Positions 1 to 64,000 of a DNA stretch of 64,000 bases are shown one piece after another. The stretch's first letter is position 1. Each line of letters begins with the position of its first letter. The stretch covers positions 11,324 to 75,323 of the forward strand of contig JAVBLF010000016.1 in NCBI GenBank assembly GCA_031553675.1, written 5' to 3'. The notes below the pieces were generated by a model. It did not search any database and was not told where the DNA came from. It saw nothing but the letters and a program-made list of their open reading frames with translations. The position numbers and the translations under genes are program-made. The stretch is from Eubacteriales bacterium (lineage in GTDB: Bacteria; Bacillota; Clostridia; Christensenellales; CALWSW01).

Positions 1-2
1 TC

Positions 3-587
3 ATGACGGCGCAAGTCATTCCGCGCCTGATCGACGAATTCAACGCCGCCGACAAAGAAGCCGAACAAGCGCGCATGCTCGAAGAGCTGGCCGAACGCCA
101 GGCGACCCAGCGCTCCTCCAAGCGCGATTCGATCGACAACGGCATCGTCGTCAAGGGCGAAAGCGGCATGCTCGTGCGCATTGCCCGCTGCTGTACGCCT
201 CTGCCCGGCGACCCGATCGTCGGCTACATCACGCGGGGCCGCGGCGTGTCGGTGCACCGCGCCGATTGCAGCAACATCCAAAACCTTTCGGACGGTGCGG
301 TGCGCCTGATCGACGTCGAGTGGGCGACCTCCGGCGCCAAGAGCGGCAAGTTTTCGGCGCAAATCAAGCTGGACGCCCTCGAGCGACCCGGCCTGATGAT
401 GGACGTATCGCGGCTTTTCATGAGCATGAACATCAACCTGTCGGGCATCAACGCCAAAACCGACAAGGAAATGATCTCCCACTTTACCCTCGAGTTCGAC
501 GTGCGCGACAGCGAGCACCTCGATCACGTCATTCGCCAACTCGCCTCGATCCGCGGGGTTCTGGGGGTTTCGAGGGTTCACGCCTAG
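3..587 (+). CDS. relA: RelA/SpoT-family (p)ppGpp synthetase/hydrolase, C-terminal portion (5' end lies outside the window)
   Basis: The ORF is open to the window edge. It contains GYITRGRGVSVHRADCSN and a C-terminal ACT-like segment typical of RelA/SpoT. The conserved relA-dtd neighbourhood follows. Confidence 0.85.
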   Translation: MTAQVIPRLIDEFNAADKEAEQARMLEELAERQATQRSSKRDSIDNGIVVKGESGMLVRIARCCTPLPGDPIVGYITRGRGVSVHRADCSNIQNLSDGAVRLIDVEWATSGAKSGKFSAQIKLDALERPGLMMDVSRLFMSMNINLSGINAKTDKEMISHFTLEFDVRDSEHLDHVIRQLASIRGVLGVSRVHA

Positions 588-712
588 GAGACGGGAACGC
601 GCTTTTTTGAAAAAAAGCTGCGCAAAAAACTTCATACCCGATCCCTTTCGCGCCTCACTCCGTTCGCGCGAATCGAGTGTTTTCGGGGATGAAATGGGGG
701 AGGACATTCGCT

Positions 713-1162
713 TTGAGGGCGGTTTTGCAACGCGTCACATCCGCGTCGGTCGCGGTGGATCAGGAGATCGTTGGGAAGATCGAAAAGGGGCTTTTGGTCT
801 TGCTGGGCGTCGAGTCGGGCGATACAGATGCCGATCTCGATTACGTCGTCGAGAAGTTGGCTGTGCTGCGCATTTTCGAGGACGACGGCGGCAAGATGAA
901 CCGTTCCGTACAGGATGTCGGGGGCGGCATACTTCTGGTGTCGCAGTTTACGCTCTGCGCCGACGTTCGCAAGGGGAGGCGGCCGGGTTTCGATCAGGCG
1001 GCGCGTCCAGAAGAAGCGGAAAGCCAATATCGGGCTTGTGCGGACAAACTACGCGCCAGAGGGATACCGATCGAGATGGGTGTGTTCGGCGCGGACATGG
1101 CGGTCGCGCTCGTGAACGACGGTCCGGTGACGATCATTTTGGACAGCCGAAAGCGGATATAG
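713..1162 (+). CDS. dtd: D-aminoacyl-tRNA deacylase
   Basis: Lies in ORF 677..1162. Hallmark segments are [15 protein letters not shown] and NDGPVT. An in-frame TTG at 713, 9 nt after GGGAGG, gives the canonical MRAVLQRV N-terminus and about 149 aa. The start choice is inferred. Confidence 0.85.
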
Positions 1163-1171
1163 GGATACGAT

Positions 1172-1852
1172 ATGCAGACTTGGACATCGAATGGCACCGT
1201 CGTAGAGCGCGTCGTGTGTTATGCCTACGGCATGGGGAACAACAGTTATTTGCTCTACCAAGAGGGGCAGGGAAGCTGCATCGTCGTCGATCCCGCCGGA
1301 ACGGGCGAGGAATTGCTCGCCGCGCTGGCAGAGAAGGACCTGACGCCGGTCTGGATCTTGCTTACGCATGGCCACTTCGACCACATCCGCGGCATATCTG
1401 CCTTGGAAGAGAGATTCGGTGTGATTCCGATCGCGGTTCACGAAGGCGATGCCGCCATGCTGACCAATGCCAGACAGAACATGAGCTTGCCTTTCACGGG
1501 GCATGGGCTGGTTTTGCACGAGGCAGAGCGCCTTTTGAGCGACGGCGAAGCGTTCGAAGCCGTGGGCGTAACGCTGCGCGTGCTGCACACGCCGGGGCAC
1601 AGCGAGGGAAGCGTTTGCTTTCTCGTAGGCGACCTTCTGCTGACCGGCGACACGCTGTTTCGCCTCGGTGCGGGCCGCAGCGACATGCCCGGCGGCGACG
1701 TGCAGGCGCTGATCCGCTCGCTCGGCATGCTCTTCGCGTTGCCGGGGGAGTACGTCGTCTTGCCCGGGCACGAGAAAGAAAGCCAACTCTCGTTCGAACG
1801 GACGCAAAATACCTTTATGAAGTACTACGCGCCACAACTGCTGCGTGAATGA
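1172..1852 (+). CDS. MBL-fold metallo-hydrolase (hydroxyacylglutathione-hydrolase-like)
   Basis: Contains the LLTHGHFDHIRG metal-binding motif (HxHxDH) and a later HTPGHSEGS motif. Confidence 0.75.
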   Translation: MQTWTSNGTVVERVVCYAYGMGNNSYLLYQEGQGSCIVVDPAGTGEELLAALAEKDLTPVWILLTHGHFDHIRGISALEERFGVIPIAVHEGDAAMLTNARQNMSLPFTGHGLVLHEAERLLSDGEAFEAVGVTLRVLHTPGHSEGSVCFLVGDLLLTGDTLFRLGAGRSDMPGGDVQALIRSLGMLFALPGEYVVLPGHEKESQLSFERTQNTFMKYYAPQLLRE

Positions 1853-1861
1853 GGGCGAAGC

Positions 1862-3460
1862 GTGCGAAATATTTTCCTCAAAAGTGATTTCCCCGGCTTG
1901 TTCAACGAGATCGGCGAAGTCATACGAAGTCTGGCGGGTGCCTGTGAGATCGTCGCGCAGGAAGACGCGTCCGGCAACGAAGTCCTGTCCGAAGCCGACG
2001 TTTCGACGTCAGATATGTCAGAGTCCGGCGTTTCGACGTCGGGTGTGTCAGAGTCCGACGTTTCGACGTCGGGTGTGTCAGAGTCCGATGTTTCGGCCTC
2101 GACCTCGATCGGCGAGGGGGAGGCCGTTTTGCTGTGCAAGCGGGAGGGGCAAGGAATCGCGGCTCGTTTCCAACCATGGGGTGGAAGCGAAACTGTTTCC
2201 GTTCGCACGATCCCAGTCGGACGCGATGCGCTGGAATCTAAGCGCTTTTTAATCCGTGCCGGCAAGCGTGCGGTGTTCGAGGCACTTCGTCCGCACTTCG
2301 ACACGCCGACGCCCTGGGGCTGTCTGACCGGCATCCGTCCGACTAAACTGGCGCGCGAATCTGTGCGCAAAGAAGGGGAGGAAGCTGCCCGCAAGCGTTT
2401 TGCCGAAGAGTTTCTCGTCGCGCCGGACAAGATCGATCTCGCTTTTTCGATCGTCAGGCGGCAAGAAAGTCTGCTCGCGTCGATTCGCGCCAAGGACTTC
2501 GACCTTTACGTCGGCATCCCCTTTTGCCCGACGCGCTGCCATTACTGCTCTTTCGCCTCCTATCCGATCGGGAAGGGCGCGCGTGTGGAGGCGTATCTCG
2601 AAGCCCTCCAGCGCGAGGTTCGCGCCAACCTGCTGATCGCACAGCGCGAGGGCTGGCGGGTGCGAAGCGTATACATCGGCGGGGGGACGCCGACGGCGCT
2701 GCGTTGCGACCAATTGGAAGGGCTGCTAGAACATGTCCTCGAAGGGGCAGGGGGCTACGGGCTGGAATTCACCGTCGAAGCGGGGCGGCCGGACAGCATC
2801 GACGCGGACAAACTGCGCGCATTGAAGGTTTTGGGTGTGACTCGTCTGAGCGTCAACCCACAGACCATGAACGCCGTGACCCTCGAACGCATGGGGCGCG
2901 CGCACACGCCGGAGCAGGTCGTCGAGAGCGTATGGCTTGCGCGATCCTTGGGGTATACTTGTCTCAACATGGATCTGATCGTCGGCTTGCCGGGCGAAAA
3001 CGAGGCGATGGTCGAGCGGACATTGGAAGAAATCCAAAAGCTCGCGCCTGAAAACTTGACCGTTCACACACTTGCAATCAAGCGATCGTCGAAGCTGAAA
3101 GAGCAGCTCGATGAAACGCCCTTGCCGAACGCCGAAACGGCTGCGCGCATGGTTGCGCTGTCGCGGGACATGGCCGACAGAATGGGGCTGAAGCCTTACT
3201 ACATGTACCGACAGAAGTACATGAGCGGCAACCTGGAAAACGTGGGCTACGCCTCGTCGGGCATGGAATCGGTCTACAACGTCGACATCATGGAAGAAAC
3301 CGTGCCCATCCTCGCGCTGGGGGCAGGCGCGATCAGCAAATGGAATTTCGAGGGCGGGCGGATCGAGCGCGTCGTCAACCCCAAAGACATCGACACATAC
3401 ATCGCGAAAATCGATGCCCAGACAGAATGCCGAGCGCAACTTATGCGTCGCGATTCGTGA
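1862..3460 (+). CDS. Radical SAM HemN/HemZ-family (coproporphyrinogen-dehydrogenase-like) protein with a repeat-containing N-terminal extension
   Basis: GTG start follows GAGGG. The CxxxCxxC cluster motif appears in GIPFCPTRCHYCSF, and the C-terminal region is HemN-like. Confidence 0.75.
   Translation: MRNIFLKSDFPGLFNEIGEVIRSLAGACEIVAQEDASGNEVLSEADVSTSDMSESGVSTSGVSESDVSTSGVSESDVSASTSIGEGEAVLLCKREGQGIAARFQPWGGSETVSVRTIPVGRDALESKRFLIRAGKRAVFEALRPHFDTPTPWGCLTGIRPTKLARESVRKEGEEAARKRFAEEFLVAPDKIDLAFSIVRRQESLLASIRAKDFDLYVGIPFCPTRCHYCSFASYPIGKGARVEAYLEALQREVRANLLIAQREGWRVRSVYIGGGTPTALRCDQLEGLLEHVLEGAGGYGLEFTVEAGRPDSIDADKLRALKVLGVTRLSVNPQTMNAVTLERMGRAHTPEQVVESVWLARSLGYTCLNMDLIVGLPGENEAMVERTLEEIQKLAPENLTVHTLAIKRSSKLKEQLDETPLPNAETAARMVALSRDMADRMGLKPYYMYRQKYMSGNLENVGYASSGMESVYNVDIMEETVPILALGAGAISKWNFEGGRIERVVNPKDIDTYIAKIDAQTECRAQLMRRDS
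2000..2100 (+). repeat. In-frame 30-bp tandem repeat (about 3.3 copies) inside the radical SAM gene
   Basis: Units of gtttcgacgtcgggtgtgtcagagtccgac start at about 2000, 2030 and 2060, with a partial unit at 2090. They encode 10-aa repeats (VSTSGVSESD). Confidence 0.85.
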
Positions 3461-3466
3461 TTCAAA

Positions 3467-3505
3467 AATTCATGTATGCAAACGCATATCACGGATATAT
3501 GAATT
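3467..3505. promoter_or_regulatory. Nested imperfect palindrome (candidate operator or RNA hairpin) upstream of the lipoprotein gene
   Basis: Outer arms are aattcatgtat and atatatgaatt with one mismatch. The inner palindrome is tatgc-aaac-gcata. It lies in an AT-rich spacer just before a TTACAG-16-TATAAT-like promoter. Confidence 0.3.
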
Positions 3506-3625
3506 GCATTCACCTACTTTACAGCATCTTGCCGATAAGCTATAATGATTGAGGTGTTTGCATCTCATATTACGCGCATTGGACTTGATGTAAATATCGG
3601 AATTTTTTAGGATCATGGAGGAAGA

Positions 3626-3979
3626 ATGATGAAATTGCGGAGACCCTTGGCCCTCGTGATGGCCATCCTGATCTGCCTGTCGATGCTGGCGGGTTGCGGT
3701 GCCAACACCAAAAAGGACTACGAAGCGTGGCTGACCAAGACGACGGAAGAAATGAATGCGCTGGCGCAAAAGGGCGCTGATGTGATGGCAGCCCAGGATC
3801 CTGCGGTGGCGACCACGTACTACGACGAAGCCATCACTTCGTTTGACAAATGGATCAAAGAAGCGGGCGAGATCAAAGTTCCGAGCGATATGCAACAGGA
3901 TCACCAGACGCTCGTCGATGCGCTGACGACACAGAAAAGCACGCTCGATCAACTGAAAAACTTGATTCCCGCGCAATAA
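3626..3979 (+). CDS. Small lipoprotein of unknown function
   Basis: Signal peptide with lipobox: MMKLRRPLALVMAILICLSMLAGC. A GGAGGA RBS lies upstream. Confidence 0.7.
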   Translation: MMKLRRPLALVMAILICLSMLAGCGANTKKDYEAWLTKTTEEMNALAQKGADVMAAQDPAVATTYYDEAITSFDKWIKEAGEIKVPSDMQQDHQTLVDALTTQKSTLDQLKNLIPAQ

Positions 3980-3980
3980 G

Positions 3981-4120
3981 GCACCCCGCTAGCACCCCAT
4001 AAATCTTCGATTTGTGGGCACCCCGCTAGCACCCCATAAATCTTCGATTTGTGGGGGCCCCGCTCGTACCCCATAAATCTTCGATTTGTGGGGGCCCCGC
4101 TCGCACCCCGAAAATGTGCC
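3981..4120. repeat. 37-bp direct tandem repeat, 3 full copies plus 1 partial, each unit containing an 11-bp stem hairpin
   Basis: Units are at 3981-4017 and 4018-4054 (identical), 4055-4091 (diverged) and 4092-4120 (partial). The hairpin is ccccataaatc-ttc-gatttgtgggg. There are no spacers between units. Confidence 0.9.
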
Positions 4121-4145
4121 CCCCGTCGCAAGGAACGCGTAACAT

Positions 4146-4178
4146 CGAAAAGCCCGCCATGATCTTGGCGGGCTTTTC
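4146..4178. terminator. Bidirectional intrinsic terminator between convergent genes
   Basis: Stem gaaaagcccgcc / ggcgggcttttc, with A/T runs on both sides. Confidence 0.8.
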
Positions 4179-4264
4179 GGCGCCCCGCGAATGGGAATTC
4201 GCGGGAGGCAAAAGTTCTTTTGGTACTTTTCTTTCAAGAAAAGTACAGAAAACCCCAAGCGACA

Positions 4265-5203
4265 CTACTTGACGATCTTCGTCCCCGTCTCTCCACGGAG
4301 GGCCCCGGCGGCCTGGTCGAGGGAGGTGATGATCGCTTCTCCTGCGGGGTTGCCTTCGACGAAGGCGATGCAGGCTTCGACCTTGGGCAGCATGCTGCCG
4401 GGCGCGAAGTGCTTCTCGCCGATGTACTGGCGGGCTTCGGCGACGGTCATGCGCTCGAGGGCTTTTTGATCGGGTGTGTTAAAATGGATGCAAACGCGAT
4501 CGACGGCGGTGAGCACCATGAGGACGTCGGCCTTGAGGTCCTGCGCGAGGCGGGAGCAAGACTTGTCCTTGTCGATGACGGCGTCGATGCCCTTGAGCTT
4601 GCCGTCTTCGCGAACGACCGGAATGCCGCCGCCGCCGACGGTGATCGCGATCGAACCGTGGCTGCTCAACAGGTTGACGGCGTCAAGCTCGACGATCTCC
4701 TGGGGCTGGGGCGAGGGCACGACGCGGCGGTAACCACGTCCGGCGTCCTCGACGAAAGTGAAGCCGGTTTCGGCGACGATCGCGTCGGCTTCTTCTTTCG
4801 TGTAAAAGCGACCGATCGGTTTGCTGGGCTTCTCGAAAGCGGGGTCGGCCGAATCGACGACGACTTGGGTGACGACGCAGATCGCCTTGGCATCGATGCC
4901 CTTTTCACGCAAGCTTTGCCCCAATGCCTGCTGGAGGTGATAACCGATGTAACCCTGCGACATGGCGCCGCACTCGGCCAGGGGCATGACGGGCGTCTTC
5001 GGGCCGTTCGACGAGGCGTGATCCATCGCGAGCTTGATCATGCCGACCTGGGGGCCGTTGCCGTGGCCGACGACGATGTCGTTGCCGTCGGCAGCGAGTG
5101 TCGCGATGATGTCAGCGGCTTTTTTGACAGCCGCAAGTTGCTCCTGCGGGGTGTCGCCCAGCGCGTTTCCGCCCAACGCGACGACGATCTTTTTGCGATT
5201 CAA
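4265..5203 (-). CDS. arcC: Carbamate kinase
   Basis: N-terminus MNRKKIVVALGGNALG, with carbamate kinase-like sequence along the whole length. It is the last gene of the arcA-arcB-arcC series. Confidence 0.9.
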   Translation of the reverse strand: MNRKKIVVALGGNALGDTPQEQLAAVKKAADIIATLAADGNDIVVGHGNGPQVGMIKLAMDHASSNGPKTPVMPLAECGAMSQGYIGYHLQQALGQSLREKGIDAKAICVVTQVVVDSADPAFEKPSKPIGRFYTKEEADAIVAETGFTFVEDAGRGYRRVVPSPQPQEIVELDAVNLLSSHGSIAITVGGGGIPVVREDGKLKGIDAVIDKDKSCSRLAQDLKADVLMVLTAVDRVCIHFNTPDQKALERMTVAEARQYIGEKHFAPGSMLPKVEACIAFVEGNPAGEAIITSLDQAAGALRGETGTKIVK

Positions 5204-5218
5204 AGCGTTCTTCCTCCG

Positions 5219-6211
5219 TTACGAGAGCGTAGCGTAAATGACGGCCTTGATGGTGTGCATGCGGTTTTCGGCCTGGTCGAAGGCGAGGGATTGCTTCGAC
5301 TCAAACACTTCGTCGCTGACTTCCATCTCGGTAACGCCGAACTTCTTGGCGATGTCGGCACCGGTCGTCGTCTTGGTGTCGTGGAAGGCGGGCAGGCAGT
5401 GCAGGAAAATGGCGTCGGGCGCGCAATTCTGCATCGCGGCGGCGTTGACTTGGTAGGGGCTGAGCTGGGCGATGCGGCGTTCCCAGACTTCTTCCGGCTC
5501 GCCCATGGAGACCCAGACGTCGGTGTAGACGACGTGAGCGCCGGTCGTGCCTTCTTTGACGTCGTCGGTCAGCGTGATCGTGCAGTTGTTTTCCGCGGCG
5601 ATCGCGCGGCAGGTCGCGACGAGTTCTTCGTTCGGGAAAAGCTCTTTCGGGGCGCAAGCCGTGAAGTTGAGGCCCATTTTTGCGCAGGCGACCATGAGGG
5701 AGTTGCCGACGTTGTTGCGGGCGTCGCCCATGAAAGTGAAGTTGATGCCTTTGAGATAGCCGAAATGCTCTTCGACCGTCAAGAGGTCGGCTAACATCTG
5801 GGTGGGGTGGAATTCGTCGGTCAGGCCGTTCCAGACCGGCACACCGGCGTAGGCAGCTAGCGTCTCGACGAGTTCCTGGCTGTAACCGCGGTATTCGATA
5901 CCGTCGTACATGCGTCCGAGTACGCGGGCGGTATCGGGAATGCTTTCCTTTTTGCCCATCTGGGAGCTGCCGGGATCGAGGTATGTCACACCGCAGCCGA
6001 GGTCGTTGCCCGCGACTTCGAAGGCGCAGCGGGTGCGGGTGGAGGTTTTTTCAAACAAAAGGACGATGTTTTTTCCGGTCAGGTATTTGTGCGGCGTGCC
6101 GGCGCGCTTGAGATCTTTGAAGTTGCGCGACAGGTTGAGGAGATAACGGATCTCGGCCGGGGAGAAATCGAGCAGCTTCAGGAAGTGTCTTCCGCGCAAA
6201 TTGAGGGCCAT
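5219..6211 (-). CDS. arcB: Ornithine carbamoyltransferase (catabolic context)
   Basis: Contains the STRTR, HPTQ and HCLP motifs. I chose the [11 protein letters not shown] start at 6211, preceded by AAAGGAG. The ORF-track start at 6277 is probably too far upstream. Confidence 0.9.
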
Positions 6212-6240
6212 TTGAATCAAACTCCTTTTCTGTTGTTCGT

Positions 6241-7467
6241 TTATGGTTCTTCCCGGACGAGCGGCATGCTCATGCACCGTGGACCGCCGCGGCCCCGAGA
6301 GAGCTCAGAGCTGGGAATCTGGAGCACCGTGATGCCGCTGTCGGCGAGGATGCGGTTCGTGATGTTGTTGCGATCGTACACGACGACGACGCCAGGGGCG
6401 ATGCAAAGCGTGTTGGCGCCGTCGTTCCACTGCTCGCGCAAGGACGCGACGTGATCCATGCCGCCGCAGCGGATCAGCGTGACTTTCTCGCAGGCGAGCG
6501 CTTCGGCAAGCGTATTCTGGACGCTGTGGCGCGACTTCGTCACGGTGAATGCGCCACTGCCGTCGGCCTTCTTCAGGACGTAGATCGATGCGGCGTCGAG
6601 GATGCCGGGGTGGATGGTGAACGTCGCGCGGTCAATCTGGGTAAAGACCGTGTCGAGGTGCATGTAGGCGCGGATGTTCGGGATGTCGATGGCGAGTATG
6701 TTATCGACTTTCGAACGCCCTTCAATGAAGAGGTTTCGCGCGATGAGCTCGATCGCCTCGGGCGTCGTGCGCTGGGAGATGCCGATGGCCAATACATGCT
6801 CGTTGAGGTTGAGGATGTCGCCGCCCTCGATGCTAAACGCGTCGCCGCAATCGTAGTAAAACGGCACACGCCCGCGATAATCGGGGTGGTGGTTCAGCAG
6901 ATAGCGCCCGTAGAGCGTCTCACGGTTGCGGGTGATCGAAAACATCCGGTTCAAACTCACGCCCTCGCCGATCGTCGCGAAGGGGTCGCGCGTGAAGTAG
7001 AGGTTGGGAATGGGGTCTGTGATGAAGCCCAGCTTGTGGTGGAGGGCTTTGACCAAGGGTCCAGACAGGCTGCTTTCGACTTCGGATAGGCCGATGCCCG
7101 ACATCGTTTTGTCGACAATCTGCTTTTCGTCGCCCAGATCCAGCAGGATACGCTCGATCTCTTTGCGGTAATGCAGCGCGACGGGGCCCGATTCGCGGAT
7201 AAAATCGCCGATGAAACGCTGCTTGATCGATTCGTTCTGCGCGATCGTCTCGGCGACCAGGTCTTCGAGATAGACGACTTCGGCACCGTTCTCGCGAAGC
7301 ACGTTGGCAAAGTGATCGTGTTCGCGCTGCGCCGCGTCGAGGTAGGGGATGTCGTCGAACAGGAGCTGGTCGAGCAGCTCCGGCACGAGCTGTTCCAGTT
7401 CGTGCCCGGGTCGGTGCAAGAGCACCTTTTTCAGTTGGCCGATTTCGTTCGTCACGCGGATCGTCAT
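6241..7467 (-). CDS. arcA: Arginine deiminase
   Basis: [22 protein letters not shown]-terminus and a C-terminal [10 protein letters not shown] motif carrying the catalytic Cys. The start at 7467 follows AAGGAG. Confidence 0.9.
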
Positions 7468-7794
7468 CGAAAAACTCCTTCGCGTTGCGGATGGTGGCAA
7501 GACTCGATGCTAACAGTTTGCACTGAATTTGCTTTCGATGCCGGACATTGGACATGGTTCTTTTTGTATTATACGGTAAGGAAATCCTCGGAGAAACGGA
7601 TATAAGCCCGCAGCGTCCTTGCAAACGATACGTCAGCAAATCGGCGAAACAGGAAATATATCTGCGATCAACGCATAAATACTCAGATGAGCCGCGCAAG
7701 TCACCCGCGCCAAAAACTTGACAGCCGCAGGATTTCCATGTAATTTTGAAGTAAAATGGTGAACCAGCTGCGATGAAAGAAAGGGGTTTCGCGC

Positions 7795-9048
7795 ATGGCA
7801 GAGCTCATTCAAATGCAACCCCCCAACTATTCGGACCTCGATCAGGGAAAATTGTGCCGTTTCGACCTCGAAGCGATCGATGCGCCCACCTCGCCCTTGA
7901 TCCACCAGGCGGCGCGCTTCATCTTCATCAACGCCGGCGAAGGCGTGCTGCGCGTGCAGAACGTCGATTATCCCTTACAGCCCGGCAGCTTCGTGTCGAT
8001 CCTCCCCTGGCAGATCACGCAGGTCACCGAGGTTTCCAAGCCGCTGCAATACTTCATCCTCGTCTACCGCTACGACACGATTGTGCAGGCCATCCGAGGC
8101 TACTCCCACGTCGACGACAGTCCCTTCGACATCGCCCAGAAGATGTCGGAAAATCCCGTTTTGGCCTGCAACAAGGAAGAAGCCGAGCGCATTCGGAGCA
8201 TCTTGCTTTCGATCCGCGACGAAGTCGGCATCGAGTCGTCCCGCCATGAGATCGAACCCCAAGCCCTCAGCGGCATTTACGTCGCGAATGCCCTCGTCGA
8301 GATGATCGTGCTGCACACGCGCATCGGCCTCGGCGGCGGTGGCACGGCCAAAACGAAAAAGCCCATCGACCGCAGCGAGATCCTGCGATACATGTATAAC
8401 CATCTGGGCGAAAAACTGACGCTGAAAATGCTGTCCCAGATCTTTTATATGAGCGAGTCGTCCATTTCGCAATACATCACGCAGATGACCGGCTTGTCGT
8501 TCTTCGACTTGCTCAACGAGATGCGCGTCGGCAAGACGATCAACTTCCTGCTCTACACCGACCTGACGCTCGAAGAATTGGCCGAAATTCTCGGCTACGT
8601 CGACGCGTCGCACATCTCGAAGGTCTTCGCCGCACGCGTCGGCATGAAGGCCAACGAATACCGAAAAACCTACCAGCGGGTCAGCGGCATCTGCAAGGTC
8701 AAGGAAAGCAAAAAAGCATACGCTATCGTCGATTACCTTTTCAACAACTACGCCGAACCCTTGTCGCCGCAAAAGCTGGCCGATCAGTTCGGCATTGGTG
8801 TGCAGGAGCTCCACCGCGTCTTGCTTTACCAAACTGGAAAAAACTTCGAGGACTTCCTGAACTACATCCGCGTCAACCGCGCGAGCGAGCTATTGCTCAC
8901 GACCGACAAGAGCATCGTCGACATCGCGATCGAGGTCGGCTACAACACCTCGAAGACGCTCACGCGCAATTTCTTGAAGCTCCGCGTCATGACGCCCAAC
9001 GACTTTCGCAAACACGTGAAATTGCAGCCGAGCGAGTTTCTGAAGTGA
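7795..9048 (+). CDS. AraC-family transcriptional regulator with a cupin-like N-terminal domain and two tandem AraC-type DNA-binding modules
   Basis: Two separate roughly 100-aa AraC HTH regions are present. One runs about aa 195-295 (ILRYMYNHLGEKLTLKMLS...ANEYRK). The other runs about aa 305-410 (IVDYLFNNYAEPLSPQKLA...PNDFRK). Confidence 0.75.
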   Translation: MAELIQMQPPNYSDLDQGKLCRFDLEAIDAPTSPLIHQAARFIFINAGEGVLRVQNVDYPLQPGSFVSILPWQITQVTEVSKPLQYFILVYRYDTIVQAIRGYSHVDDSPFDIAQKMSENPVLACNKEEAERIRSILLSIRDEVGIESSRHEIEPQALSGIYVANALVEMIVLHTRIGLGGGGTAKTKKPIDRSEILRYMYNHLGEKLTLKMLSQIFYMSESSISQYITQMTGLSFFDLLNEMRVGKTINFLLYTDLTLEELAEILGYVDASHISKVFAARVGMKANEYRKTYQRVSGICKVKESKKAYAIVDYLFNNYAEPLSPQKLADQFGIGVQELHRVLLYQTGKNFEDFLNYIRVNRASELLLTTDKSIVDIAIEVGYNTSKTLTRNFLKLRVMTPNDFRKHVKLQPSEFLK

Positions 9049-9095
9049 CACAGCATCCCGCCCTTTGTAGAGGGCCTCATTCGCAGAAAAACCGC

Positions 9096-9126
9096 GGCGC
9101 GCTGGAGACCCAGCGGCGCCTTTTTT
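9096..9126 (+). terminator. Intrinsic terminator after the AraC-family gene
   Basis: GC-rich stem ggcgcgctgg / ccagcggcgcc with a 1-nt bulge, followed by tttttt. Confidence 0.6.
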
Positions 9127-9278
9127 GCGAGCCTCGCGCCGAATTGCGCGGATAAAAACATTCATCCGTTAAAATACGACGAAAGGCAGATTTTGTGTCC
9201 GACAGAAAAATGCCCTTCGGTGATACACTACGATCAGATACCCAGAATGATGGACGATGAACTAAGGAGGCGCAGATC

Positions 9279-10346
9279 ATGGATGTCAAGAATGTAAAAG
9301 TTGCCATTTGGGGTTTTGGTGCGATGGGACAGGGAATCGCGCGCACACTGCTGACGAAAACCGGTGTCGAGATCGTCGGTGTGTGCGTTCGCCGCGCGGA
9401 ACTCGTCGGAAAAGGCATCGGCGAGATGCTTGGCGTCGAGATGAAACAGCCCGAAGTCTATATCGACAACGACATCGACCGCGTTGTCACGAAGGGAAGC
9501 TGCGACATTTGCGTGATCGCGACCGATTCTTTCGTTGCGAAGGTCTACGATAAGATCGTCAACATACTCGAAAAAGGCGTCAACGTCATCACGATCGCCG
9601 AAGAGATGGCCTATCCCCAGGCCCAGGAACCCGAACTCGCCGCCAAGCTCGACGAGATCGCGAAGGCCAACGGCGTCAGCGTCATGGGCACCGGCATCAA
9701 CCCTGGCCTCGTGATGGACTTGCTCGCCATCTGCCTGTCTGGCTGCATGACCGACGTCAAATCCGTGATGTGCAAGCGCGTCAACAGCCTTTCTCCCTTC
9801 GGCAAGGCCGTTATGGAAGAGCAGGGCATCGGCATCACCGTCGAAGAATTTAACAAGGGCGTCGAAACCGGCTCTCTTGCGGGCCACGTTGGCTTCTCCG
9901 AGTCGATCGGCATGATCTCCGACGCGATCGGCCTGGGCGTCGAGAAAGTCGAACAACAGATGAAACCCATCGTCACGACCGTCGACCGCACGTCGCCCCA
10001 CGGCTTCGCGGCCGCCGGCAACGTCGCTGGCGTCAACATGACCGGGCAGGGCCTCCGAAACGGCGAAGTCGTAGTCGATATGATCCACCCGCAGCAGATC
10101 GAGCCCGAGATGGAAGGCACCCACACCGGCGACTACATCGTCATCGAAGGCAACCCGCGCGTCGATATGGTCATCAAGCCCGAGATCAACGGCGGCGAAG
10201 GCACGATCGCCATGTGCGTCAACTGCATCCCCCACGTCATCAACGCCGAAGCCGGCCTGCGCACTATGATCGACATCCCGGTGCCGCACGCGCTGATGGG
10301 CGACTTCCGCAACTACGTCCGCGCCGAAAAGCGCATCGTGAAGTAA
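9279..10346 (+). CDS. ord: 2,4-diaminopentanoate dehydrogenase
   Basis: Rossmann N-terminus VKVAIWGFGAMGQGIA. The length (355 aa) and the position directly upstream of ortA/ortB match the ornithine oxidative degradation operon. Confidence 0.8.
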   Translation: MDVKNVKVAIWGFGAMGQGIARTLLTKTGVEIVGVCVRRAELVGKGIGEMLGVEMKQPEVYIDNDIDRVVTKGSCDICVIATDSFVAKVYDKIVNILEKGVNVITIAEEMAYPQAQEPELAAKLDEIAKANGVSVMGTGINPGLVMDLLAICLSGCMTDVKSVMCKRVNSLSPFGKAVMEEQGIGITVEEFNKGVETGSLAGHVGFSESIGMISDAIGLGVEKVEQQMKPIVTTVDRTSPHGFAAAGNVAGVNMTGQGLRNGEVVVDMIHPQQIEPEMEGTHTGDYIVIEGNPRVDMVIKPEINGGEGTIAMCVNCIPHVINAEAGLRTMIDIPVPHALMGDFRNYVRAEKRIVK

Positions 10347-10364
10347 AAAACGGAGGACAGCGAT

Positions 10365-10670
10365 ATGGCATGCAAAGGGACTTGGGTCTCCGTTCGCCGC
10401 ACCGTCCTCACGCCCGAGGAACGCGCCGCGACGATTCCGCAGGACACCGCGAAGACGCCGCTTCTGCTTTGGGTGCGCGGCTCCCTCCAGCAGGACGCCG
10501 AGGTTGGCCAGGAAGCGACCGTTCTGACCAAGACCGGCCGCATCGAGACCGGCATCCTCGAAGAAGTCGAACCCCACTACGAAGTCAACTACGGCGGCTA
10601 TGTGCCCGAGATCGCCGCGATCGGCGCGAAGGCACGGGAGATCTTGTTTGGAGGTGGCGGCGATGCGTGA
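10365..10670 (+). CDS. ortA: 2-amino-4-ketopentanoate thiolase, alpha subunit
   Basis: 101-aa protein ending in EILFGGGG. It is translationally coupled to ortB (ATG at 10663 overlaps its stop). Confidence 0.75.
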   Translation: MACKGTWVSVRRTVLTPEERAATIPQDTAKTPLLLWVRGSLQQDAEVGQEATVLTKTGRIETGILEEVEPHYEVNYGGYVPEIAAIGAKAREILFGGGGDA

Positions 10671-12069
10671 CACGAGCTATGCGGCCGTCATGGCTCGCAA
10701 AAACGAGATCCTGAAAGCCTCGGCTGGCATCGATTTCCAGCAGTTTGAGAGCGGATCGATCGCCTTCGACTACGAGCGCATGATGGCCAGCATCGGCTAC
10801 AGTTTCGACGAACTGGCGGCCATCCAAGCTTCGCGCGGCGTCGGCAACACGCCGCTGCTCGAGCTCCACAACATCACCGCGCTCGCCCGCCGTTTTGCTC
10901 CCCAGGGCAAGGGCGCGCGCATCCTCATCAAGGACGAAGCCGCCAACCCCTCCGGCAGCTTCAAGGATCGCCGTGCCGCCACCGCCGTCCATCACGCTAA
11001 GAAGATGGGCTTCAAAGGCGTCGCTGCCGCAACGAGCGGCAACTACGGCGCAGCGGTTGCATCCCAGGCGGCCATGCAAGGCCTCAAGTGCATCGTCGTG
11101 CAAGAGTGCTACGACGCACGCAAGGTCGGCCAGCCCGAGATCATCGAAAAGGCGCGCAAGTGCGAAGCCTATGGCGCGGAAGTCATGCAGCTCTCCGTCG
11201 GCCCCGAGCTCTTCTACATCTTCCTGCGCATCCTCGAAGACACCGGCTACTTCAGCGCCTCGCTCTATTCGCCGTTTGGCGTCGCGGGCGTCGAAACCCT
11301 GGGCTATGAGCTCGTCCAACAGTGCGTCGCCAAGACAGGCCAGCAGCCCGACGTCGTCGTCGCGACGCATGCCGGCGGCGGCAACCTGACCGGTACGGCG
11401 CGTGGCATCCGTCGGGCAGGCTGCGAGGCCGCGATCGTCGGTGCCTCCGTCAACTTAAAGGGCCTCCACATGGCGTCCGATGGCCAATTCAACCGCAAGA
11501 GCTTCACGACCGGCCACACCGGTTTCGGCATGCCCTTCGCGACATGGCCCGACCGCTCCGACGTGCCGCGTTCCGCCGCGCGCCCGCTGCGCTACATGGA
11601 TCGTTACGTCACCGTCAACCAGGGCGAAGTGTTCACGATGACCGAGCTTCTCGCCAGCCTCGAAGGGCTGGAGCGCGGACCGGCCGGCAACACCTCGCTG
11701 GCAGCGGCCTTCTCGATCGCCCGGGAACTCCCCGAAGACGCGATCGTCGTCGTGCAGGAGACCGAGTACACTGGCGCGGGCAAACATATCCAGCCCCAGC
11801 TCCACTTTGCGCGGCAAAACGGCATCGAGATCCGCTTCGGCGATCCGAAGGAAGAGGTTGCTGGCGAGAGCATCGTACTCCCGCAAGACCCCGGTTTCTT
11901 CCACATCGACGAAGTCGATCTGACGGCGCTGCGTTCGTCTTACCTGCGCAACGCGCTCGAAAAGACCGAGGCATTGACCGACGCCGACATCGTCTACCTC
12001 GCCGAAGAAACGCAAACGACGGAATCCGACGTCCGCGCGCTGATCGAGGCCGTGAAAGCGAAACAATAG
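10663..12069 (+). CDS. ortB: 2-amino-4-ketopentanoate thiolase, beta subunit (PLP-dependent, Trp-synthase-beta fold)
   Basis: PLP-lysine context NPSGSFKDRRA and a GGGN loop. The start at 10663 (MRDTSYAAV) overlaps the ortA stop. Confidence 0.8.
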   Translation: MRDTSYAAVMARKNEILKASAGIDFQQFESGSIAFDYERMMASIGYSFDELAAIQASRGVGNTPLLELHNITALARRFAPQGKGARILIKDEAANPSGSFKDRRAATAVHHAKKMGFKGVAAATSGNYGAAVASQAAMQGLKCIVVQECYDARKVGQPEIIEKARKCEAYGAEVMQLSVGPELFYIFLRILEDTGYFSASLYSPFGVAGVETLGYELVQQCVAKTGQQPDVVVATHAGGGNLTGTARGIRRAGCEAAIVGASVNLKGLHMASDGQFNRKSFTTGHTGFGMPFATWPDRSDVPRSAARPLRYMDRYVTVNQGEVFTMTELLASLEGLERGPAGNTSLAAAFSIARELPEDAIVVVQETEYTGAGKHIQPQLHFARQNGIEIRFGDPKEEVAGESIVLPQDPGFFHIDEVDLTALRSSYLRNALEKTEALTDADIVYLAEETQTTESDVRALIEAVKAKQ

Positions 12070-12116
12070 CTTTCAAATTTGTGGGAACTGAAAGCCGAAA
12101 AACAAAGTGCAAAATA

Positions 12117-12171
12117 GGGATTCCAAAGGGTCTTGACCCTTTGGTCAGGGGTCTGGGGGATGAAATCCCCC
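12117..12171 (+). repeat. 55-nt double-hairpin intergenic repeat, copy A (near-identical copy at 53110..53165)
   Basis: Sequence: gggattccaaagggtcttgaccctttggtcaggggtctgggggatgaaatccccc. Hairpin 1 is ccaaaggg/ccctttgg. Hairpin 2 is gggggat/atccccc. Confidence 0.85.
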
Positions 12172-12202
12172 AGCGTACCCCGCAAGATAGGAGACAAAAC
12201 GA

Positions 12203-12565
12203 ATGAAACGTCAAGACGATTACGCGGCCCGTCGCGCGCACCTCGCGTCGCTGGACGACGCCGCGCTGACCGCCCGTTTTTGGGAACTCGCCGGACAGGT
12301 GGTCGATCCGCTGCTCAAGCTCGGCTACGAGAACACGTCGCCTTCGATCGAGCGTTCCGTGCTGCTGCGCATGGGTTTTTCGTCGCTCGAAGTCAAGCCG
12401 ATCGTCGATGGTGCGCTCGAGCGCAACCTGCTCGGCCACGGCGCGGGGCACGTCGTGTACAAGCTGGCGCAGTCGAAGGGCATTCCCGTCCGCGAAGCCG
12501 GACTGCTGCTCGCCGACGGCAAGGCCTGGGATGAAGCCGAAGCGCTGTTTGGAGGTGCGAAGTGA
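12203..12565 (+). CDS. oraS: D-ornithine 4,5-aminomutase, small subunit S
   Basis: 120-aa protein immediately upstream of oraE and overlapping it (ATGA-type overlap at 12562). Confidence 0.8.
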   Translation: MKRQDDYAARRAHLASLDDAALTARFWELAGQVVDPLLKLGYENTSPSIERSVLLRMGFSSLEVKPIVDGALERNLLGHGAGHVVYKLAQSKGIPVREAGLLLADGKAWDEAEALFGGAK

Positions 12566-14781
12566 TGGACGAACGCTACGAATTGAAGCCGAATGAGAGG
12601 CTGGACGTCGAAGAGCTTTTGACTGGCCTTGAAAATTACCACCCCAAGCGCCGCGGCTGGACCTGGCGCAAGCCGGTCAAGAACCTCCAGATGGGGCCCT
12701 TTACCTACCAGGATTGCTCAGAACCGCTCAAGGACGGCGTGCCGCTGCTAGCAGCCCACAACTTCGACGGCATCGATCCGCAGCCCGGCCCCGTCATCAC
12801 GACGGAGATCGCTTCGGGACGCTTTGAAGACGACATCCGCCGCATGCGCATGGCCGCCCACCACGGCGCCGACCACATCATGGTCATCCGCACGGCCGGT
12901 CAATCCCACTTCGACGGCCTGATCGAAGGAACGCCCCAGGGCGTTGGCGGCGTGCCGATTACGCGCAAACAGGTTCGCGCCCAGCGCCGCGCGCTCGACC
13001 TGATCGAAGAAGAAGTCGGTCGTCCGATCAACTACCACTCCTACGTTTCGGGCGTCGCGGGCCCCGACGTCGCCGTTATGTTCGCCGAAGAAGGCGTCAA
13101 CGGCTGCCACCAGGATCCGCAATACAACGTCATCTACCGCAACATCAACATGGTGCGTTCTTTCGTCGATGCCTGCGAATCGAAACAGGTCATCGCGTGG
13201 AGCGGCATGGCGCAGATCGACGGCGCACACAACGCCAACGCCACCAGCCGCGAAGCTTGGAAGGTCATGCCCGAGCTGATGGTGCAGCACGCGATCAACG
13301 CGATCTTCTCGCACAAGGTCGGCATCGCGAAGGAAAACATCTGCCTGTCGACCGTTCCGCCGACCTCGACGCCCGCGCCCTGCATCCACATGGATCTGCC
13401 CTACGCCGTGGCGCTGCGCGAACTCTTCGAAGGCTACCGCATGCGCGCCCAGATGCACACGAAGTACATCGAAGCCAGCACCCGCGACGCGACCGTCACA
13501 CACGTGCTGAACATGATGATCTCGAAGCTGACGAGCGCCGACATCCAGTCGACCATCACGCCCGACGAAGGCCGCAACGTGCCGTGGCACATCTACAACA
13601 TCGAGGCCTGCGACACCGCCAAGCAGTCGCTCGTCGGCATGGATGGCCTCATGGACATGGTCGAGCTGAAAAAGGAAGGCTACCTGCGCGACACCGCCCG
13701 CGAGCTCAAAGAGCGCGCCGTGCTCTTCCTCGAAGAGATGATCGAAAAGGGCGGCTACTTCAAGGCCGTCGAAGAGGGCTTTTTCGTCGATTCGGGCTGC
13801 TACCCCGAACGCAACGGCGACGGCATCGTCCGCACGATCGACGGCGGTGTCGGCGCGGGCAGCGTCATCGCGCGCGAAAAGGATTACATGGCTCCCGTTA
13901 CGGCCCACTACGGCTACAACAACGTCGCCCAGTACGACGCGAGCGCCGAAAGCGATCCGTCCAAACTGATCGACGGCTGCACGCTCGAATGCCCAGACAA
14001 GATCGTCTTCATCGACGAGCTCGACGAGGTTGACAACGCTGCCGTCCGCATGGACGAAGTGATCGACTTCGTGCGTGGCAAGAAGCTCAAGCCCGAGATG
14101 GAGTGGATGGCCGACGGCACGATCCTCTTCACGATGTTCTTCCCGACCGATCGCCGCCACGCCGAGGCTGCCGCGCTCGAAACCGCCAAGCGCATGGGCC
14201 TGGTCGACGCCGAAGTCATCAGCCGCGAGATCATGCACCAGGCTGAGGGCACGCGCATCGAACTGAAGGCGAAAGTCACTTTCGATCTCGACCCCGACGC
14301 GCTCGTGATCCCCGAAGAGCCCGAAATCATGAGCGCCGACGAGATCCGCGCTGCCATCGAAGCCAAGCCCATGACCGTCGTCTGCGGTACGGTCGGACAA
14401 GACGAGCACTCGGTCGGCCTGCGCGAGATCATCGACATCAAACACGGCGGCATCGAGGGCTTCGGCATCAAGGTGCACTACCTCGGCACGTCGGTTCCGG
14501 TCGAAAAGCTGGTCAACGCCGCCATCGAGCTGAACGCCGACGCCATCCTCGCCTCGACGATCATCAGCCACGACGACATTCACTACAAAAACATCGCCGG
14601 TATCGACCGCATCGCCAAGGAAATGGGCGTCCGCGACAAGCTGATCTTCGCCGCGGGCGGCACCCAGGTCACGCCCGACCTCGCCGTCCAGGCTGGCGCC
14701 GATGCCGGGTTCACGCGCGGCCACAAGGGCGTCCACGTCGCCTCTTTCCTGGTCAAGCGTCGGAACGAGCTCCAAGGCTAG
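12562..14781 (+). CDS. oraE: D-ornithine 4,5-aminomutase, large subunit E (adenosylcobalamin- and PLP-dependent)
   Basis: 739 aa, with a C-terminal Rossmann-like B12-binding module (GQDEHSVGL region). Position is between oraS and a GlmL-like gene. Confidence 0.85.
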   Translation: MMDERYELKPNERLDVEELLTGLENYHPKRRGWTWRKPVKNLQMGPFTYQDCSEPLKDGVPLLAAHNFDGIDPQPGPVITTEIASGRFEDDIRRMRMAAHHGADHIMVIRTAGQSHFDGLIEGTPQGVGGVPITRKQVRAQRRALDLIEEEVGRPINYHSYVSGVAGPDVAVMFAEEGVNGCHQDPQYNVIYRNINMVRSFVDACESKQVIAWSGMAQIDGAHNANATSREAWKVMPELMVQHAINAIFSHKVGIAKENICLSTVPPTSTPAPCIHMDLPYAVALRELFEGYRMRAQMHTKYIEASTRDATVTHVLNMMISKLTSADIQSTITPDEGRNVPWHIYNIEACDTAKQSLVGMDGLMDMVELKKEGYLRDTARELKERAVLFLEEMIEKGGYFKAVEEGFFVDSGCYPERNGDGIVRTIDGGVGAGSVIAREKDYMAPVTAHYGYNNVAQYDASAESDPSKLIDGCTLECPDKIVFIDELDEVDNAAVRMDEVIDFVRGKKLKPEMEWMADGTILFTMFFPTDRRHAEAAALETAKRMGLVDAEVISREIMHQAEGTRIELKAKVTFDLDPDALVIPEEPEIMSADEIRAAIEAKPMTVVCGTVGQDEHSVGLREIIDIKHGGIEGFGIKVHYLGTSVPVEKLVNAAIELNADAILASTIISHDDIHYKNIAGIDRIAKEMGVRDKLIFAAGGTQVTPDLAVQAGADAGFTRGHKGVHVASFLVKRRNELQG

Positions 14782-14786
14782 GGAAC

Positions 14787-14869
14787 GTTGGGGCGCTGCC
14801 CCAACCCCCGCTCAAGGAGCAAGCCCCTTGAGAATCCCTATTTGGAAGCATTGAGAATGGGGGATTCCC
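14787..14869 (+). repeat. Composite GC-rich hairpin module related to the 12117/53110 repeat family
   Basis: Three elements are present: gttgggg-cgctg-ccccaac, ctcaagg-N8-ccttgag, and gaatccc...gggattc. It shares the GGGATTC / CCCTTG(A)G / GGGGGAT word set with the other copies. Confidence 0.6.
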
Positions 14870-14870
14870 T

Positions 14871-16238
14871 ATGTACATCGATTTACTGGTTGCGGAGATC
14901 GGCTCGACGACGACGGTCGTCAACGCGTTCTCCGGCATCGAAACGCCCTGCCCGCGCTTTGTCGGGCAGGGACAGGCCCCGACGAGCGTGCTGGCGGGTG
15001 ACGTCCGCGTCGGGCTGAACGAGGCGATAGAGGACCTGCGGCAGACGCTCCAGGCAGACGCGATCGAGTACGGGCAAATGCTCGCGACCTCGAGCGCCGC
15101 CGGTGGCTTGCGCATGAGCGTCCACGGCCTCGTCTTCGACATGACGGCGCGCGCCGGACGCGAAGCCGCCCTCGGCGCAGGCGCCAACATCCGCATGATC
15201 ACGGCAGGCAAGCTCACGGAGACCGATCTCCGTGAGCTTGAGGCCGTTTCGCCCAACCTCATCTTGCTGGCCGGTGGCACGGACTACGGCGAACGCGAGA
15301 CGGCCGTCTACAACGCACGCATGATCGCGACGCTGAAAGGCTGTCCGCCGGTGATCTACGCCGGAAACATCCAGTGCCAAGCCGAGATCAAAGTCATCTT
15401 GGGCGAGGCGGGCATCCGCCACTACATCGAGGAAAACGTGTACCCACGGCTCGACGAACTCAACATCGAGCCCGTCCGCAGGCGGATCCACGACGCGTTC
15501 GAGGAGCACATCATCCACGCGCCCGGCATGGAAGGCATCCGCGATCTCGTCACGGGCGCCATCCTGCCGACGCCCGGCGCTGTGATGGAATCGGCCCGCC
15601 TGCTGTACGGCATGGTGGGGGATCTCGTCGTCGTGGACGTCGGCGGCGCGACGACCGACGTTCACTCGGTCGCCGACGGCTCGGAGGAGATATCGCTTCT
15701 GCAAATCGCACCCGAACCCAAGGCGAAACGGACGGTCGAGGGGGATCTCGGCGTCTACGTCAATGCAAACAGCCTCGCCAAGGCCGTCGGTCTAGGCGTG
15801 CTCGAAAAGGAATCCGGTGTGGACGTCGAAGCGGTGCTTGCGAACTTCGAGCCCATCCCGCGGGGCGAAGATCAGCGCAAGCTCACCCAGCGCCTGGCCT
15901 ACCACGCCGCGGCGATCGCCCTCAAGCGCCACGCAGGCCGTCTGCGTCATACCTACGGCGCGACAGGGCGGCGCACCTGGGCCGAGGGCAAGGACTTAAG
16001 CTGCGCGAGATGGCTCGTCGCGACGGGCGGCGCGCTGACGCGTCTCCCCGGGCGCGAGGCGATCTTGCGCGAACTCTGCGATCTGAACGCGTCGGGCACG
16101 CTGCTCTTTCCCAAGCCGGGCAGCATGCGCGTGCTCGAAGACGCGCCCTACATCATGGCGTCGCTCGGCGTCATCTCCAAGACGTATCCCGAAGCGGCGC
16201 GCGCTCTGCTTCGCGGCGCGTTGGGATTGCCAACCTAA
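14871..16238 (+). CDS. GlmL/MutL-like ATPase (putative D-ornithine aminomutase reactivase/chaperone)
   Basis: Actin-like ATPase phosphate motifs: LLVAEIGSTTTVVNAF and VVVDVGGATTDVHS. A paralogue of the glutamate mutase L component lies at 54611..55990. Confidence 0.7.
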   Translation: MYIDLLVAEIGSTTTVVNAFSGIETPCPRFVGQGQAPTSVLAGDVRVGLNEAIEDLRQTLQADAIEYGQMLATSSAAGGLRMSVHGLVFDMTARAGREAALGAGANIRMITAGKLTETDLRELEAVSPNLILLAGGTDYGERETAVYNARMIATLKGCPPVIYAGNIQCQAEIKVILGEAGIRHYIEENVYPRLDELNIEPVRRRIHDAFEEHIIHAPGMEGIRDLVTGAILPTPGAVMESARLLYGMVGDLVVVDVGGATTDVHSVADGSEEISLLQIAPEPKAKRTVEGDLGVYVNANSLAKAVGLGVLEKESGVDVEAVLANFEPIPRGEDQRKLTQRLAYHAAAIALKRHAGRLRHTYGATGRRTWAEGKDLSCARWLVATGGALTRLPGREAILRELCDLNASGTLLFPKPGSMRVLEDAPYIMASLGVISKTYPEAARALLRGALGLPT

Positions 16239-16258
16239 CGGCGATTCCCCGCTGGGGA
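16219..16258 (+). repeat. Small hairpin pair of the same word family at the reactivase/orr junction
   Basis: Contains gttgg-gattg-ccaac and ttcccc-gct-ggggat. This is a weak, short member of the family. Confidence 0.35.
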
Positions 16259-16314
16259 TATGCCGAATGAATACGGCCGGAGCTCTTTCGGCCATGTACA
16301 AGGAGGAGCGCACG

Positions 16315-17463
16315 GTGAATCCGAGGCTCAACATCGATCTCAGCAAATTTGCGCACAATGCGGCAGCCCTTTGCAAGCACTGCCACGCAGTGGGCATCAG
16401 CGTTGCCGCCGTGACGAAAGTGTACTGTGCGGACCGCCGCATGCTCGATGTGCTGGTCGCTTCGCCGGTCGATTACCTGGCCGACTCGCGCATCGAGAAC
16501 ATCGAGAGCTATCCCAAGTGCGACAAACCCACGATGCTGCTTCGCCTGCCGACGCCGTCGGAAGCGCTGCGCACGGTTCGAGCCTGCGACATCAGCCTCA
16601 ATTCGGAGCTCGCGACCATCCAAAAGCTCGCCGAAGCCGCCGCATCGATCGGCAAGACCCACGGCATCGTGATGATGGTGGATGTCGGCGATCTGCGCGA
16701 GGGGATCTACTTCGACAACGAAGAACTGATCGTTCGGACGATCGAGTACATCCTGTCGCATAAGAGCCTGCGCATGGAAGGCATGGGCTTGAATTTGACC
16801 TGTTACGGCTCGGTCATCCCGACGAAAGAGAACCTCAGCCGCCTCTGCGACATGGCCAAGCGCGTCGAGGCGCGCTTTGGGATCGAGCTGCCGATCATTT
16901 CGGGCGGCAATTCGAGCACACTCTACCTGCTCGAAGGCAGCGACATGCCTTGGGACATCAACAACCTCCGCATCGGCGAGGCGATGATCCGCGGCATCGA
17001 GACGGCTTACACCCAGCCGCTTCCCATGCTGCGCCAAGACGTCGTCACGCTGGAGGCCGAGATCATCGAATTGCAATCCAAACCCTCCATGCCCGACGGG
17101 TTGATCGGCGTCAATGCGTTCGGCGAGAGCGAGACCTACGTCGATCGCGGACGACGCCTGCGCGCGATCGTCGCAGTGGGGCGGCAGGATACCGACCACG
17201 AAGGATTGAACTGCCTGGAGCCGGGCGTCGAAGTGGTCGGCGCAAGCTCCGATCACCTGATCGTCGATGTCACCGACGCGCGCGAAACGCTGGTCGTCGG
17301 CGATACGCTGCACTTTTCCATGTCATACGGCGCGATCCTGCGCGGCTTTACCAGCCCATATGTCGAGCGCGATTACCACACCGAAGAGGGCGAAGAGGCT
17401 GCGCTCGATTTCCTTGCGATGGACGACGACACGCTGCTGCGCCAGCTCGCCGCCAACGGTTGA
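16315..17463 (+). CDS. orr: Ornithine racemase (PLP-dependent, alanine-racemase-fold)
   Basis: The VAAVTKVY segment (PLP lysine context) is present and the gene is last in the ornithine operon. I chose the GTG at 16315, 8 nt after AAGGAGG. The ORF-track start at 16267 remains possible. Confidence 0.75.
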   Translation: MNPRLNIDLSKFAHNAAALCKHCHAVGISVAAVTKVYCADRRMLDVLVASPVDYLADSRIENIESYPKCDKPTMLLRLPTPSEALRTVRACDISLNSELATIQKLAEAAASIGKTHGIVMMVDVGDLREGIYFDNEELIVRTIEYILSHKSLRMEGMGLNLTCYGSVIPTKENLSRLCDMAKRVEARFGIELPIISGGNSSTLYLLEGSDMPWDINNLRIGEAMIRGIETAYTQPLPMLRQDVVTLEAEIIELQSKPSMPDGLIGVNAFGESETYVDRGRRLRAIVAVGRQDTDHEGLNCLEPGVEVVGASSDHLIVDVTDARETLVVGDTLHFSMSYGAILRGFTSPYVERDYHTEEGEEAALDFLAMDDDTLLRQLAANG

Positions 17464-17518
17464 AAGGCACGCGGGTTTCGCAAACACGAAACGTAGACCG
17501 CCATCCAGCCATGAAACG

Positions 17519-17550
17519 AAGGGACGCCTCAGTTGAGCGCGTCCCTTTCT
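17519..17550 (+). terminator. Probable intrinsic terminator of the ornithine operon
   Basis: 9-bp stem aagggacgc / gcgtccctt followed by a T-rich tail (tttct). Confidence 0.5.
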
Positions 17551-17571
17551 GTGTCGCTGCCGACGACGTTG

Positions 17572-17580
17572 TGGTATAAT
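17572..17580 (+). promoter_or_regulatory. Extended -10 promoter element (TGgTATAAT) upstream of selD
   Basis: Sequence tgtggtataat lies 70 nt upstream of the selD ATG. No clear -35 element. Confidence 0.45.
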
Positions 17581-17650
17581 GCAGGAAATGCCGTTTGCGG
17601 CCACCCGGTGGGTTGGGCGCATTTTTGGCTTTGAAGGGAGGGGATGCGCG

Positions 17651-18688
17651 ATGGCAGAAAGTGTGCGCTTGACGCAGATGGCCAAAAGCGCCGGGTGAGC
17701 GGCCAAAATAGGACCGGGCGTCCTATCGGAACTTTTGGCGGGCATGCCGCGCGTCGCGGACGATCGCTTGATCGTCGGCTTCGACACGTCGGACGATGCC
17801 TGCGTCTACAAAGTACGGGACGATTTGGCCGTCGTGCAGACGGTTGACTTCTTCCCGCCCGTCGTCGATGATCCCTACCTCTTCGGCCAAATCGCGGCGG
17901 CAAACGCCCTGAGCGATGTCTACGCCATGGGGGGCGCGCCTTCGATTGCGATGAACTTGTTTTGCTTTCCGGCCTGTCTCGATGCGTCGATCCCCAAAGC
18001 CATCCTCGCGGGTGGGGCGGACAAGGTGGCGGAAGCGGGCGCCGTGATCGCGGGCGGACACTCGATCGACGACGAGACGGTCAAATACGGCCTCTGCGTG
18101 ACAGGTTTTTTGCATCCTGACGACGTGATCACGAACGGTGCCGCCCAAGAGGGGGACGTTCTCGTTTTGACGAAACCGCTGGGGACCGGTCTTTTGACGA
18201 CGGCGATCAAGGCGGGTCTTTTGGGCGTGGAGGAAGCCGATGCTGTCGGGCGCTTGATGGCGACGCTCAACCGAGGCGCGCGCGACGCCATGGTCGCGAT
18301 CGGCGCGAACGCCTGTACCGACGTGACCGGTTTCGGTTTGCTGGGGCATGCGGGCGAAATGGCCGACGCGAGCGGGCTGACGGTCGCGATCGATCTCGCG
18401 GCACTGCCCCTTTTGCCGCGTGCGAAGGACATGGCGCTCGAAGGCATCGTGCCGGGGGGAACCTACCGCAATTTCGATTACCTCAAAGCGAGGATCGACG
18501 CTGCGCCGCACGTCGCGCAGTGGCAGATCGACCTCGCCTGCGATCCGCAGACGGCGGGCGGCCTATTGATCGCGCTGCCGGAAAAGAGGGCAGGGGAGCT
18601 GCTTCGCCGCCTGGAAGGACAGACGCCGTGCGCGGCCGTCGTCGGACAGCTTCTCGCGCGGAAAGACGCGGCGATCCAGCTGCGTTGA
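17651..18688 (+). CDS. selD: Selenide, water dikinase (selenophosphate synthetase) with an in-frame UGA selenocysteine codon at 17696..17698
   Basis: The ATG at 17651 follows GGGAGGGG and is in frame with ORF 17735..18688. The N-terminus MAESVRLTQMAKSAG-U-AAKIGPGVL aligns with the SelD active-site loop (E. coli IRLTQ...GAGCGCKISP). Confidence 0.85.
17702..17739 (+). promoter_or_regulatory. SECIS-like bipartite hairpin just 3' of the selD UGA
   Basis: Lower stem gccaaa / tttggc. Upper stem ataggac / gtcctat with apical loop cgggc. It begins 4-10 nt after the UGA. Confidence 0.65.
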
Positions 18689-18694
18689 ACGGAC

Positions 18695-18722
18695 AAAAAA
18701 GCGCCGATCGGCGCTTTTTTGG
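18695..18722 (+). terminator. Intrinsic terminator after selD
   Basis: aaaaaagcgccgatcggcgctttttt forms a perfect palindromic stem with a T-run. Confidence 0.85.
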
Positions 18723-18818
18723 TGTTGTGCGCTTTGCGTTGCGAAACACTTGTGCAAATGCCGTCGGCGGCGTATACTGTGGGAAGCCCCACACGTGCAT
18801 CCATGGACGGAGGATTGT

Positions 18819-19400
18819 ATGAAACAGGGACGCGGGCTTCGAGAGCCCGGCCAGACAACCATTTGGAACGTGCCGAACGTATTGACAATGCTTCGTCTCG
18901 CGTTGATCGGCGTGTTTTTGTATCTGTTTTGGGTGCCCGGAAACTACAGCGCGGCTTGCGTCGTCTTTCTCGTGGCCGGCATCACCGACATCGCCGACGG
19001 CGCCATCGCGCGCAAGTATGGGCTGACGACCGACTTTGGCAAGCTCATGGATCCCGCCGCCGACAAGCTCATGCTGATCGCCGCCTTGATCAGCCTGGTG
19101 AGCAAGGGCTTTTTGCCCGCCATCATACTCGTTTTCGTGCTGATCAAAGAGGGCATCATGGTGGTGGCCGCCGCGTTTTTGTACAAGAAAAAGATCGTCG
19201 TTTATGCCAAGGTATTCGGCAAAATTGCGGCTTTCTGCTTCAACGCCGGCGTCGTGTTGACCTTCCTCGGGACGACGGAGTTTCCCGCCATCATCGCCTA
19301 CCACGTCGATTGGGTCTTGTTTGGGCTGGCGATCCTCTTCGCCGTGCTGGCTTTCATCCAGTACCTCAACGTCTTCTGGCGGGAGCGTCACTCGCTTTGA
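18819..19400 (+). CDS. pgsA: CDP-diacylglycerol--glycerol-3-phosphate 3-phosphatidyltransferase
   Basis: CDP-alcohol phosphatidyltransferase motif GITDIADGAIARKYGLTTDFGKLMDPAADK. The ATG at 18819 follows GGAGG. Confidence 0.85.
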   Translation: MKQGRGLREPGQTTIWNVPNVLTMLRLALIGVFLYLFWVPGNYSAACVVFLVAGITDIADGAIARKYGLTTDFGKLMDPAADKLMLIAALISLVSKGFLPAIILVFVLIKEGIMVVAAAFLYKKKIVVYAKVFGKIAAFCFNAGVVLTFLGTTEFPAIIAYHVDWVLFGLAILFAVLAFIQYLNVFWRERHSL

Positions 19401-19454
19401 TCGTTGACAAGCCTTGCCTTTTGCGCTAACATGGTGAGAACAACGACATAATTT

Positions 19455-19674
19455 TGTGTTGAAAAAGAGGAGAACCGCGCAGGATCGAAGAGAGGGAGTC
19501 CCATGGCTGAAAGGGCTCTCGGTCATCACGCGCGATTCGGGTCGCTTTGGAGCATCGTCGCGTGCGGCGCGCTTTGTCCCCGTTACCGGACGCGAGTGGA
19601 AGGCGCTTTGTCCCTTCAAATAAGGTGGTACCGCGGATGCATTTCGTCCTTATGCGACGAAGTGCTTTTATTTT
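19455..19674 (+). promoter_or_regulatory. T-box riboswitch leader (valS)
   Basis: The conserved T-box sequence aaataaGGTGGTACCGCGg lies at 19618-19636. It overlaps the 5' arm of a terminator (gcatttcgtc/gacgaagtgc plus ttttatttt, 19639-19674). An AGAGA-containing stem I region lies near 19485. The element is upstream of an aminoacyl-tRNA synthetase. Confidence 0.8.
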
Positions 19675-19720
19675 GGATTCATCATCGCGATTTATCATTG
19701 CGCAGTTAGGAGCAGGCATC

Positions 19721-22360
19721 ATGGCGAAGAACCTGGAAAAAGTCTACGAACCGAAGAGCGTGGAAGGGCGTTTGTATGCGCTGTGGGAAGAAAAGGGTTA
19801 CTTTCACGCAGCGCCCAACCCCGACAAAAAACCATTCAGCATCGTCATCCCGCCGCCCAACATCACAGGGCAGCTTCACATGGGGCACGCGCTCGACAAC
19901 ACCTTACAGGATTGCCTCATTCGCTTCAAGCGCATGCAGGGCTTTGAGACGCTTTGGATGCCTGGCACAGATCACGCTTCGATCGCGACGGAGGTCAAAA
20001 TCGTCGAGCAGATGGCGAGCGAGGGCGTAACGAAGGCCGACATCGGGCGCGAGGGTTTTTTGGAGCGTGCCTGGGCTTGGCGCAAGCAATACGGCGGCCG
20101 CATCGTCGAGCAGCTCAAGCAGCTCGGCTCGAGCTGCGACTGGGAGCGCGAGCGCTTCACGATGGACGAGGGATGCAGCAATGCGGTGCGAACGGCCTTT
20201 GTCGACCTTTACGACAAAGGCTTGATCTACCGCGGCGACCGGATCATCAACTGGTGCCCCGACTGCAAGACGGCGCTGAGCGACGCCGAAGTCGAATACG
20301 AGGAACAGGCGTCGCATCTGTGGTACATCCGCTACCCGGCGGAGGATGGCGGGGAAGGCGTCGTCGTCGCGACGACCCGCCCCGAAACCATGCTGGGGGA
20401 TACCGGTGTGGCCGTCCATCCGGACGACCCGCGTTACGCCCACCTCGTCGGAAAGAACGTCGTTTTGCCCCTGATGAACCGCGTGATTCCTGTCGTGGCG
20501 GACACCTATGTCGATTTGGAGTTCGGCACCGGCGCCGTCAAGATGACGCCCGCCCACGACCCGAATGACTTCGAAGTCGGTATGCGCCACCATTTGGAAG
20601 TGTTGCGCGTGCTGGACGACGGTGGCGTCGTCAACGAGTTTGGCGGTGCCTATGCGGGCCTGGAGCGTTATGAGGCGAGAAAGCGCGTCGTGGCGGATCT
20701 CGAAGCGATCGGGGCGCTCGTCAAGATCGAGGATCACCCGCACAACGTCGGCGCTTGTTACCGCTGCCACACGACGGTTGAACCGATCGTGTCGAAGCAG
20801 TGGTTCGTGTCGATGAAGCCTTTGGCCGAGCCGGCCATGGAGGCCGTACGCAGCGGCGATACGCGCTTTTTGCCCGAGCGCTTTTCGAAGACCTACTTCC
20901 ATTGGATGGAGAACATCCGCGATTGGTGCATTTCGCGCCAGCTCTGGTGGGGCCACCGGATTCCGGCCTACTACTGCGAGGACTGCGGCGAGATGATCGT
21001 GGCGATTGAATCGCCGTCGGCCTGCGCCAAATGCGGTTCGACGAAAGTGCGCCAGGATGAGGACGTGCTCGACACCTGGTTCAGCTCGGGACTCTGGCCC
21101 TTTTCGACGATGGGCTGGCCGGACCGGACCGAAGAGCTCGCGTACTTCTACCCGACGAACGTGCTCGTCACGGGCTACGACATCATTTTCTTCTGGGTGG
21201 CGCGCATGATCGTGTTCGGCATGGCTGAGATGGGGGAAAAGCCCTTCGACGACGTGTTGATCCACGGCATCGTGCGCGACGCCATCGGGCGGAAGATGTC
21301 GAAATCGCTCGGCAACGGCATCGATCCGCTCGAGGAGATCGACAAGTACGGCGCCGAGTCCCTGCGTTTCAGCCTGACGAACGGCATCAGCCCGGGCAAC
21401 GACATGCGCTACCAGAGTGAGAAGGTCGAGGCCAGCCGCAACTTCTGCAACAAAATCTGGAACGCGGCCCGTTTCGTGCTGATGAACCTCGACGAGGACG
21501 ATGAAAGTCCTGCGGACATCGCGTCGCTCCAGCTCGATGCCGCCGACAAATGGCTGCTCACCCGACTGAACGCGATCGTTGCGGAAATGACGGCGCATCT
21601 GGAGGAATTCGACATCGGCCTGGCCGCCCAGAAGATCTACGACTTCGCGTGGAGCGAGTTCTGCGACTGGTACATCGAGATGGCCAAGGCGCGGCTCTAC
21701 GGCGAAGACGCCGGTGCCAAAGCGGCGGCGCGCGGCGTACTCGTGCACGGCCTAAGGACTATCGTGCAGCTTCTCCACCCCTTCATGCCCTTTATTACCG
21801 AGGAAATTTACCAGCACTTGCCGGGCTCGGGCGAGAGCGTCATGGTGTCGGCCTGGCCGGTCCCGAATGCAGCTTTCGATTTCCCAGCGCAGACTCGGGC
21901 GATCGAGAAGATGATGGAGCTGACGCGCGCCATTCGAAATCTCCGCGCCGAAATGAACGTGCCCCCCGCCACCCGCCCGAGCGTGACCGTGCTGGCTGAC
22001 GTCGAAAGCGCCGCCGATTTCGAAGCCGTCGCGTCCTACCTTCAGCGTCTGTCTTCCGCAGGCGAACTGCGCGTGACGACCGATCGCGCCTGCATGCCGG
22101 CGTCTGCGGTTCCCTGTGCGACGCCGTTCGCCGAAGCTTTCCTGCCGCTGAACGAACTGATCGACGTCGAAAAGGAGAAAAAGCGTCTCGGAAAAGAAGC
22201 GGAAAAGTTACAGATCGAGATCGACCGCGCCGACGCCAAGCTCAACAACCCAGGTTTCACGAACAAAGCGCCAGCCAACGTGATCGACGGTGTGCGCGCC
22301 CAGCTCGAGGAGAACCGAAAGACGATGGCGAAGATTTCCGAGCGCTTGGCTTCGCTGTAA
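19721..22360 (+). CDS. valS: Valine--tRNA ligase
   Basis: Contains PPNITGQLHMGHA (HIGH) and KMSKSLGN (KMSKS) motifs and a C-terminal coiled coil. The start MAKNLEKVYEP is at 19721. Confidence 0.95.
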   Translation: MAKNLEKVYEPKSVEGRLYALWEEKGYFHAAPNPDKKPFSIVIPPPNITGQLHMGHALDNTLQDCLIRFKRMQGFETLWMPGTDHASIATEVKIVEQMASEGVTKADIGREGFLERAWAWRKQYGGRIVEQLKQLGSSCDWERERFTMDEGCSNAVRTAFVDLYDKGLIYRGDRIINWCPDCKTALSDAEVEYEEQASHLWYIRYPAEDGGEGVVVATTRPETMLGDTGVAVHPDDPRYAHLVGKNVVLPLMNRVIPVVADTYVDLEFGTGAVKMTPAHDPNDFEVGMRHHLEVLRVLDDGGVVNEFGGAYAGLERYEARKRVVADLEAIGALVKIEDHPHNVGACYRCHTTVEPIVSKQWFVSMKPLAEPAMEAVRSGDTRFLPERFSKTYFHWMENIRDWCISRQLWWGHRIPAYYCEDCGEMIVAIESPSACAKCGSTKVRQDEDVLDTWFSSGLWPFSTMGWPDRTEELAYFYPTNVLVTGYDIIFFWVARMIVFGMAEMGEKPFDDVLIHGIVRDAIGRKMSKSLGNGIDPLEEIDKYGAESLRFSLTNGISPGNDMRYQSEKVEASRNFCNKIWNAARFVLMNLDEDDESPADIASLQLDAADKWLLTRLNAIVAEMTAHLEEFDIGLAAQKIYDFAWSEFCDWYIEMAKARLYGEDAGAKAAARGVLVHGLRTIVQLLHPFMPFITEEIYQHLPGSGESVMVSAWPVPNAAFDFPAQTRAIEKMMELTRAIRNLRAEMNVPPATRPSVTVLADVESAADFEAVASYLQRLSSAGELRVTTDRACMPASAVPCATPFAEAFLPLNELIDVEKEKKRLGKEAEKLQIEIDRADAKLNNPGFTNKAPANVIDGVRAQLEENRKTMAKISERLASL

Positions 22361-22387
22361 GGGTTGCGGTATAATGGGACGGGAAGG

Positions 22388-22463
22388 TTTGGGGGATTGC
22401 ACGTGTCACTGCGCCACAACCCCCAAACCCCTGGCCCGAGGGGCGTGGACCCTTGGGAATCCC
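22388..22463 (+). repeat. GC-rich hairpin module related to the repeat family (contains the motif in inverted orientation)
   Basis: Contains gtttggggg...cccccaaac (9-bp stem) and cccct-ggcccg-agggg. It also contains cccttgggaatccc, which is the reverse complement of gggattcccaaggg. Confidence 0.55.
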
Positions 22464-22488
22464 ATTCGGATGCGAAAGAGGAAGATAG

Positions 22489-23754
22489 ATGGGGATCGAA
22501 CAGTTCGACGTGCTCGCCTTTTTTGGTGAGCGCTGGAATGAGCCGCGGCCGCTCGAAAACTTCGCCCGGCTGCTCGACGCGCTGGGACAGCCGTGGCAGG
22601 GCATGCGCATCGTGCATGTCGCCGGCACAAACGGCAAAGGCTCGACCTGCGCCTTTGTCGATCGCATGCTGCGCCGCGCTGGATACCGGACGGGCCTCTT
22701 TACGTCGCCCGCCTTGCAGCGCGTCAACGAGCGCTTTCAGATCGACGGTCAGAACGTCGGTGACGACGCTTTGGATCGCGCGGTCAGACGGGTGGCGGCG
22801 GCTGAGGCAGATGTGGGTATGTATTTCGGTGGCTTCGACCGCATGACGGCGGCGGGGCTCTTGATCTTTGCTGAAGCGGGCGTCGAATGGCTGGTGCTCG
22901 AAGCTGGGCTTGGCGGCCGGCTGGACGCGACGACCGCCGTGCCCGCCGAGATCGCGATGATCTCGCGCATTGGCCTCGACCATACCGAGGTGCTCGGCGA
23001 TACGATCGACAAAATCGCCTGGGAAAAGGCGATGATCATCCAGCCGGGACAGCGCTGCGCCATCGTGCATCCGCAGGAAGGCGAGGCAATGCGCGCGATC
23101 GAAGCGCGGTGCGCCGAAACGGGTGTGCCTCTTTTGCGCGTGGACGGCAGCGGTTTGCTTCTGAACGAAATCTACCATGGCCGGCAACGCTTCACAGTGC
23201 AGCGGGGCGATGTCCACTTTGTGCTCGAAACGGGGCTTTTGGGGCGCTACCAGATCGAAAACGCCGCGGCAGCTCTCATCGCTGGGCAGGCGCTGGGACT
23301 GGACGCGATCGCGATCCGCGAAGGAATCGCGCAGGCGGAATGGCCGGGGCGTCTGGAAAGGCTGGAAGGGCATCCCATGATCTGGCTGGACGGCGCGCAC
23401 AACCCGCAATGCATGCGCGCGCTGGCCGACAGCCTGGGCGAATATGCGCCGGGGCAGCGCTTTGTGTTGATCACAGCCATCATGGCCGATAAGGATTGGC
23501 TGACCATGCTCAAGACGATCGCGCCCCACGTGGAATGCGCCGTCGCAGTCGATCTCGGTGCGCGTTCGGTGCCAGCGGAAGAACTCGCCGACGCTCTCGA
23601 AAGGCTGGGAACGACCGCCCACGTCGCGCATGACCTGGAATGGGCCTTCGCGAAGGCCAGCGACCTTTGCGAAGAACCGGGGCGCGAGGATTGCGCGATA
23701 CTGGTTTGTGGTTCGCTCTACCTCGTCGGGGACATGCGCGGCTATTTGCTGTGA
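22489..23754 (+). CDS. folC: Bifunctional folylpolyglutamate synthase / dihydrofolate synthase
   Basis: Mur-ligase P-loop VAGTNGKGSTCAF. Length is 421 aa. Confidence 0.85.
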   Translation: MGIEQFDVLAFFGERWNEPRPLENFARLLDALGQPWQGMRIVHVAGTNGKGSTCAFVDRMLRRAGYRTGLFTSPALQRVNERFQIDGQNVGDDALDRAVRRVAAAEADVGMYFGGFDRMTAAGLLIFAEAGVEWLVLEAGLGGRLDATTAVPAEIAMISRIGLDHTEVLGDTIDKIAWEKAMIIQPGQRCAIVHPQEGEAMRAIEARCAETGVPLLRVDGSGLLLNEIYHGRQRFTVQRGDVHFVLETGLLGRYQIENAAAALIAGQALGLDAIAIREGIAQAEWPGRLERLEGHPMIWLDGAHNPQCMRALADSLGEYAPGQRFVLITAIMADKDWLTMLKTIAPHVECAVAVDLGARSVPAEELADALERLGTTAHVAHDLEWAFAKASDLCEEPGREDCAILVCGSLYLVGDMRGYLL

Positions 23755-23802
23755 CATATCGACGTCCGGACATGGATAGAATGGAATGTAAGGAGAAGGG
23801 AC

Positions 23803-24309
23803 ATGGATTTTTTCATACGGCCCATCCAAGAGGAAGACGCGGCCGACCTCAACGCGATCCGCCGCATGGACGGCGTGTTCGAGAACCTGCTCGCGATCCA
23901 AAGCGAGCGACTCGACGGGACGACTGACTATATCGAATCGCTGAGCGATCGGGATTTCGTATTCGTTGCCGAGACGAAGGTGGGCTTCGATTCGCTCGTG
24001 ATAGGCTGCGCATCGCTTGCGATCCGGCCCCAGCTTCGCGAGCGCCACCGCGCCGACTTCGGCATCATGGTGCATCGGGATTACCAGAGAAAAGGCGTGG
24101 GCAAGGCGCTGATGGAAAAGCTGATCGACCTGGCGGACAATTGGCTTCTGATCAAGCGCATCGATCTGACCGTGCTGGCTGACAACCACGGCGCGATCGC
24201 GCTTTACAAGCGCATGGGCTTCGAGATCGAAGCGACGCTTCGTTGCGCCGTCGTCAAGCATGGCCGCTATGCCGACGAACTTCTCATGGCGCGCTTGCAC
24301 GGCGTATAA
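23803..24309 (+). CDS. GNAT-family N-acetyltransferase
   Basis: Acetyl-CoA binding motif YQRKGVGKALMEKL. Length is 168 aa. Confidence 0.8.
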   Translation: MDFFIRPIQEEDAADLNAIRRMDGVFENLLAIQSERLDGTTDYIESLSDRDFVFVAETKVGFDSLVIGCASLAIRPQLRERHRADFGIMVHRDYQRKGVGKALMEKLIDLADNWLLIKRIDLTVLADNHGAIALYKRMGFEIEATLRCAVVKHGRYADELLMARLHGV

Positions 24310-24324
24310 GGGGAGGAGAAGCGC

Positions 24325-24465
24325 ATGTCAAAACGAATCGTCGCCCTGATTCTGGCGGGGCTCTTGATCTTGTCGGTTTTGGCGTCGGGGATCGCCCTCG
24401 TCGCGTCGTATGCGCGCGATTCGGCAGAGCAGATCGGTTCGGAAGCGTCTGTCACCGCACCGTGA
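24325..24465 (+). CDS. Possible 46-aa single-pass membrane peptide
   Basis: Not in the ORF track (under 60 aa). The ATG lies 6 nt after AAGGGGAGGAG. The hydrophobic helix is IVALILAGLLILSVLASGIALVA. Confidence 0.4.
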   Translation: MSKRIVALILAGLLILSVLASGIALVASYARDSAEQIGSEASVTAP

Positions 24466-24506
24466 TGGAAGCGCGATCGCTTGCGATTTTGGCGTAGCTA
24501 GAGATG

Positions 24507-24532
24507 AAAGCGGTTCGATGAGCCGCTTTTTT
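24507..24532 (+). terminator. Intrinsic terminator
   Basis: aaagcgg-ttcgatga-gccgc followed by tttttt. Confidence 0.6.
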
Positions 24533-24645
24533 GATGCGCGGATTGGAAGGGGTCTGCTGGCGTGCATCCGGGTTTCGAAACAGGGAAGAACCGAAATCGT
24601 AGAATATTCGCGGTTTTGCATGATCGTGAAAATGGGAAAAGAGGC

Positions 24646-24674
24646 TTGACAAAATGGTAAATATTTCCTATCAT
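24646..24674 (+). promoter_or_regulatory. Near-consensus sigma-A-type promoter (TTGACA-17 nt-TATCAT)
   Basis: TTGACA at 24646-24651 and TATCAT at 24669-24674, separated by exactly 17 nt. Confidence 0.6.
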
Positions 24675-24680
24675 AGAGGT

Positions 24681-24790
24681 GTAGTAGATATTCATCGAGA
24701 CGTACTCCGCAGGGGCGCGCGCGCTCTCATGTGGGGTCTATAGATAAAGCGGACGCCCGGCTCGCAATGAGGGCGTCCGCCTTTTATTTG
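24681..24790 (+). ncRNA. Candidate small RNA or unclassified cis-regulatory RNA (orphan promoter-to-terminator unit, about 110 nt, no ORF)
   Basis: Bounded by the promoter at 24646 and a strong terminator: gcggacgccc / gggcgtccgc plus cttttattt at 24749-24790. Only a 4-codon ORF lies inside. Confidence 0.4.
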
Positions 24791-24892
24791 GCTTTTGGTG
24801 TGTTTTTTTGCGATCGCCGCTTGCATTTTCGACTTGCTTGCATTATGATGATCATGAATTGGTTTGATGCCGAATCAGATCATTTCTCCCTG

Positions 24893-25000
24893 CTGAGCAG
24901 AGTAGATGAGTGCGCGTGAAGTGCCGGAGGATGGGAAGTCGCCTCTGGACGAAGGCTGAAGGATGGTCCCTCAGCTGCGATGCATCATCGCGTCCGCTGT
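24893..25000 (+). promoter_or_regulatory. THF (tetrahydrofolate) riboswitch aptamer
   Basis: Blocks AGAGUAGAUGA, CGCGUgAAGUG, AUGGGAaGUCG, ACGAAG and GCAUCAUCGCGUCCGCU are collinear with the E. siraeum THF-I riboswitch sequence as I remember it. It lies upstream of a folate ECF S-component gene. Confidence 0.8.
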
Positions 25001-25105
25001 GTATGCCCGAACGAGTTCGCTTTCGCTTTTGGGATCAGGCTATGGGAAAATGCTTTCGTAGCGCGATTCATGGGGATGGCGAGATTGTGGCATCAGCTCG
25101 ACATG

Positions 25106-25132
25106 CTGCCTTTCAGGGAAGGCGGTTTTTTT
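25106..25132 (+). terminator. Riboswitch expression-platform terminator
   Basis: ctgcctt-tcaggg-aaggcgg followed by ttttttt, 47 nt upstream of the folT start. Confidence 0.65.
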
Positions 25133-25178
25133 GTATCTTGTCTTCCCCTTGCGATTCATGAGAAAAGAGGCAACGCAA

Positions 25179-25718
25179 ATGAGTCATCTCAGCCAAAACA
25201 CCCGCAAGCTTGCGCTTGCAGCGCTCTTCGTCGCGCTCGACATCATCGTGACGCGATTTTGCTCCATCCAGGTCACGCCGGCGGTCCGCATCGGGTTTCA
25301 GTCGGCGGTCTTTGCGCTCGGTGGCTTCTTTCTCGGTCCTGTCTACGCTGCCATCGCATTTGTGGCCAGCGACCTACTAGGCGTCGCGATCAATTCGAGC
25401 GGCGGCGCGATCATCCCGTTGTTCACCGTCTGTGCGGGGCTTTCCGGCCTGATTTACGGCTTCGTGTTGCACGACAAACCCGTCAGCGTGTGGCGCACGC
25501 TGATCGCTTTCGGCATCCACATGGTCATCGTCAACCTCTTGCTTCGCACCTTCGCGCTTTGGATGGCACAGGGAACCCCGCTCCAAACGCTGTTTGCGAC
25601 GCGCCTCGTCACGGTTCCGATCAACGCCTGCGTTTCGTTCTTCGTTGCCTGGTTGCTGCTCAAAACGCTGCCCGACAAGGTCAGAAGCTTTACAGCGACC
25701 TTTGCGGCAAAAGGGTAA
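25179..25718 (+). CDS. folT: ECF-transporter substrate-specific (S) component, folate family
   Basis: About 180 aa with multiple TM helices. The N-terminus TRKLALAALFVALDIIVTRF is typical of FolT-like S components. It is controlled by the THF riboswitch. The start at 25179 follows AGAGG. Confidence 0.75.
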   Translation: MSHLSQNTRKLALAALFVALDIIVTRFCSIQVTPAVRIGFQSAVFALGGFFLGPVYAAIAFVASDLLGVAINSSGGAIIPLFTVCAGLSGLIYGFVLHDKPVSVWRTLIAFGIHMVIVNLLLRTFALWMAQGTPLQTLFATRLVTVPINACVSFFVAWLLLKTLPDKVRSFTATFAAKG

Positions 25719-25741
25719 GCGGTTTATAAAAATGGATTTAA

Positions 25742-25775
25742 GAGACGGTGTGAGAGCGCCGTCTCATCTTTTATA
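25742..25775 (+). terminator. Intrinsic terminator after folT
   Basis: gagacgg-N10-ccgtctc followed by atcttttat. Confidence 0.6.
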
Positions 25776-26077
25776 TCCGACATGCAATGTTAGTCGCGAA
25801 ATAAACAAACGGTTAAGTTGCATATTCACAGTTCCACTCGTGTGATCGCTTCAAATATTTGAAAACCTATACCATATTTATGAAGTGTATGCTATAATTG
25901 TTACGCTGGACGCGCGACAAGAAGACAATGCGAAAATCAGGGCAGATGCGCCAAAGATCTGATATTCTGCCGAAATATGCGAATGGGGCAAGTCGCGGGA
26001 GAAAGCAAACGAACCTTTATCTTGGGTTTTCCATTTATACACAATCAATCCAATAATATGAAGTTTGCGTCTTCGAA

Positions 26078-27019
26078 GTGAGCTTTGATACGCATCGGGA
26101 GGGGTTTACTTTGCAACATAAAAGTGCGAGCACAAGACAGCCCGACTCGGCGGCGAAACCGCAGACAAGTCAGGTGGGCCAATTCGGGAGCTCTCTGAGC
26201 GTGCTGTTGAGCCGCACAGTTTTTTTGGATCGTTTGGAACACACCCAAAAGGTATTCATGCAATCATTGCAGTATTTTACGCGCATGCTTCGCGCCGACA
26301 TCGCGAGCACCTGGCTGCGCGACGGCGAAAGCATGCACCGGGCGCTGATCATCAACCGCCCTGTCGCGTCGATCCCCAAGCTCGTCATGGTGTCCGACAT
26401 TGAATTCGGGGGCTTGCTCCCGCAAGGACAAGGCACGCTGCGCATCGACGACATCCACAGCGATCCGCGCTTTTTGCAGCAAAACATCATCTCCAAAGAA
26501 GGCCTGAAAAGTTTTATGTCCCATCCGATCGCCTTCCATGGCCAGATCATTGGCGTGATGTATTTCATGCGCCGGGGGGACGTGCCCTTTGACGAGCGCG
26601 ATGCCAAGACGCTCAGCCTGGGCAGTAGCATGCTCTCGGTCGCGATCGACCATTGCAGCTTTTCCAATGATGCACCCCGTCTGTGGGAGTCCATGCTGCG
26701 GGAGTTCTGCGATGGCGTCGTGCAGGCGCACGGCACCGAAGACAGCGCGTACAACTGTAGCTTTCTCAAACCGGTTTGGCTCTTGTCAGACGACCTCCCC
26801 AAGGGCATTCACCCGCTGACCCTGGCGCGCGTGTTCGACTACATCCAGAACAGCCGCATCTCGGTCAGCAGCGCCGACATCGCGGGTGTCAGCGGCTTGT
26901 CACTGGCGAGCGCGCGCCGCTATCTGAACCACCTGTACGACACTGGACAGCTCCAGCGCGATCTCGTCTATACACCGGTCGGACGCCCGAGTTATCTCTA
27001 TTCCCTCGCCGACGACTGA
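26078..27019 (+). CDS. GAF-domain protein with C-terminal winged-helix DNA-binding domain (putative ligand-sensing regulator)
   Basis: GAF-like core: DDIHSDPRFLQQNIISKEGLKSFMSHPIAFHGQIIGVMYF. The C-terminal HTH is ISVSSADIAGVSGLSLASARRYLNHLYDTGQL. The true start may be the ATG at 26258 (MQSLQYF). Confidence 0.65.
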   Translation: MSFDTHREGFTLQHKSASTRQPDSAAKPQTSQVGQFGSSLSVLLSRTVFLDRLEHTQKVFMQSLQYFTRMLRADIASTWLRDGESMHRALIINRPVASIPKLVMVSDIEFGGLLPQGQGTLRIDDIHSDPRFLQQNIISKEGLKSFMSHPIAFHGQIIGVMYFMRRGDVPFDERDAKTLSLGSSMLSVAIDHCSFSNDAPRLWESMLREFCDGVVQAHGTEDSAYNCSFLKPVWLLSDDLPKGIHPLTLARVFDYIQNSRISVSSADIAGVSGLSLASARRYLNHLYDTGQLQRDLVYTPVGRPSYLYSLADD

Positions 27020-27058
27020 TGGATCAAATGCCTACCTCCACACCGAAGCATGTCCGGA

Positions 27059-27085
27059 AGTGGCCCCGAGGCCACTTTTTCTTTT
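27059..27085 (+). terminator. Intrinsic terminator
   Basis: agtggcc-ccga-ggccact followed by ttttcttt. Confidence 0.75.
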
Positions 27086-27179
27086 GCCGGATGCCTTCCT
27101 TTTTCGGCGGAACGCTTTCCAAAAGAGCGGCGATTCGGTATACTGGGGGGAGTTCTTCGACCTATGACCGAGGAGATAT

Positions 27180-27665
27180 ATGGAAGAAATGAAACGCGCG
27201 CTCGCGCTGGACGTCGGTGACGTTCGCATCGGGATCGCCGTCAGCGACCCGTTCGGGTTCAGCGCCCAGCCCATCGAGTCCTACGCGCGAAAAGGAAACG
27301 AGGCAGCCGACTTCGACCACATCGCCGACGTCGCGCGGCGATACCAACCCGTAACGATCGTGTTCGGCATGCCGCGCAACATGAATGGCAGCTACGGCCC
27401 GCAAGCCATGAAGATCTGCGCCTTTGCCGATCGCTTGATCGAAAGTCTTCGCGGACGCCTGACCTTCGATGTCGCCTATTTCGACGAAAGGCTCACGAGC
27501 AAGACAGCAGAGCGCGTGCTACTTGAAGCCGACGTGTCGCGCAAAAAACGGCGTGGCGTCATCGACAAGCTGGCAGCCGCGGTGATTTTGCAGGGATTTC
27601 TCGATGCAGGACGCCGGTCGGCCCAACGCCCCGCATTTGAAAACAAAAATGCCCATGAGGAGTGA
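27180..27665 (+). CDS. ruvX: Holliday-junction-resolvase-like nuclease RuvX/YqgF
   Basis: LALDVGDVRIGIAVSDP N-terminal motif. About 160 aa. Confidence 0.85.
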   Translation: MEEMKRALALDVGDVRIGIAVSDPFGFSAQPIESYARKGNEAADFDHIADVARRYQPVTIVFGMPRNMNGSYGPQAMKICAFADRLIESLRGRLTFDVAYFDERLTSKTAERVLLEADVSRKKRRGVIDKLAAAVILQGFLDAGRRSAQRPAFENKNAHEE

Positions 27666-27670
27666 CAGTG

Positions 27671-27991
27671 ATGCATGATGCGATCAACAACAATGGGATG
27701 GAAGAAGCGGGCGAAATCGTCACACTGCTCGACGACAACGGCGAAGAGGTTCGCTTTGACCACCTGTTGACCTTTGTATACGAAGGCGAGACCTATGTGG
27801 CGCTCTTGCCGGTGGACGCGGTCGAAAACGTCGGCGACGACGAGGTTTTGATCCTCCGAACCGTCGAAGATGCGGAGGGTGAACTCGACCGCTACTTACC
27901 TGTCGAAGACGAAACGAAGCTCGACAACCTGTTCGAGGTTTTCCTCGAACGCTTTGACGAAATGCTCGACGTCGAAGACGAAGACGAATAA
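27671..27991 (+). CDS. DUF1292-family protein (UPF0473)
   Basis: Contains ITLLDDNGEEVRFDHLLTFVYEGETYVALLPVD and an acidic tail. The position after ruvX is conserved. The ATG at 27671 lies 8 nt after GAGGAG. Confidence 0.75.
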   Translation: MHDAINNNGMEEAGEIVTLLDDNGEEVRFDHLLTFVYEGETYVALLPVDAVENVGDDEVLILRTVEDAEGELDRYLPVEDETKLDNLFEVFLERFDEMLDVEDEDE

Positions 27992-28010
27992 GCGCGGGAG
28001 GAAAGTTCAC

Positions 28011-28535
28011 ATGAAAACATTCCAACGCGCTGTCGTCGCCCTGACGATGGCCTGTCTTTTGGTGGCGACCATGGGCTGCGCCCAGAAGCTGCCCGGCCAA
28101 CCCGTCGCGATGCAAGACTTCGTCACGCGTTTCAACACGCAGATGAAAACACTCGGCGAAAAGATCGCGATCGGCGATCTCGAAGCCTCGGACGAGGAGG
28201 AAAACCTCTACACCTATTGGTTCGCCAACGCCATCATGATCCGCGTTTACACCCAGCCGGGCACGAAGGACGTCGTGTCGTTCAGCATCGTCAGCGACCA
28301 CGAGGCCGTCGGGCTGAAAACCGAGTCGTCCTGCCTGCTGTCGGGCATGATGGCGCTCGATCCGAGCATTGGGCTCGAAGACAGCACGAAGCTGTTGAAC
28401 GAAATCCTCAGCGGCGACTACACGCAGGCCGACGGTAGCGCGATCCGCGCCGCCGAACACAGCGAATACGCGCTCGCCAACGCCGAAGCGACACTCTTTT
28501 TGTCGGGCCGCTTGACAGGCCTCGATGAAAAATAG
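28011..28535 (+). CDS. Lipoprotein of unknown function
   Basis: Signal peptide and lipobox MKTFQRAVVALTMACLLVATMGC. A GGGAGGAAAG RBS precedes it. Confidence 0.7.
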   Translation: MKTFQRAVVALTMACLLVATMGCAQKLPGQPVAMQDFVTRFNTQMKTLGEKIAIGDLEASDEEENLYTYWFANAIMIRVYTQPGTKDVVSFSIVSDHEAVGLKTESSCLLSGMMALDPSIGLEDSTKLLNEILSGDYTQADGSAIRAAEHSEYALANAEATLFLSGRLTGLDEK

Positions 28536-28548
28536 CCATCTTTTTCGT

Positions 28549-28578
28549 TTGACAGGGACCTTCTCGAATGGTTATAAT
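28549..28578 (+). promoter_or_regulatory. Sigma-A-type promoter (TTGACA-18 nt-TATAAT)
   Basis: TTGACA at 28549-28554 and TATAAT at 28573-28578, upstream of the 28643 lipoprotein gene. Confidence 0.6.
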
Positions 28579-28642
28579 GATATCGTTTATGTAGGCGAAG
28601 CCCTTGTAAAGGGGAAAGCTTAACATTCGATGGAGGTAAACG

Positions 28643-29293
28643 ATGAACAATCAAGTGAAAATGATGCGCGCTGCCCTGGCAGTTGTGCTCGCGGTTTCAC
28701 TGGCGTTATTGGGCGCATGCGGTGGCGGCGCGGACAAGAATGCCGCACAGCCTGACGCCAGCGCCGATACAGGCAAAGAAAGCGCCGCGATCGTGTCGGG
28801 CGAACCCGAACCCAGCCCGTCCACCGACGAAGAGGCCAAAGAAGTCGAAGAGGTCAACGAGGCGATCGACTCCGGCGATTTCCCTTACACCGTGACGCTC
28901 GGCCCCGGCTGGACCGTCAAGGCTAGCGTCGGCGGCGCCGTGATCGTCGAGAAGGAAAACGGCCTCACCCTCAGCCTGCAACACACCGTTTACGGCGAAG
29001 AGGGCATCACGCTCGACAAGCTCGAGGAATCCATCAAAGATTCCGACATCGAGCCCACCAACCTGACACGCGGCAAAGTGGGCGACTATGACGCGCTGAT
29101 CTTCAACACAAAGGCCATGAGCGATGAAGGCATGCCGGCCGCGCGCGTCGCCTACGTGATCGCGGAAGACAATCAGGTCATCGGCATTTCCCTCGGCGGC
29201 AAGGCGGGCGAAGACCCCGCGTCGATCCAGTTCACCGATGCCGACGTCGACGCCGCGTTTTCCTCGATCGCGTCGAGTTTCCGCGTGAAGTAA
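28643..29293 (+). CDS. Lipoprotein of unknown function
   Basis: Signal peptide and lipobox MMRAALAVVLAVSLALLGAC, followed by a low-complexity acidic linker. Confidence 0.7.
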   Translation: MNNQVKMMRAALAVVLAVSLALLGACGGGADKNAAQPDASADTGKESAAIVSGEPEPSPSTDEEAKEVEEVNEAIDSGDFPYTVTLGPGWTVKASVGGAVIVEKENGLTLSLQHTVYGEEGITLDKLEESIKDSDIEPTNLTRGKVGDYDALIFNTKAMSDEGMPAARVAYVIAEDNQVIGISLGGKAGEDPASIQFTDADVDAAFSSIASSFRVK

Positions 29294-29347
29294 GTGACAC
29301 AAACAGCCTGTTCGTGCGAAGGACAGGCTGTTTTTCTTGGAGGTAGT

Positions 29348-30433
29348 ATGATGCCGCAGCCGCAGGCGATCGCCATCGACACGGTCGCGCTCGACGACGC
29401 TTCCAGCGCGATCGTCATTCTCGACCAAACCCGCCTCCCCAGTGAAACCGTGACGCTCCGTTTGACCGATCAGGAGGCGATCTGGCAGGCCATCCGGACG
29501 CTCCAGGTGCGCGGTGCGCCCGCCATCGGCGTCACCGCCGCCATGGGGCTCTACCTGGCCGCCAAGTCGTTCGCCGCCGAAACGGATGACTTGGGCGCGT
29601 TTTGGGAGCGCTTTCGCGCCGCCAAAGCCTTTTTGGCGACCGCCCGCCCGACGGCGGTCAACCTCTTTTGGGCGCTCGACCGCATGGAGAACGCGGCGAT
29701 CGCCTGTGCCGCCACTTCGCCCCGGGACATCGCGGCATGCCTCTTCGCCGAAGCAACTGCGATCCGCGATGAGGACATCGTAGCCTGTGCCGCGATCGGT
29801 GCGCACGGCCTGGCCCTCGTCCAGCCGGGCGACGGCATCTTGACCCACTGCAACGCAGGACGCCTGGCCGCCGTTCGATACGGCACCGCGCTGGCGCCGA
29901 TCTACGTCGGTCTGGAACGCGGTGTGTCCTTTCGCGTCTTCGTCGACGAAACGAGGCCTCTGCTTCAAGGCGCGCGCCTGACTGCCTATGAACTCCATGC
30001 GTTGGGCATCGACGCGACGCTGATCTGTGACAACATGGCGTCGCAGGTCATGCAAAACGGCTGGGTGCAGGCCGTCTTTGTCGGCTGTGACCGCCTCGCG
30101 ATGAACGGTGACGCCTGCAACAAGGTCGGCACATCCGGCCTGGCCATCCTCGCCCAACATTACGGCATTCCTTTCTACGTCTTTGCGCCGGTTTCGACGA
30201 TCGACCCAAAGGCGAGCGGGGGAGGGGAGATCCCGATCGAAGAGCGTTCGGGTGGCGAGATCGCCGAGATGTGGTACAAATCGCGTATGGCGCCCGCCGG
30301 CATGCGCATCTACAACCCGGCGTTCGACGTGACGGACCACGCCTTGATCAGCGCCATCGTCACCGAGCGCGGCGTTCTGCGCCCGCCCTACACCGACACG
30401 ATACCCGCACTGCTCGAACGCGAAGGACGTTGA
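29348..30433 (+). CDS. mtnA: S-methyl-5-thioribose-1-phosphate isomerase
   Basis: Family segments QTRLP, VRGAPAIGV, TARPTAVNL and THCNAG are present. The ATG at 29348 follows GGAGG. Confidence 0.85.
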   Translation: MMPQPQAIAIDTVALDDASSAIVILDQTRLPSETVTLRLTDQEAIWQAIRTLQVRGAPAIGVTAAMGLYLAAKSFAAETDDLGAFWERFRAAKAFLATARPTAVNLFWALDRMENAAIACAATSPRDIAACLFAEATAIRDEDIVACAAIGAHGLALVQPGDGILTHCNAGRLAAVRYGTALAPIYVGLERGVSFRVFVDETRPLLQGARLTAYELHALGIDATLICDNMASQVMQNGWVQAVFVGCDRLAMNGDACNKVGTSGLAILAQHYGIPFYVFAPVSTIDPKASGGGEIPIEERSGGEIAEMWYKSRMAPAGMRIYNPAFDVTDHALISAIVTERGVLRPPYTDTIPALLEREGR

Positions 30434-30444
30434 CGAAGCGAACA

Positions 30445-30477
30445 AAAACGCCATGCGCGGTTAGCATGGCGTTTTTC
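30445..30477 (+). terminator. Intrinsic terminator after mtnA
   Basis: aaaaacgccatgc-gcggtta-gcatggcgttttt. Confidence 0.85.
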
Positions 30478-30580
30478 GATCTGGTTTTCCCCGTACCCAC
30501 CCTCGTCCCAACGGTCAATCGATGCGTGGTGTTGACATGTAAGGGTCTCACTTGTACTGGTGTCTTCGAATCGGGCTACA

Positions 30581-30678
30581 TTGTGATCTGCGGACTCGAA
30601 CCGCAGGACTGCCCCACGTCCACCAGCTATCCTTTCGGACAAATTGTGCATCCGCCTTGACGGAGAGACTACCACGAT
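30581..30678 (-). other. tRNA-like element (canonical T-arm, long-variable-arm-like body, no acceptable anticodon loop); possible degenerate type-II/Sec-like tRNA remnant
   Basis: The minus strand reads ...TGCGG-TTCGAGT-CCGCA-GATCACAAT. The 5' segment ATCGTGGT can pair with ATCACAAT (7 of 8 positions). A D-arm-like segment TCTCCGTCAAGGCGG resembles E. coli selC (TCTCCGGTGAGGCGG). The putative anticodon loop CACAATT lacks U33. Confidence 0.3.
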
Positions 30679-30718
30679 TTCGACAGCATCTGTCATGTTG
30701 GTCCAGCAATGGAAAACG

Positions 30719-31174
30719 TTACATCAGGTCGATCGTCCAGTTCGCGCCCTGAATGGCGATTTCGAGCAGCCGAAGCGCCTTCGATGTGGCGTCGATCTGC
30801 TTTTGTAGCGCCGCGACATCGAGCGTCAGGACGGTCTTGATTTCGCTGCGTGTGACACGAAAGTCACGCGAATGCGTGCTCAGGGCGATGTTGTTGAGAA
30901 AATGCCGCTGCCGCCGCCGTTTTTCGCGTTCGGCGAGCGCGTCGGCGAGCAGCCTTCCGTCGGGCAGCGTTGCCACGGCGTTCGTCCGGTTGATGCGTAC
31001 GGTGAGCGCGCAAAATTCCTCGTTGACGCGCATGGCTTCGGCGAGCAGGCTTTCGGGATCCTCTCCCGGCTGATCGCCCTCCTGCACCTTGAGGTTGGCG
31101 GTCACGAGCTGTTCCAGGTTGTCGAGCTGGTTCTGCATTTCGGAGCGCGTGAGCAAAGCTTCTGCCAGCTTCAT
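30719..31174 (-). CDS. DIP1984-family (septicolysin-like) protein of unknown function
   Basis: Family-like N- and C-termini: MKLAEALLTRSEMQNQLDNLEQL...KVQEG...VRINRTN...NWTIDLM. Its start lies 1 nt after the larA-like stop. Confidence 0.6.
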   Translation of the reverse strand: MKLAEALLTRSEMQNQLDNLEQLVTANLKVQEGDQPGEDPESLLAEAMRVNEEFCALTVRINRTNAVATLPDGRLLADALAEREKRRRQRHFLNNIALSTHSRDFRVTRSEIKTVLTLDVAALQKQIDATSKALRLLEIAIQGANWTIDLM

Positions 31175-31175
31175 G

Positions 31176-32465
31176 TCAATGATCCTCCTTTGCGCGATCT
31201 TCGCGTTGTGGGCGGACGACGACGGAAATGCCGTTCGGGATCACCGTGACGCTCGCGTTTTCGCCCTGGATGGCGCGCGCCACGTCCAGCGCCCCGCCGA
31301 TGTCGGCGGCAAAACGCATCTTCATGTCGGCGATTGTGTCGCGCAATCCGGATCGCGTCACGAAGATCACGACGTGCCGCATCAAGATGCGGGCCAACAC
31401 CTGCGCTTCCCATTGATCGGGAGCGGTATCGGGTTGGGGCGTCGCCATGATCGCGTCGTAGAGGGTGCGTGGGCTGTCGCAGTCGGCCAAGGCGCGGTAA
31501 AAGTCCTCGCTTCCCGTGCCGTCGGCACATTCGGCGACCATGACGATCACGGCCCCGGGTTTGGCGGTCGCTTCGGCGGCCGTCATGCCCTTGACCGATT
31601 GGTAGATGTTCTGATCGAGGGGCGCGCCGCCGTTCGTCGCGATCACGATGTCGGCGGGCCGGGCATCGACAGCGCAGTGTTGGGCGACAAAGGCGCATCC
31701 AGCGCGGTGCGCTTGTTCACAATCGCCCGCAAACGCGGCGATCGTCTTCTTTTCGGCGTCGATCGCGACGTTGACGATGAAGGCGAGCTTGGCTTGGCGC
31801 GCGGCGTCGATCATGTCGATTTGCAGCGGGTTGCCTTCGCGTATGCCCGTCCGCGCATTGGGGCTGTCGATGAAGGCGCTGCAATGGTTGCCGAGAACGG
31901 TGACCCGATCGCAGACGCCGGGCAGCACGCTCTTGGGCCCGCCCGAATACCCGGCGAAAAAGTGGGGCTCGATGAAGCCTTCCGCGACGAGCAGGTCGGT
32001 CTCGGCGGCCAAACGATCGACGACGAGGGGCGCTCCGCTCGGCAGAACGCCGATCGAAACGTTGGCGCTTGCGTCGCGGCAGTCGTGTACGACGATCCGC
32101 TCGCGCTCGAAGATCGCGTCGCCCAGCTTGGCCCGTAGTTCGTCCGCTGTAGTGCCGCGGTGAAAGCCCGTCGCGACGAGCAGCGTGATCTCGATGGCGG
32201 GGTTTCCAGCGCGCAGTTCGTCCAGCAGGGGTGGCAAAATGTCGCGGCTGGGCACGGGGCGGGTGTGATCGCTGACGATGACGGTACAGCGTCGCTTTCC
32301 CAGCGCCAAATCGCGCAGTCGCGGCGAACCGATCGGGTTTCGAAGCGCTTCTTCGACGATCGCACGTCCGTCCATTCCGGGATCAAAATCGTCGAGCCGA
32401 CTCGTCAAAAGGGGCGCGTCGAGTTCAAGAGAAAGGCATTGCTTTCCATAGGGCAGGCGTATCAT
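31176..32465 (-). CDS. larA: LarA-family nickel-pincer-cofactor-dependent 2-hydroxyacid racemase/epimerase homologue
   Basis: Contains VSDHTRP, EPHFFAGYSGGPKS (NPN-tethering Lys context) and LGNHC (His ligand context). The start MIRLPYGK at 32465 gives 429 aa. The ORF-track N-terminal extension overlaps the upstream gene. Confidence 0.75.
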   Translation of the reverse strand: MIRLPYGKQCLSLELDAPLLTSRLDDFDPGMDGRAIVEEALRNPIGSPRLRDLALGKRRCTVIVSDHTRPVPSRDILPPLLDELRAGNPAIEITLLVATGFHRGTTADELRAKLGDAIFERERIVVHDCRDASANVSIGVLPSGAPLVVDRLAAETDLLVAEGFIEPHFFAGYSGGPKSVLPGVCDRVTVLGNHCSAFIDSPNARTGIREGNPLQIDMIDAARQAKLAFIVNVAIDAEKKTIAAFAGDCEQAHRAGCAFVAQHCAVDARPADIVIATNGGAPLDQNIYQSVKGMTAAEATAKPGAVIVMVAECADGTGSEDFYRALADCDSPRTLYDAIMATPQPDTAPDQWEAQVLARILMRHVVIFVTRSGLRDTIADMKMRFAADIGGALDVARAIQGENASVTVIPNGISVVVRPQREDRAKEDH

Positions 32466-32475
32466 CAGACCGTCC

Positions 32476-33603
32476 TCAATAGTTGCCCGAAAAGACGCCG
32501 TCTTTTCCAGCAACCCGGTAGTCACCGAAGTAGGCCGCGGCGTCCAGCTTGAGGTAAGCGCACAGGTCGAAAAGCTCCGCCATGGTACCGTCGTTGACCG
32601 CGATGCCGTTGGCCTTGCGGTCCTCGAAGGCGGCGACCTCTTTTTCACCGTGGGTGTAGATGCGCGTCTGCCCGTCGGCTTTGGGGCTGTCGCGCAAGGC
32701 TTGGAGGTAGGTAGACAGATGCGCCTTGATCGCGTTGGCGTCGCCAAACGCGGCGGGATTGATCGCGATGAAGCCGTGGCAGATGCCGCCCTTTGCTCCC
32801 TGCATCGTCTGGTCGCTCGTCATGCCCAGCGAGAGGATCGACGTAAAGATCTCGCAGATCATGCCGAAGCCATAACCTTTGTGGCTGCCGGTCACTTCGC
32901 TGCTTCCGCCGAGCGGTACGATGCCGCCGCCGTTCTTTGCGACGATGTTTTTGAGTACGTCGGGCGCGTCGGTGCTCGGGTGGCCGTCCTTGTCGAGCGC
33001 CCATCCCTCGGGCAGCGTTTTGCCGTCTTTGTTGTACATTTCCAGCTTGCCGCGCGTGACGACCGTCGTCGATGCGTCGTAGAAAAAGTCGTAGGGTTCC
33101 GCCGGCATAGCGAGCGCGATCGGGTTGCTGCCCAGCATGGCCAGGCGGCCATAGGTCGGCACCATGATCGCTTCGCTGTTCGTAAAGGCCAGGCCGATCA
33201 AGCCCGCGTCACAGGCCATCTTGGCGTAATAGCCCGCGATGCCGAAGTGGTTGGAGTTGCGGGCCGTGACGACCGCCATGCCCACCGCTTTGGCCTTGTC
33301 GATCGCGAGCGTCATGGCCTTGTGGCCGATCAACTGTCCCACGCCGTCGTGCCCGTCGATCACGGCCGATATAGGCGTTTCAAAGACGATTTCCGGCTGG
33401 GCATGGACGTCGATCATGCCCTTTTCGATCCCTTTGTGATAGCGAACCATGCGTTGCATGCCGTGGCTTTCAATGCCGAAGAGGTCGCTTAAAAGCAGTA
33501 CATCCGTGATGATGCGCGCTTCGTCCCGGGAAAAGCCGAAGCCGGCAAACGCATCCATGCAGTAACGGTTGAGCGTGTCATACGACCATGTGACGTATCC
33601 CAT
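32476..33603 (-). CDS. Ldh_2-family (malate / L-sulfolactate / L-lactate dehydrogenase type 2) NAD(P)H oxidoreductase
   Basis: Contains DLFGIESHGMQRMVRYH and NSNHFGIAGYY, typical of the Ldh_2 family. The start at 33603 follows AAAGGAG. Confidence 0.75.
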   Translation of the reverse strand: MGYVTWSYDTLNRYCMDAFAGFGFSRDEARIITDVLLLSDLFGIESHGMQRMVRYHKGIEKGMIDVHAQPEIVFETPISAVIDGHDGVGQLIGHKAMTLAIDKAKAVGMAVVTARNSNHFGIAGYYAKMACDAGLIGLAFTNSEAIMVPTYGRLAMLGSNPIALAMPAEPYDFFYDASTTVVTRGKLEMYNKDGKTLPEGWALDKDGHPSTDAPDVLKNIVAKNGGGIVPLGGSSEVTGSHKGYGFGMICEIFTSILSLGMTSDQTMQGAKGGICHGFIAINPAAFGDANAIKAHLSTYLQALRDSPKADGQTRIYTHGEKEVAAFEDRKANGIAVNDGTMAELFDLCAYLKLDAAAYFGDYRVAGKDGVFSGNY

Positions 33604-33671
33604 TGCTTGCTCCTTTCGACCGCGTTCTTTCTTCAATCCCATTATAACCCTTTTGCGGCCTCGGCGCACAC

Positions 33672-33704
33672 AAAAAGAACCCCCACGGCCGCATGACGTG
33701 GGGG
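33672..33704 (-). terminator. Intrinsic terminator after the deacetylase gene
   Basis: The minus strand has cccccacg-N9-cgtggggg followed by ttcttttt. Confidence 0.75.
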
Positions 33705-33709
33705 TGTAT

Positions 33710-34657
33710 TTACGGCGTGGGATAAATGCGTTTGACCGTCTTGCCGTCAGCCCGTTCGAGCGCGAGCAGTTCGCTAACCGTCACGAAACGGTAGCCCTCT
33801 CGTTTGAGGCGGGGCAGGAGCAATTCGACGGCGTCGGCGCTCGATCGGTAGACGTCGTGTAGCCTTATGATCGCGCGATCGCCCACGGTGCCCATCACCG
33901 TGTCGACCACGGCGCGCGGATCGCGCGAAACGGCGTCTTCGCTGTCGGCCGTCCACAGGACGAATTGCTCCCCCAGCTTGACGGCCAGATCGTCGTCGAT
34001 CGCGCCTTCAGGCGGGCGGATGACGGCGGGCGCTTGCTTGCAGGTCTCCTCGATCAGTTTCGATGTCGTTTGGAGGTCCTTTCGCGCCGCCTTGACGCTC
34101 ATCTGCGCAAAGTTTTTGTTGTTGTATCCCTGGTTCCCGATCTCGTGCCCGCGTGAGGCGGCGTCCTGCACGATGTCGGGAAGAAGCTCGACCCGCTTAC
34201 CGACGACGAAAAACGTGGCCACAGCGTCGTTTTTTTCCAACGCGTCTAGGATACGCTCGGTGACGGTCGCGTGAGGTCCGTCTTCGAAAGTGAGGGCGAT
34301 GAGCTTTTCACCATCGTGGGGGAGGGGCGTGGGTTTGCTGCTGGGCTTGGCTGTTTGAAAATCCGCGTTTGAAGCGATGGCCCTGGCGGGAATGACCGCG
34401 CGCTGGACGGATTGCACCAGATCGAAGGGTGTGGGTTTGGGGATCCCTTGGCCGTGGAGCGTCGAAGCGATCGCGATGATCGCGATCCCCACGGCGACGC
34501 CCAGGAAGAGCGTGAACGGATCGACCCGCCCGATGGGGTTGGGTGTCGGAGCCCCTTCTTTGTTGCGGGCTGCCATGCGCAGGCGAAATGGCAGGGGGCG
34601 CATCTTCCACTTCTTCACGGCTGCCTCCCATTGTTTTGGTGGGTGATATGCAGCCAT
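33710..34657 (-). CDS. Polysaccharide deacetylase (NodB-domain) with an N-terminal membrane anchor
   Basis: LTFEDGPH (NodB motif 1) and IGNQGYNN / LHD motifs are present, with a TM helix FTLFLGVAVGIAIIAIA. The start is uncertain (34657 or an internal Met). Confidence 0.75.
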   Translation of the reverse strand: MAAYHPPKQWEAAVKKWKMRPLPFRLRMAARNKEGAPTPNPIGRVDPFTLFLGVAVGIAIIAIASTLHGQGIPKPTPFDLVQSVQRAVIPARAIASNADFQTAKPSSKPTPLPHDGEKLIALTFEDGPHATVTERILDALEKNDAVATFFVVGKRVELLPDIVQDAASRGHEIGNQGYNNKNFAQMSVKAARKDLQTTSKLIEETCKQAPAVIRPPEGAIDDDLAVKLGEQFVLWTADSEDAVSRDPRAVVDTVMGTVGDRAIIRLHDVYRSSADAVELLLPRLKREGYRFVTVSELLALERADGKTVKRIYPTP

Positions 34658-34807
34658 TATACGACGAATAATGTGACAATTCGAGAATAAGTTTGTGTAA
34701 GAGAAGGGAATAATTACATATGACAAAATTCGACATGGGGCTGACTTGCCACGCACTTCCCCGATATGCTATGTTAAATGAACGGAAAGCACAGGGGAGG
34801 ATCGCAT

Positions 34808-35980
34808 ATGCCTGCAAAATCCGCCGGACCCAAACGCTGGCGATACTGGCCGCTGTTTTGGTTCGCGCTTGCCGTCATCGTCGCGTGCAAAGTGATCAAC
34901 GAGATCAATTTCGTCTGGATTTGGCTCAAGGCCCTCGGCCGCATCGTGGAGCCTTTTTTCGCGGGCTTCTTGATCGCCTACCTGCTCAATATTCCGGTGA
35001 GCGCCCTCGAAACGCGCCTGGCGACGTCGAATCGCACCGCCGTGCGAAAACACGCCAAAGCGATCAGCATAGCGGCAGTCTACCTGGGCGCGCTGCTCAT
35101 CTTGGCCGCGATCGTCGTGTTGCTCGTCCCTGCCATCGCGCAAACCGCGAGCCGCCTGTCCGTTGCGCTGCAAGAGGTCTTGCCCCAGATCGACGCCTTC
35201 ATGAAGGAAATCGCCGAAACGGGATTTTTGCCGCCGCAACTCGACTTTGAAAAGGGTCTCGGCACCGATGCGCTCAAGTCGATCGTCGACGCGATCGGCC
35301 TCGACCGCCTCACAGCCCCTCTCGGCATGCTGATGGCCGTGCCTTCGGCCCTCCTTTCGACGGCCCTCGCCGTCATCTCGTCGATTTACTTCCTCTCGGG
35401 AAAAGACAGTTACATTCGTTTCTGGTCGCGCTGCCTCGACGCTTTTGTGCCCGCGAAAGCGTCCGAAGCCATCCATCGGCACGCCGCCCATGCCAACACC
35501 TACTTTAAGAGCTTTTTCTATTGCCAGCTCCTCGACGCCTGCATCGTCGGCGTGCTGGCCACGATCATCTGCAAATTGGCCGGGTCGGAATACGGCCTCG
35601 TGCTTGGCCCACTGATCGGCTTGCTCAACGTCATCCCGTATTTCGGCGCGCTCGTCGGCGGCGTCATCGCGGTGGGTGTGACCGCTTTTACGAACGGCTG
35701 GCCGAACGCCATCGGAATCGCCATTGCGCTCGTCGTGCTCCAGCAAGTCGATGGCAACTTGATCCAGCCCCGCATTTTGGGCAGTCAGCTCGCGATGAGT
35801 CCGCTATTGATCATCGTCGGCATCACGATCGGCGGGGCGGTGTGGGGCGTGTTGGGCATGGTCGTCGCGATCCCGATCGCTGCCGTGCTCAAGGACATAC
35901 TCGTCGAGGCCATGCAAAACCGCGAAACGCGCAGCCATAAAGGAGGAGCCGATGGAACAGAAATCAACAGCGAAACTTGA
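34808..35980 (+). CDS. AI-2E family transporter (PerM/YhhT-like permease)
   Basis: Multi-TM protein with the characteristic C-terminal segment VLQQVDGNLIQPRILGSQLAMSPLLIIVGI...AIPIAAVLK. The ATG at 34808 follows GGGGAGG. Confidence 0.8.
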   Translation: MPAKSAGPKRWRYWPLFWFALAVIVACKVINEINFVWIWLKALGRIVEPFFAGFLIAYLLNIPVSALETRLATSNRTAVRKHAKAISIAAVYLGALLILAAIVVLLVPAIAQTASRLSVALQEVLPQIDAFMKEIAETGFLPPQLDFEKGLGTDALKSIVDAIGLDRLTAPLGMLMAVPSALLSTALAVISSIYFLSGKDSYIRFWSRCLDAFVPAKASEAIHRHAAHANTYFKSFFYCQLLDACIVGVLATIICKLAGSEYGLVLGPLIGLLNVIPYFGALVGGVIAVGVTAFTNGWPNAIGIAIALVVLQQVDGNLIQPRILGSQLAMSPLLIIVGITIGGAVWGVLGMVVAIPIAAVLKDILVEAMQNRETRSHKGGADGTEINSET

Positions 35981-36698
35981 AGCGGAATCGGCACATACCC
36001 GTAAGCGAAAACGTAGCCGCACGATCATACTCTCATGCCGGACGATCGGGATTATGACTTTCGCCTTTTCGATCGTCTGGGGCATCGTCGATCGTGAAAA
36101 CGCGGGGCAATCCTTCATGAACGCTTTTACAGCGTTCCTCTTCGTGGTGCTCTCCTTTCTTCCTAACCTGCTGAATGCGGAATTCAAGCTCCACATCCCC
36201 GCGACGCTCCAGGCCGTCATCGTTCTCTTTATTTTTGCCGCCGAAATTCTCGGCGAAATCCACAACTTCTACGATCTCTTTTTTTGGTGGGACGTCATGC
36301 TCCACACCTTTTCGGGCTTCATCATCGGCTACATCGGCTTTTTGATCATCTACACCCTCAACCGGAATCCCAATGTGCAGATCCAAATGAGTCTCTTCGG
36401 CGTGTGTGCGTTTGCGTTTTGCTTTGCGCTGGCGTGCGGCGCGTTCTGGGAAATCTTCGAATGGAGCGGCGACATGCTCCTCGGCATGAACATGCAAAAG
36501 GGCGTCTACGTCAAGGATGTGTCCGAACTCGCCCCCTACATCAACCGATGGGGACGCTTCATGGATCCCGGCCTCGTCGATACGATGGAAGACATCATCG
36601 TCGATGCGGTCGGCGCGCTCACTGCCGCGATCTTCGGATACTTTACGATTCGAAAGAGTCGCAGCGAGAACCTGCCCCTTCCCGACACCTTCGACTGA
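35952..36698 (+). CDS. Integral membrane protein of unknown function (YjdF/DUF2238-like suspected)
   Basis: Strong RBS AAGGAGG. It overlaps the upstream gene by 29 nt. It has 5-6 predicted TM helices and WWDVMLHTFSGF / FWEIFEWSGD segments. Confidence 0.55.
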   Translation: MEQKSTAKLEAESAHTRKRKRSRTIILSCRTIGIMTFAFSIVWGIVDRENAGQSFMNAFTAFLFVVLSFLPNLLNAEFKLHIPATLQAVIVLFIFAAEILGEIHNFYDLFFWWDVMLHTFSGFIIGYIGFLIIYTLNRNPNVQIQMSLFGVCAFAFCFALACGAFWEIFEWSGDMLLGMNMQKGVYVKDVSELAPYINRWGRFMDPGLVDTMEDIIVDAVGALTAAIFGYFTIRKSRSENLPLPDTFD

Positions 36699-37024
36699 TC
36701 GCTGCAAATCGACGATTTGCATGGCGCGACCCGCCGCGAAACCGGATTCACAAACCGAAAATCCAGTTTCTTACTGCAAAAGTGAAATATCGCATTTTTT
36801 CCATAGCCCCCAGAATGACACAGAGGCGTTGAAAACCACTGAACGCGGCGTTTTCGCACAAGGGCTCCACTCGCAAACGCGACAAGCTTTTGCAAGGGCC
36901 CTTGGAATTTGGTCTCGTTTGTTGTATGATAAAGTGAGGTCACTGTGACAGTGTGAAATATTTATTGCTATATTGGCATAGTTCATTCAAAGGGTGAAAT
37001 CTGCGTCCCACTTGTGAGGTAAAC

Positions 37025-38203
37025 ATGGCGCTGGAAGCGATCTTGGATATCGGAAGCTCGAAAGTGGTTTGCCTCATCGCCGGCCACGGCCAGGAAAACC
37101 GCCTGGAAGTCCATGGCATGGGCTACAGCGAGTACAAGGGTCTTCGTCGCGGCGCCTTTTTGGATCCGCGTTCTTTGCGTGAGGCGATCATGACCACGCT
37201 CGATCAGGCCCAAACCGAGGCGCGGCGCGGCATCCGGCAGATCTCGATCGGCGTCCCGGGGCCCTATGTCATGACGCAGTGCCGCAAAGCCGAGATCTTT
37301 TTCGAAGCGCCCCAGGAAGTCACCGGCGAGGACGTGGACGCGCTGATCGCCTACTCGCTCGAAAATGACGACTTTCCCGGTTACACCCGCCTGCATAGCG
37401 TACCGGTCAGCTTTAAACTCGACGGCGTCAGTTCGGCTTACCTCCCGAACAACGCCAAAGCCCGCGTGCTCGAGGGCCTTTTCGCCCACTCTTTTCTACG
37501 AGAGGAATTTAAAGAGATCCTTGCGGGAATACTGGAAGAGGCGGAGATCGACATCGATTGCTTTGTCGACAGCTTTTTCGCCGAGAGCCTCCTGATCGTC
37601 CCCGCCGCCCGCAAACGCGACGACAGCATCGTCGTCGATATGGGTTACTACCACACGGACGTCGGCATCCTCCGAAACAGCGCCCTGATCTACCACAAAA
37701 CACTCCCCGTCGGCGGCGCCCACTTCGCCAGCGACATCAGCCAGGTCATCGGCGTGTCGTTGGACGACGCCGAGGCGATCAAACGCCGCCATGTGTTCGG
37801 CCTCGATTACACCCACCGCAGCGACAATTACCGCATGGAGGCCGGCGGCAGCGAGTCCTACGACTACGAGATCATCCAGAACATACTCGAAGCACGCGCT
37901 GACGAGATCATCGACTTGATCATCGCCGAGCTCCAGCAAGCCCCGGTCGATATCTCGGACGACACGCCTCTCATCCTCTGTGGCGGCGGAATCGCCATGA
38001 TGCGCGGCGGACGCGAATTCGTCCAGAGCAAGCTCGGCCTCACCGTCTCGACCGAAATGCCGCCCATGCCGCGGCGCAACAGTGCCAACACAACGAGTGC
38101 ATACGGTGTGATGGTCTACCAGCTCGATCGCAACCTGCCCGCGCGAGGGGACTGGAAAGACAGCCCCTTCATGCAGTCGGTGCTTCGCTTTTTTACCAAA
38201 TAA
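37025..38203 (+). CDS. ftsA: Cell division protein FtsA
   Basis: Actin-like ATPase motifs ([34 protein letters not shown]). It lies directly upstream of ftsZ. Confidence 0.85.
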
Positions 38204-38274
38204 CGCTACATGGGACAAGCCGGGCGCCCACCCGGACAGTCGTTCACTTCAGAAAAATAGGGGGATTTCTTCAA

Positions 38275-39435
38275 ATGTTGGAATTTGAACTTTCGGTCGG
38301 CGAATTCGCACAGATCAAGGTCGTGGGGGTCGGTGGCGCGGGCAACAACGCCGTCAACCGAATGATCCAGTACGGTCTGGGCGGCGTGGAATTTCTTTCC
38401 GTCAACACCGACAAACAAGCGCTCTACCTGTCACGCGCCAACCAAAAGATTCAAATCGGCGAAAAAGTGACGAAGGGACTCGGCGCGGGTGCCGTCCCCG
38501 ACATCGGCATGAAGGCCGCCGAAGAAAGCCGCGACGAGATCGCCAGCGCCCTGCGCGGATCCGACCTCGTTTTCATCACGGCCGGCATGGGCGGCGGCAC
38601 CGGCACTGGCGCCGCACCCGTCATCGCCGAGATCGCCATGGACATGGAAATCCTCACGATCGCCGTCGTCACAAAGCCCTTTAACTTCGAGGGCCGAACC
38701 CGCATGAAGAACGCCGAGCACGGACTCGACCAGCTGCACGAGCGCGTCGATACGCTCGTCGTCATCCCCAACGAACGGCTGATCTCGATCGTCGGGCGTG
38801 CCGCTCTCGTCGATGCGTTCAAAGTCGCCGACGACGTGCTCCGCCAAGGCGTCCAGGGCATTTCCGACCTGATCTCCAAACCCAGCCTGATCAACCTCGA
38901 CTTTGCCGACCTCAGCACGATCATGCGCAAGTCCGGTCTGGCCCACATGGGCATCGGTTATGCCGACGGCGACAAGCGCGTGCTCGAAGCGGCCCGCCAA
39001 GCCATCGAAAGCCCCCTGCTCGAAACTTCGATCGACGGCGCGCGCGGCGTTTTGATCAACGTCACCGGTGGACCCGATGTCGGCCTGACCGAGATCACCG
39101 AAGCCGGCGAGCTCATCCAGGAAGCCGCCGACCCCGAAGCCAACATCATTTTCGGCGCCGACATCAACGACGAAATGGCCGATGGTGTTCGCGTCACCGT
39201 CATCGCGACCGGCTTTGACACCATCAAAGACGAAAAGGCCAGCGCCGCCGACAAAGCGCCCAAAGGCGGCGGCTTGACCATGGGCAACAAGCCGAACAAC
39301 CCCACCCAAAGCACCCCGTCCAACCGCTTTGGCCGCGGCGTGCAGCAGGTTTCTCCGCGCGGCGTCCGCGACGGCAACGACGAGATCGACGTCCCCACCT
39401 TCCTGCGCGGCAGCTTGCGGAAGGACAACGATTAA
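38275..39435 (+). CDS. ftsZ: Cell division GTPase FtsZ
   Basis: [17 protein letters not shown] and the tubulin signature [13 protein letters not shown]. Confidence 0.97.
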
Positions 39436-39467
39436 GCGGCAAGACTGACCGCTTGGTACACAGCCAA

Positions 39468-39505
39468 ACAAAACCCCTCGCGAGCGATCGCAAGGGGTTT
39501 TTTGT
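39468..39505. terminator. Bidirectional intrinsic terminator between ftsZ and the convergent gene
   Basis: aaacccctcgcg-agcgat-cgcaaggggttttttg. Confidence 0.75.
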
Positions 39506-39530
39506 GTGCGGTAGTGTGTTCCGGTCGGGA

Positions 39531-40718
39531 TTACTTTTTCCAACTGCCTTCGATGTCGCTCCAATGCGCGTCCGCATGCCGAAGCAGTGTCTCCGCCTCC
39601 CGCATGGACATTTCGGGAAAGTGGAGGAAAAGGCTGTGAGAACCGTAGCGCTCGACGATGCGATCGACGTTGCGAATCCAGTCTTCGAGGCCGCCGCTGT
39701 ACACCTTGACCCAGAGCGACTTTCCGGCGGCGCGCGCCTTGTCGTAGATGACGTACCAGTCCTCCAAGGTGCCGTCTGGACCGAAATCGCCGCTCGTAAA
39801 CTGGAGCGCGTCGATCTCCTCGATCTCCATCAGGGCGTCCATGTGGCGAATGCAGTCCGCGCCGTCGAGGTGGTAGAGCACCGTGTCGAGCTTTTGCGCC
39901 TGCTTCCGCAGCGATCCCTGCACGAAATCCCGAAAGCTCTGTGGCGAGAGCATCGCGGAGAAGTCGCACTGCAATTTGGCGATGCGGCCCGGCCCCCAGA
40001 TCTGGAAGACGGTGTAGCAGGAGCCGCCGTCCGACTCGTTTTTGATCTGCTCGAAGAAGCGGTCGTAGTATGCAAAATAGAGGTCATCGACCTGGGCAAT
40101 GCGGCGTTTGATCCCATCTTCGTCGTCGACGAGGTCATAGATGATCTCCTGTGAGCCGCGCAACGAGGCCAATACATCGAGGTTCTCCATGATGTCGGGC
40201 ATGCCGATGTAGAAGTCTTCGCCCGCCAGCGATCGAATGCCCGAAACCGTTTGCAGATGCCGTTTCCACCATGCGTTTTCCGGATCGTAGGCTAACGCGG
40301 GATGGGTGTCCCAGTCCTCGACGCAGTGCTCGAACCAGACAGTATCGTCCCGAAAACGGATCTCCGATCCCAGATAGCCCGCCATCGAGCCGGGGCCAAA
40401 GTCGGCGTTGATGTTCGGAAAGCTCTCGGCGAGAAAGCTGTGATTGCCGCAAAAATGCCGGTAACGCGCCACCATTTTCTCCGGATCCTGGTACTTTTCA
40501 AACATATCCGCGTACATCAATTCGTCCGGCAGCAGGTAGTCGATGCCTTGACAAAAGTGCTCGCAGCCCTTTTTGCCATCGGCCTTCGCGCGCTGCCAGG
40601 CGTCTTCCGTGTCGGCGTTTCGCGCGATCACGCACATCAGCGGCCGGCCGGAATTGTTGTGCTTCCAGTAATTCGTCAATTTCTGTCGGGCGGCTTGCCA
40701 ATCGTTCTTGTATTTCAT
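39531..40718 (-). CDS. Hypothetical cytoplasmic protein encoded at the end of the GH31 / sugar ABC locus (uroporphyrinogen-decarboxylase-like fold suspected, unverified)
   Basis: 395-aa ORF with normal codon usage. It lies 19 nt downstream of the GH31 gene. I found no motif I can assign confidently. Confidence 0.5.
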   Translation of the reverse strand: MKYKNDWQAARQKLTNYWKHNNSGRPLMCVIARNADTEDAWQRAKADGKKGCEHFCQGIDYLLPDELMYADMFEKYQDPEKMVARYRHFCGNHSFLAESFPNINADFGPGSMAGYLGSEIRFRDDTVWFEHCVEDWDTHPALAYDPENAWWKRHLQTVSGIRSLAGEDFYIGMPDIMENLDVLASLRGSQEIIYDLVDDEDGIKRRIAQVDDLYFAYYDRFFEQIKNESDGGSCYTVFQIWGPGRIAKLQCDFSAMLSPQSFRDFVQGSLRKQAQKLDTVLYHLDGADCIRHMDALMEIEEIDALQFTSGDFGPDGTLEDWYVIYDKARAAGKSLWVKVYSGGLEDWIRNVDRIVERYGSHSLFLHFPEMSMREAETLLRHADAHWSDIEGSWKK

Positions 40719-40737
40719 CTGTCTTTTCCTTTCTCGA

Positions 40738-43089
40738 TCAGGCGAAGCGAAGATCGCATCGCGTGCCGTCGAAATGGCACAGCTGCGTCGCGCCGTCGCA
40801 TGAGACGCGCAGTTCCATGGGATCTTTTCGCCACTTCGAGATTTCTTCGATCGTCAGGGTGCGCGCGCCGTCGTCCCAAGTCAGCTTGAGTGTTTCGAAA
40901 TCGCCGTCTTCATACGCGTAACTCACCCCGTCGTCGTCGTAGAACAGGAAGGTCGCGTCTGCGCCGGGGTAGATCGCGATGTCGAACGCATCGCGGTTTT
41001 CCAGGGCGTGTGACACCGGCCGCTGCAAGGGGAGGATGCTCCCAGCCCTGACGAAGACGGGAATCGTCGCAATGTCGGCTTTGGCGCGCAGCCACTGCCC
41101 GCCGCGATGGAGGGCGCCTGTCGCAAAGTCGTACCAATCCGCACCGGCGGGAAGGTAGCAGGCACGTTCCTTGGGGGCGTCGATCGCCGCGCCGTTCTTG
41201 TCGTAGTACATCGCTTCCACGACGGGACAGACGAGCATCGAATCGCCCAGCAGGAATTGATCCGCGATCGCCCTCGTTTGGCGATCGTCCGGAAAGGCAG
41301 CCCAAAGGCTCTGGATCATGCTGTCGTCGTCGTGTGCGGCGCGGGCCGCGAGGGAGTAGATGTAGGGGAGCATGCGGTAACGTTGCCGGATGGCGCTTTC
41401 GATGGCGTCAAAACAAGCGTCACCGCGATCGCCAAAGTGCCAGATTTCGCGCGGGGTATCGGTGCCGTGCGATCGGAAAAGCGGCAGGTAAGCGCCGAAT
41501 TGCAGCCAGCGCGTGTAAAGTTCGCGGTAGCCTGGGTGGGCGACGCCGTCGTCGTAATCGCCGTTCCAAAACCAGACGGGATTGGCGTCTGGGTTGCCGC
41601 ACCATTTCCTCCAGCAGGCGGTGCCGCCAGTGAAAAACGCGCCAATGTCCACCGTCCAGAAGGGAATCCCGCACATGGACATGTTGAGCGCCTTGGCGAT
41701 TTCGCCGCGCAACTCGCTCCAGGTCGCGGACGTGTCGCCCGCCCAGAGTACCGTGCCGTACTGCTGGATGCCCGGGTAGCCCGAACGCGTGAGGTTGAGT
41801 ACGCGCTTCGAAGCGCCCGTCTTGCGCTGGTTTTCGTAGATGCCTTGGGCGTGTGCGAGGGCGTACGCGTTGGTGCGCGCGGGATCGAGGTACTTCTTGT
41901 GTTCGCCGCCGACGATCTCGTAGCGGGTGTTTTCGGGCAAAAGCACAGGGCCGCACCAATCGGGCGACGTAAAGGGCTCTGTCGAGTCGCACCACCAGGA
42001 ATCGTAGCCGCCCGCAAAGAGCTCTGCGTTCGCCTGCTTCCAGTAGATCGCGCGAGCGCGTTCGTCGAAAGCGTCGTAGGTCGAGTAATCGTTGAGCATG
42101 CAGCCGGCACGCGCGAGTTCCTCGTGATCTGGACAGCCTTCGGCCATGTTGGGCCAGATCGACACCATGCTGTGAATATGCAGCTCGTGGAGCGCAGCAT
42201 TCATGGAGGTGAGGTCGGGGAAACGCGCCTTGTCGACGGTTTTTTGCCCCCACTGTGCGCCCTCCCAGGTCTTCCAGTCCTGGACGACGCAATCGATCGG
42301 GATGCCCAGTTCCCGGTAGCGGCGGGCGACGGCAAGCATTTCGTCTTGGGTGTCGTAGCGCTCCTTGGATTGGATGTAGCCGAACGCCCATTTCGGGATC
42401 AAAGCCGCCTTGCCTGTCAAGGCGCGGAAGCCCGCGACGATCGCGCGCGGATCGCCTTCGATGAGGTAGAGGTCGATCTGATCGACCGTGTCGAGTGTCA
42501 CGACGCAGGGCTTTTTCGTGTCGTCGAATGCCATGAGCGACGCGCAGTCGATGAGCAAGCCATAGCCCTGATCGGACACGAGACAGGGCATGGGAATGCG
42601 CATGTTGTGTTGGTAAAGGTAGACGAGCTCGCCGCGGTGGTTGAAGGAACCCTTTTCGTCCTGCCCGAGTCCGAAGATGCACTCCTCGTCGCGAAACGCC
42701 AGTTCCAGCTTGCCTCGGTAGGCGCGCCGATCGACGGTGGGAAGAAGGTTCTTGATGGCAGTGCGCTCGCCGTCGACGGTCTTCAGCACTTCGATTTCGG
42801 GTTTCTCTCCATCGACGACGTAGCGGACGACATCGATGGCTTCGAGGGCGCAGGCGGCGACGTCGAGGAGGGCGCGATCGCCGTGCATGACGACGAAACC
42901 CGCGCCGCGCGCTTCCACGCGGAAAACGCCCAGATCGTCCGTTTCGCTGGACAGAGCCTCGCGCTTGACGAGGATCGGTTCCGCCGCCGCGTTTTGTGCG
43001 GGCCAGACGCGGGCATGCAGGATATTGTCGCGGACGCGCGTGAACGCGTATTGCAGTCCGCCATACGACCATTTTGTCGCATTTTCCAT
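40738..43089 (-). CDS. Glycoside hydrolase family 31 (alpha-glucosidase / alpha-xylosidase type)
   Basis: WWCDSTEPF (nucleophile region) and IPFWTVDIGAFF (acid/base region) are present. About 783 aa from the MENATKW start at 43089, preceded by GGAGG. Confidence 0.8.
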   Translation of the reverse strand: MENATKWSYGGLQYAFTRVRDNILHARVWPAQNAAAEPILVKREALSSETDDLGVFRVEARGAGFVVMHGDRALLDVAACALEAIDVVRYVVDGEKPEIEVLKTVDGERTAIKNLLPTVDRRAYRGKLELAFRDEECIFGLGQDEKGSFNHRGELVYLYQHNMRIPMPCLVSDQGYGLLIDCASLMAFDDTKKPCVVTLDTVDQIDLYLIEGDPRAIVAGFRALTGKAALIPKWAFGYIQSKERYDTQDEMLAVARRYRELGIPIDCVVQDWKTWEGAQWGQKTVDKARFPDLTSMNAALHELHIHSMVSIWPNMAEGCPDHEELARAGCMLNDYSTYDAFDERARAIYWKQANAELFAGGYDSWWCDSTEPFTSPDWCGPVLLPENTRYEIVGGEHKKYLDPARTNAYALAHAQGIYENQRKTGASKRVLNLTRSGYPGIQQYGTVLWAGDTSATWSELRGEIAKALNMSMCGIPFWTVDIGAFFTGGTACWRKWCGNPDANPVWFWNGDYDDGVAHPGYRELYTRWLQFGAYLPLFRSHGTDTPREIWHFGDRGDACFDAIESAIRQRYRMLPYIYSLAARAAHDDDSMIQSLWAAFPDDRQTRAIADQFLLGDSMLVCPVVEAMYYDKNGAAIDAPKERACYLPAGADWYDFATGALHRGGQWLRAKADIATIPVFVRAGSILPLQRPVSHALENRDAFDIAIYPGADATFLFYDDDGVSYAYEDGDFETLKLTWDDGARTLTIEEISKWRKDPMELRVSCDGATQLCHFDGTRCDLRFA

Positions 43090-43118
43090 TTGCGATTCAG
43101 CCTCCATCGATTGTTTGC

Positions 43119-43943
43119 TCAACCCTTGACCGCGCCAGCCGTCTGTCCGCCGACGATGTGCTTCTGACAGACGAGGTACATCACGATCACGGGCAGGCTG
43201 GTCAGCAGCACGTCGGCGCAAATGAGGTTCCATTGTTTGCTGAACTGCCCGAAGAAGTTGTAGACCGCCAGTGTCATCGGCCACTTCGTCGTCGAGTTCA
43301 GGAAGTAGAGGGGCATGATGAATTCGTTCCACATGTTCAAAAAGCAAAGCACGCTGGCCGTCACGAGTACCGGCTTCATCAGCGGCAGGATGATCGAAAA
43401 GAAGAGGCGGATTGGCCCGCATCCGTCGATGACGGCAGCCTCGTCGAGTTCAAGTGGCAGCCGAGACACAAAGCCGTAAATCAGAAAGACCATGAAGGGC
43501 ATCTGCACGGCAGTGTAGAGGAAGATGATGCCGTAGCGCGTGTCGTTGAGATGGAGCATCTGCATGACCTTCATCAGCGACACGTAGTTGATCGGCATCA
43601 CGATGCCCAGAACGAGGAAAAGGTAAAGCGCTTTGCTTCCCTTGCTTTTGCGGCGGGAAAACATGTATGCGGCCATCGAAGCGAAGAGCACCGTCACGAT
43701 TGTGCCTAGGCCGGAATAGAGCAGACTGTTGAGAAAGCCCGTCACGAGCTTGCCCTTTTCGATGACGGTCTGAAAATTCGAGAAGTCCCACTGCTGGGGC
43801 AGCGCAAACGACAAGGCGCGGGCGTCGGCACCGCTTTTCAGGGACGTGACGACGATCAGCGCGAGGGGAATGAGCATGACGAGCGTCAAAATCCATGCGA
43901 CGGAATTTTTGAATACGCCCATGGCGGTGATTTTCGTTTTCAT
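43119..43943 (-). CDS. Carbohydrate ABC transporter permease (MalG/CUT1 type)
   Basis: EAA-loop region LDEAAVIDGCGPIRLFFSIILPLMKP. The start at 43943 overlaps the upstream stop. Confidence 0.85.
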   Translation of the reverse strand: MKTKITAMGVFKNSVAWILTLVMLIPLALIVVTSLKSGADARALSFALPQQWDFSNFQTVIEKGKLVTGFLNSLLYSGLGTIVTVLFASMAAYMFSRRKSKGSKALYLFLVLGIVMPINYVSLMKVMQMLHLNDTRYGIIFLYTAVQMPFMVFLIYGFVSRLPLELDEAAVIDGCGPIRLFFSIILPLMKPVLVTASVLCFLNMWNEFIMPLYFLNSTTKWPMTLAVYNFFGQFSKQWNLICADVLLTSLPVIVMYLVCQKHIVGGQTAGAVKG

Positions 43944-44815
43944 TCCTGCACCTCTTCCTTCGTCAAGATTCGAATCATAAAGACACCGAGCACGCACATC
44001 AGCGCGAACATCACCGAGCTGAGCGCCGTTCCGACGCCGAAGCGTCCCAAGGAAAACTCTTTGAACACCGCCGTGTACATGACTTCGGTCGCGCGGCCCG
44101 GCCCGCCGTTCGTCAGCGCGAACACGATGTCGAAGACCTTGAGGCCGTAGAGCACGTTCAGCACGATGGTGACGGCGAGGGTCGGCCGCAGAAGCGGCAG
44201 TGTGATGAAGCGGAATTGGTGCCAGGCGTTGGCGCCGTCGATCGAGGCCGCTTCGTAGTAGGTCGGCGAGATCGAGAGGATGCCGACGATCAGGATCGTC
44301 ATGATGTAGCCCATGCCGCGCCAGATATCGACGCCGATGACCGACCACATCGCGATCCCGGGATCGGTCAGCCACTTTTTCGCCAGGGCATCGAGGCCGA
44401 TGGCGCGCAGTGTTTCGTTCAGAAAGCCCTTGCTGGGGTTGAGGATCGATGTGAACACCAGGCTGACGATCAGGACCGAGAGCACCGATGGCATATACAT
44501 GATCGAGCGGTGGAAGTTGAGTGCGCGGACACCTTTGCTGAGCAGCAGTGCCAGTGCCAGCGCCAGGCCCGTCTTACCGATCGTCGTTACGGCAGTAAAC
44601 CATAGTGTGTTGCCGACGTATTTGAGGTATTCGCGATCGGGCGAAAAGATCTCTTTGAAGTTATCGAAGCCGATGAAATGCAATGCCTCGCTGTAGGACG
44701 ACCAATCGGTAAACGCGTAACCGATGCCGATGATCGACGGCAAGACGAAAAGCACACAGTAGAACAGGAGGGCCCCCGCGGCCAGATACCAGGGGTAGAT
44801 CTTTCTCTTGTCCAT
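43940..44815 (-). CDS. Carbohydrate ABC transporter permease (MalF/CUT1 type)
   Basis: EAA-loop region YYEAASIDGANAWHQFRFITLPLLRP. The start MDKRKIYPWY is at 44815. Confidence 0.85.
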   Translation of the reverse strand: MDKRKIYPWYLAAGALLFYCVLFVLPSIIGIGYAFTDWSSYSEALHFIGFDNFKEIFSPDREYLKYVGNTLWFTAVTTIGKTGLALALALLLSKGVRALNFHRSIMYMPSVLSVLIVSLVFTSILNPSKGFLNETLRAIGLDALAKKWLTDPGIAMWSVIGVDIWRGMGYIMTILIVGILSISPTYYEAASIDGANAWHQFRFITLPLLRPTLAVTIVLNVLYGLKVFDIVFALTNGGPGRATEVMYTAVFKEFSLGRFGVGTALSSVMFALMCVLGVFMIRILTKEEVQE

Positions 44816-44918
44816 GACAATTCTCCAATCGCTACGTACTCGACGAGGGAAAAAGGGCCGGCGCGTCGTCAGATCCGCGCCGGCCAACATGGGTGCGTAT
44901 TGCGACCGGCCCGTCGTC

Positions 44919-46316
44919 TTACTGCCAGTTGCTGTCTCCGGCGGCGGCGGCTTGGTCGGCGCGTCTTTGGTCGATCGACGCGAGTACTTGATCCGGCGTC
45001 ATGTCGCCGACGAGCATCGCGGAAATGTCGGTGCCGATCTCCATCCACTGCGGATTGAGGTAGATGACCGCATTCTGGTAGACGGTGGACTTGCCATCCT
45101 TGAAGGACTCGACAGCGGCGCTCACTTCGGCCGAATGGGTCGATTTCAGGTCGGCAAAGGGCAGGCTGTTGAAGGAGGATTCGTTGTCGATCATGAACTG
45201 GAGGTTTTCCGGCCGCGCCAGGAAGTCGATGTACTGCTTGGCGAGGTCGATGTTTTTGCTGCCGGAGTAGACGAACTTGCTCGGGCCGCAGGGGGTTTCT
45301 GCGATGATCTGGTTGTCGAGGTAGGGGGCGGGGAAGACGCCGAAGTCGGCTTCGGTCAGGCTCGAATCGACGGCGAGGATGTCGCCGATGCGGCCCATCA
45401 TGTTGACCGTCATGCCGTACTTGCCGGAAGCCATTTCCGCAGCGAGGTCGGCGTATTCGTTCGACATGTAGTATTCGCCCCAATATCCGGCGGCCACGAC
45501 TTCCTGCATCTGGGTGAGCATGGTCTTGAAGACTTCGTTTTGCGCAAAGGTCGTCTTGTTGCTGTTGAGCGAATCGACGAGGCCGGGCACAGCTTTGTCA
45601 TAAGCCGAGGCGACGTCGAAGAAGTTGAGCTGGTGGTGCCAGCCGTCCGCTACGCACTCGAAGACAGGCGTGATGCCGTTGTCGAGCAGGGTCTGGCAGA
45701 CTGTCTTGAACTCGGCATAGGTCTTGGGGGGCGTCAGGTTGTATTGCGCGAAGAGCTTTTTGTTGTAGATGTAGGCGTAGCTGTCGGACTGATCCCAGAT
45801 CGTGATGCCGTACACCTTGCCGTTCGACGAAACCTGCTCTTTGACGGCCGGCTCAAAGCGGCTGACCCAGGGCTGGTCGCTCAGGTCGACGGCGTTTTTC
45901 TCGATCTTGAGCAGCGACACGATGTCGAACTTGCCCGACTGGTGCATGAAGATGTCCGCACACTCGCCGGAGTTGAGCTTGGTCGTCAACAGGTTCGGGT
46001 ATTGATCAGCAGGGATGATCTGGTAATCGACCGCGATGCCGGTTTCTTCGGTGAACTTCTTGGCGAGCTCCATTTCCGGGTCCTTGACCCAGTCGACACT
46101 GGCCATGACGGTGAGTGTTTGTCCGGCGCCAGCGGGCGCTTTCTCTTCGGCAGGCGCTTCTTCGGACGCCTCGGGGGCTTCGGCTTCTTCGCCGGCCGTC
46201 GCCGCTTCTGCGGTCGCGGTGGGGTCCTCGGCGGCAGGCGCTCCACTGGAGCATCCTGCAAACAACGAAGTTGCCATGGCCATCGTGAGCATGAGCGCAA
46301 CTATGGATCGTTTCAT
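44919..46316 (-). CDS. ABC transporter extracellular solute-binding lipoprotein (sugar, family 1)
   Basis: Lipobox LFAGCSSG and a low-complexity linker. The 465-aa SBP-like body lies upstream of two permease genes. Confidence 0.8.
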   Translation of the reverse strand: MKRSIVALMLTMAMATSLFAGCSSGAPAAEDPTATAEAATAGEEAEAPEASEEAPAEEKAPAGAGQTLTVMASVDWVKDPEMELAKKFTEETGIAVDYQIIPADQYPNLLTTKLNSGECADIFMHQSGKFDIVSLLKIEKNAVDLSDQPWVSRFEPAVKEQVSSNGKVYGITIWDQSDSYAYIYNKKLFAQYNLTPPKTYAEFKTVCQTLLDNGITPVFECVADGWHHQLNFFDVASAYDKAVPGLVDSLNSNKTTFAQNEVFKTMLTQMQEVVAAGYWGEYYMSNEYADLAAEMASGKYGMTVNMMGRIGDILAVDSSLTEADFGVFPAPYLDNQIIAETPCGPSKFVYSGSKNIDLAKQYIDFLARPENLQFMIDNESSFNSLPFADLKSTHSAEVSAAVESFKDGKSTVYQNAVIYLNPQWMEIGTDISAMLVGDMTPDQVLASIDQRRADQAAAAGDSNWQ

Positions 46317-46537
46317 CTGATTTCCTCCTGGATGTGTCGGATGGGATCGGGAAAAATGCGGCTCTTGGATTTGTTTGCTTTTGGGATGGAAGAGTGATTT
46401 GATTGTACCAATGGCGCGACGAGAACACTATGCACCAAACCAAACTCTTTTTGTACTTTTTTAACCACTTTGCTATACTGGACCTGAGGCCGTGCACCGA
46501 GCCAGCGGCCGAGAGAAAACCCGCCGGATGGGCCGCC

Positions 46538-48373
46538 ATGAAAAAGCCAAAACAACCAAGCGCCAAGATCAACGCCATCCTGTTTCGATCCTACATGCTC
46601 GCGATGTTTGCCGTGCTGCTGGCCGTCACGGTCATTTTTGCCGCCATCGAATTCAATTCCCTAAACCGCAACGTGCGTTCCAAGCTCCAACAGGCCAACC
46701 ATTCCGTCGCCCTGAGCGTCGATAACCAGATCAAGCAGATGGATACCATTTCGATCAGCGCGCTTTACTCAAATCTGTTAAAAAATTCCTTTTCGACCTA
46801 TTCCGACCAGCTCGACCTCGCCGAGGACAGCACCCCCAACCCCGCAGCGAAGGTCGGCAACGCCAAGATACTGCACGATCTGATGTTTGCGATCATCGGC
46901 GTCAACAACGACATCAAGCAGATCAACCTTTACAACACCGATCGGGGTAGCTTTGGGTCGGGGCTCTACAATGGCTATATCGACCAAAACCTGCGCGATA
47001 TGCCCTGGTACCCCATGACGCTTGAAGCGGAGGGAAAGCGCTTCGTGACGAAAGCACACGACAGCGCGCTTTTTGCCTCCTCCCAGCGGCAGACTGCGGG
47101 GCGTGATTTCGTCTCGCTCTGCCGGATCTACTTCGACAAATTCAACCGCATGGATGGCGCGATCGAGGTCGTCGAATACTACGATACGGTATTCGACAGC
47201 GCCATGCACGCCGAGGGCGCGTACAAGCTCCGCTTTTATATCTACGACGCGAACGGTACGCTGCTCTATCCGAAGCAGGCAAGCAGCATGCATGCTGACG
47301 ACTACCGCCGCTATGCCGCCGGGCAGGGCAGCGATCAGGCGCACACCTACGACAACGCCGCATCGGGCCAGCGCGAATTCCTGATCAGCGAAACCATGCC
47401 CTATTCGAACTTCCTAAGCGTCGCCGTTGTCGACAGCGACAGCTTTTACGCGCCGATCACGCAGTTTTTCGTGCTCCTCATCGCGATCTTTCTGGCAGGC
47501 CTTCTCATCTGCTATCTGACGGCCCGCCGTCTGGCCCGCCGCCTGGCTCTCCCGCTGACGTCGATGCACACCCACCTGTCGGCCATCGACTACGAGCAGC
47601 GCAGCTGGGAAAAGCTCAACATGGACGCGACCGGCATCATCGAGATCGACGATCTCAGCGCGAGTGTCGATCGTTTCCAGGACGAGATCCTTCGCGCGAC
47701 GGACGAAATACTCCTGCTCCAGCGCCACGAAGCCCAGTCGCAGATGCTGGCGCTGCAATCGCAGATGAACCCGCACTTCCTCTACAACTCGATCGCGACC
47801 ATCCAAGCCATGGCGGACGAGGGCATGAATGAAGAGATCGCGCAGATGAGCGACGCGATCTCGACCATTTTGCGCTACGTATCCTCGACCAAGGAGAGCA
47901 TGGTCCGCCTCGAGCTCGAACTGGAAACCACCGACCTCTATCTGGACTGCCATCACTTCCGCTTCGGTGACAATCTCCGCTACCGCATCGACGTGCCTGA
48001 CGATATGCTCGACGTCAGCGTCCCCAAACTCTGCGTCCAACTTTTGGTCGAAAACGCGATCAAATACACCTCGGTCTCCGTGCCACCCCCCTTCGAGATC
48101 CTCGTGCAATGTCTGCGCTCGGACAACCAATGGCTGGTCAGCGTTTATGACAACGGCAGCGGTTTCCCGGACGATGTCATCGAAAGCATCACAAAAAAGA
48201 CCCACGCGATCGAGAACACAGGGCGCTTGCCGTCGCTCGAACTCAAGGGGATGGGGCTCATGAACCTCTACATTCGGCTTTGGCTGATTTACAAGCACGA
48301 TTGCGTATTCGAAATCGGGAACCGCGAACAGGGCGGTGCTTTCGTGCGGATTGGAGGGAGACTCGATGCCTAG
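46538..48373 (+). CDS. Sensor histidine kinase (YesM-like; two TM helices, HAMP, His_kinase, HATPase)
   Basis: QMNPHFLYNSIATIQAMA (phospho-acceptor His region) and a C-terminal ATPase domain (GSGFPDD, GMGLMNL). The start MKKPKQ is at 46538. Confidence 0.8.
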   Translation: MKKPKQPSAKINAILFRSYMLAMFAVLLAVTVIFAAIEFNSLNRNVRSKLQQANHSVALSVDNQIKQMDTISISALYSNLLKNSFSTYSDQLDLAEDSTPNPAAKVGNAKILHDLMFAIIGVNNDIKQINLYNTDRGSFGSGLYNGYIDQNLRDMPWYPMTLEAEGKRFVTKAHDSALFASSQRQTAGRDFVSLCRIYFDKFNRMDGAIEVVEYYDTVFDSAMHAEGAYKLRFYIYDANGTLLYPKQASSMHADDYRRYAAGQGSDQAHTYDNAASGQREFLISETMPYSNFLSVAVVDSDSFYAPITQFFVLLIAIFLAGLLICYLTARRLARRLALPLTSMHTHLSAIDYEQRSWEKLNMDATGIIEIDDLSASVDRFQDEILRATDEILLLQRHEAQSQMLALQSQMNPHFLYNSIATIQAMADEGMNEEIAQMSDAISTILRYVSSTKESMVRLELELETTDLYLDCHHFRFGDNLRYRIDVPDDMLDVSVPKLCVQLLVENAIKYTSVSVPPPFEILVQCLRSDNQWLVSVYDNGSGFPDDVIESITKKTHAIENTGRLPSLELKGMGLMNLYIRLWLIYKHDCVFEIGNREQGGAFVRIGGRLDA

Positions 48374-49130
48374 CCTACCGCACTTTAACGTCATGATCGT
48401 CGAGGATGAGCCCTTGCTTTTGCGGGCGCTCGAAAATTTGATCGAACAGCTCGACGCCGGCTTCGTCGTCACGGCCAGCGCACGAGACGGCGCCAGTGCG
48501 CTCCATGCACTCGCGGATAACGACATCCATCTCGTGATCACAGACATCGTGATGCCGGTCGTATCGGGGCTCGACCTGCTCGAACAGCTCGGACAGCGCC
48601 GGCCCAACCTGCCCGTGATCCTGCTGTCAGGCCGCTCCGACTTCGAATTCGCGCAAAAGGCGCTTCGCGGGGGCGCTTTGGATTACATCCTGAAGCCGGT
48701 GAGCCGGGAAAAGCTCGAGAACGCCCTGCTCAAGGCCAAAACAAGGCTGAGCGCCCACTACCAGATCGCCGAGGACGAATCGCTGAGCGGCACGAGCTCC
48801 GAACAAGCCATCCAGTACGCGCGCGACTACCTGCGCGCCCATTTTGCCGATGCGATCGAACTGGCTGCTTTGGCGAAACAACTCGGCTTTTCGGCGGCTT
48901 ATCTGACCAAGCTCTTCCACAAGTACGAAAAGTGTACGCCGGTCAAGTACCTGACCGAGCTTCGGATCAACGAGGCCAAAAACCTGCTTTACAGCACCGA
49001 TCTCCCGATCAAGGAGATCAGCGAGCGCGTAGGCTACGACAACCAATTTTACTTCAGCCGCGTCTTTCGAAAGTCGGTGCAGCTCACGCCTTCCGAATAC
49101 CGCGAGCGAAAGCGCCAACCCAACGCATAG
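48366..49130 (+). CDS. Response regulator with AraC-type output domain (YesN-like)
   Basis: REC domain (VMIVEDEPLL, DIHLVITDIVMP, LLSGRSDF) plus a C-terminal AraC HTH. It overlaps the kinase stop. Confidence 0.85.
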   Translation: MPSLPHFNVMIVEDEPLLLRALENLIEQLDAGFVVTASARDGASALHALADNDIHLVITDIVMPVVSGLDLLEQLGQRRPNLPVILLSGRSDFEFAQKALRGGALDYILKPVSREKLENALLKAKTRLSAHYQIAEDESLSGTSSEQAIQYARDYLRAHFADAIELAALAKQLGFSAAYLTKLFHKYEKCTPVKYLTELRINEAKNLLYSTDLPIKEISERVGYDNQFYFSRVFRKSVQLTPSEYRERKRQPNA

Positions 49131-49138
49131 AAGGGTAC

Positions 49139-49171
49139 AAAAAAGCCCCGGCTCGTAACCGAGGCTTTTTT
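49139..49171. terminator. Bidirectional intrinsic terminator between convergent operons
   Basis: aaaaaagccccgg-ctcgtaa-ccgaggctttttt. Confidence 0.75.
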
Positions 49172-49185
49172 GTGCCAATGCGATC

Positions 49186-50121
49186 CTAGGCCTGCAAGAC
49201 GATGCGGTTGAGATCGCTGATGTCGGCCTGCAATTGGTTTCCGACCAGGCCGACGAGCAGGTAACGGCCCGTGACCGGCTCTCGGAGAAAGTCTTTGAGC
49301 AGCGTCAGCTTTTGGATCACGCCCGTGTTGTGGACGTGCATGCGCGGACCCGTGCAGCCGTGCAGTTCTTCGCCGATCATGATGTGATGGTCGTCCACGT
49401 AGGAAATGGTGACATCGCGCGAGATGACCTCGTTCGCCATGCTTTCCAGCAGATCGATGTCGATGTCCGGCCTGTCCTGAAAGCTCAGGATGAAGCCGTG
49501 CCGGACGTCGGCGTGGTCATACTGGTGGTAGTCAACGCCCTGCTTTTGCAGAAAATGTTCGCAGATGTCTTCGGCCGTATGCACCATGAGGCGGTAGCGG
49601 ATCGACTTGAACACGACGTCCGAAATGTCCTGGGGCATTGGGCCGAAGAGGGTGGGGCGTGTGATGATGACCTCTTCGCCGATGCCGATCAAAAGGTGGG
49701 CGTTTTGCTTTAAAAATGGGTAGATCAGGTCAAAATGCTCGACGACGACGCGCTTGCCCTTCTGAATGGCGTAGTTGATCAGCTCGGCCAGCTCGTGCAT
49801 CTGCATGAAGCCCGATTCGAAGCGGATGTCGATGTGGTAGGTGTGCGGCGTGTAGAAGCCCGTCTCATCGACGTTGAGCAACGGCAGTGGCCGCACGTTG
49901 ACGCCCTCGTCGTCGTTCGTTAACTCGAGCCCGGGAAACATACCTTTGATGATCATGCTTTTGCCCGATCCGGCGTCGCCGATCAGGCCGATCAGCTTGT
50001 CAAAGGGGCTAAGGTACATCGCCGCGACCTGCATGCCGAGGTCGGCCATGCGGTTGTTGCCGCGCGGGGCAAAATACATGCTGTAGAGATGGCTCTTTTG
50101 CATGCGTCCAGAGTAGGCCAT
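49186..50121 (-). CDS. Walker-A (GDAGSGKS) P-loop protein of unknown function, last gene of the glutamate-fermentation operon
   Basis: 311 aa with the LIGLIGDAGSGKSMIIKGMFPGLELTNDDEG segment. Its start lies 10 nt after the DUF4387 stop. I cannot assign a characterised family. Confidence 0.6.
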   Translation of the reverse strand: MAYSGRMQKSHLYSMYFAPRGNNRMADLGMQVAAMYLSPFDKLIGLIGDAGSGKSMIIKGMFPGLELTNDDEGVNVRPLPLLNVDETGFYTPHTYHIDIRFESGFMQMHELAELINYAIQKGKRVVVEHFDLIYPFLKQNAHLLIGIGEEVIITRPTLFGPMPQDISDVVFKSIRYRLMVHTAEDICEHFLQKQGVDYHQYDHADVRHGFILSFQDRPDIDIDLLESMANEVISRDVTISYVDDHHIMIGEELHGCTGPRMHVHNTGVIQKLTLLKDFLREPVTGRYLLVGLVGNQLQADISDLNRIVLQA

Positions 50122-50131
50122 CGCGCGCCTC

Positions 50132-50449
50132 CTAAACGTCGAGTTCGAGTCCGAGCAAGGGCGCGTGCTGTTGGGCGCCGTAGACGTCGGTTTCGCCGAG
50201 GTCCCCCGAGCAGATCGGCCGCACGATCGTGATCTTGATCGCCTTGGCTGGGTCGAAGGCGATGATGCCGATGATCCGTTCAGGCGCGATGCGAAAGAGA
50301 TCGCAGACGAGCGCTTCGTCGATCTGGCCGGACGCCTTGACGCTCTCGTAGATCGCGAAGGACTTGAACATGATGTCGAAAGTCAGCTCATACGGCCCGG
50401 CGTTCTTGCTGCGGATGACGTCCGCGAGATCGGTCAATTTCGCTTTCAT
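50132..50449 (-). CDS. DUF4387-like small protein (corresponds to the C-terminal part of AtuA-type proteins)
   Basis: 105 aa beginning MKAKLTDLADVIRSKNAGPYELTFDIMFKS. It is always read together with the preceding DUF1446-like gene. The family assignment is from memory of family sequences, not from a search. Confidence 0.6.
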   Translation of the reverse strand: MKAKLTDLADVIRSKNAGPYELTFDIMFKSFAIYESVKASGQIDEALVCDLFRIAPERIIGIIAFDPAKAIKITIVRPICSGDLGETDVYGAQQHAPLLGLELDV

Positions 50450-50459
50450 GGCGTCCTCC

Positions 50460-51821
50460 TTACAGCGCGATCATGTCGATGGGGAAGTAGCGGAGCGGGT
50501 CGGGCGCGTCGAGCAGATGGTAGACGCTGAAGACGAAAACTTCGCCCGCGTGGAAATCGCTCGGCGAGAAGGGGAAAGCGAGGTTGCCTGCCGTCGCGCG
50601 CCGTCCCTCGTAGCCGTAGTGCAGCATGGTCGATCGCGCAAACGCACAGACGGTGTCGGCGTCCTTTTGCGTCGGCGCGACGGCCTCGATCACGATGCCG
50701 AGTTCATGCGCGCCGGAAGTGTCGGGCGTCGGTTCGAGCCCCGCCATGACGCCGTCTTTGCCGTAGATCGTGAAGTGCAGCGCGTAATCGGGCAGACGAT
50801 CGGCAAAGTTGTCGGCCACGCGCTCGCGCACGGCCTGGACGATCTCGTCCATCTTCGCGATCATGATCGGATCGCGCGTGCCGGCGATCGAGACGGTGCG
50901 GAAGCCGATCGGCTTGGCGCCTTCGAGCTTGACGGTGTAGCGTTCTGCCGGCACGAAACGGCTTCCCGATACGCGGACGGCGTTGTCGCCCTCCTGCTCA
51001 AACTGGCAGGCCGTCAGATCGAGATGGCCGCCCGGCCCTGGCAGTATGTAGGGGTTGGTCTTCTCGTAGAGCGTGTGCGCCGCGACGGAGAGGGTCGTAC
51101 ACTTGCGGATGGGGTTGAGTGGCTCGATACGGAAATGATCCTCGCCGATGCTGCCAAACATGCAATCGGAACCGCTTCCGGGCGTCGCGCAGATCGCCGC
51201 GCATTCGAGAATCTTGCCGAGGTGGATCGCAAGGCCCTTGTCGTAGCCGCGCAGTGTCGGCAGCGCCGCGAAAACCGAAGGGTCATACGCTCGCCCTGCC
51301 AAGATGACGTCCGCGCCCATTTCAAGCGCCTTCCAGAACGGCTCCATGCCCATCTGCCCGACGATGTGGGTCGAGGCTTCGATCTCGCTTTCAACGAGGT
51401 CGGGCGCGGGGTGGAGGGTCGAAATGTGTCCGGCGCGGAATTCCTGCAAGAGGGTCACTTTGCCGATCTCGGCGTGGATCACGGCCAGCTTGAAGTGAAG
51501 CCCCTGTTCCTGCGCGATCTCTTCGATGATCGCGCGGTTCCAGTCGAGGTGGGGGTCGGCGCCGCTGCCGCCCGCCGTGCCGATCAGGATGGGAATTCCC
51601 TTTGGCACCCCCGCTTTGAGCATGATCTCCAGGTCGCGCTTTACGGCGCCGCGATCGGTGAAGGAGACGCCCGCGCCGAGGTAGTAAGGCCCCGGGTCGG
51701 TCGAACCGGCATCGACGGCGATCAGGTGGGGATCGCGCTTCATGCCTTCCGCAAAGGACGCTTCCGGAAAACCGTAGCCGAGGATGGCCGTCGCCGAGAG
51801 GATGCGAAACGCTTCGCGCAT
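50460..51821 (-). CDS. DUF1446 / AtuA-like protein of unknown function
   Basis: 453 aa. The N-terminus RILSATAILGYGFPEASFAEGMKRDPHLIAVDAGSTDPGPYYLG resembles acyclic-terpene-utilisation AtuA family proteins. Its start lies 2 nt after the methylaspartase stop. Confidence 0.65.
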   Translation of the reverse strand: MREAFRILSATAILGYGFPEASFAEGMKRDPHLIAVDAGSTDPGPYYLGAGVSFTDRGAVKRDLEIMLKAGVPKGIPILIGTAGGSGADPHLDWNRAIIEEIAQEQGLHFKLAVIHAEIGKVTLLQEFRAGHISTLHPAPDLVESEIEASTHIVGQMGMEPFWKALEMGADVILAGRAYDPSVFAALPTLRGYDKGLAIHLGKILECAAICATPGSGSDCMFGSIGEDHFRIEPLNPIRKCTTLSVAAHTLYEKTNPYILPGPGGHLDLTACQFEQEGDNAVRVSGSRFVPAERYTVKLEGAKPIGFRTVSIAGTRDPIMIAKMDEIVQAVRERVADNFADRLPDYALHFTIYGKDGVMAGLEPTPDTSGAHELGIVIEAVAPTQKDADTVCAFARSTMLHYGYEGRRATAGNLAFPFSPSDFHAGEVFVFSVYHLLDAPDPLRYFPIDMIAL

Positions 51822-51823
51822 GC

Positions 51824-53074
51824 CTATGCCCCCTTCCGCAGGTGCTTGAGCGCCAGTATGCGGCGCATCTCGTTGTGGACGATCATGAAGCCCTCATCGA
51901 CGCCCATGCCGGGCTTGGCGAGGATCTGGTCGGGCTTGGTCGCCATGGCGACGTGCACACAGACCTGCGCCGAGCGGTCGGTTTCGTTGCAGGTGCCGCC
52001 TTGGTAAGCGCCGACGCCCTTGTCTTTGCAGTAGAGCACGGCTTCGGCGACGTTGCCGATGCCGCCGAGGTCGGGCGTCTTGATCTGCACCATGTGGCCG
52101 GCCTTGTTGTCGGCAAAGAACTGGATGTCTTCGAGCGTGTTGCACCACTCGTCCGCGACGATCTCGACGGCGATGCCGCGGGAATCGACGAGGTGGGTCA
52201 GTTCGGCGAGCGCTTCCATCTGGGCTTGGCGCTCCTCGACGTCCATCGGCCCTTCGATGCGCAGCTTGAAGGGGTTCGCAGCGGTTGCCAGCGTTTCCAG
52301 GTAGGCGGCCATCGCGTCATAATTGTGATTGCCGAAGGCCTGGCCGATCGTGCCGTAGACGTCGATGTGCAGCACGGGCGCATAGGTTTCCTCGACGCGC
52401 AGCTTCAAGATGCGATCGCGCAGCCAAGCGACGTATTCGCGCAGTTTTTCGCCATCGCGGCCGAGTTTCGTGTCGACGTTGTTGATCAGCGCGTGGGGGA
52501 GCACCTGGGCGCCCTTGATGATCATCTTGTCGGCGTTGTCGTAGCGCCCGTCGCCCGACTGCGTAAAGATCGGGATCATCGCGTCGGAAAGCACCGTGCC
52601 GTATTCGGCCGCAACGACCTCGCACATCATCTTGTGCTGGGCCCTGGCAGCGGCGTCGAGCAGGGCCTGGGACACACCGTAACGGATCGCGGTGTGCAAA
52701 CGCTTGCCGTCGATGGTGAACGTTTCGAGCGCGTCGGCGTTCGGGCGGAAAGCGTCGGCGTCGCGTCCGATCAGGAGCGGCTTGACCTGGCGCTCGATGA
52801 CCGGAATGAAGTCGGCGGCGAGAAAGAGCGGATCGCGGCCGCCCGCGCCCGAATACTGCACGGCGGCACAGTCGCCGAACGCGACCTGCCCGTCTTCGAG
52901 CAGCAGCATGACGGAGATCGCTTCTCCGGCCTGGCGCACGCTCGTGAAGCCGGGCGTTTTTGGTTCTCCAAAGTAGGCTGCGCCCTCCATGACGGCGCCG
53001 GACTTGATCGCGCGCTGGTCGTCGAAGAAGAAGCCGGTGCGTCCAGGCGCGCATACGAGGTCGATAATTTTCAC
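51824..53074 (-). CDS. mal: 3-methylaspartate ammonia-lyase (methylaspartase)
   Basis: MKIIDLVCAPGRTGFFFDDQRAIK N-terminus, enolase-superfamily body and QIKTPDLGG segment. 416 aa. Confidence 0.9.
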   Translation of the reverse strand: MKIIDLVCAPGRTGFFFDDQRAIKSGAVMEGAAYFGEPKTPGFTSVRQAGEAISVMLLLEDGQVAFGDCAAVQYSGAGGRDPLFLAADFIPVIERQVKPLLIGRDADAFRPNADALETFTIDGKRLHTAIRYGVSQALLDAAARAQHKMMCEVVAAEYGTVLSDAMIPIFTQSGDGRYDNADKMIIKGAQVLPHALINNVDTKLGRDGEKLREYVAWLRDRILKLRVEETYAPVLHIDVYGTIGQAFGNHNYDAMAAYLETLATAANPFKLRIEGPMDVEERQAQMEALAELTHLVDSRGIAVEIVADEWCNTLEDIQFFADNKAGHMVQIKTPDLGGIGNVAEAVLYCKDKGVGAYQGGTCNETDRSAQVCVHVAMATKPDQILAKPGMGVDEGFMIVHNEMRRILALKHLRKGA

Positions 53075-53109
53075 GACGTTCCTCCCATGGACTTCAAAAC
53101 GTTACGAAC

Positions 53110-53165
53110 GGGATTCCAAAGGGATTTGTCCCTTTGGTAGGGGGCTTGGGGGATGAAATCCCCCC
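53110..53165 (+). repeat. Double-hairpin intergenic repeat, copy B (about 85 % identical to 12117..12171)
   Basis: Sequence: gggattccaaagggatttgtccctttggtagggggcttgggggatgaaatcccccc. It lies between glmE and mal and is antisense relative to operon transcription. Confidence 0.85.
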
Positions 53166-53172
53166 AAAAAGC

Positions 53173-54624
53173 CTAGTTGCGTGGACGCCCGACGAGGCGA
53201 CCCTTGCTGATCGCGTAGACATCGTCGATCACCATCTGGAAGGTCGCGGGGCGCTTCTCGACGCGGGCGCGCTCTTCGAAGCGTTCGCGGTTCCATTCGA
53301 CCAGTTCTTTGCTCAACGGGATGTTACCGACGTTGAGAAAGCGGACCGCGCCGTCGTTGTCGCGGGCGGGCAGCATCTTGCCGGCGTTGAAGCGGCTGGG
53401 GGCAAAGGGCACATCGATCACACCCGCCTGGAACGCTCGCACCGCCCCGACTGCGATGTCGCCGTCGCCCAGATCGAAGCACTTGTCGACGATGCAGCGC
53501 GTTTCGGCGGCGATCGTGGCCTTTTCCGCGGCGACGCCCTGCTCGGTCAGGCCCTGCTCGCCCAGCATGGAGATCATCTGCTTCGTGCAGTGCAGGCCCT
53601 GCGCGTTGGCCTCCTTGGTCGGGATGCCCATGGCCTCGTGCGGCGTCTTGACGATGACCTTCGTCGCGTGCGAGAGGGCGGCGGCGGCGCTGCCCCAGCC
53701 GATGACGGCGTAGGCCTTGGCCTCGTCCTGCGGGAAGCCGCCCATCCACTGGTGCAGCACCGTCGTGACGACGCAATCGCAGTAGCCCGCCTTTTCGAGG
53801 TACTCCTCGGTCAACGCCAAGAGCGTGCCGATCGCGGCGACGTCCTGGACGAGGTTCCCGCACTGGCCGTAGCCGACGGTGAGACTCTTGACGCCCTGTT
53901 CCGCGGCGAGCAAGCTCTCAATGATCGCAACCGCATGCGACACGCTGGGCGGCACGAGCGTACCGGTCAGCGGGCCAAAGGGTTCGCGGTTGATCGATAC
54001 GCCGTGTTCTTCGTAGAGCCCTGTCAGACGATCGCAGTATTGCCAATCCGCGATGGTCTTTTCGAGCGAGACGTTCTTGGCGTAGGGGATGTTGTAGGAA
54101 ATGCCGCCGCCCTCGTAGCTCGTGAAGCCGCTGGCGTAACTGATCTCGGTCAGAAGACGGGCGTCAGGCGTGCCGTGACGCACCTGGACGGGGACTTGCA
54201 GCGTTTCGATGATCCGGCGGCAGGCTTCGACGCCGTGGTTGACGATCGGAAGGCCGTTGAGCATGGACTTGCCGTTCTGTGCCGACTCCTCGATGCCCCT
54301 TTGGGCTTCTTCGTAGCGGTTCTGGCGGGTGTAACTGTCTACGGTGCTGGGCAAAAGGTCGGCTTCGCCCTCGTCTTGCAGGTATTGCAAAAGGGCGATG
54401 TGATCGTCGACAAGCGCGACGCCCGCGCGCGGTTGGATCAGCGTCTGCTGATTGGCCTTGGCGGTTTCGAGCTTTTGGGCGAATCGCTTCGCTTCGGGCA
54501 GCGATTTGTGATATGCGATGGCCTCTTCCATGTCCACGGCGGCGCCGGTCGGCCACTGTTGCAATACCTCCCGCCGGATCGCTTCAAACTGATCGTCCGG
54601 CATCCGCACGTTACGCAGCTCCAT
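53173..54624 (-). CDS. glmE: Glutamate mutase (methylaspartate mutase), epsilon / E subunit
   Basis: [28 protein letters not shown]-terminus. 483 aa. It lies between glmL and mal. Confidence 0.9.
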
Positions 54625-55990
54625 GTTCGGATAACTCCTTTTTCATGATTTGAAGGGCGGCGCGGGGGTCGATTTGGCTCAGCAGTCCCATGGCCGCAAG
54701 GATGTAGTTTTGATCGAGCAAGATCGTTGCGTTTCGGGGTTTGAGCGAGAAGGGATGTTCGCGCCGCAAGGCATAGGAAGCGATCGCGCGCGGATCCTTC
54801 GCGTGGACGAGCGCGCCGCCCGTCAGCACGAGCCGCTGCACGCTGCGCAGGTCTTTGCCCGTTTGGACGTAGACTTCGCCCGCGGGGGTATAGCAGCGCT
54901 CGATCGTGCCGGCATGGCGCTCGATCGCCGCCGCCATCGCCGATCCAGCCAGCGCCGCGTCGAGCGCTTCCCATTCCGGATCGACGGGCAGGACGTCGGG
55001 CGCATCCGCCAAGGCTGCGATCCGTTCTTCCGCGCGGCCTTCCGTCAAACCAGCTTCCCGCGCGATCACGGCGATGCCCGCTTCCCGCTGTACACCGGCT
55101 GCGCCGTAGCGCATGCCAAGGTCGCCTTCGACGGTGCGTTTCGCGAACGGCTCCGGAAGCCCCTTGATCACGGTGTTGGCGCGTTCCGGCGTTCCATCGG
55201 CGATCGAATAGACGTCGGTCGTCGCGCCGCCGAGATCGACGGCCATCAACTCGCCAAGTCCCGCTTCGCCCTCGCAGCCCGTACCGAGCAGGCGCATGGC
55301 GTCGAGCATGGCGGCGGGCGTCGGCATGACGATGCCCGATACCAGCGCTTTGGCGCGGGTCAGCCCTTTGGCCTCGACGATGCGACGCAGGAAGACCGCG
55401 CGGATCGTCTCCTGGGCCGGCGCTGCATTGAGTTCGTTGAGCGCGGGCATGACGTTCTCGGTCACGAAGACCTCGCGCTCACTGAGAATGTCTCGAATCT
55501 CGTCGGCACAGACGCGGTTTCCGGCGTAAACGATGGGGAAATCGCCGACCTGTGCGAGTGCGCGGGCGTTGTGGAGCGCCGTATCGCTGTCGCCGCCATC
55601 GGTGCCGCCGGTCAGGAGCAGGATGTCGGGCCGAAGCGCTTCGATCGCGGCAAGATCACCGGGCGTAAGTTTGTAGGCGAAACTTTTTTCGACCTTGGCC
55701 CCGGCGCCGAGCGAGGCAATTTGCGCGGCCTTGGCGGTCAAAGACGGCACCAGACCGCACGCGATCATCCGAAGTCCGCCAGCCGCGCTCGAACAGGCGC
55801 GCGTTACACCGAAAGAATCGATGCCGCAATCTTGTTTGAGCCTTGCGAGCGCGCGTTCGAATCCGACGTCGATGCCCTCGCGCACGGTCGTCGGGCTGGC
55901 CGCTGTGCCGATCACGCGCGCGCCATCGATGTCGGCCGCCGTGACCTTGGTATAGGTGCTGCCGAAGTCGATCAGGAGCGCGGGTTTCAT
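54611..55990 (-). CDS. glmL: Glutamate mutase component L (GlmL/MutL reactivating chaperone-like ATPase)
   Basis: [18 protein letters not shown] and [13 protein letters not shown] actin-like ATPase motifs. The start at 55990 overlaps the glmS stop. The ORF-track extension to 56416 is out of context. Confidence 0.85.
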
Positions 55991-56409
55991 GCGATGCTCC
56001 GGGCGGCGAGATCGGCATGCAGGGCGTCGATCGTCGTCTCCGGCGCCGTGCCTGGGCCAAACACGCGATCGTAACCCATGGCGCGAAAGCGCGCCTCCAC
56101 TTCGTCGAAGGGCTGTTTGCCGACGACGATGTTGCCGCCGACATAGAGCAGTACCTTGCCGATTCCGGCCTCGACGCACTTTTCGCGCAGGCCGCGGCAG
56201 TCGAGTTCGCCGTGGCCGTAGAGCGACGAGACGATGATTGCGTCGGTGGCCGTCTCGATCGCGGCTTCGATGAACTCTTCCTGGGAAACCATGACGCCGA
56301 GGTTCGTCACGTCGAACCCTGCGTCTGTGAAAGCGTGGTAGAGAATTTTGTTGCCCACCGCGTGCACGTCGGCACCGATGACGCCGATCACGAGCTTGTA
56401 TCGATTCAT
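55987..56409 (-). CDS. glmS: Glutamate mutase, sigma / S subunit (cobalamin-binding)
   Basis: 140 aa. Contains [15 protein letters not shown] (the DxHxxG B12-binding motif). Its start overlaps the upstream stop. Confidence 0.9.
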
Positions 56410-56969
56410 TGCGCACCTCGCTGCGACAGGTATTCGCGTCTGCCGATTTTGTACAGGTCGCGTCCCTCGGCGTCGAGCAGCACGACGGCGGGGAAATCTT
56501 CGACTTCCAGGCGGTAGATCGCCTCGGGGCCCAGGTCTTCGTATGCGACGCATTCCATGCGTTTGACGCGGCTGGCCAAAAGCGCTCCCGCGCCGCCGAT
56601 CGCGCCGAAGTAGACAGCGCCGTTGCGCCGGATGGCTTCGACGACCTCGGAGCCGCGCTTGCCCTTTCCGATCATGCCGCGCAAGCCCCGATCGAGCAAG
56701 GTCGGCGCGTAAGCGTCCATGCGATAACTCGTCGTCGGCCCACAGGAACCGATGATCGCGCCGGGTTTGGCGGGCGTCGGACCGACGTAATAGAGCACGG
56801 CTCCTTCGAGAGGGAAGGGGAGGGCTTCGTTGTTTTGCACGAGCGCGACGAGTCGCTTGTGCGCGGCGTCGCGCGCCGTATAGATCACGCCGGAAAAGGA
56901 CACTTCATCCCCCGATCGGAGCGTCTTGGCCTTTTCCGCGGAGAGGGGCGTCTCGATGCGTGTAGCCAT
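56406..56969 (-). CDS. Class I (Fe-S) fumarate hydratase-type hydro-lyase, beta subunit (probable mesaconase component)
   Basis: The [14 protein letters not shown] and GKGKRG segments are typical of FumA/TtdB C-terminal-domain proteins. It shows TGATG overlap with the alpha subunit gene. Confidence 0.8.
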
Positions 56970-57808
56970 CAGAGCACCTCCGTTTTGTGCCGCGTGACGT
57001 GGCAGTTGATGTTGACGGCGCAGGGAAGGCCGGCGATGTGGGTCGGCAGCGTCTCGATCTGCACGGCGAGCGCCGTCGTGCGGCCGCCGTAGCCTTGCGG
57101 TCCGATCCCCAGATCGTTGATGCGTTCGAGCAACTCACGTTCCAGCGCGGCGTAGAAGAGGGAGGGGTGCTGCGATCCCAGCGGCCGCAAGAGGGCCTTT
57201 TTCGCGAGCAGGGCGGCTTTGTCGAAGGTACCGCCGATTCCGACGCCCACGACGATGGGCGGACAGGGGTTCGGACCGGCATCCTCGACGGTTTGCAGCA
57301 CGAAATCGCGCACGCCTTCGACGCCGTCCGAGGGGCGGAGCATGGCGATGCGGCTCATGTTTTCGCTGCCGAATCCTTTGGGCGCGACGGTGACCGTGAC
57401 GCGATCGCCCGGCACGAGGTCGATGTAAAGCATGGCGGGCGTGTTGTCGCCGGTGTTTTTGCGCTCGAGCGGGTCGCCGACGACCGACTTTCGCAAATAT
57501 CCTTCGCGGTATCCAATGCGCACCCCTTCATCGACGGCGGCGTGCAAGTCGCCTTCGATGTAGACATCCTGGCCAATCTCGACGAAGACGCAGGCCATGC
57601 CCGTGTCCTGACAGATCGGAATGCGCTCCGCTTCGGCGCGCGCATAGTTGTCCGCGAGTTTTTCGAGCACGGATCGCGCGGCAGGCCATTCCTCTCGCGC
57701 GAGGTGCGCGTCCATGCTGCGCTTGACGTCGTCGGGGAGTTCGATGTTCGCGTCGATCGACAGGCGCGCGACGGCCTCTGTGATCGCGCTGGCATGCAGT
57801 GTTCGCAT
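56969..57808 (-). CDS. Class I (Fe-S) fumarate hydratase-type hydro-lyase, alpha subunit (probable mesaconase component)
   Basis: IPICQDTGMACVFVEIGQDV (Fe-S cluster Cys region). The start MRTLHAS at 57808 follows GGAGAG. Confidence 0.8.
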   Translation of the reverse strand: MRTLHASAITEAVARLSIDANIELPDDVKRSMDAHLAREEWPAARSVLEKLADNYARAEAERIPICQDTGMACVFVEIGQDVYIEGDLHAAVDEGVRIGYREGYLRKSVVGDPLERKNTGDNTPAMLYIDLVPGDRVTVTVAPKGFGSENMSRIAMLRPSDGVEGVRDFVLQTVEDAGPNPCPPIVVGVGIGGTFDKAALLAKKALLRPLGSQHPSLFYAALERELLERINDLGIGPQGYGGRTTALAVQIETLPTHIAGLPCAVNINCHVTRHKTEVL

Positions 57809-57857
57809 GGTTTTCTCTCCATCCAGATCGCGTTTTCTGGCAGGCGTGAACGATGGC

Positions 57858-58754
57858 CTACAGCAGATGGTTTTCGAGTACCTGCGTGTTCGCGTCAAAG
57901 TTTTCGAGTTGCAGATAATAATCCGCGCAATCGATGAGCGCGCGCGCCGGCGTTAGGCCAACGATCTCCGCGCCGATGATCGTCACGCCCCAGCGCGCCG
58001 CTTCGAAGCGGATCGCCTCGTGTGCGCGGTAAATGGGAGTCGTTTCGAAATCGACGAGGTTCATCGACACCTGCGCGACCTGGCGATCTTCGAGCATGAC
58101 GCCGATGGCTTTGCAAGCCGCGTAGCCGCCCGACGAACAACGGATCGCCTTGGCGATGGCGTTGGCGATCGAAAGGTCCGACGTGCTGAGGTTGACGTTG
58201 TAGGCGATCAGGGGTTTGCGCGCGCCGATCGCCGTGATGCCTGCCGTCGGGTGGATCTTGCGCTCGCCAAAGTCCGGCGCCCATTCGTCCTGGAGCAGCT
58301 TTTCGGGCATGCCTTCGAACTGTCCTTTGCGCACCGTAGCCAAATTGCGGCGCTGGGGGGTCGCGGCGGAATCTTCGTATAAAAAGCTCGGGATTTGGAG
58401 TTCCTGGTAGATGCGAGCGGCCAACGTTTTGGAAAGCGCCACACAGTCGTCCACCGTGACTTCCTTGACCGGCACGAAGGGAATGACGTCGGTCGCGCCC
58501 ATGCGGGGATGCTCGCCTGCATGCTTCGTCATGTCGATCCGTTCGCTGGCCAGTTTGCAGAGTCGGAACGCCGCCTCCGCGATGCCATCCGGATCGCCGA
58601 TGAGCGTAAACACGCTGCGGTTGTGGTTGGGGTCGGACGAATGATCCAAAAGGATCACGCCGTGAACGCTCTTCGCTTCGGAGACGAGGGCGTCGATCAC
58701 GTCTTGCCTTCTGCCTTCGCTGAAATTGGGGATGCATTCGATCAATTTGGCCAT
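57858..58754 (-). CDS. ftcD: Glutamate formimidoyltransferase (FtcD N-terminal-type, stand-alone)
   Basis: MAKLIECIPNFSEGRRQDVIDALV N-terminus. At 298 aa it has no cyclodeaminase domain. Confidence 0.9.
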   Translation of the reverse strand: MAKLIECIPNFSEGRRQDVIDALVSEAKSVHGVILLDHSSDPNHNRSVFTLIGDPDGIAEAAFRLCKLASERIDMTKHAGEHPRMGATDVIPFVPVKEVTVDDCVALSKTLAARIYQELQIPSFLYEDSAATPQRRNLATVRKGQFEGMPEKLLQDEWAPDFGERKIHPTAGITAIGARKPLIAYNVNLSTSDLSIANAIAKAIRCSSGGYAACKAIGVMLEDRQVAQVSMNLVDFETTPIYRAHEAIRFEAARWGVTIIGAEIVGLTPARALIDCADYYLQLENFDANTQVLENHLL

Positions 58755-58961
58755 GTTTTCGCCTTTCGTGCATGTGCTTCGGATCGTGTCCCAACAGCGT
58801 CGCTAAACGCGAAATACGCACAAAGCTTGCTGCGCTGGGCATGACGTCGTGCGTTCGCTCAAGTGGGTTTTCACCCTGTCGGATCACGTGGGGGTGTCGG
58901 ATTCCGGCCGAGAAGGTCGGCCGCAGGAAAGCTATGGGAATTGGTATAGGATATTTTTGCT

Positions 58962-58986
58962 TTGGTTCTCGCAACAAGAGTACCAA
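58962..58986. promoter_or_regulatory. Candidate GntR-type operator (inverted repeat TTGGTTCTC-N7-GAGTACCAA) in the ftcD/hutU divergent region
   Basis: Inverted repeat with one mismatch. An extra half-site-like TTGGTATA lies at 58941-58948. Confidence 0.35.
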
Positions 58987-59211
58987 AATTCCTTGTAAAA
59001 ATCAATTCCTTTTTGCCGCTTCATCCAAGCGCAAATGTCGTGGATTTTCGGAAAGACAACGCGCGATCCCCTATTGCGTGCCATCGCGTTGTGTGATACA
59101 TTGGACTCATCCTATCGGGCACATCTCGAAAATTGGATCACACCACGATCGACGACGAATCTGTCGGGTATACCGATCACGCCTCTTTGTGGGTATTGAG
59201 GAGGTCTATTG

Positions 59212-61239
<2,028 letters not shown>

Positions 61240-61248
61240 GGTGAATCC

Positions 61249-62472
61249 ATGGATCTCTTGTTGACCCAGATCGGCATGTTGGCGACCCCTCTCGGCTGCG
61301 AGGCCCGAAAAGGCCAGGCCCAGGGTGAAATCGCCGTGCATCGCCATACAGCCGTCGGCATCGAAAACGGCCGGATCGCCTACGTCGGCCCGGAAAGCGA
61401 CGCCCCCCAGGCGAAGGAAACGATCGACTGCGGCGGGCAGCTCGTGACGCCCGGCCTCGTCGATGCCCACACCCACACGGTATTCGGCGGCTGGCGCCAA
61501 CACGAAATGGCGCAAAAGCTCGCCGGCGTCTCCTACCTCGACATCCTCAAGCAGGGCGGCGGCATACTCAGCACCGTCGAAGCGACCCGCGCCGCCGACG
61601 AAGAGTCGCTCGTCGCGCGATGCGGCGGCTTCCTGGCGGAGATGCTCCGCCACGGCACGACGACCGCCGAATGCAAGAGCGGTTACGGCCTCGACCTCGA
61701 AACGGAACGAAAACAACTCCGCGTCATCCGCCGCCTGCAAGCAAGCAGTCCGGTCGAGCTCGTGCCGACCTTCCTGGGCGCGCACGCCATCCCCACCGCC
61801 TACAAAGACGACCGCGAAGCCTACATCCGCCTCGTGATCGACGTCATGCTGCCCGCCGTCGCCGAAGAAAAGCTGGCCGAATTCTGCGACGTGTTCTGCG
61901 AGACAGCCGTCTTCACGCCCGACGAGAGCGAACGCATCCTCCGCGCCGCGCAGCGCCTCGGCCTTCGCGCCAAGCTCCACGGCGACGAGATCGATCCCAT
62001 CGGCGGCGCGGAACTCGCCGCCAAGATCGCTTGCGTATCGGCCGAACACCTGATCCAGGCGTCGGACGAAGGGATTCGGCAAATGGCCGAGGCTGGCGTG
62101 ATCGCCTGCTTGCTGCCCGCGACGAGCTTCTACCTCGACAAACCCTACGCCCGTGCCCGTAAGATGATCGAGGAAAACGTCGCCGTCGCCGTCGCCACCG
62201 ACTTTAACCCGGGCTCCAGCCCGATACTGAACCTCCAGATCCCGATGTCGCTCGCCTGCCTGAAGTACCGGATGACGCCTGCCGAAGCCCTTTGCGCCGC
62301 GACGCTGAACGCAGCCGCCGCCATCGGGCGCGCGGAAAGCGTCGGCAGCGTTGAAGTCGGCAAGGCAGCCGACCTCGTCCTCTGGGACGCAGACGACCTC
62401 GACACGATCTTCTACCGCTTTGGCAACAACCTCGTCCGCCACGTCATCAGGAGCGGCCGCGTTGCGGTGTGA
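61249..62472 (+). CDS. hutI: Imidazolonepropionase
   Basis: Amidohydrolase motifs GLVDAHTHTVFGG, KLHGDE and ATDFNPGSS. Confidence 0.9.
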   Translation: MDLLLTQIGMLATPLGCEARKGQAQGEIAVHRHTAVGIENGRIAYVGPESDAPQAKETIDCGGQLVTPGLVDAHTHTVFGGWRQHEMAQKLAGVSYLDILKQGGGILSTVEATRAADEESLVARCGGFLAEMLRHGTTTAECKSGYGLDLETERKQLRVIRRLQASSPVELVPTFLGAHAIPTAYKDDREAYIRLVIDVMLPAVAEEKLAEFCDVFCETAVFTPDESERILRAAQRLGLRAKLHGDEIDPIGGAELAAKIACVSAEHLIQASDEGIRQMAEAGVIACLLPATSFYLDKPYARARKMIEENVAVAVATDFNPGSSPILNLQIPMSLACLKYRMTPAEALCAATLNAAAAIGRAESVGSVEVGKAADLVLWDADDLDTIFYRFGNNLVRHVIRSGRVAV

Positions 62473-62485
62473 TGGGAGCGCAGCG

Positions 62486-63508
62486 ATGAATTTGGATGCC
62501 ATCCGCCTGGACAGGCGATCCCACACGCCCGTTTCGGAGCAGATCGCGAAACAGATCGTGCGCCTCATCTACGATGGGGCGCTCAAACCCGGCGACCGTT
62601 TGCCGCCGGAGCGCGTTTTGGCGGAACAACTGGGCGTCTCGCGCGGCACGGTCAAGCGCGCTTACGGTCAGCTCGCCGAGGCGCAGGAGATCGGCGTCCG
62701 GCAGGGAAGCGGAAGTTATGTGCAGAAAAGCAGCCAGCATTTCGAGCAAAACCAGCGCGTCGAGGCGATGGAGATCATTGCCTCGGCCGTGCAACAGCTC
62801 CAGGACATGGGCTTTTCCGCCAAAGAGATCACGAATTTGGTCAACCTGCAAGCGCTCGGATCGTCACACAACAAGTTTCGCAAGATCAGCATCATGATCG
62901 TGTCGAACAACCACGACATCTTGTCCGAGCTCGAGCAGCAGCTTTCCTACCTGTCCTACTCGTCGCCTTTTTTGTTCACGCTTTCCTTCGTGACGCTGAA
63001 GACGATCCAAAATAACCCCGACCCCGTTCAAGTGCTGCTGTCATACGATCTGATCATCGCGACCACAATCGATTACCCGGCGGTGCTGGCCATCGCGCCC
63101 ATGCTGAAAAACCGCATCTTTGAGGCGCTGCTTTCTCCGCGCACCAAGACGCTGATGGAACTTTCTTCGCTGCCACAAAATGCCAAGATCGCCGTCATCT
63201 ACCGCACGGACATCTTTCGCCGCATCGTCGAAAAGCACCTGCGCGCGCTGGGATTTGGCGGCGACAACGTGCTCTACTACAACGAAGCGTCCTACAACCC
63301 CAAAAGCCATGCGGATTGCGGCGTCAGCGTTTTGGTCAATTTCAACGAATCGCCTGTCTATACCGACCCGGATTTTGCCGCGCGCAACGAGGCATTTTTG
63401 CAGCAGGGCGGCCAGATCATCCGTTTTGGTTACCAGATCGAGCGCGGATCGCTCGTTTATCTCGAGGACCTTGTGCAAAAACTGATCAAGTCGCAATCCG
63501 ACGATTGA
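62486..63508 (+). CDS. GntR-family transcriptional regulator with a large C-terminal effector domain
   Basis: N-terminal wHTH: PVSEQIAKQIVRLIYDGALKPGDRLPPERVLAEQLGVSRGTVKRAY. The start MNLDAIRL is at 62486. The gene is embedded between hutI and hutH. Confidence 0.8.
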   Translation: MNLDAIRLDRRSHTPVSEQIAKQIVRLIYDGALKPGDRLPPERVLAEQLGVSRGTVKRAYGQLAEAQEIGVRQGSGSYVQKSSQHFEQNQRVEAMEIIASAVQQLQDMGFSAKEITNLVNLQALGSSHNKFRKISIMIVSNNHDILSELEQQLSYLSYSSPFLFTLSFVTLKTIQNNPDPVQVLLSYDLIIATTIDYPAVLAIAPMLKNRIFEALLSPRTKTLMELSSLPQNAKIAVIYRTDIFRRIVEKHLRALGFGGDNVLYYNEASYNPKSHADCGVSVLVNFNESPVYTDPDFAARNEAFLQQGGQIIRFGYQIERGSLVYLEDLVQKLIKSQSDD

Positions 63509-63633
63509 AGGAACGGGGACTTCATGAAACCGCATCAGCCGAGACACCGAACACACCGCGATACGCAAACCACATAGCGAACGATCGGCGAAGTGCGCTT
63601 GCGCATTTCGTCGAATTATTTTAGGAGGACAAG

Positions 63634-64000
63634 ATGATTATTACCGAAACGGCCATTTCGATCGAAGATGTCGTGCGCGTGGCACGCTTTCACGAGCGGA
63701 TTTCCCTTAGCGACGGCGTGAAAACCCGAATCGAAGCCAGCCGCCGCATCGTCGAGAAAATCCTCGCATCCGACAAGCCCGTCTATGGCATCAACACGGG
63801 CTTTGGAGAATTGAGCAAGATCTTCATCTCGGCCGACGAGCGTGCGACGCTCCAACGCAACCTGATCATGAGCCATTGCACTGGCGTCGGCAAATGCTTG
63901 CCGGAGGACGTGGTACGCGCTGTGATGTTCCTGCGCGTCAACTCCCTTTCGAAGGGCTATTCGGGCATCCGCCTCTCGACGGTCGAAAAACTGATCGAGC
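63634..64000 (+). CDS. hutH: Histidine ammonia-lyase, N-terminal part (3' end outside the window)
   Basis: Not in the ORF track because no stop lies in the window. The ATG lies 6 nt after TAGGAGGA. The translation contains YGINTGFGELS and NLIMSHCTGVG. Confidence 0.85.
   Translation, partial: MIITETAISIEDVVRVARFHERISLSDGVKTRIEASRRIVEKILASDKPVYGINTGFGELSKIFISADERATLQRNLIMSHCTGVGKCLPEDVVRAVMFLRVNSLSKGYSGIRLSTVEKLIE

Follow-up and report, generated by a model that had tools for sequence, protein, structure and literature searches.

The two-hairpin repeat found within both B12-dependent mutase operons of a 64,000-nucleotide stretch of Eubacteriales DNA (hereafter the window) probably belongs to a large family of REP/BIME-like extragenic palindromic repeats, so far uncatalogued, whose copies spread within genomes. 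A new REP-like family is suggested by the unpaired tag joined to a hairpin, by extragenic placement in both orientations, by the frequency of head-to-head dimers and by the existence of within-genome subfamilies and insertion polymorphism.

An earlier, sequence-only reading of the window had described two look-alike 55-nucleotide copies of about 85% identity, a description that pairwise comparison confirms. Copies A (12117-12171) and B (53110-53164), both on the plus strand, align without gaps and are identical at 48 of 55 positions (87%). The 29-nucleotide core pattern matches the window twice and none of 100 dinucleotide-preserving shuffles, and for the second-hairpin pattern the shuffles average 0.05 matches. 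As had been proposed, the differences spare the stems: all seven fall at the apex of hairpin 1 (element positions 15, 16 and 20) or in the linker (positions 30, 31, 36 and 37), and at positions 15/20 a T-A pair is flipped to A-T with the pair kept. RNA folding of 81-nucleotide stretches in either orientation forms both hairpins (-31 to -39 kcal/mol, z -2.8 to -4.8), which reproduces the claim that each copy carries two hairpins formable both ways; single-stranded DNA folding likewise forms both (z -3.1 and -5.2).

Genomic neighborhood analysis places copy A 47 nucleotides 3′ of the ortB stop and ∼20 nucleotides 5′ of the oraS Shine-Dalgarno sequence, sense to the operon, and copy B, antisense to its operon, in the spacer bounded by the glmE stop (53173-53175) and the mal start (53074), both on the minus strand. 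These placements and orientations had been read correctly, and the gene names are supported by Pfam: copy A is flanked by a PALP-domain enzyme gene (ortB) and oraS, copy B by genes for the methylaspartate mutase E chain and methylaspartate ammonia-lyase. The two copies are not a single chance duplicate, since further copies exist in the window and in other genomes. A full third copy, C, was found from an inverted repeat (12112-12141 / 14814-14843) returned by a repeat finder, followed by reading of the spacer and alignment; it lies in the ornithine operon between oraE and a MutL-like reactivase gene, antisense to the operon, and compared with A and B both of its stems have changed while compensatory changes keep the pairing. 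The degenerate copy D occupies the spacer between valS and a folC-like (Mur ligase) gene, outside both mutase operons, and the element is therefore not confined to them. All four window copies are intergenic singletons, one sense and three antisense, and no terminator-like or promoter-like site was found at any of them. Three hairpin-1 variants coexist in this one 64-kb window: CCAAAGGG (A and B), CTCAAGGG (C) and CCCAAGGG (D). Hairpin 2 of A and B (GGGGGAT-GAA-ATCCCCC) is matched exactly by no other sampled copy, and this A/B-specific hairpin had 0 matches in a metagenome scan.

Table 1. Positions of the repeat copies, their parts and neighboring features. Positions refer to the window unless another locus is named; R1 is the covariance model of the family.
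Feature	Position	Strand	Score	Details
Copy A	12117-12173	+	60.4 bits, E 7e-15 (R1)	
Copy A, tag	12117-12122	+		GGGATT, unpaired
Copy A, hairpin 1	12123-12144	+		9 bp, loop CTTG; arms CCAAAGGGT/ACCCTTTGG
Copy A, linker	12145-12152	+		G-rich
Copy A, hairpin 2	12153-12173	+		CTGGGGGAT-GAA-ATCCCCCAG
Copy B	53110-53165	+	61.6 bits, E 3e-15 (R1)	
Copy B, tag	53110-53115	+		
Copy B, hairpin 1	53116-53137	+		
Copy B, linker	53138-53147	+		
Copy B, hairpin 2	53148-53164	+		GGGGGAT-GAA-ATCCCCC
Copy C	14781-14838	-	63.0 bits, E 1.4e-15 (R1)	full third copy
Copy C, tag and start of hairpin 1	14838-14832	-		GGGATTC
Copy C, hairpin 1	14832-14811	-		CTCAAGGGG/CTCCTTGAG
Copy C, linker		-		between hairpins 1 and 2
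Copy C, hairpin 2	14804-14788	-		TTGGGGC-AGC-GCCCCAA; arms GTTGGGGC/GCCCCAAC
Copy C, tail	14787-14781	-		CGTTCCC, abutting the oraE stop codon (14779-14781)
Copy D	22389-22463	-	32.5 bits, E 3e-6 (R1); 21.2 bits in filters-off window scan	degenerate
Copy D, tag and hairpin 1		-		variant CCCAAGGG/CCCTCGGG, one mismatch
Copy D, hairpin 2		-		TTTGGGGG...CCCCCAAA, insertion in loop
Spacer with predicted three-way structure	14779-14870	+		mRNA sense
MutL-family (PF13941) reactivase-like gene, ornithine operon	14871-16238	+		
MutL-family (PF13941) reactivase-like gene, glutamate mutase operon	54611-56416	-		
THF (tetrahydrofolate) riboswitch, RF01831	24896-25001	+	66.4 bits, E 7e-13	
Tandem hairpin array	1995-2095			30-nt period x 3.4 (CCGACGT-TTCG-ACGTCGG)
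Tandem hairpin array	3980-4109			37-nt period x 3.5 (CCCATAAATC-TTC-GATTTGTGGG)
L101, first copy	5837-5893	+		
L101, second copy	6833-6889	-		
L080, array	841-2278	+		12 copies
L080, array	4078-4525	-		4 copies
L080, array	6542-7386	-		7 copies
L071, composite repeat	3346-3895			
L071, composite repeat	5323-6016			
L071, composite repeat	7228-7655			

The surroundings of these copies hold several features of their own. Read in the mRNA sense, the oraE-MutL spacer would close into a three-way structure: the copy C tail UAGGGAAC, which overlaps the oraE stop, has a predicted pairing partner in GGAUUCCCU, immediately 5′ of the start codon of the MutL-like gene. This pairing may be due to chance. 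A MutL-family reactivase-like gene is present in each mutase operon, and the protein of the glutamate mutase operon has an N-terminal extension of ∼145 residues. The window also contains a THF riboswitch, its sole Rfam family above threshold, and two tandem hairpin arrays, the second of which starts directly after a stop codon. The arrays belong to a repeat family other than the two-hairpin element and show that spacers of this genome can accommodate hairpin arrays.

Across the family, the unit spans ∼52-60 nucleotides and consists of four parts. An unpaired 5′ tag, GGGATT, follows an A-rich flank; it is invariant in copies selected by pattern and appears as GGGAAT in some of those found by the model. 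The tag leads into a 9-bp hairpin of conserved sequence, C-Y-M-AAGGG-N / N-CCCTT-K-R-G, tag and hairpin 1 together covering 28 nucleotides. A purine-rich YRGGGK linker (e.g. CGGGGT, TGGGGT or CAGGGG) is followed by at least one further GC hairpin, the stem of which is free in sequence and always paired, with a loop that is usually 3 nucleotides long. This second hairpin (6-10 bp) usually ends GGGGC-RRM-GCCCC, and extra hairpin modules may come after it. The 3′ tail is heterogeneous, and terminal complementarity extends over at most 4 nucleotides (GGGA...TCCC) in a minority of copies. In some Acidobacteriota, Desulfovibrionales and Proteobacteria, a short and conserved 3′ module, CCGCCGGAGGC, replaces the G-rich linker and second hairpin (loci L007, L008, L012, L015, L016, L031, L073, L079, L097 and L114).

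The hairpin structure is under selection. The search pattern permitted mismatch at two hairpin-1 pairs (Y/R and M/K); the counts at these positions are independent of the model-guided alignment. The Y/R pair is CG in 88 copies and TA in 41, with no mixed combination (Watson-Crick in 129/129), and the M/K pair is AT in 92 and CG in 36, with one exception (128/129). The sequence-only reading had also proposed a covariance model, and the one built here (R1) shows strong covariation. In a model-guided alignment of 150 copies (145 distinct), which is fitted to R1 and hence favors structure, standard pairs fill 98.2% of pair cells and double-sided changes occur at 15 of 17 pairs; none of 500 shuffles reached the observed pairing and covariation values, and sliding the partners by one column left pairing at 60% or less.

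Finer features of the alignment bear on the strand and on alternative folds. Wobble-type mismatches (G-T/G-U) favor the tag strand in 39 cases and the opposite strand in 17, a statistic that is not clean because the copies are related; going by this bias, the tag strand seems to be the one on which hairpin formation counts. The linker mirrors the 5′ arm of hairpin 2 (3.73 versus 3.29 +/- 0.07 in swapped controls, which ignore relatedness) and could pair with its 3′ arm as an alternative. The dispersed-repeat explanation leaves this mirroring unaccounted for. No conserved loop or junction nucleotides were found besides the tag and the hairpin 1 stem. An outer helix between linker and 3′ tail, suggested by the minimum free energy fold of copy A, was rejected as a family feature (4.06 versus 4.01 in swapped-tail controls); a G-quadruplex, a Shine-Dalgarno mimic, CsrA-type GGA loops and a tRNA-like arm were dropped from the sequence alone, the positions concerned being unconserved or already paired.

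Scanning one genome per bacterial species with the pattern GGGATTCYMAAGGG-N7-CCTTKRG, a wider form of the search for further copies that the sequence-only reading had suggested, gave matches in at least 118 stretches of species-representative genomes, against ∼4 expected by chance (uniform base composition, our own arithmetic). Hosts among the matches listed include Bacillota (Oscillospiraceae, Christensenellales), Synergistota (Synergistaceae, Fretibacterium), Desulfovibrionales, Lentisphaerae, Verrucomicrobiota, Acidobacteriota, Spirochaetota, Nitrospirota, Chloroflexi, Chlamydiales and Alphaproteobacteria. Mis-binning cannot account for this breadth, as some of the matching contigs measure 0.3-4.3 Mb. 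The model R1 matched the first 100 sources 168 times and the other 28 sources 86 times. Once overlaps are removed, 194 copies are left in 124 sources (123 loci plus the window), of which 45 contain at least two. Counts are 4 copies in the 64-kb window and up to 6 per 8-kb block, with 23 in the L080 arrays; by extrapolation, the density would be ∼60 copies per Mb. At least 10 matches lie within 60 nucleotides of a contig end, counting true contig ends only (the loci being 8-kb blocks), as expected because repeats break assemblies. Only 7 matches were found in 2.9 million viral contigs, which gives no sign of a phage origin, and annotated plasmid and phage records yielded weak partial BLAST matches only, none of them annotated.

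Genomic context indicates that the copies are intergenic and behave as a dispersed repeat. Longest-ORF calling puts 45 copies 'inside ORFs', a consequence of shadow ORFs in GC-rich DNA, and genes around the copies were instead called with a crude GC3 filter, under which 69 copies are classifiable and only 2 of them fall in a likely ORF. Co-directional spacers hold 24 sense and 17 antisense copies, convergent spacers 17 and divergent spacers 9. In other genomes, copies at most 200 nucleotides apart are arranged head-to-head in 19 pairs, head-to-tail in 5 and tail-to-tail in 0. Copies are more alike within a genome than between genomes (mean identity 0.64 vs 0.57), and in multi-copy genomes the nearest relative of 39 of 111 copies lies in the same genome. 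Comparison with relatives addresses the window copies directly. OraE homologues of 79-80% identity are present in Clostridia, Christensenellales and Eubacteriales MAGs, and in two of these relatives the ortB and oraS genes overlap (L119) or are 39 nucleotides apart (L120), while the oraE-MutL spacers are of unrelated sequence; R1 finds no copy anywhere in the two orthologous 14-kb loci. Judging from this absence at the relatives' junctions, the copies in the window's mutase operons are insertions, and the existence of relatives with the same operons and no element argues against a required role there.

Individual loci illustrate the range of arrangements (Table 1). In L101, one copy lies between groEL and groES and the other at the 3′ end of a deaminase-like ORF, the frame of which runs through the copy to a stop just past the tag, so that its C-terminus has apparently been rewritten by the insertion; an identical additional hairpin, CCCGCGGCGCAAAGCGCCGC, precedes each of the two copies. 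In the Spirochaetia contig CBDDCK010000005.1 (L080), the element is part of a 110/132-nucleotide unit in long tandem arrays flanking two gene pairs, each encoding a GmrSD_N (DUF262) and a RiboL-PSP HEPN protein, in what looks like a defense island. An Oscillospiraceae MAG (L071) carries three non-coding composite repeats of ∼430-690 nucleotides, spaced ∼2 kb apart, with head-to-head element copies at their bounds and interiors rich in UUCG-loop hairpins and GTCTGTACAGAC palindromes. No Rfam family matched these composite repeats, which may represent either a structured element of larger size or an RNA not yet catalogued.

Searches for a known family or a partner enzyme were negative within their scope. 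Rfam 15 scans at gathering thresholds matched no family at any copy in the window and 30 loci, and E-value scans of three copies gave inconsistent sub-threshold matches (Clostridiales-2 with 21 bits on copy A, absent on copy C). The sequence string is absent from the searchable full-text literature, and the REP/RAYT papers describe neither the tag nor the family. All-against-all clustering of 4,419 flanking ORFs showed no enriched neighbor protein family; the recurring ones are housekeeping (ABC ATPase, GGDEF, UvrB, RF1, MetRS and others), each in at most 10 loci. Among ORFs of at least 70 residues in the window and 127 loci (∼1.2 Mb), phmmer searches with single sequences found no match to E. 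coli RayT or to an approximate IS200 TnpA. With such queries this is weak negative evidence, and a single-copy RAYT would in any case rarely fall within the loci searched. No target-site duplication or clear boundaries were definable, the flanks showing only an A-rich 5′ side.

Among known systems, the closest likeness is to REP, BIME and REPIN elements (PMC3733652, PMC2817692, PMC3116915). These share with the element a short GC-rich hairpin with a conserved unpaired tag at its 5′ foot, strictly extragenic placement in either orientation, including inside operons, within-genome subfamilies, composite arrays and a mismatch tolerance biased to one strand. CGTC repeats are mostly arranged as head-to-head dimers (PMC3733652), the arrangement that also predominates here. 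However, REP tags are GTAG or CGTC whereas the element carries GGGATT at the same position, which places it in neither described superfamily, and each unit holds at least two different hairpins, the first constrained in sequence and the others in structure only. REPs typically number more than 100 copies per genome; the element was counted at 4 in 64 kb and at up to 6 per 8-kb block. Known REP families are mostly proteobacterial and lineage-specific, whereas hairpin 1 is common to more than 10 phyla, including Bacillota and Synergistota. REPs also have an associated RAYT gene, and none was found for the element in the window and loci.

Other mobile or regulatory hairpins resemble the element in part. 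In the subterminal hairpins of IS200/IS605 elements and in PATEs, a hairpin with adjacent unpaired nucleotides is recognized on one DNA strand; recognition of this kind would account for the presence of a tag as well as for the covariation and wobble bias. Unlike IS200/IS605, the element does not form left-end/right-end pairs around a transposase or TnpB gene, and it has no fixed target tetranucleotide, only the A-rich 5′ flank. Integron attC sites are likewise single-strand hairpin recombination sites in which structure ranks above sequence, but each carries R″/R′ boxes (RYYYAAC / GTTRRRY) and is found at the end of a cassette, in a single orientation and beside an integrase. Such boxes are not visible in the four window copies, copies occur in both orientations, and no integrase-like neighbor is enriched. 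Intrinsic terminators are also GC-rich hairpins downstream of genes; they end in a T-run, however, while the element has none after either hairpin on either strand and sits between co-transcribed cistrons.

Four other explanations were weighed against the dispersed REP-like repeat. The sequence-only reading had offered 'REP/MITE-like' as one label, of which the REP half is supported: the window contains four copies, including copy D beyond the mutase operons, hundreds occur in other genomes, and they covary, are intergenic without orientation bias, form head-to-head dimers and are absent from relatives' junctions. The MITE half fares worse. MITEs (Correia, RUP, Nezha) are also small, non-autonomous and intergenic, and can fold in mRNA and alter the expression of neighbors; the element matches them in being short, non-coding, multi-copy and polymorphic between relatives, and some copies start GGGA and end TCCC. 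However, MITEs have terminal inverted repeats and target-site duplications, neither of which was found: terminal complementarity stays within 4 nucleotides, the 3′ tail is confined to a minority of copies, and there is no consistent flanking direct duplication. With no transposase gene enriched nearby, and with strict hairpin covariation and head-to-head dimers being REP traits and not MITE traits, a MITE is very unlikely. A dimeric DNA-binding protein might instead recognize a palindromic operator in double-stranded DNA (CCAAAGGG-N6-CCCTTTGG), which would account for hairpin 1 as an 8-6-8 inverted repeat with conserved stem sequence and free center. Operator half-sites could vary independently, though, while the arms of hairpin 1 change only together, the second hairpin is free in sequence yet near-perfectly paired, and divergent promoter regions contain fewer copies than do sites between cistrons or 3′ of genes, making an operator extremely improbable.

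Two RNA-based explanations draw on the same hairpins. The sequence-only reading had also proposed that RNA processing or stability sets subunit stoichiometry, and an operon-internal element selected for this in B12-mutase operons fits the placement of three of the four window copies between cistrons of the two mutase operons, each after a stop codon and before an intact Shine-Dalgarno sequence, as well as hairpins that are stable as RNA in either orientation. REPs of E. coli stabilize upstream mRNA segments (reviewed in PMC2817692). As the element's raison d'être, however, this role finds no support: the element lacks operon specificity, occurs in either orientation (one sense and three antisense in the window, with no bias across genomes) and is missing from the corresponding operons of relatives. 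Copy D lies between valS and the folC-like gene, and elsewhere copies are found between groEL and groES and beside unrelated housekeeping genes, with no gene family enriched. The implied tie to B12-dependent operons rests on three of four copies in one window and has no counterpart among the neighbors of 118 other loci; as ∼13 of ∼58 junctions lie in the two operons, the post-hoc p is ∼0.04 by our own estimate. Selection for stoichiometry is thus decidedly unlikely. A functional structured RNA class serving many contexts, such as a protein-binding or self-processing motif, in place of selfish DNA, would be consistent with the strong conservation of sequence and structure across phyla, the wobble pairs biased to one strand (a bias that would fit RNA function as well), the alternative pairing of the linker with the hairpin 2 3′ arm, and the head-to-head dimer, which offers one sense copy to transcription from either side. 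It is nevertheless unlikely: copies have no orientation preference relative to flanking genes, lack conserved loop or junction nucleotides beyond the tag and first stem, match no known ribozyme or riboswitch family, and vary in presence at orthologous sites.

Taken together, the results show units that multiply inside genomes and come to lie in spacers between genes, in either orientation and either alone or paired head to head; the copies found within the operons for ornithine aminomutase and glutamate mutase are insertions of this kind. By analogy with the Y1 HUH transposases (RAYTs) that process REPs, and with IS200/IS605, the tag and hairpin 1 may form the recognition site of a trans-acting, strand-specific enzyme acting on the single-stranded hairpin. 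Within operons, and by analogy with the REPs of E. coli, the hairpins would fold in mRNA in either orientation and may slow 3′-to-5′ decay or uncouple neighboring cistrons; this would be a side effect and not the element's reason to exist, and in the mutase operons an effect on mRNA stability is possible as a by-product at most.

REPs normally co-evolve with a lineage-specific RAYT under vertical inheritance (10.1101/2022.05.22.493013; PMC6006769), so a hairpin 1 that is nearly the same in more than 10 phyla is out of the ordinary for them. The coexistence of three hairpin-1 variants in this one window and the mirroring between linker and hairpin 2 also sit awkwardly with a standard REP family. 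Since the tag and hairpin 1 stay nearly identical while the rest drifts, they could be the recognition site of a putative partner. A joint reading can be put forward tentatively, and is rather doubtful: either such a partner exists, being a horizontally traveling, strand-specific hairpin enzyme or a conserved host factor, or the element is a functional structured RNA in which linker and hairpin 2 act as a switch.

For the window itself, the analysis removes a tempting link between hairpins and B12-mutase biology, the hairpins being best read as dispersed-repeat insertions. In practical terms, metagenome assemblies break at such repeats, reading frames can be lengthened or cut short by them (the L101 deaminase ORF runs into a copy), and operons acquire stable hairpins. 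REP-type repeats and the enzymes that mobilize them are known mainly from Proteobacteria, and the present family stands outside the GTAG and CGTC superfamilies. Common to gut and sediment anaerobes of many phyla, it would offer a handle on how repeats originate and are maintained outside the Proteobacteria. If the partner reading is true, the family would be the first superfamily of REP-like repeats to span Bacillota, Synergistota, Desulfobacterota, Spirochaetota and others.
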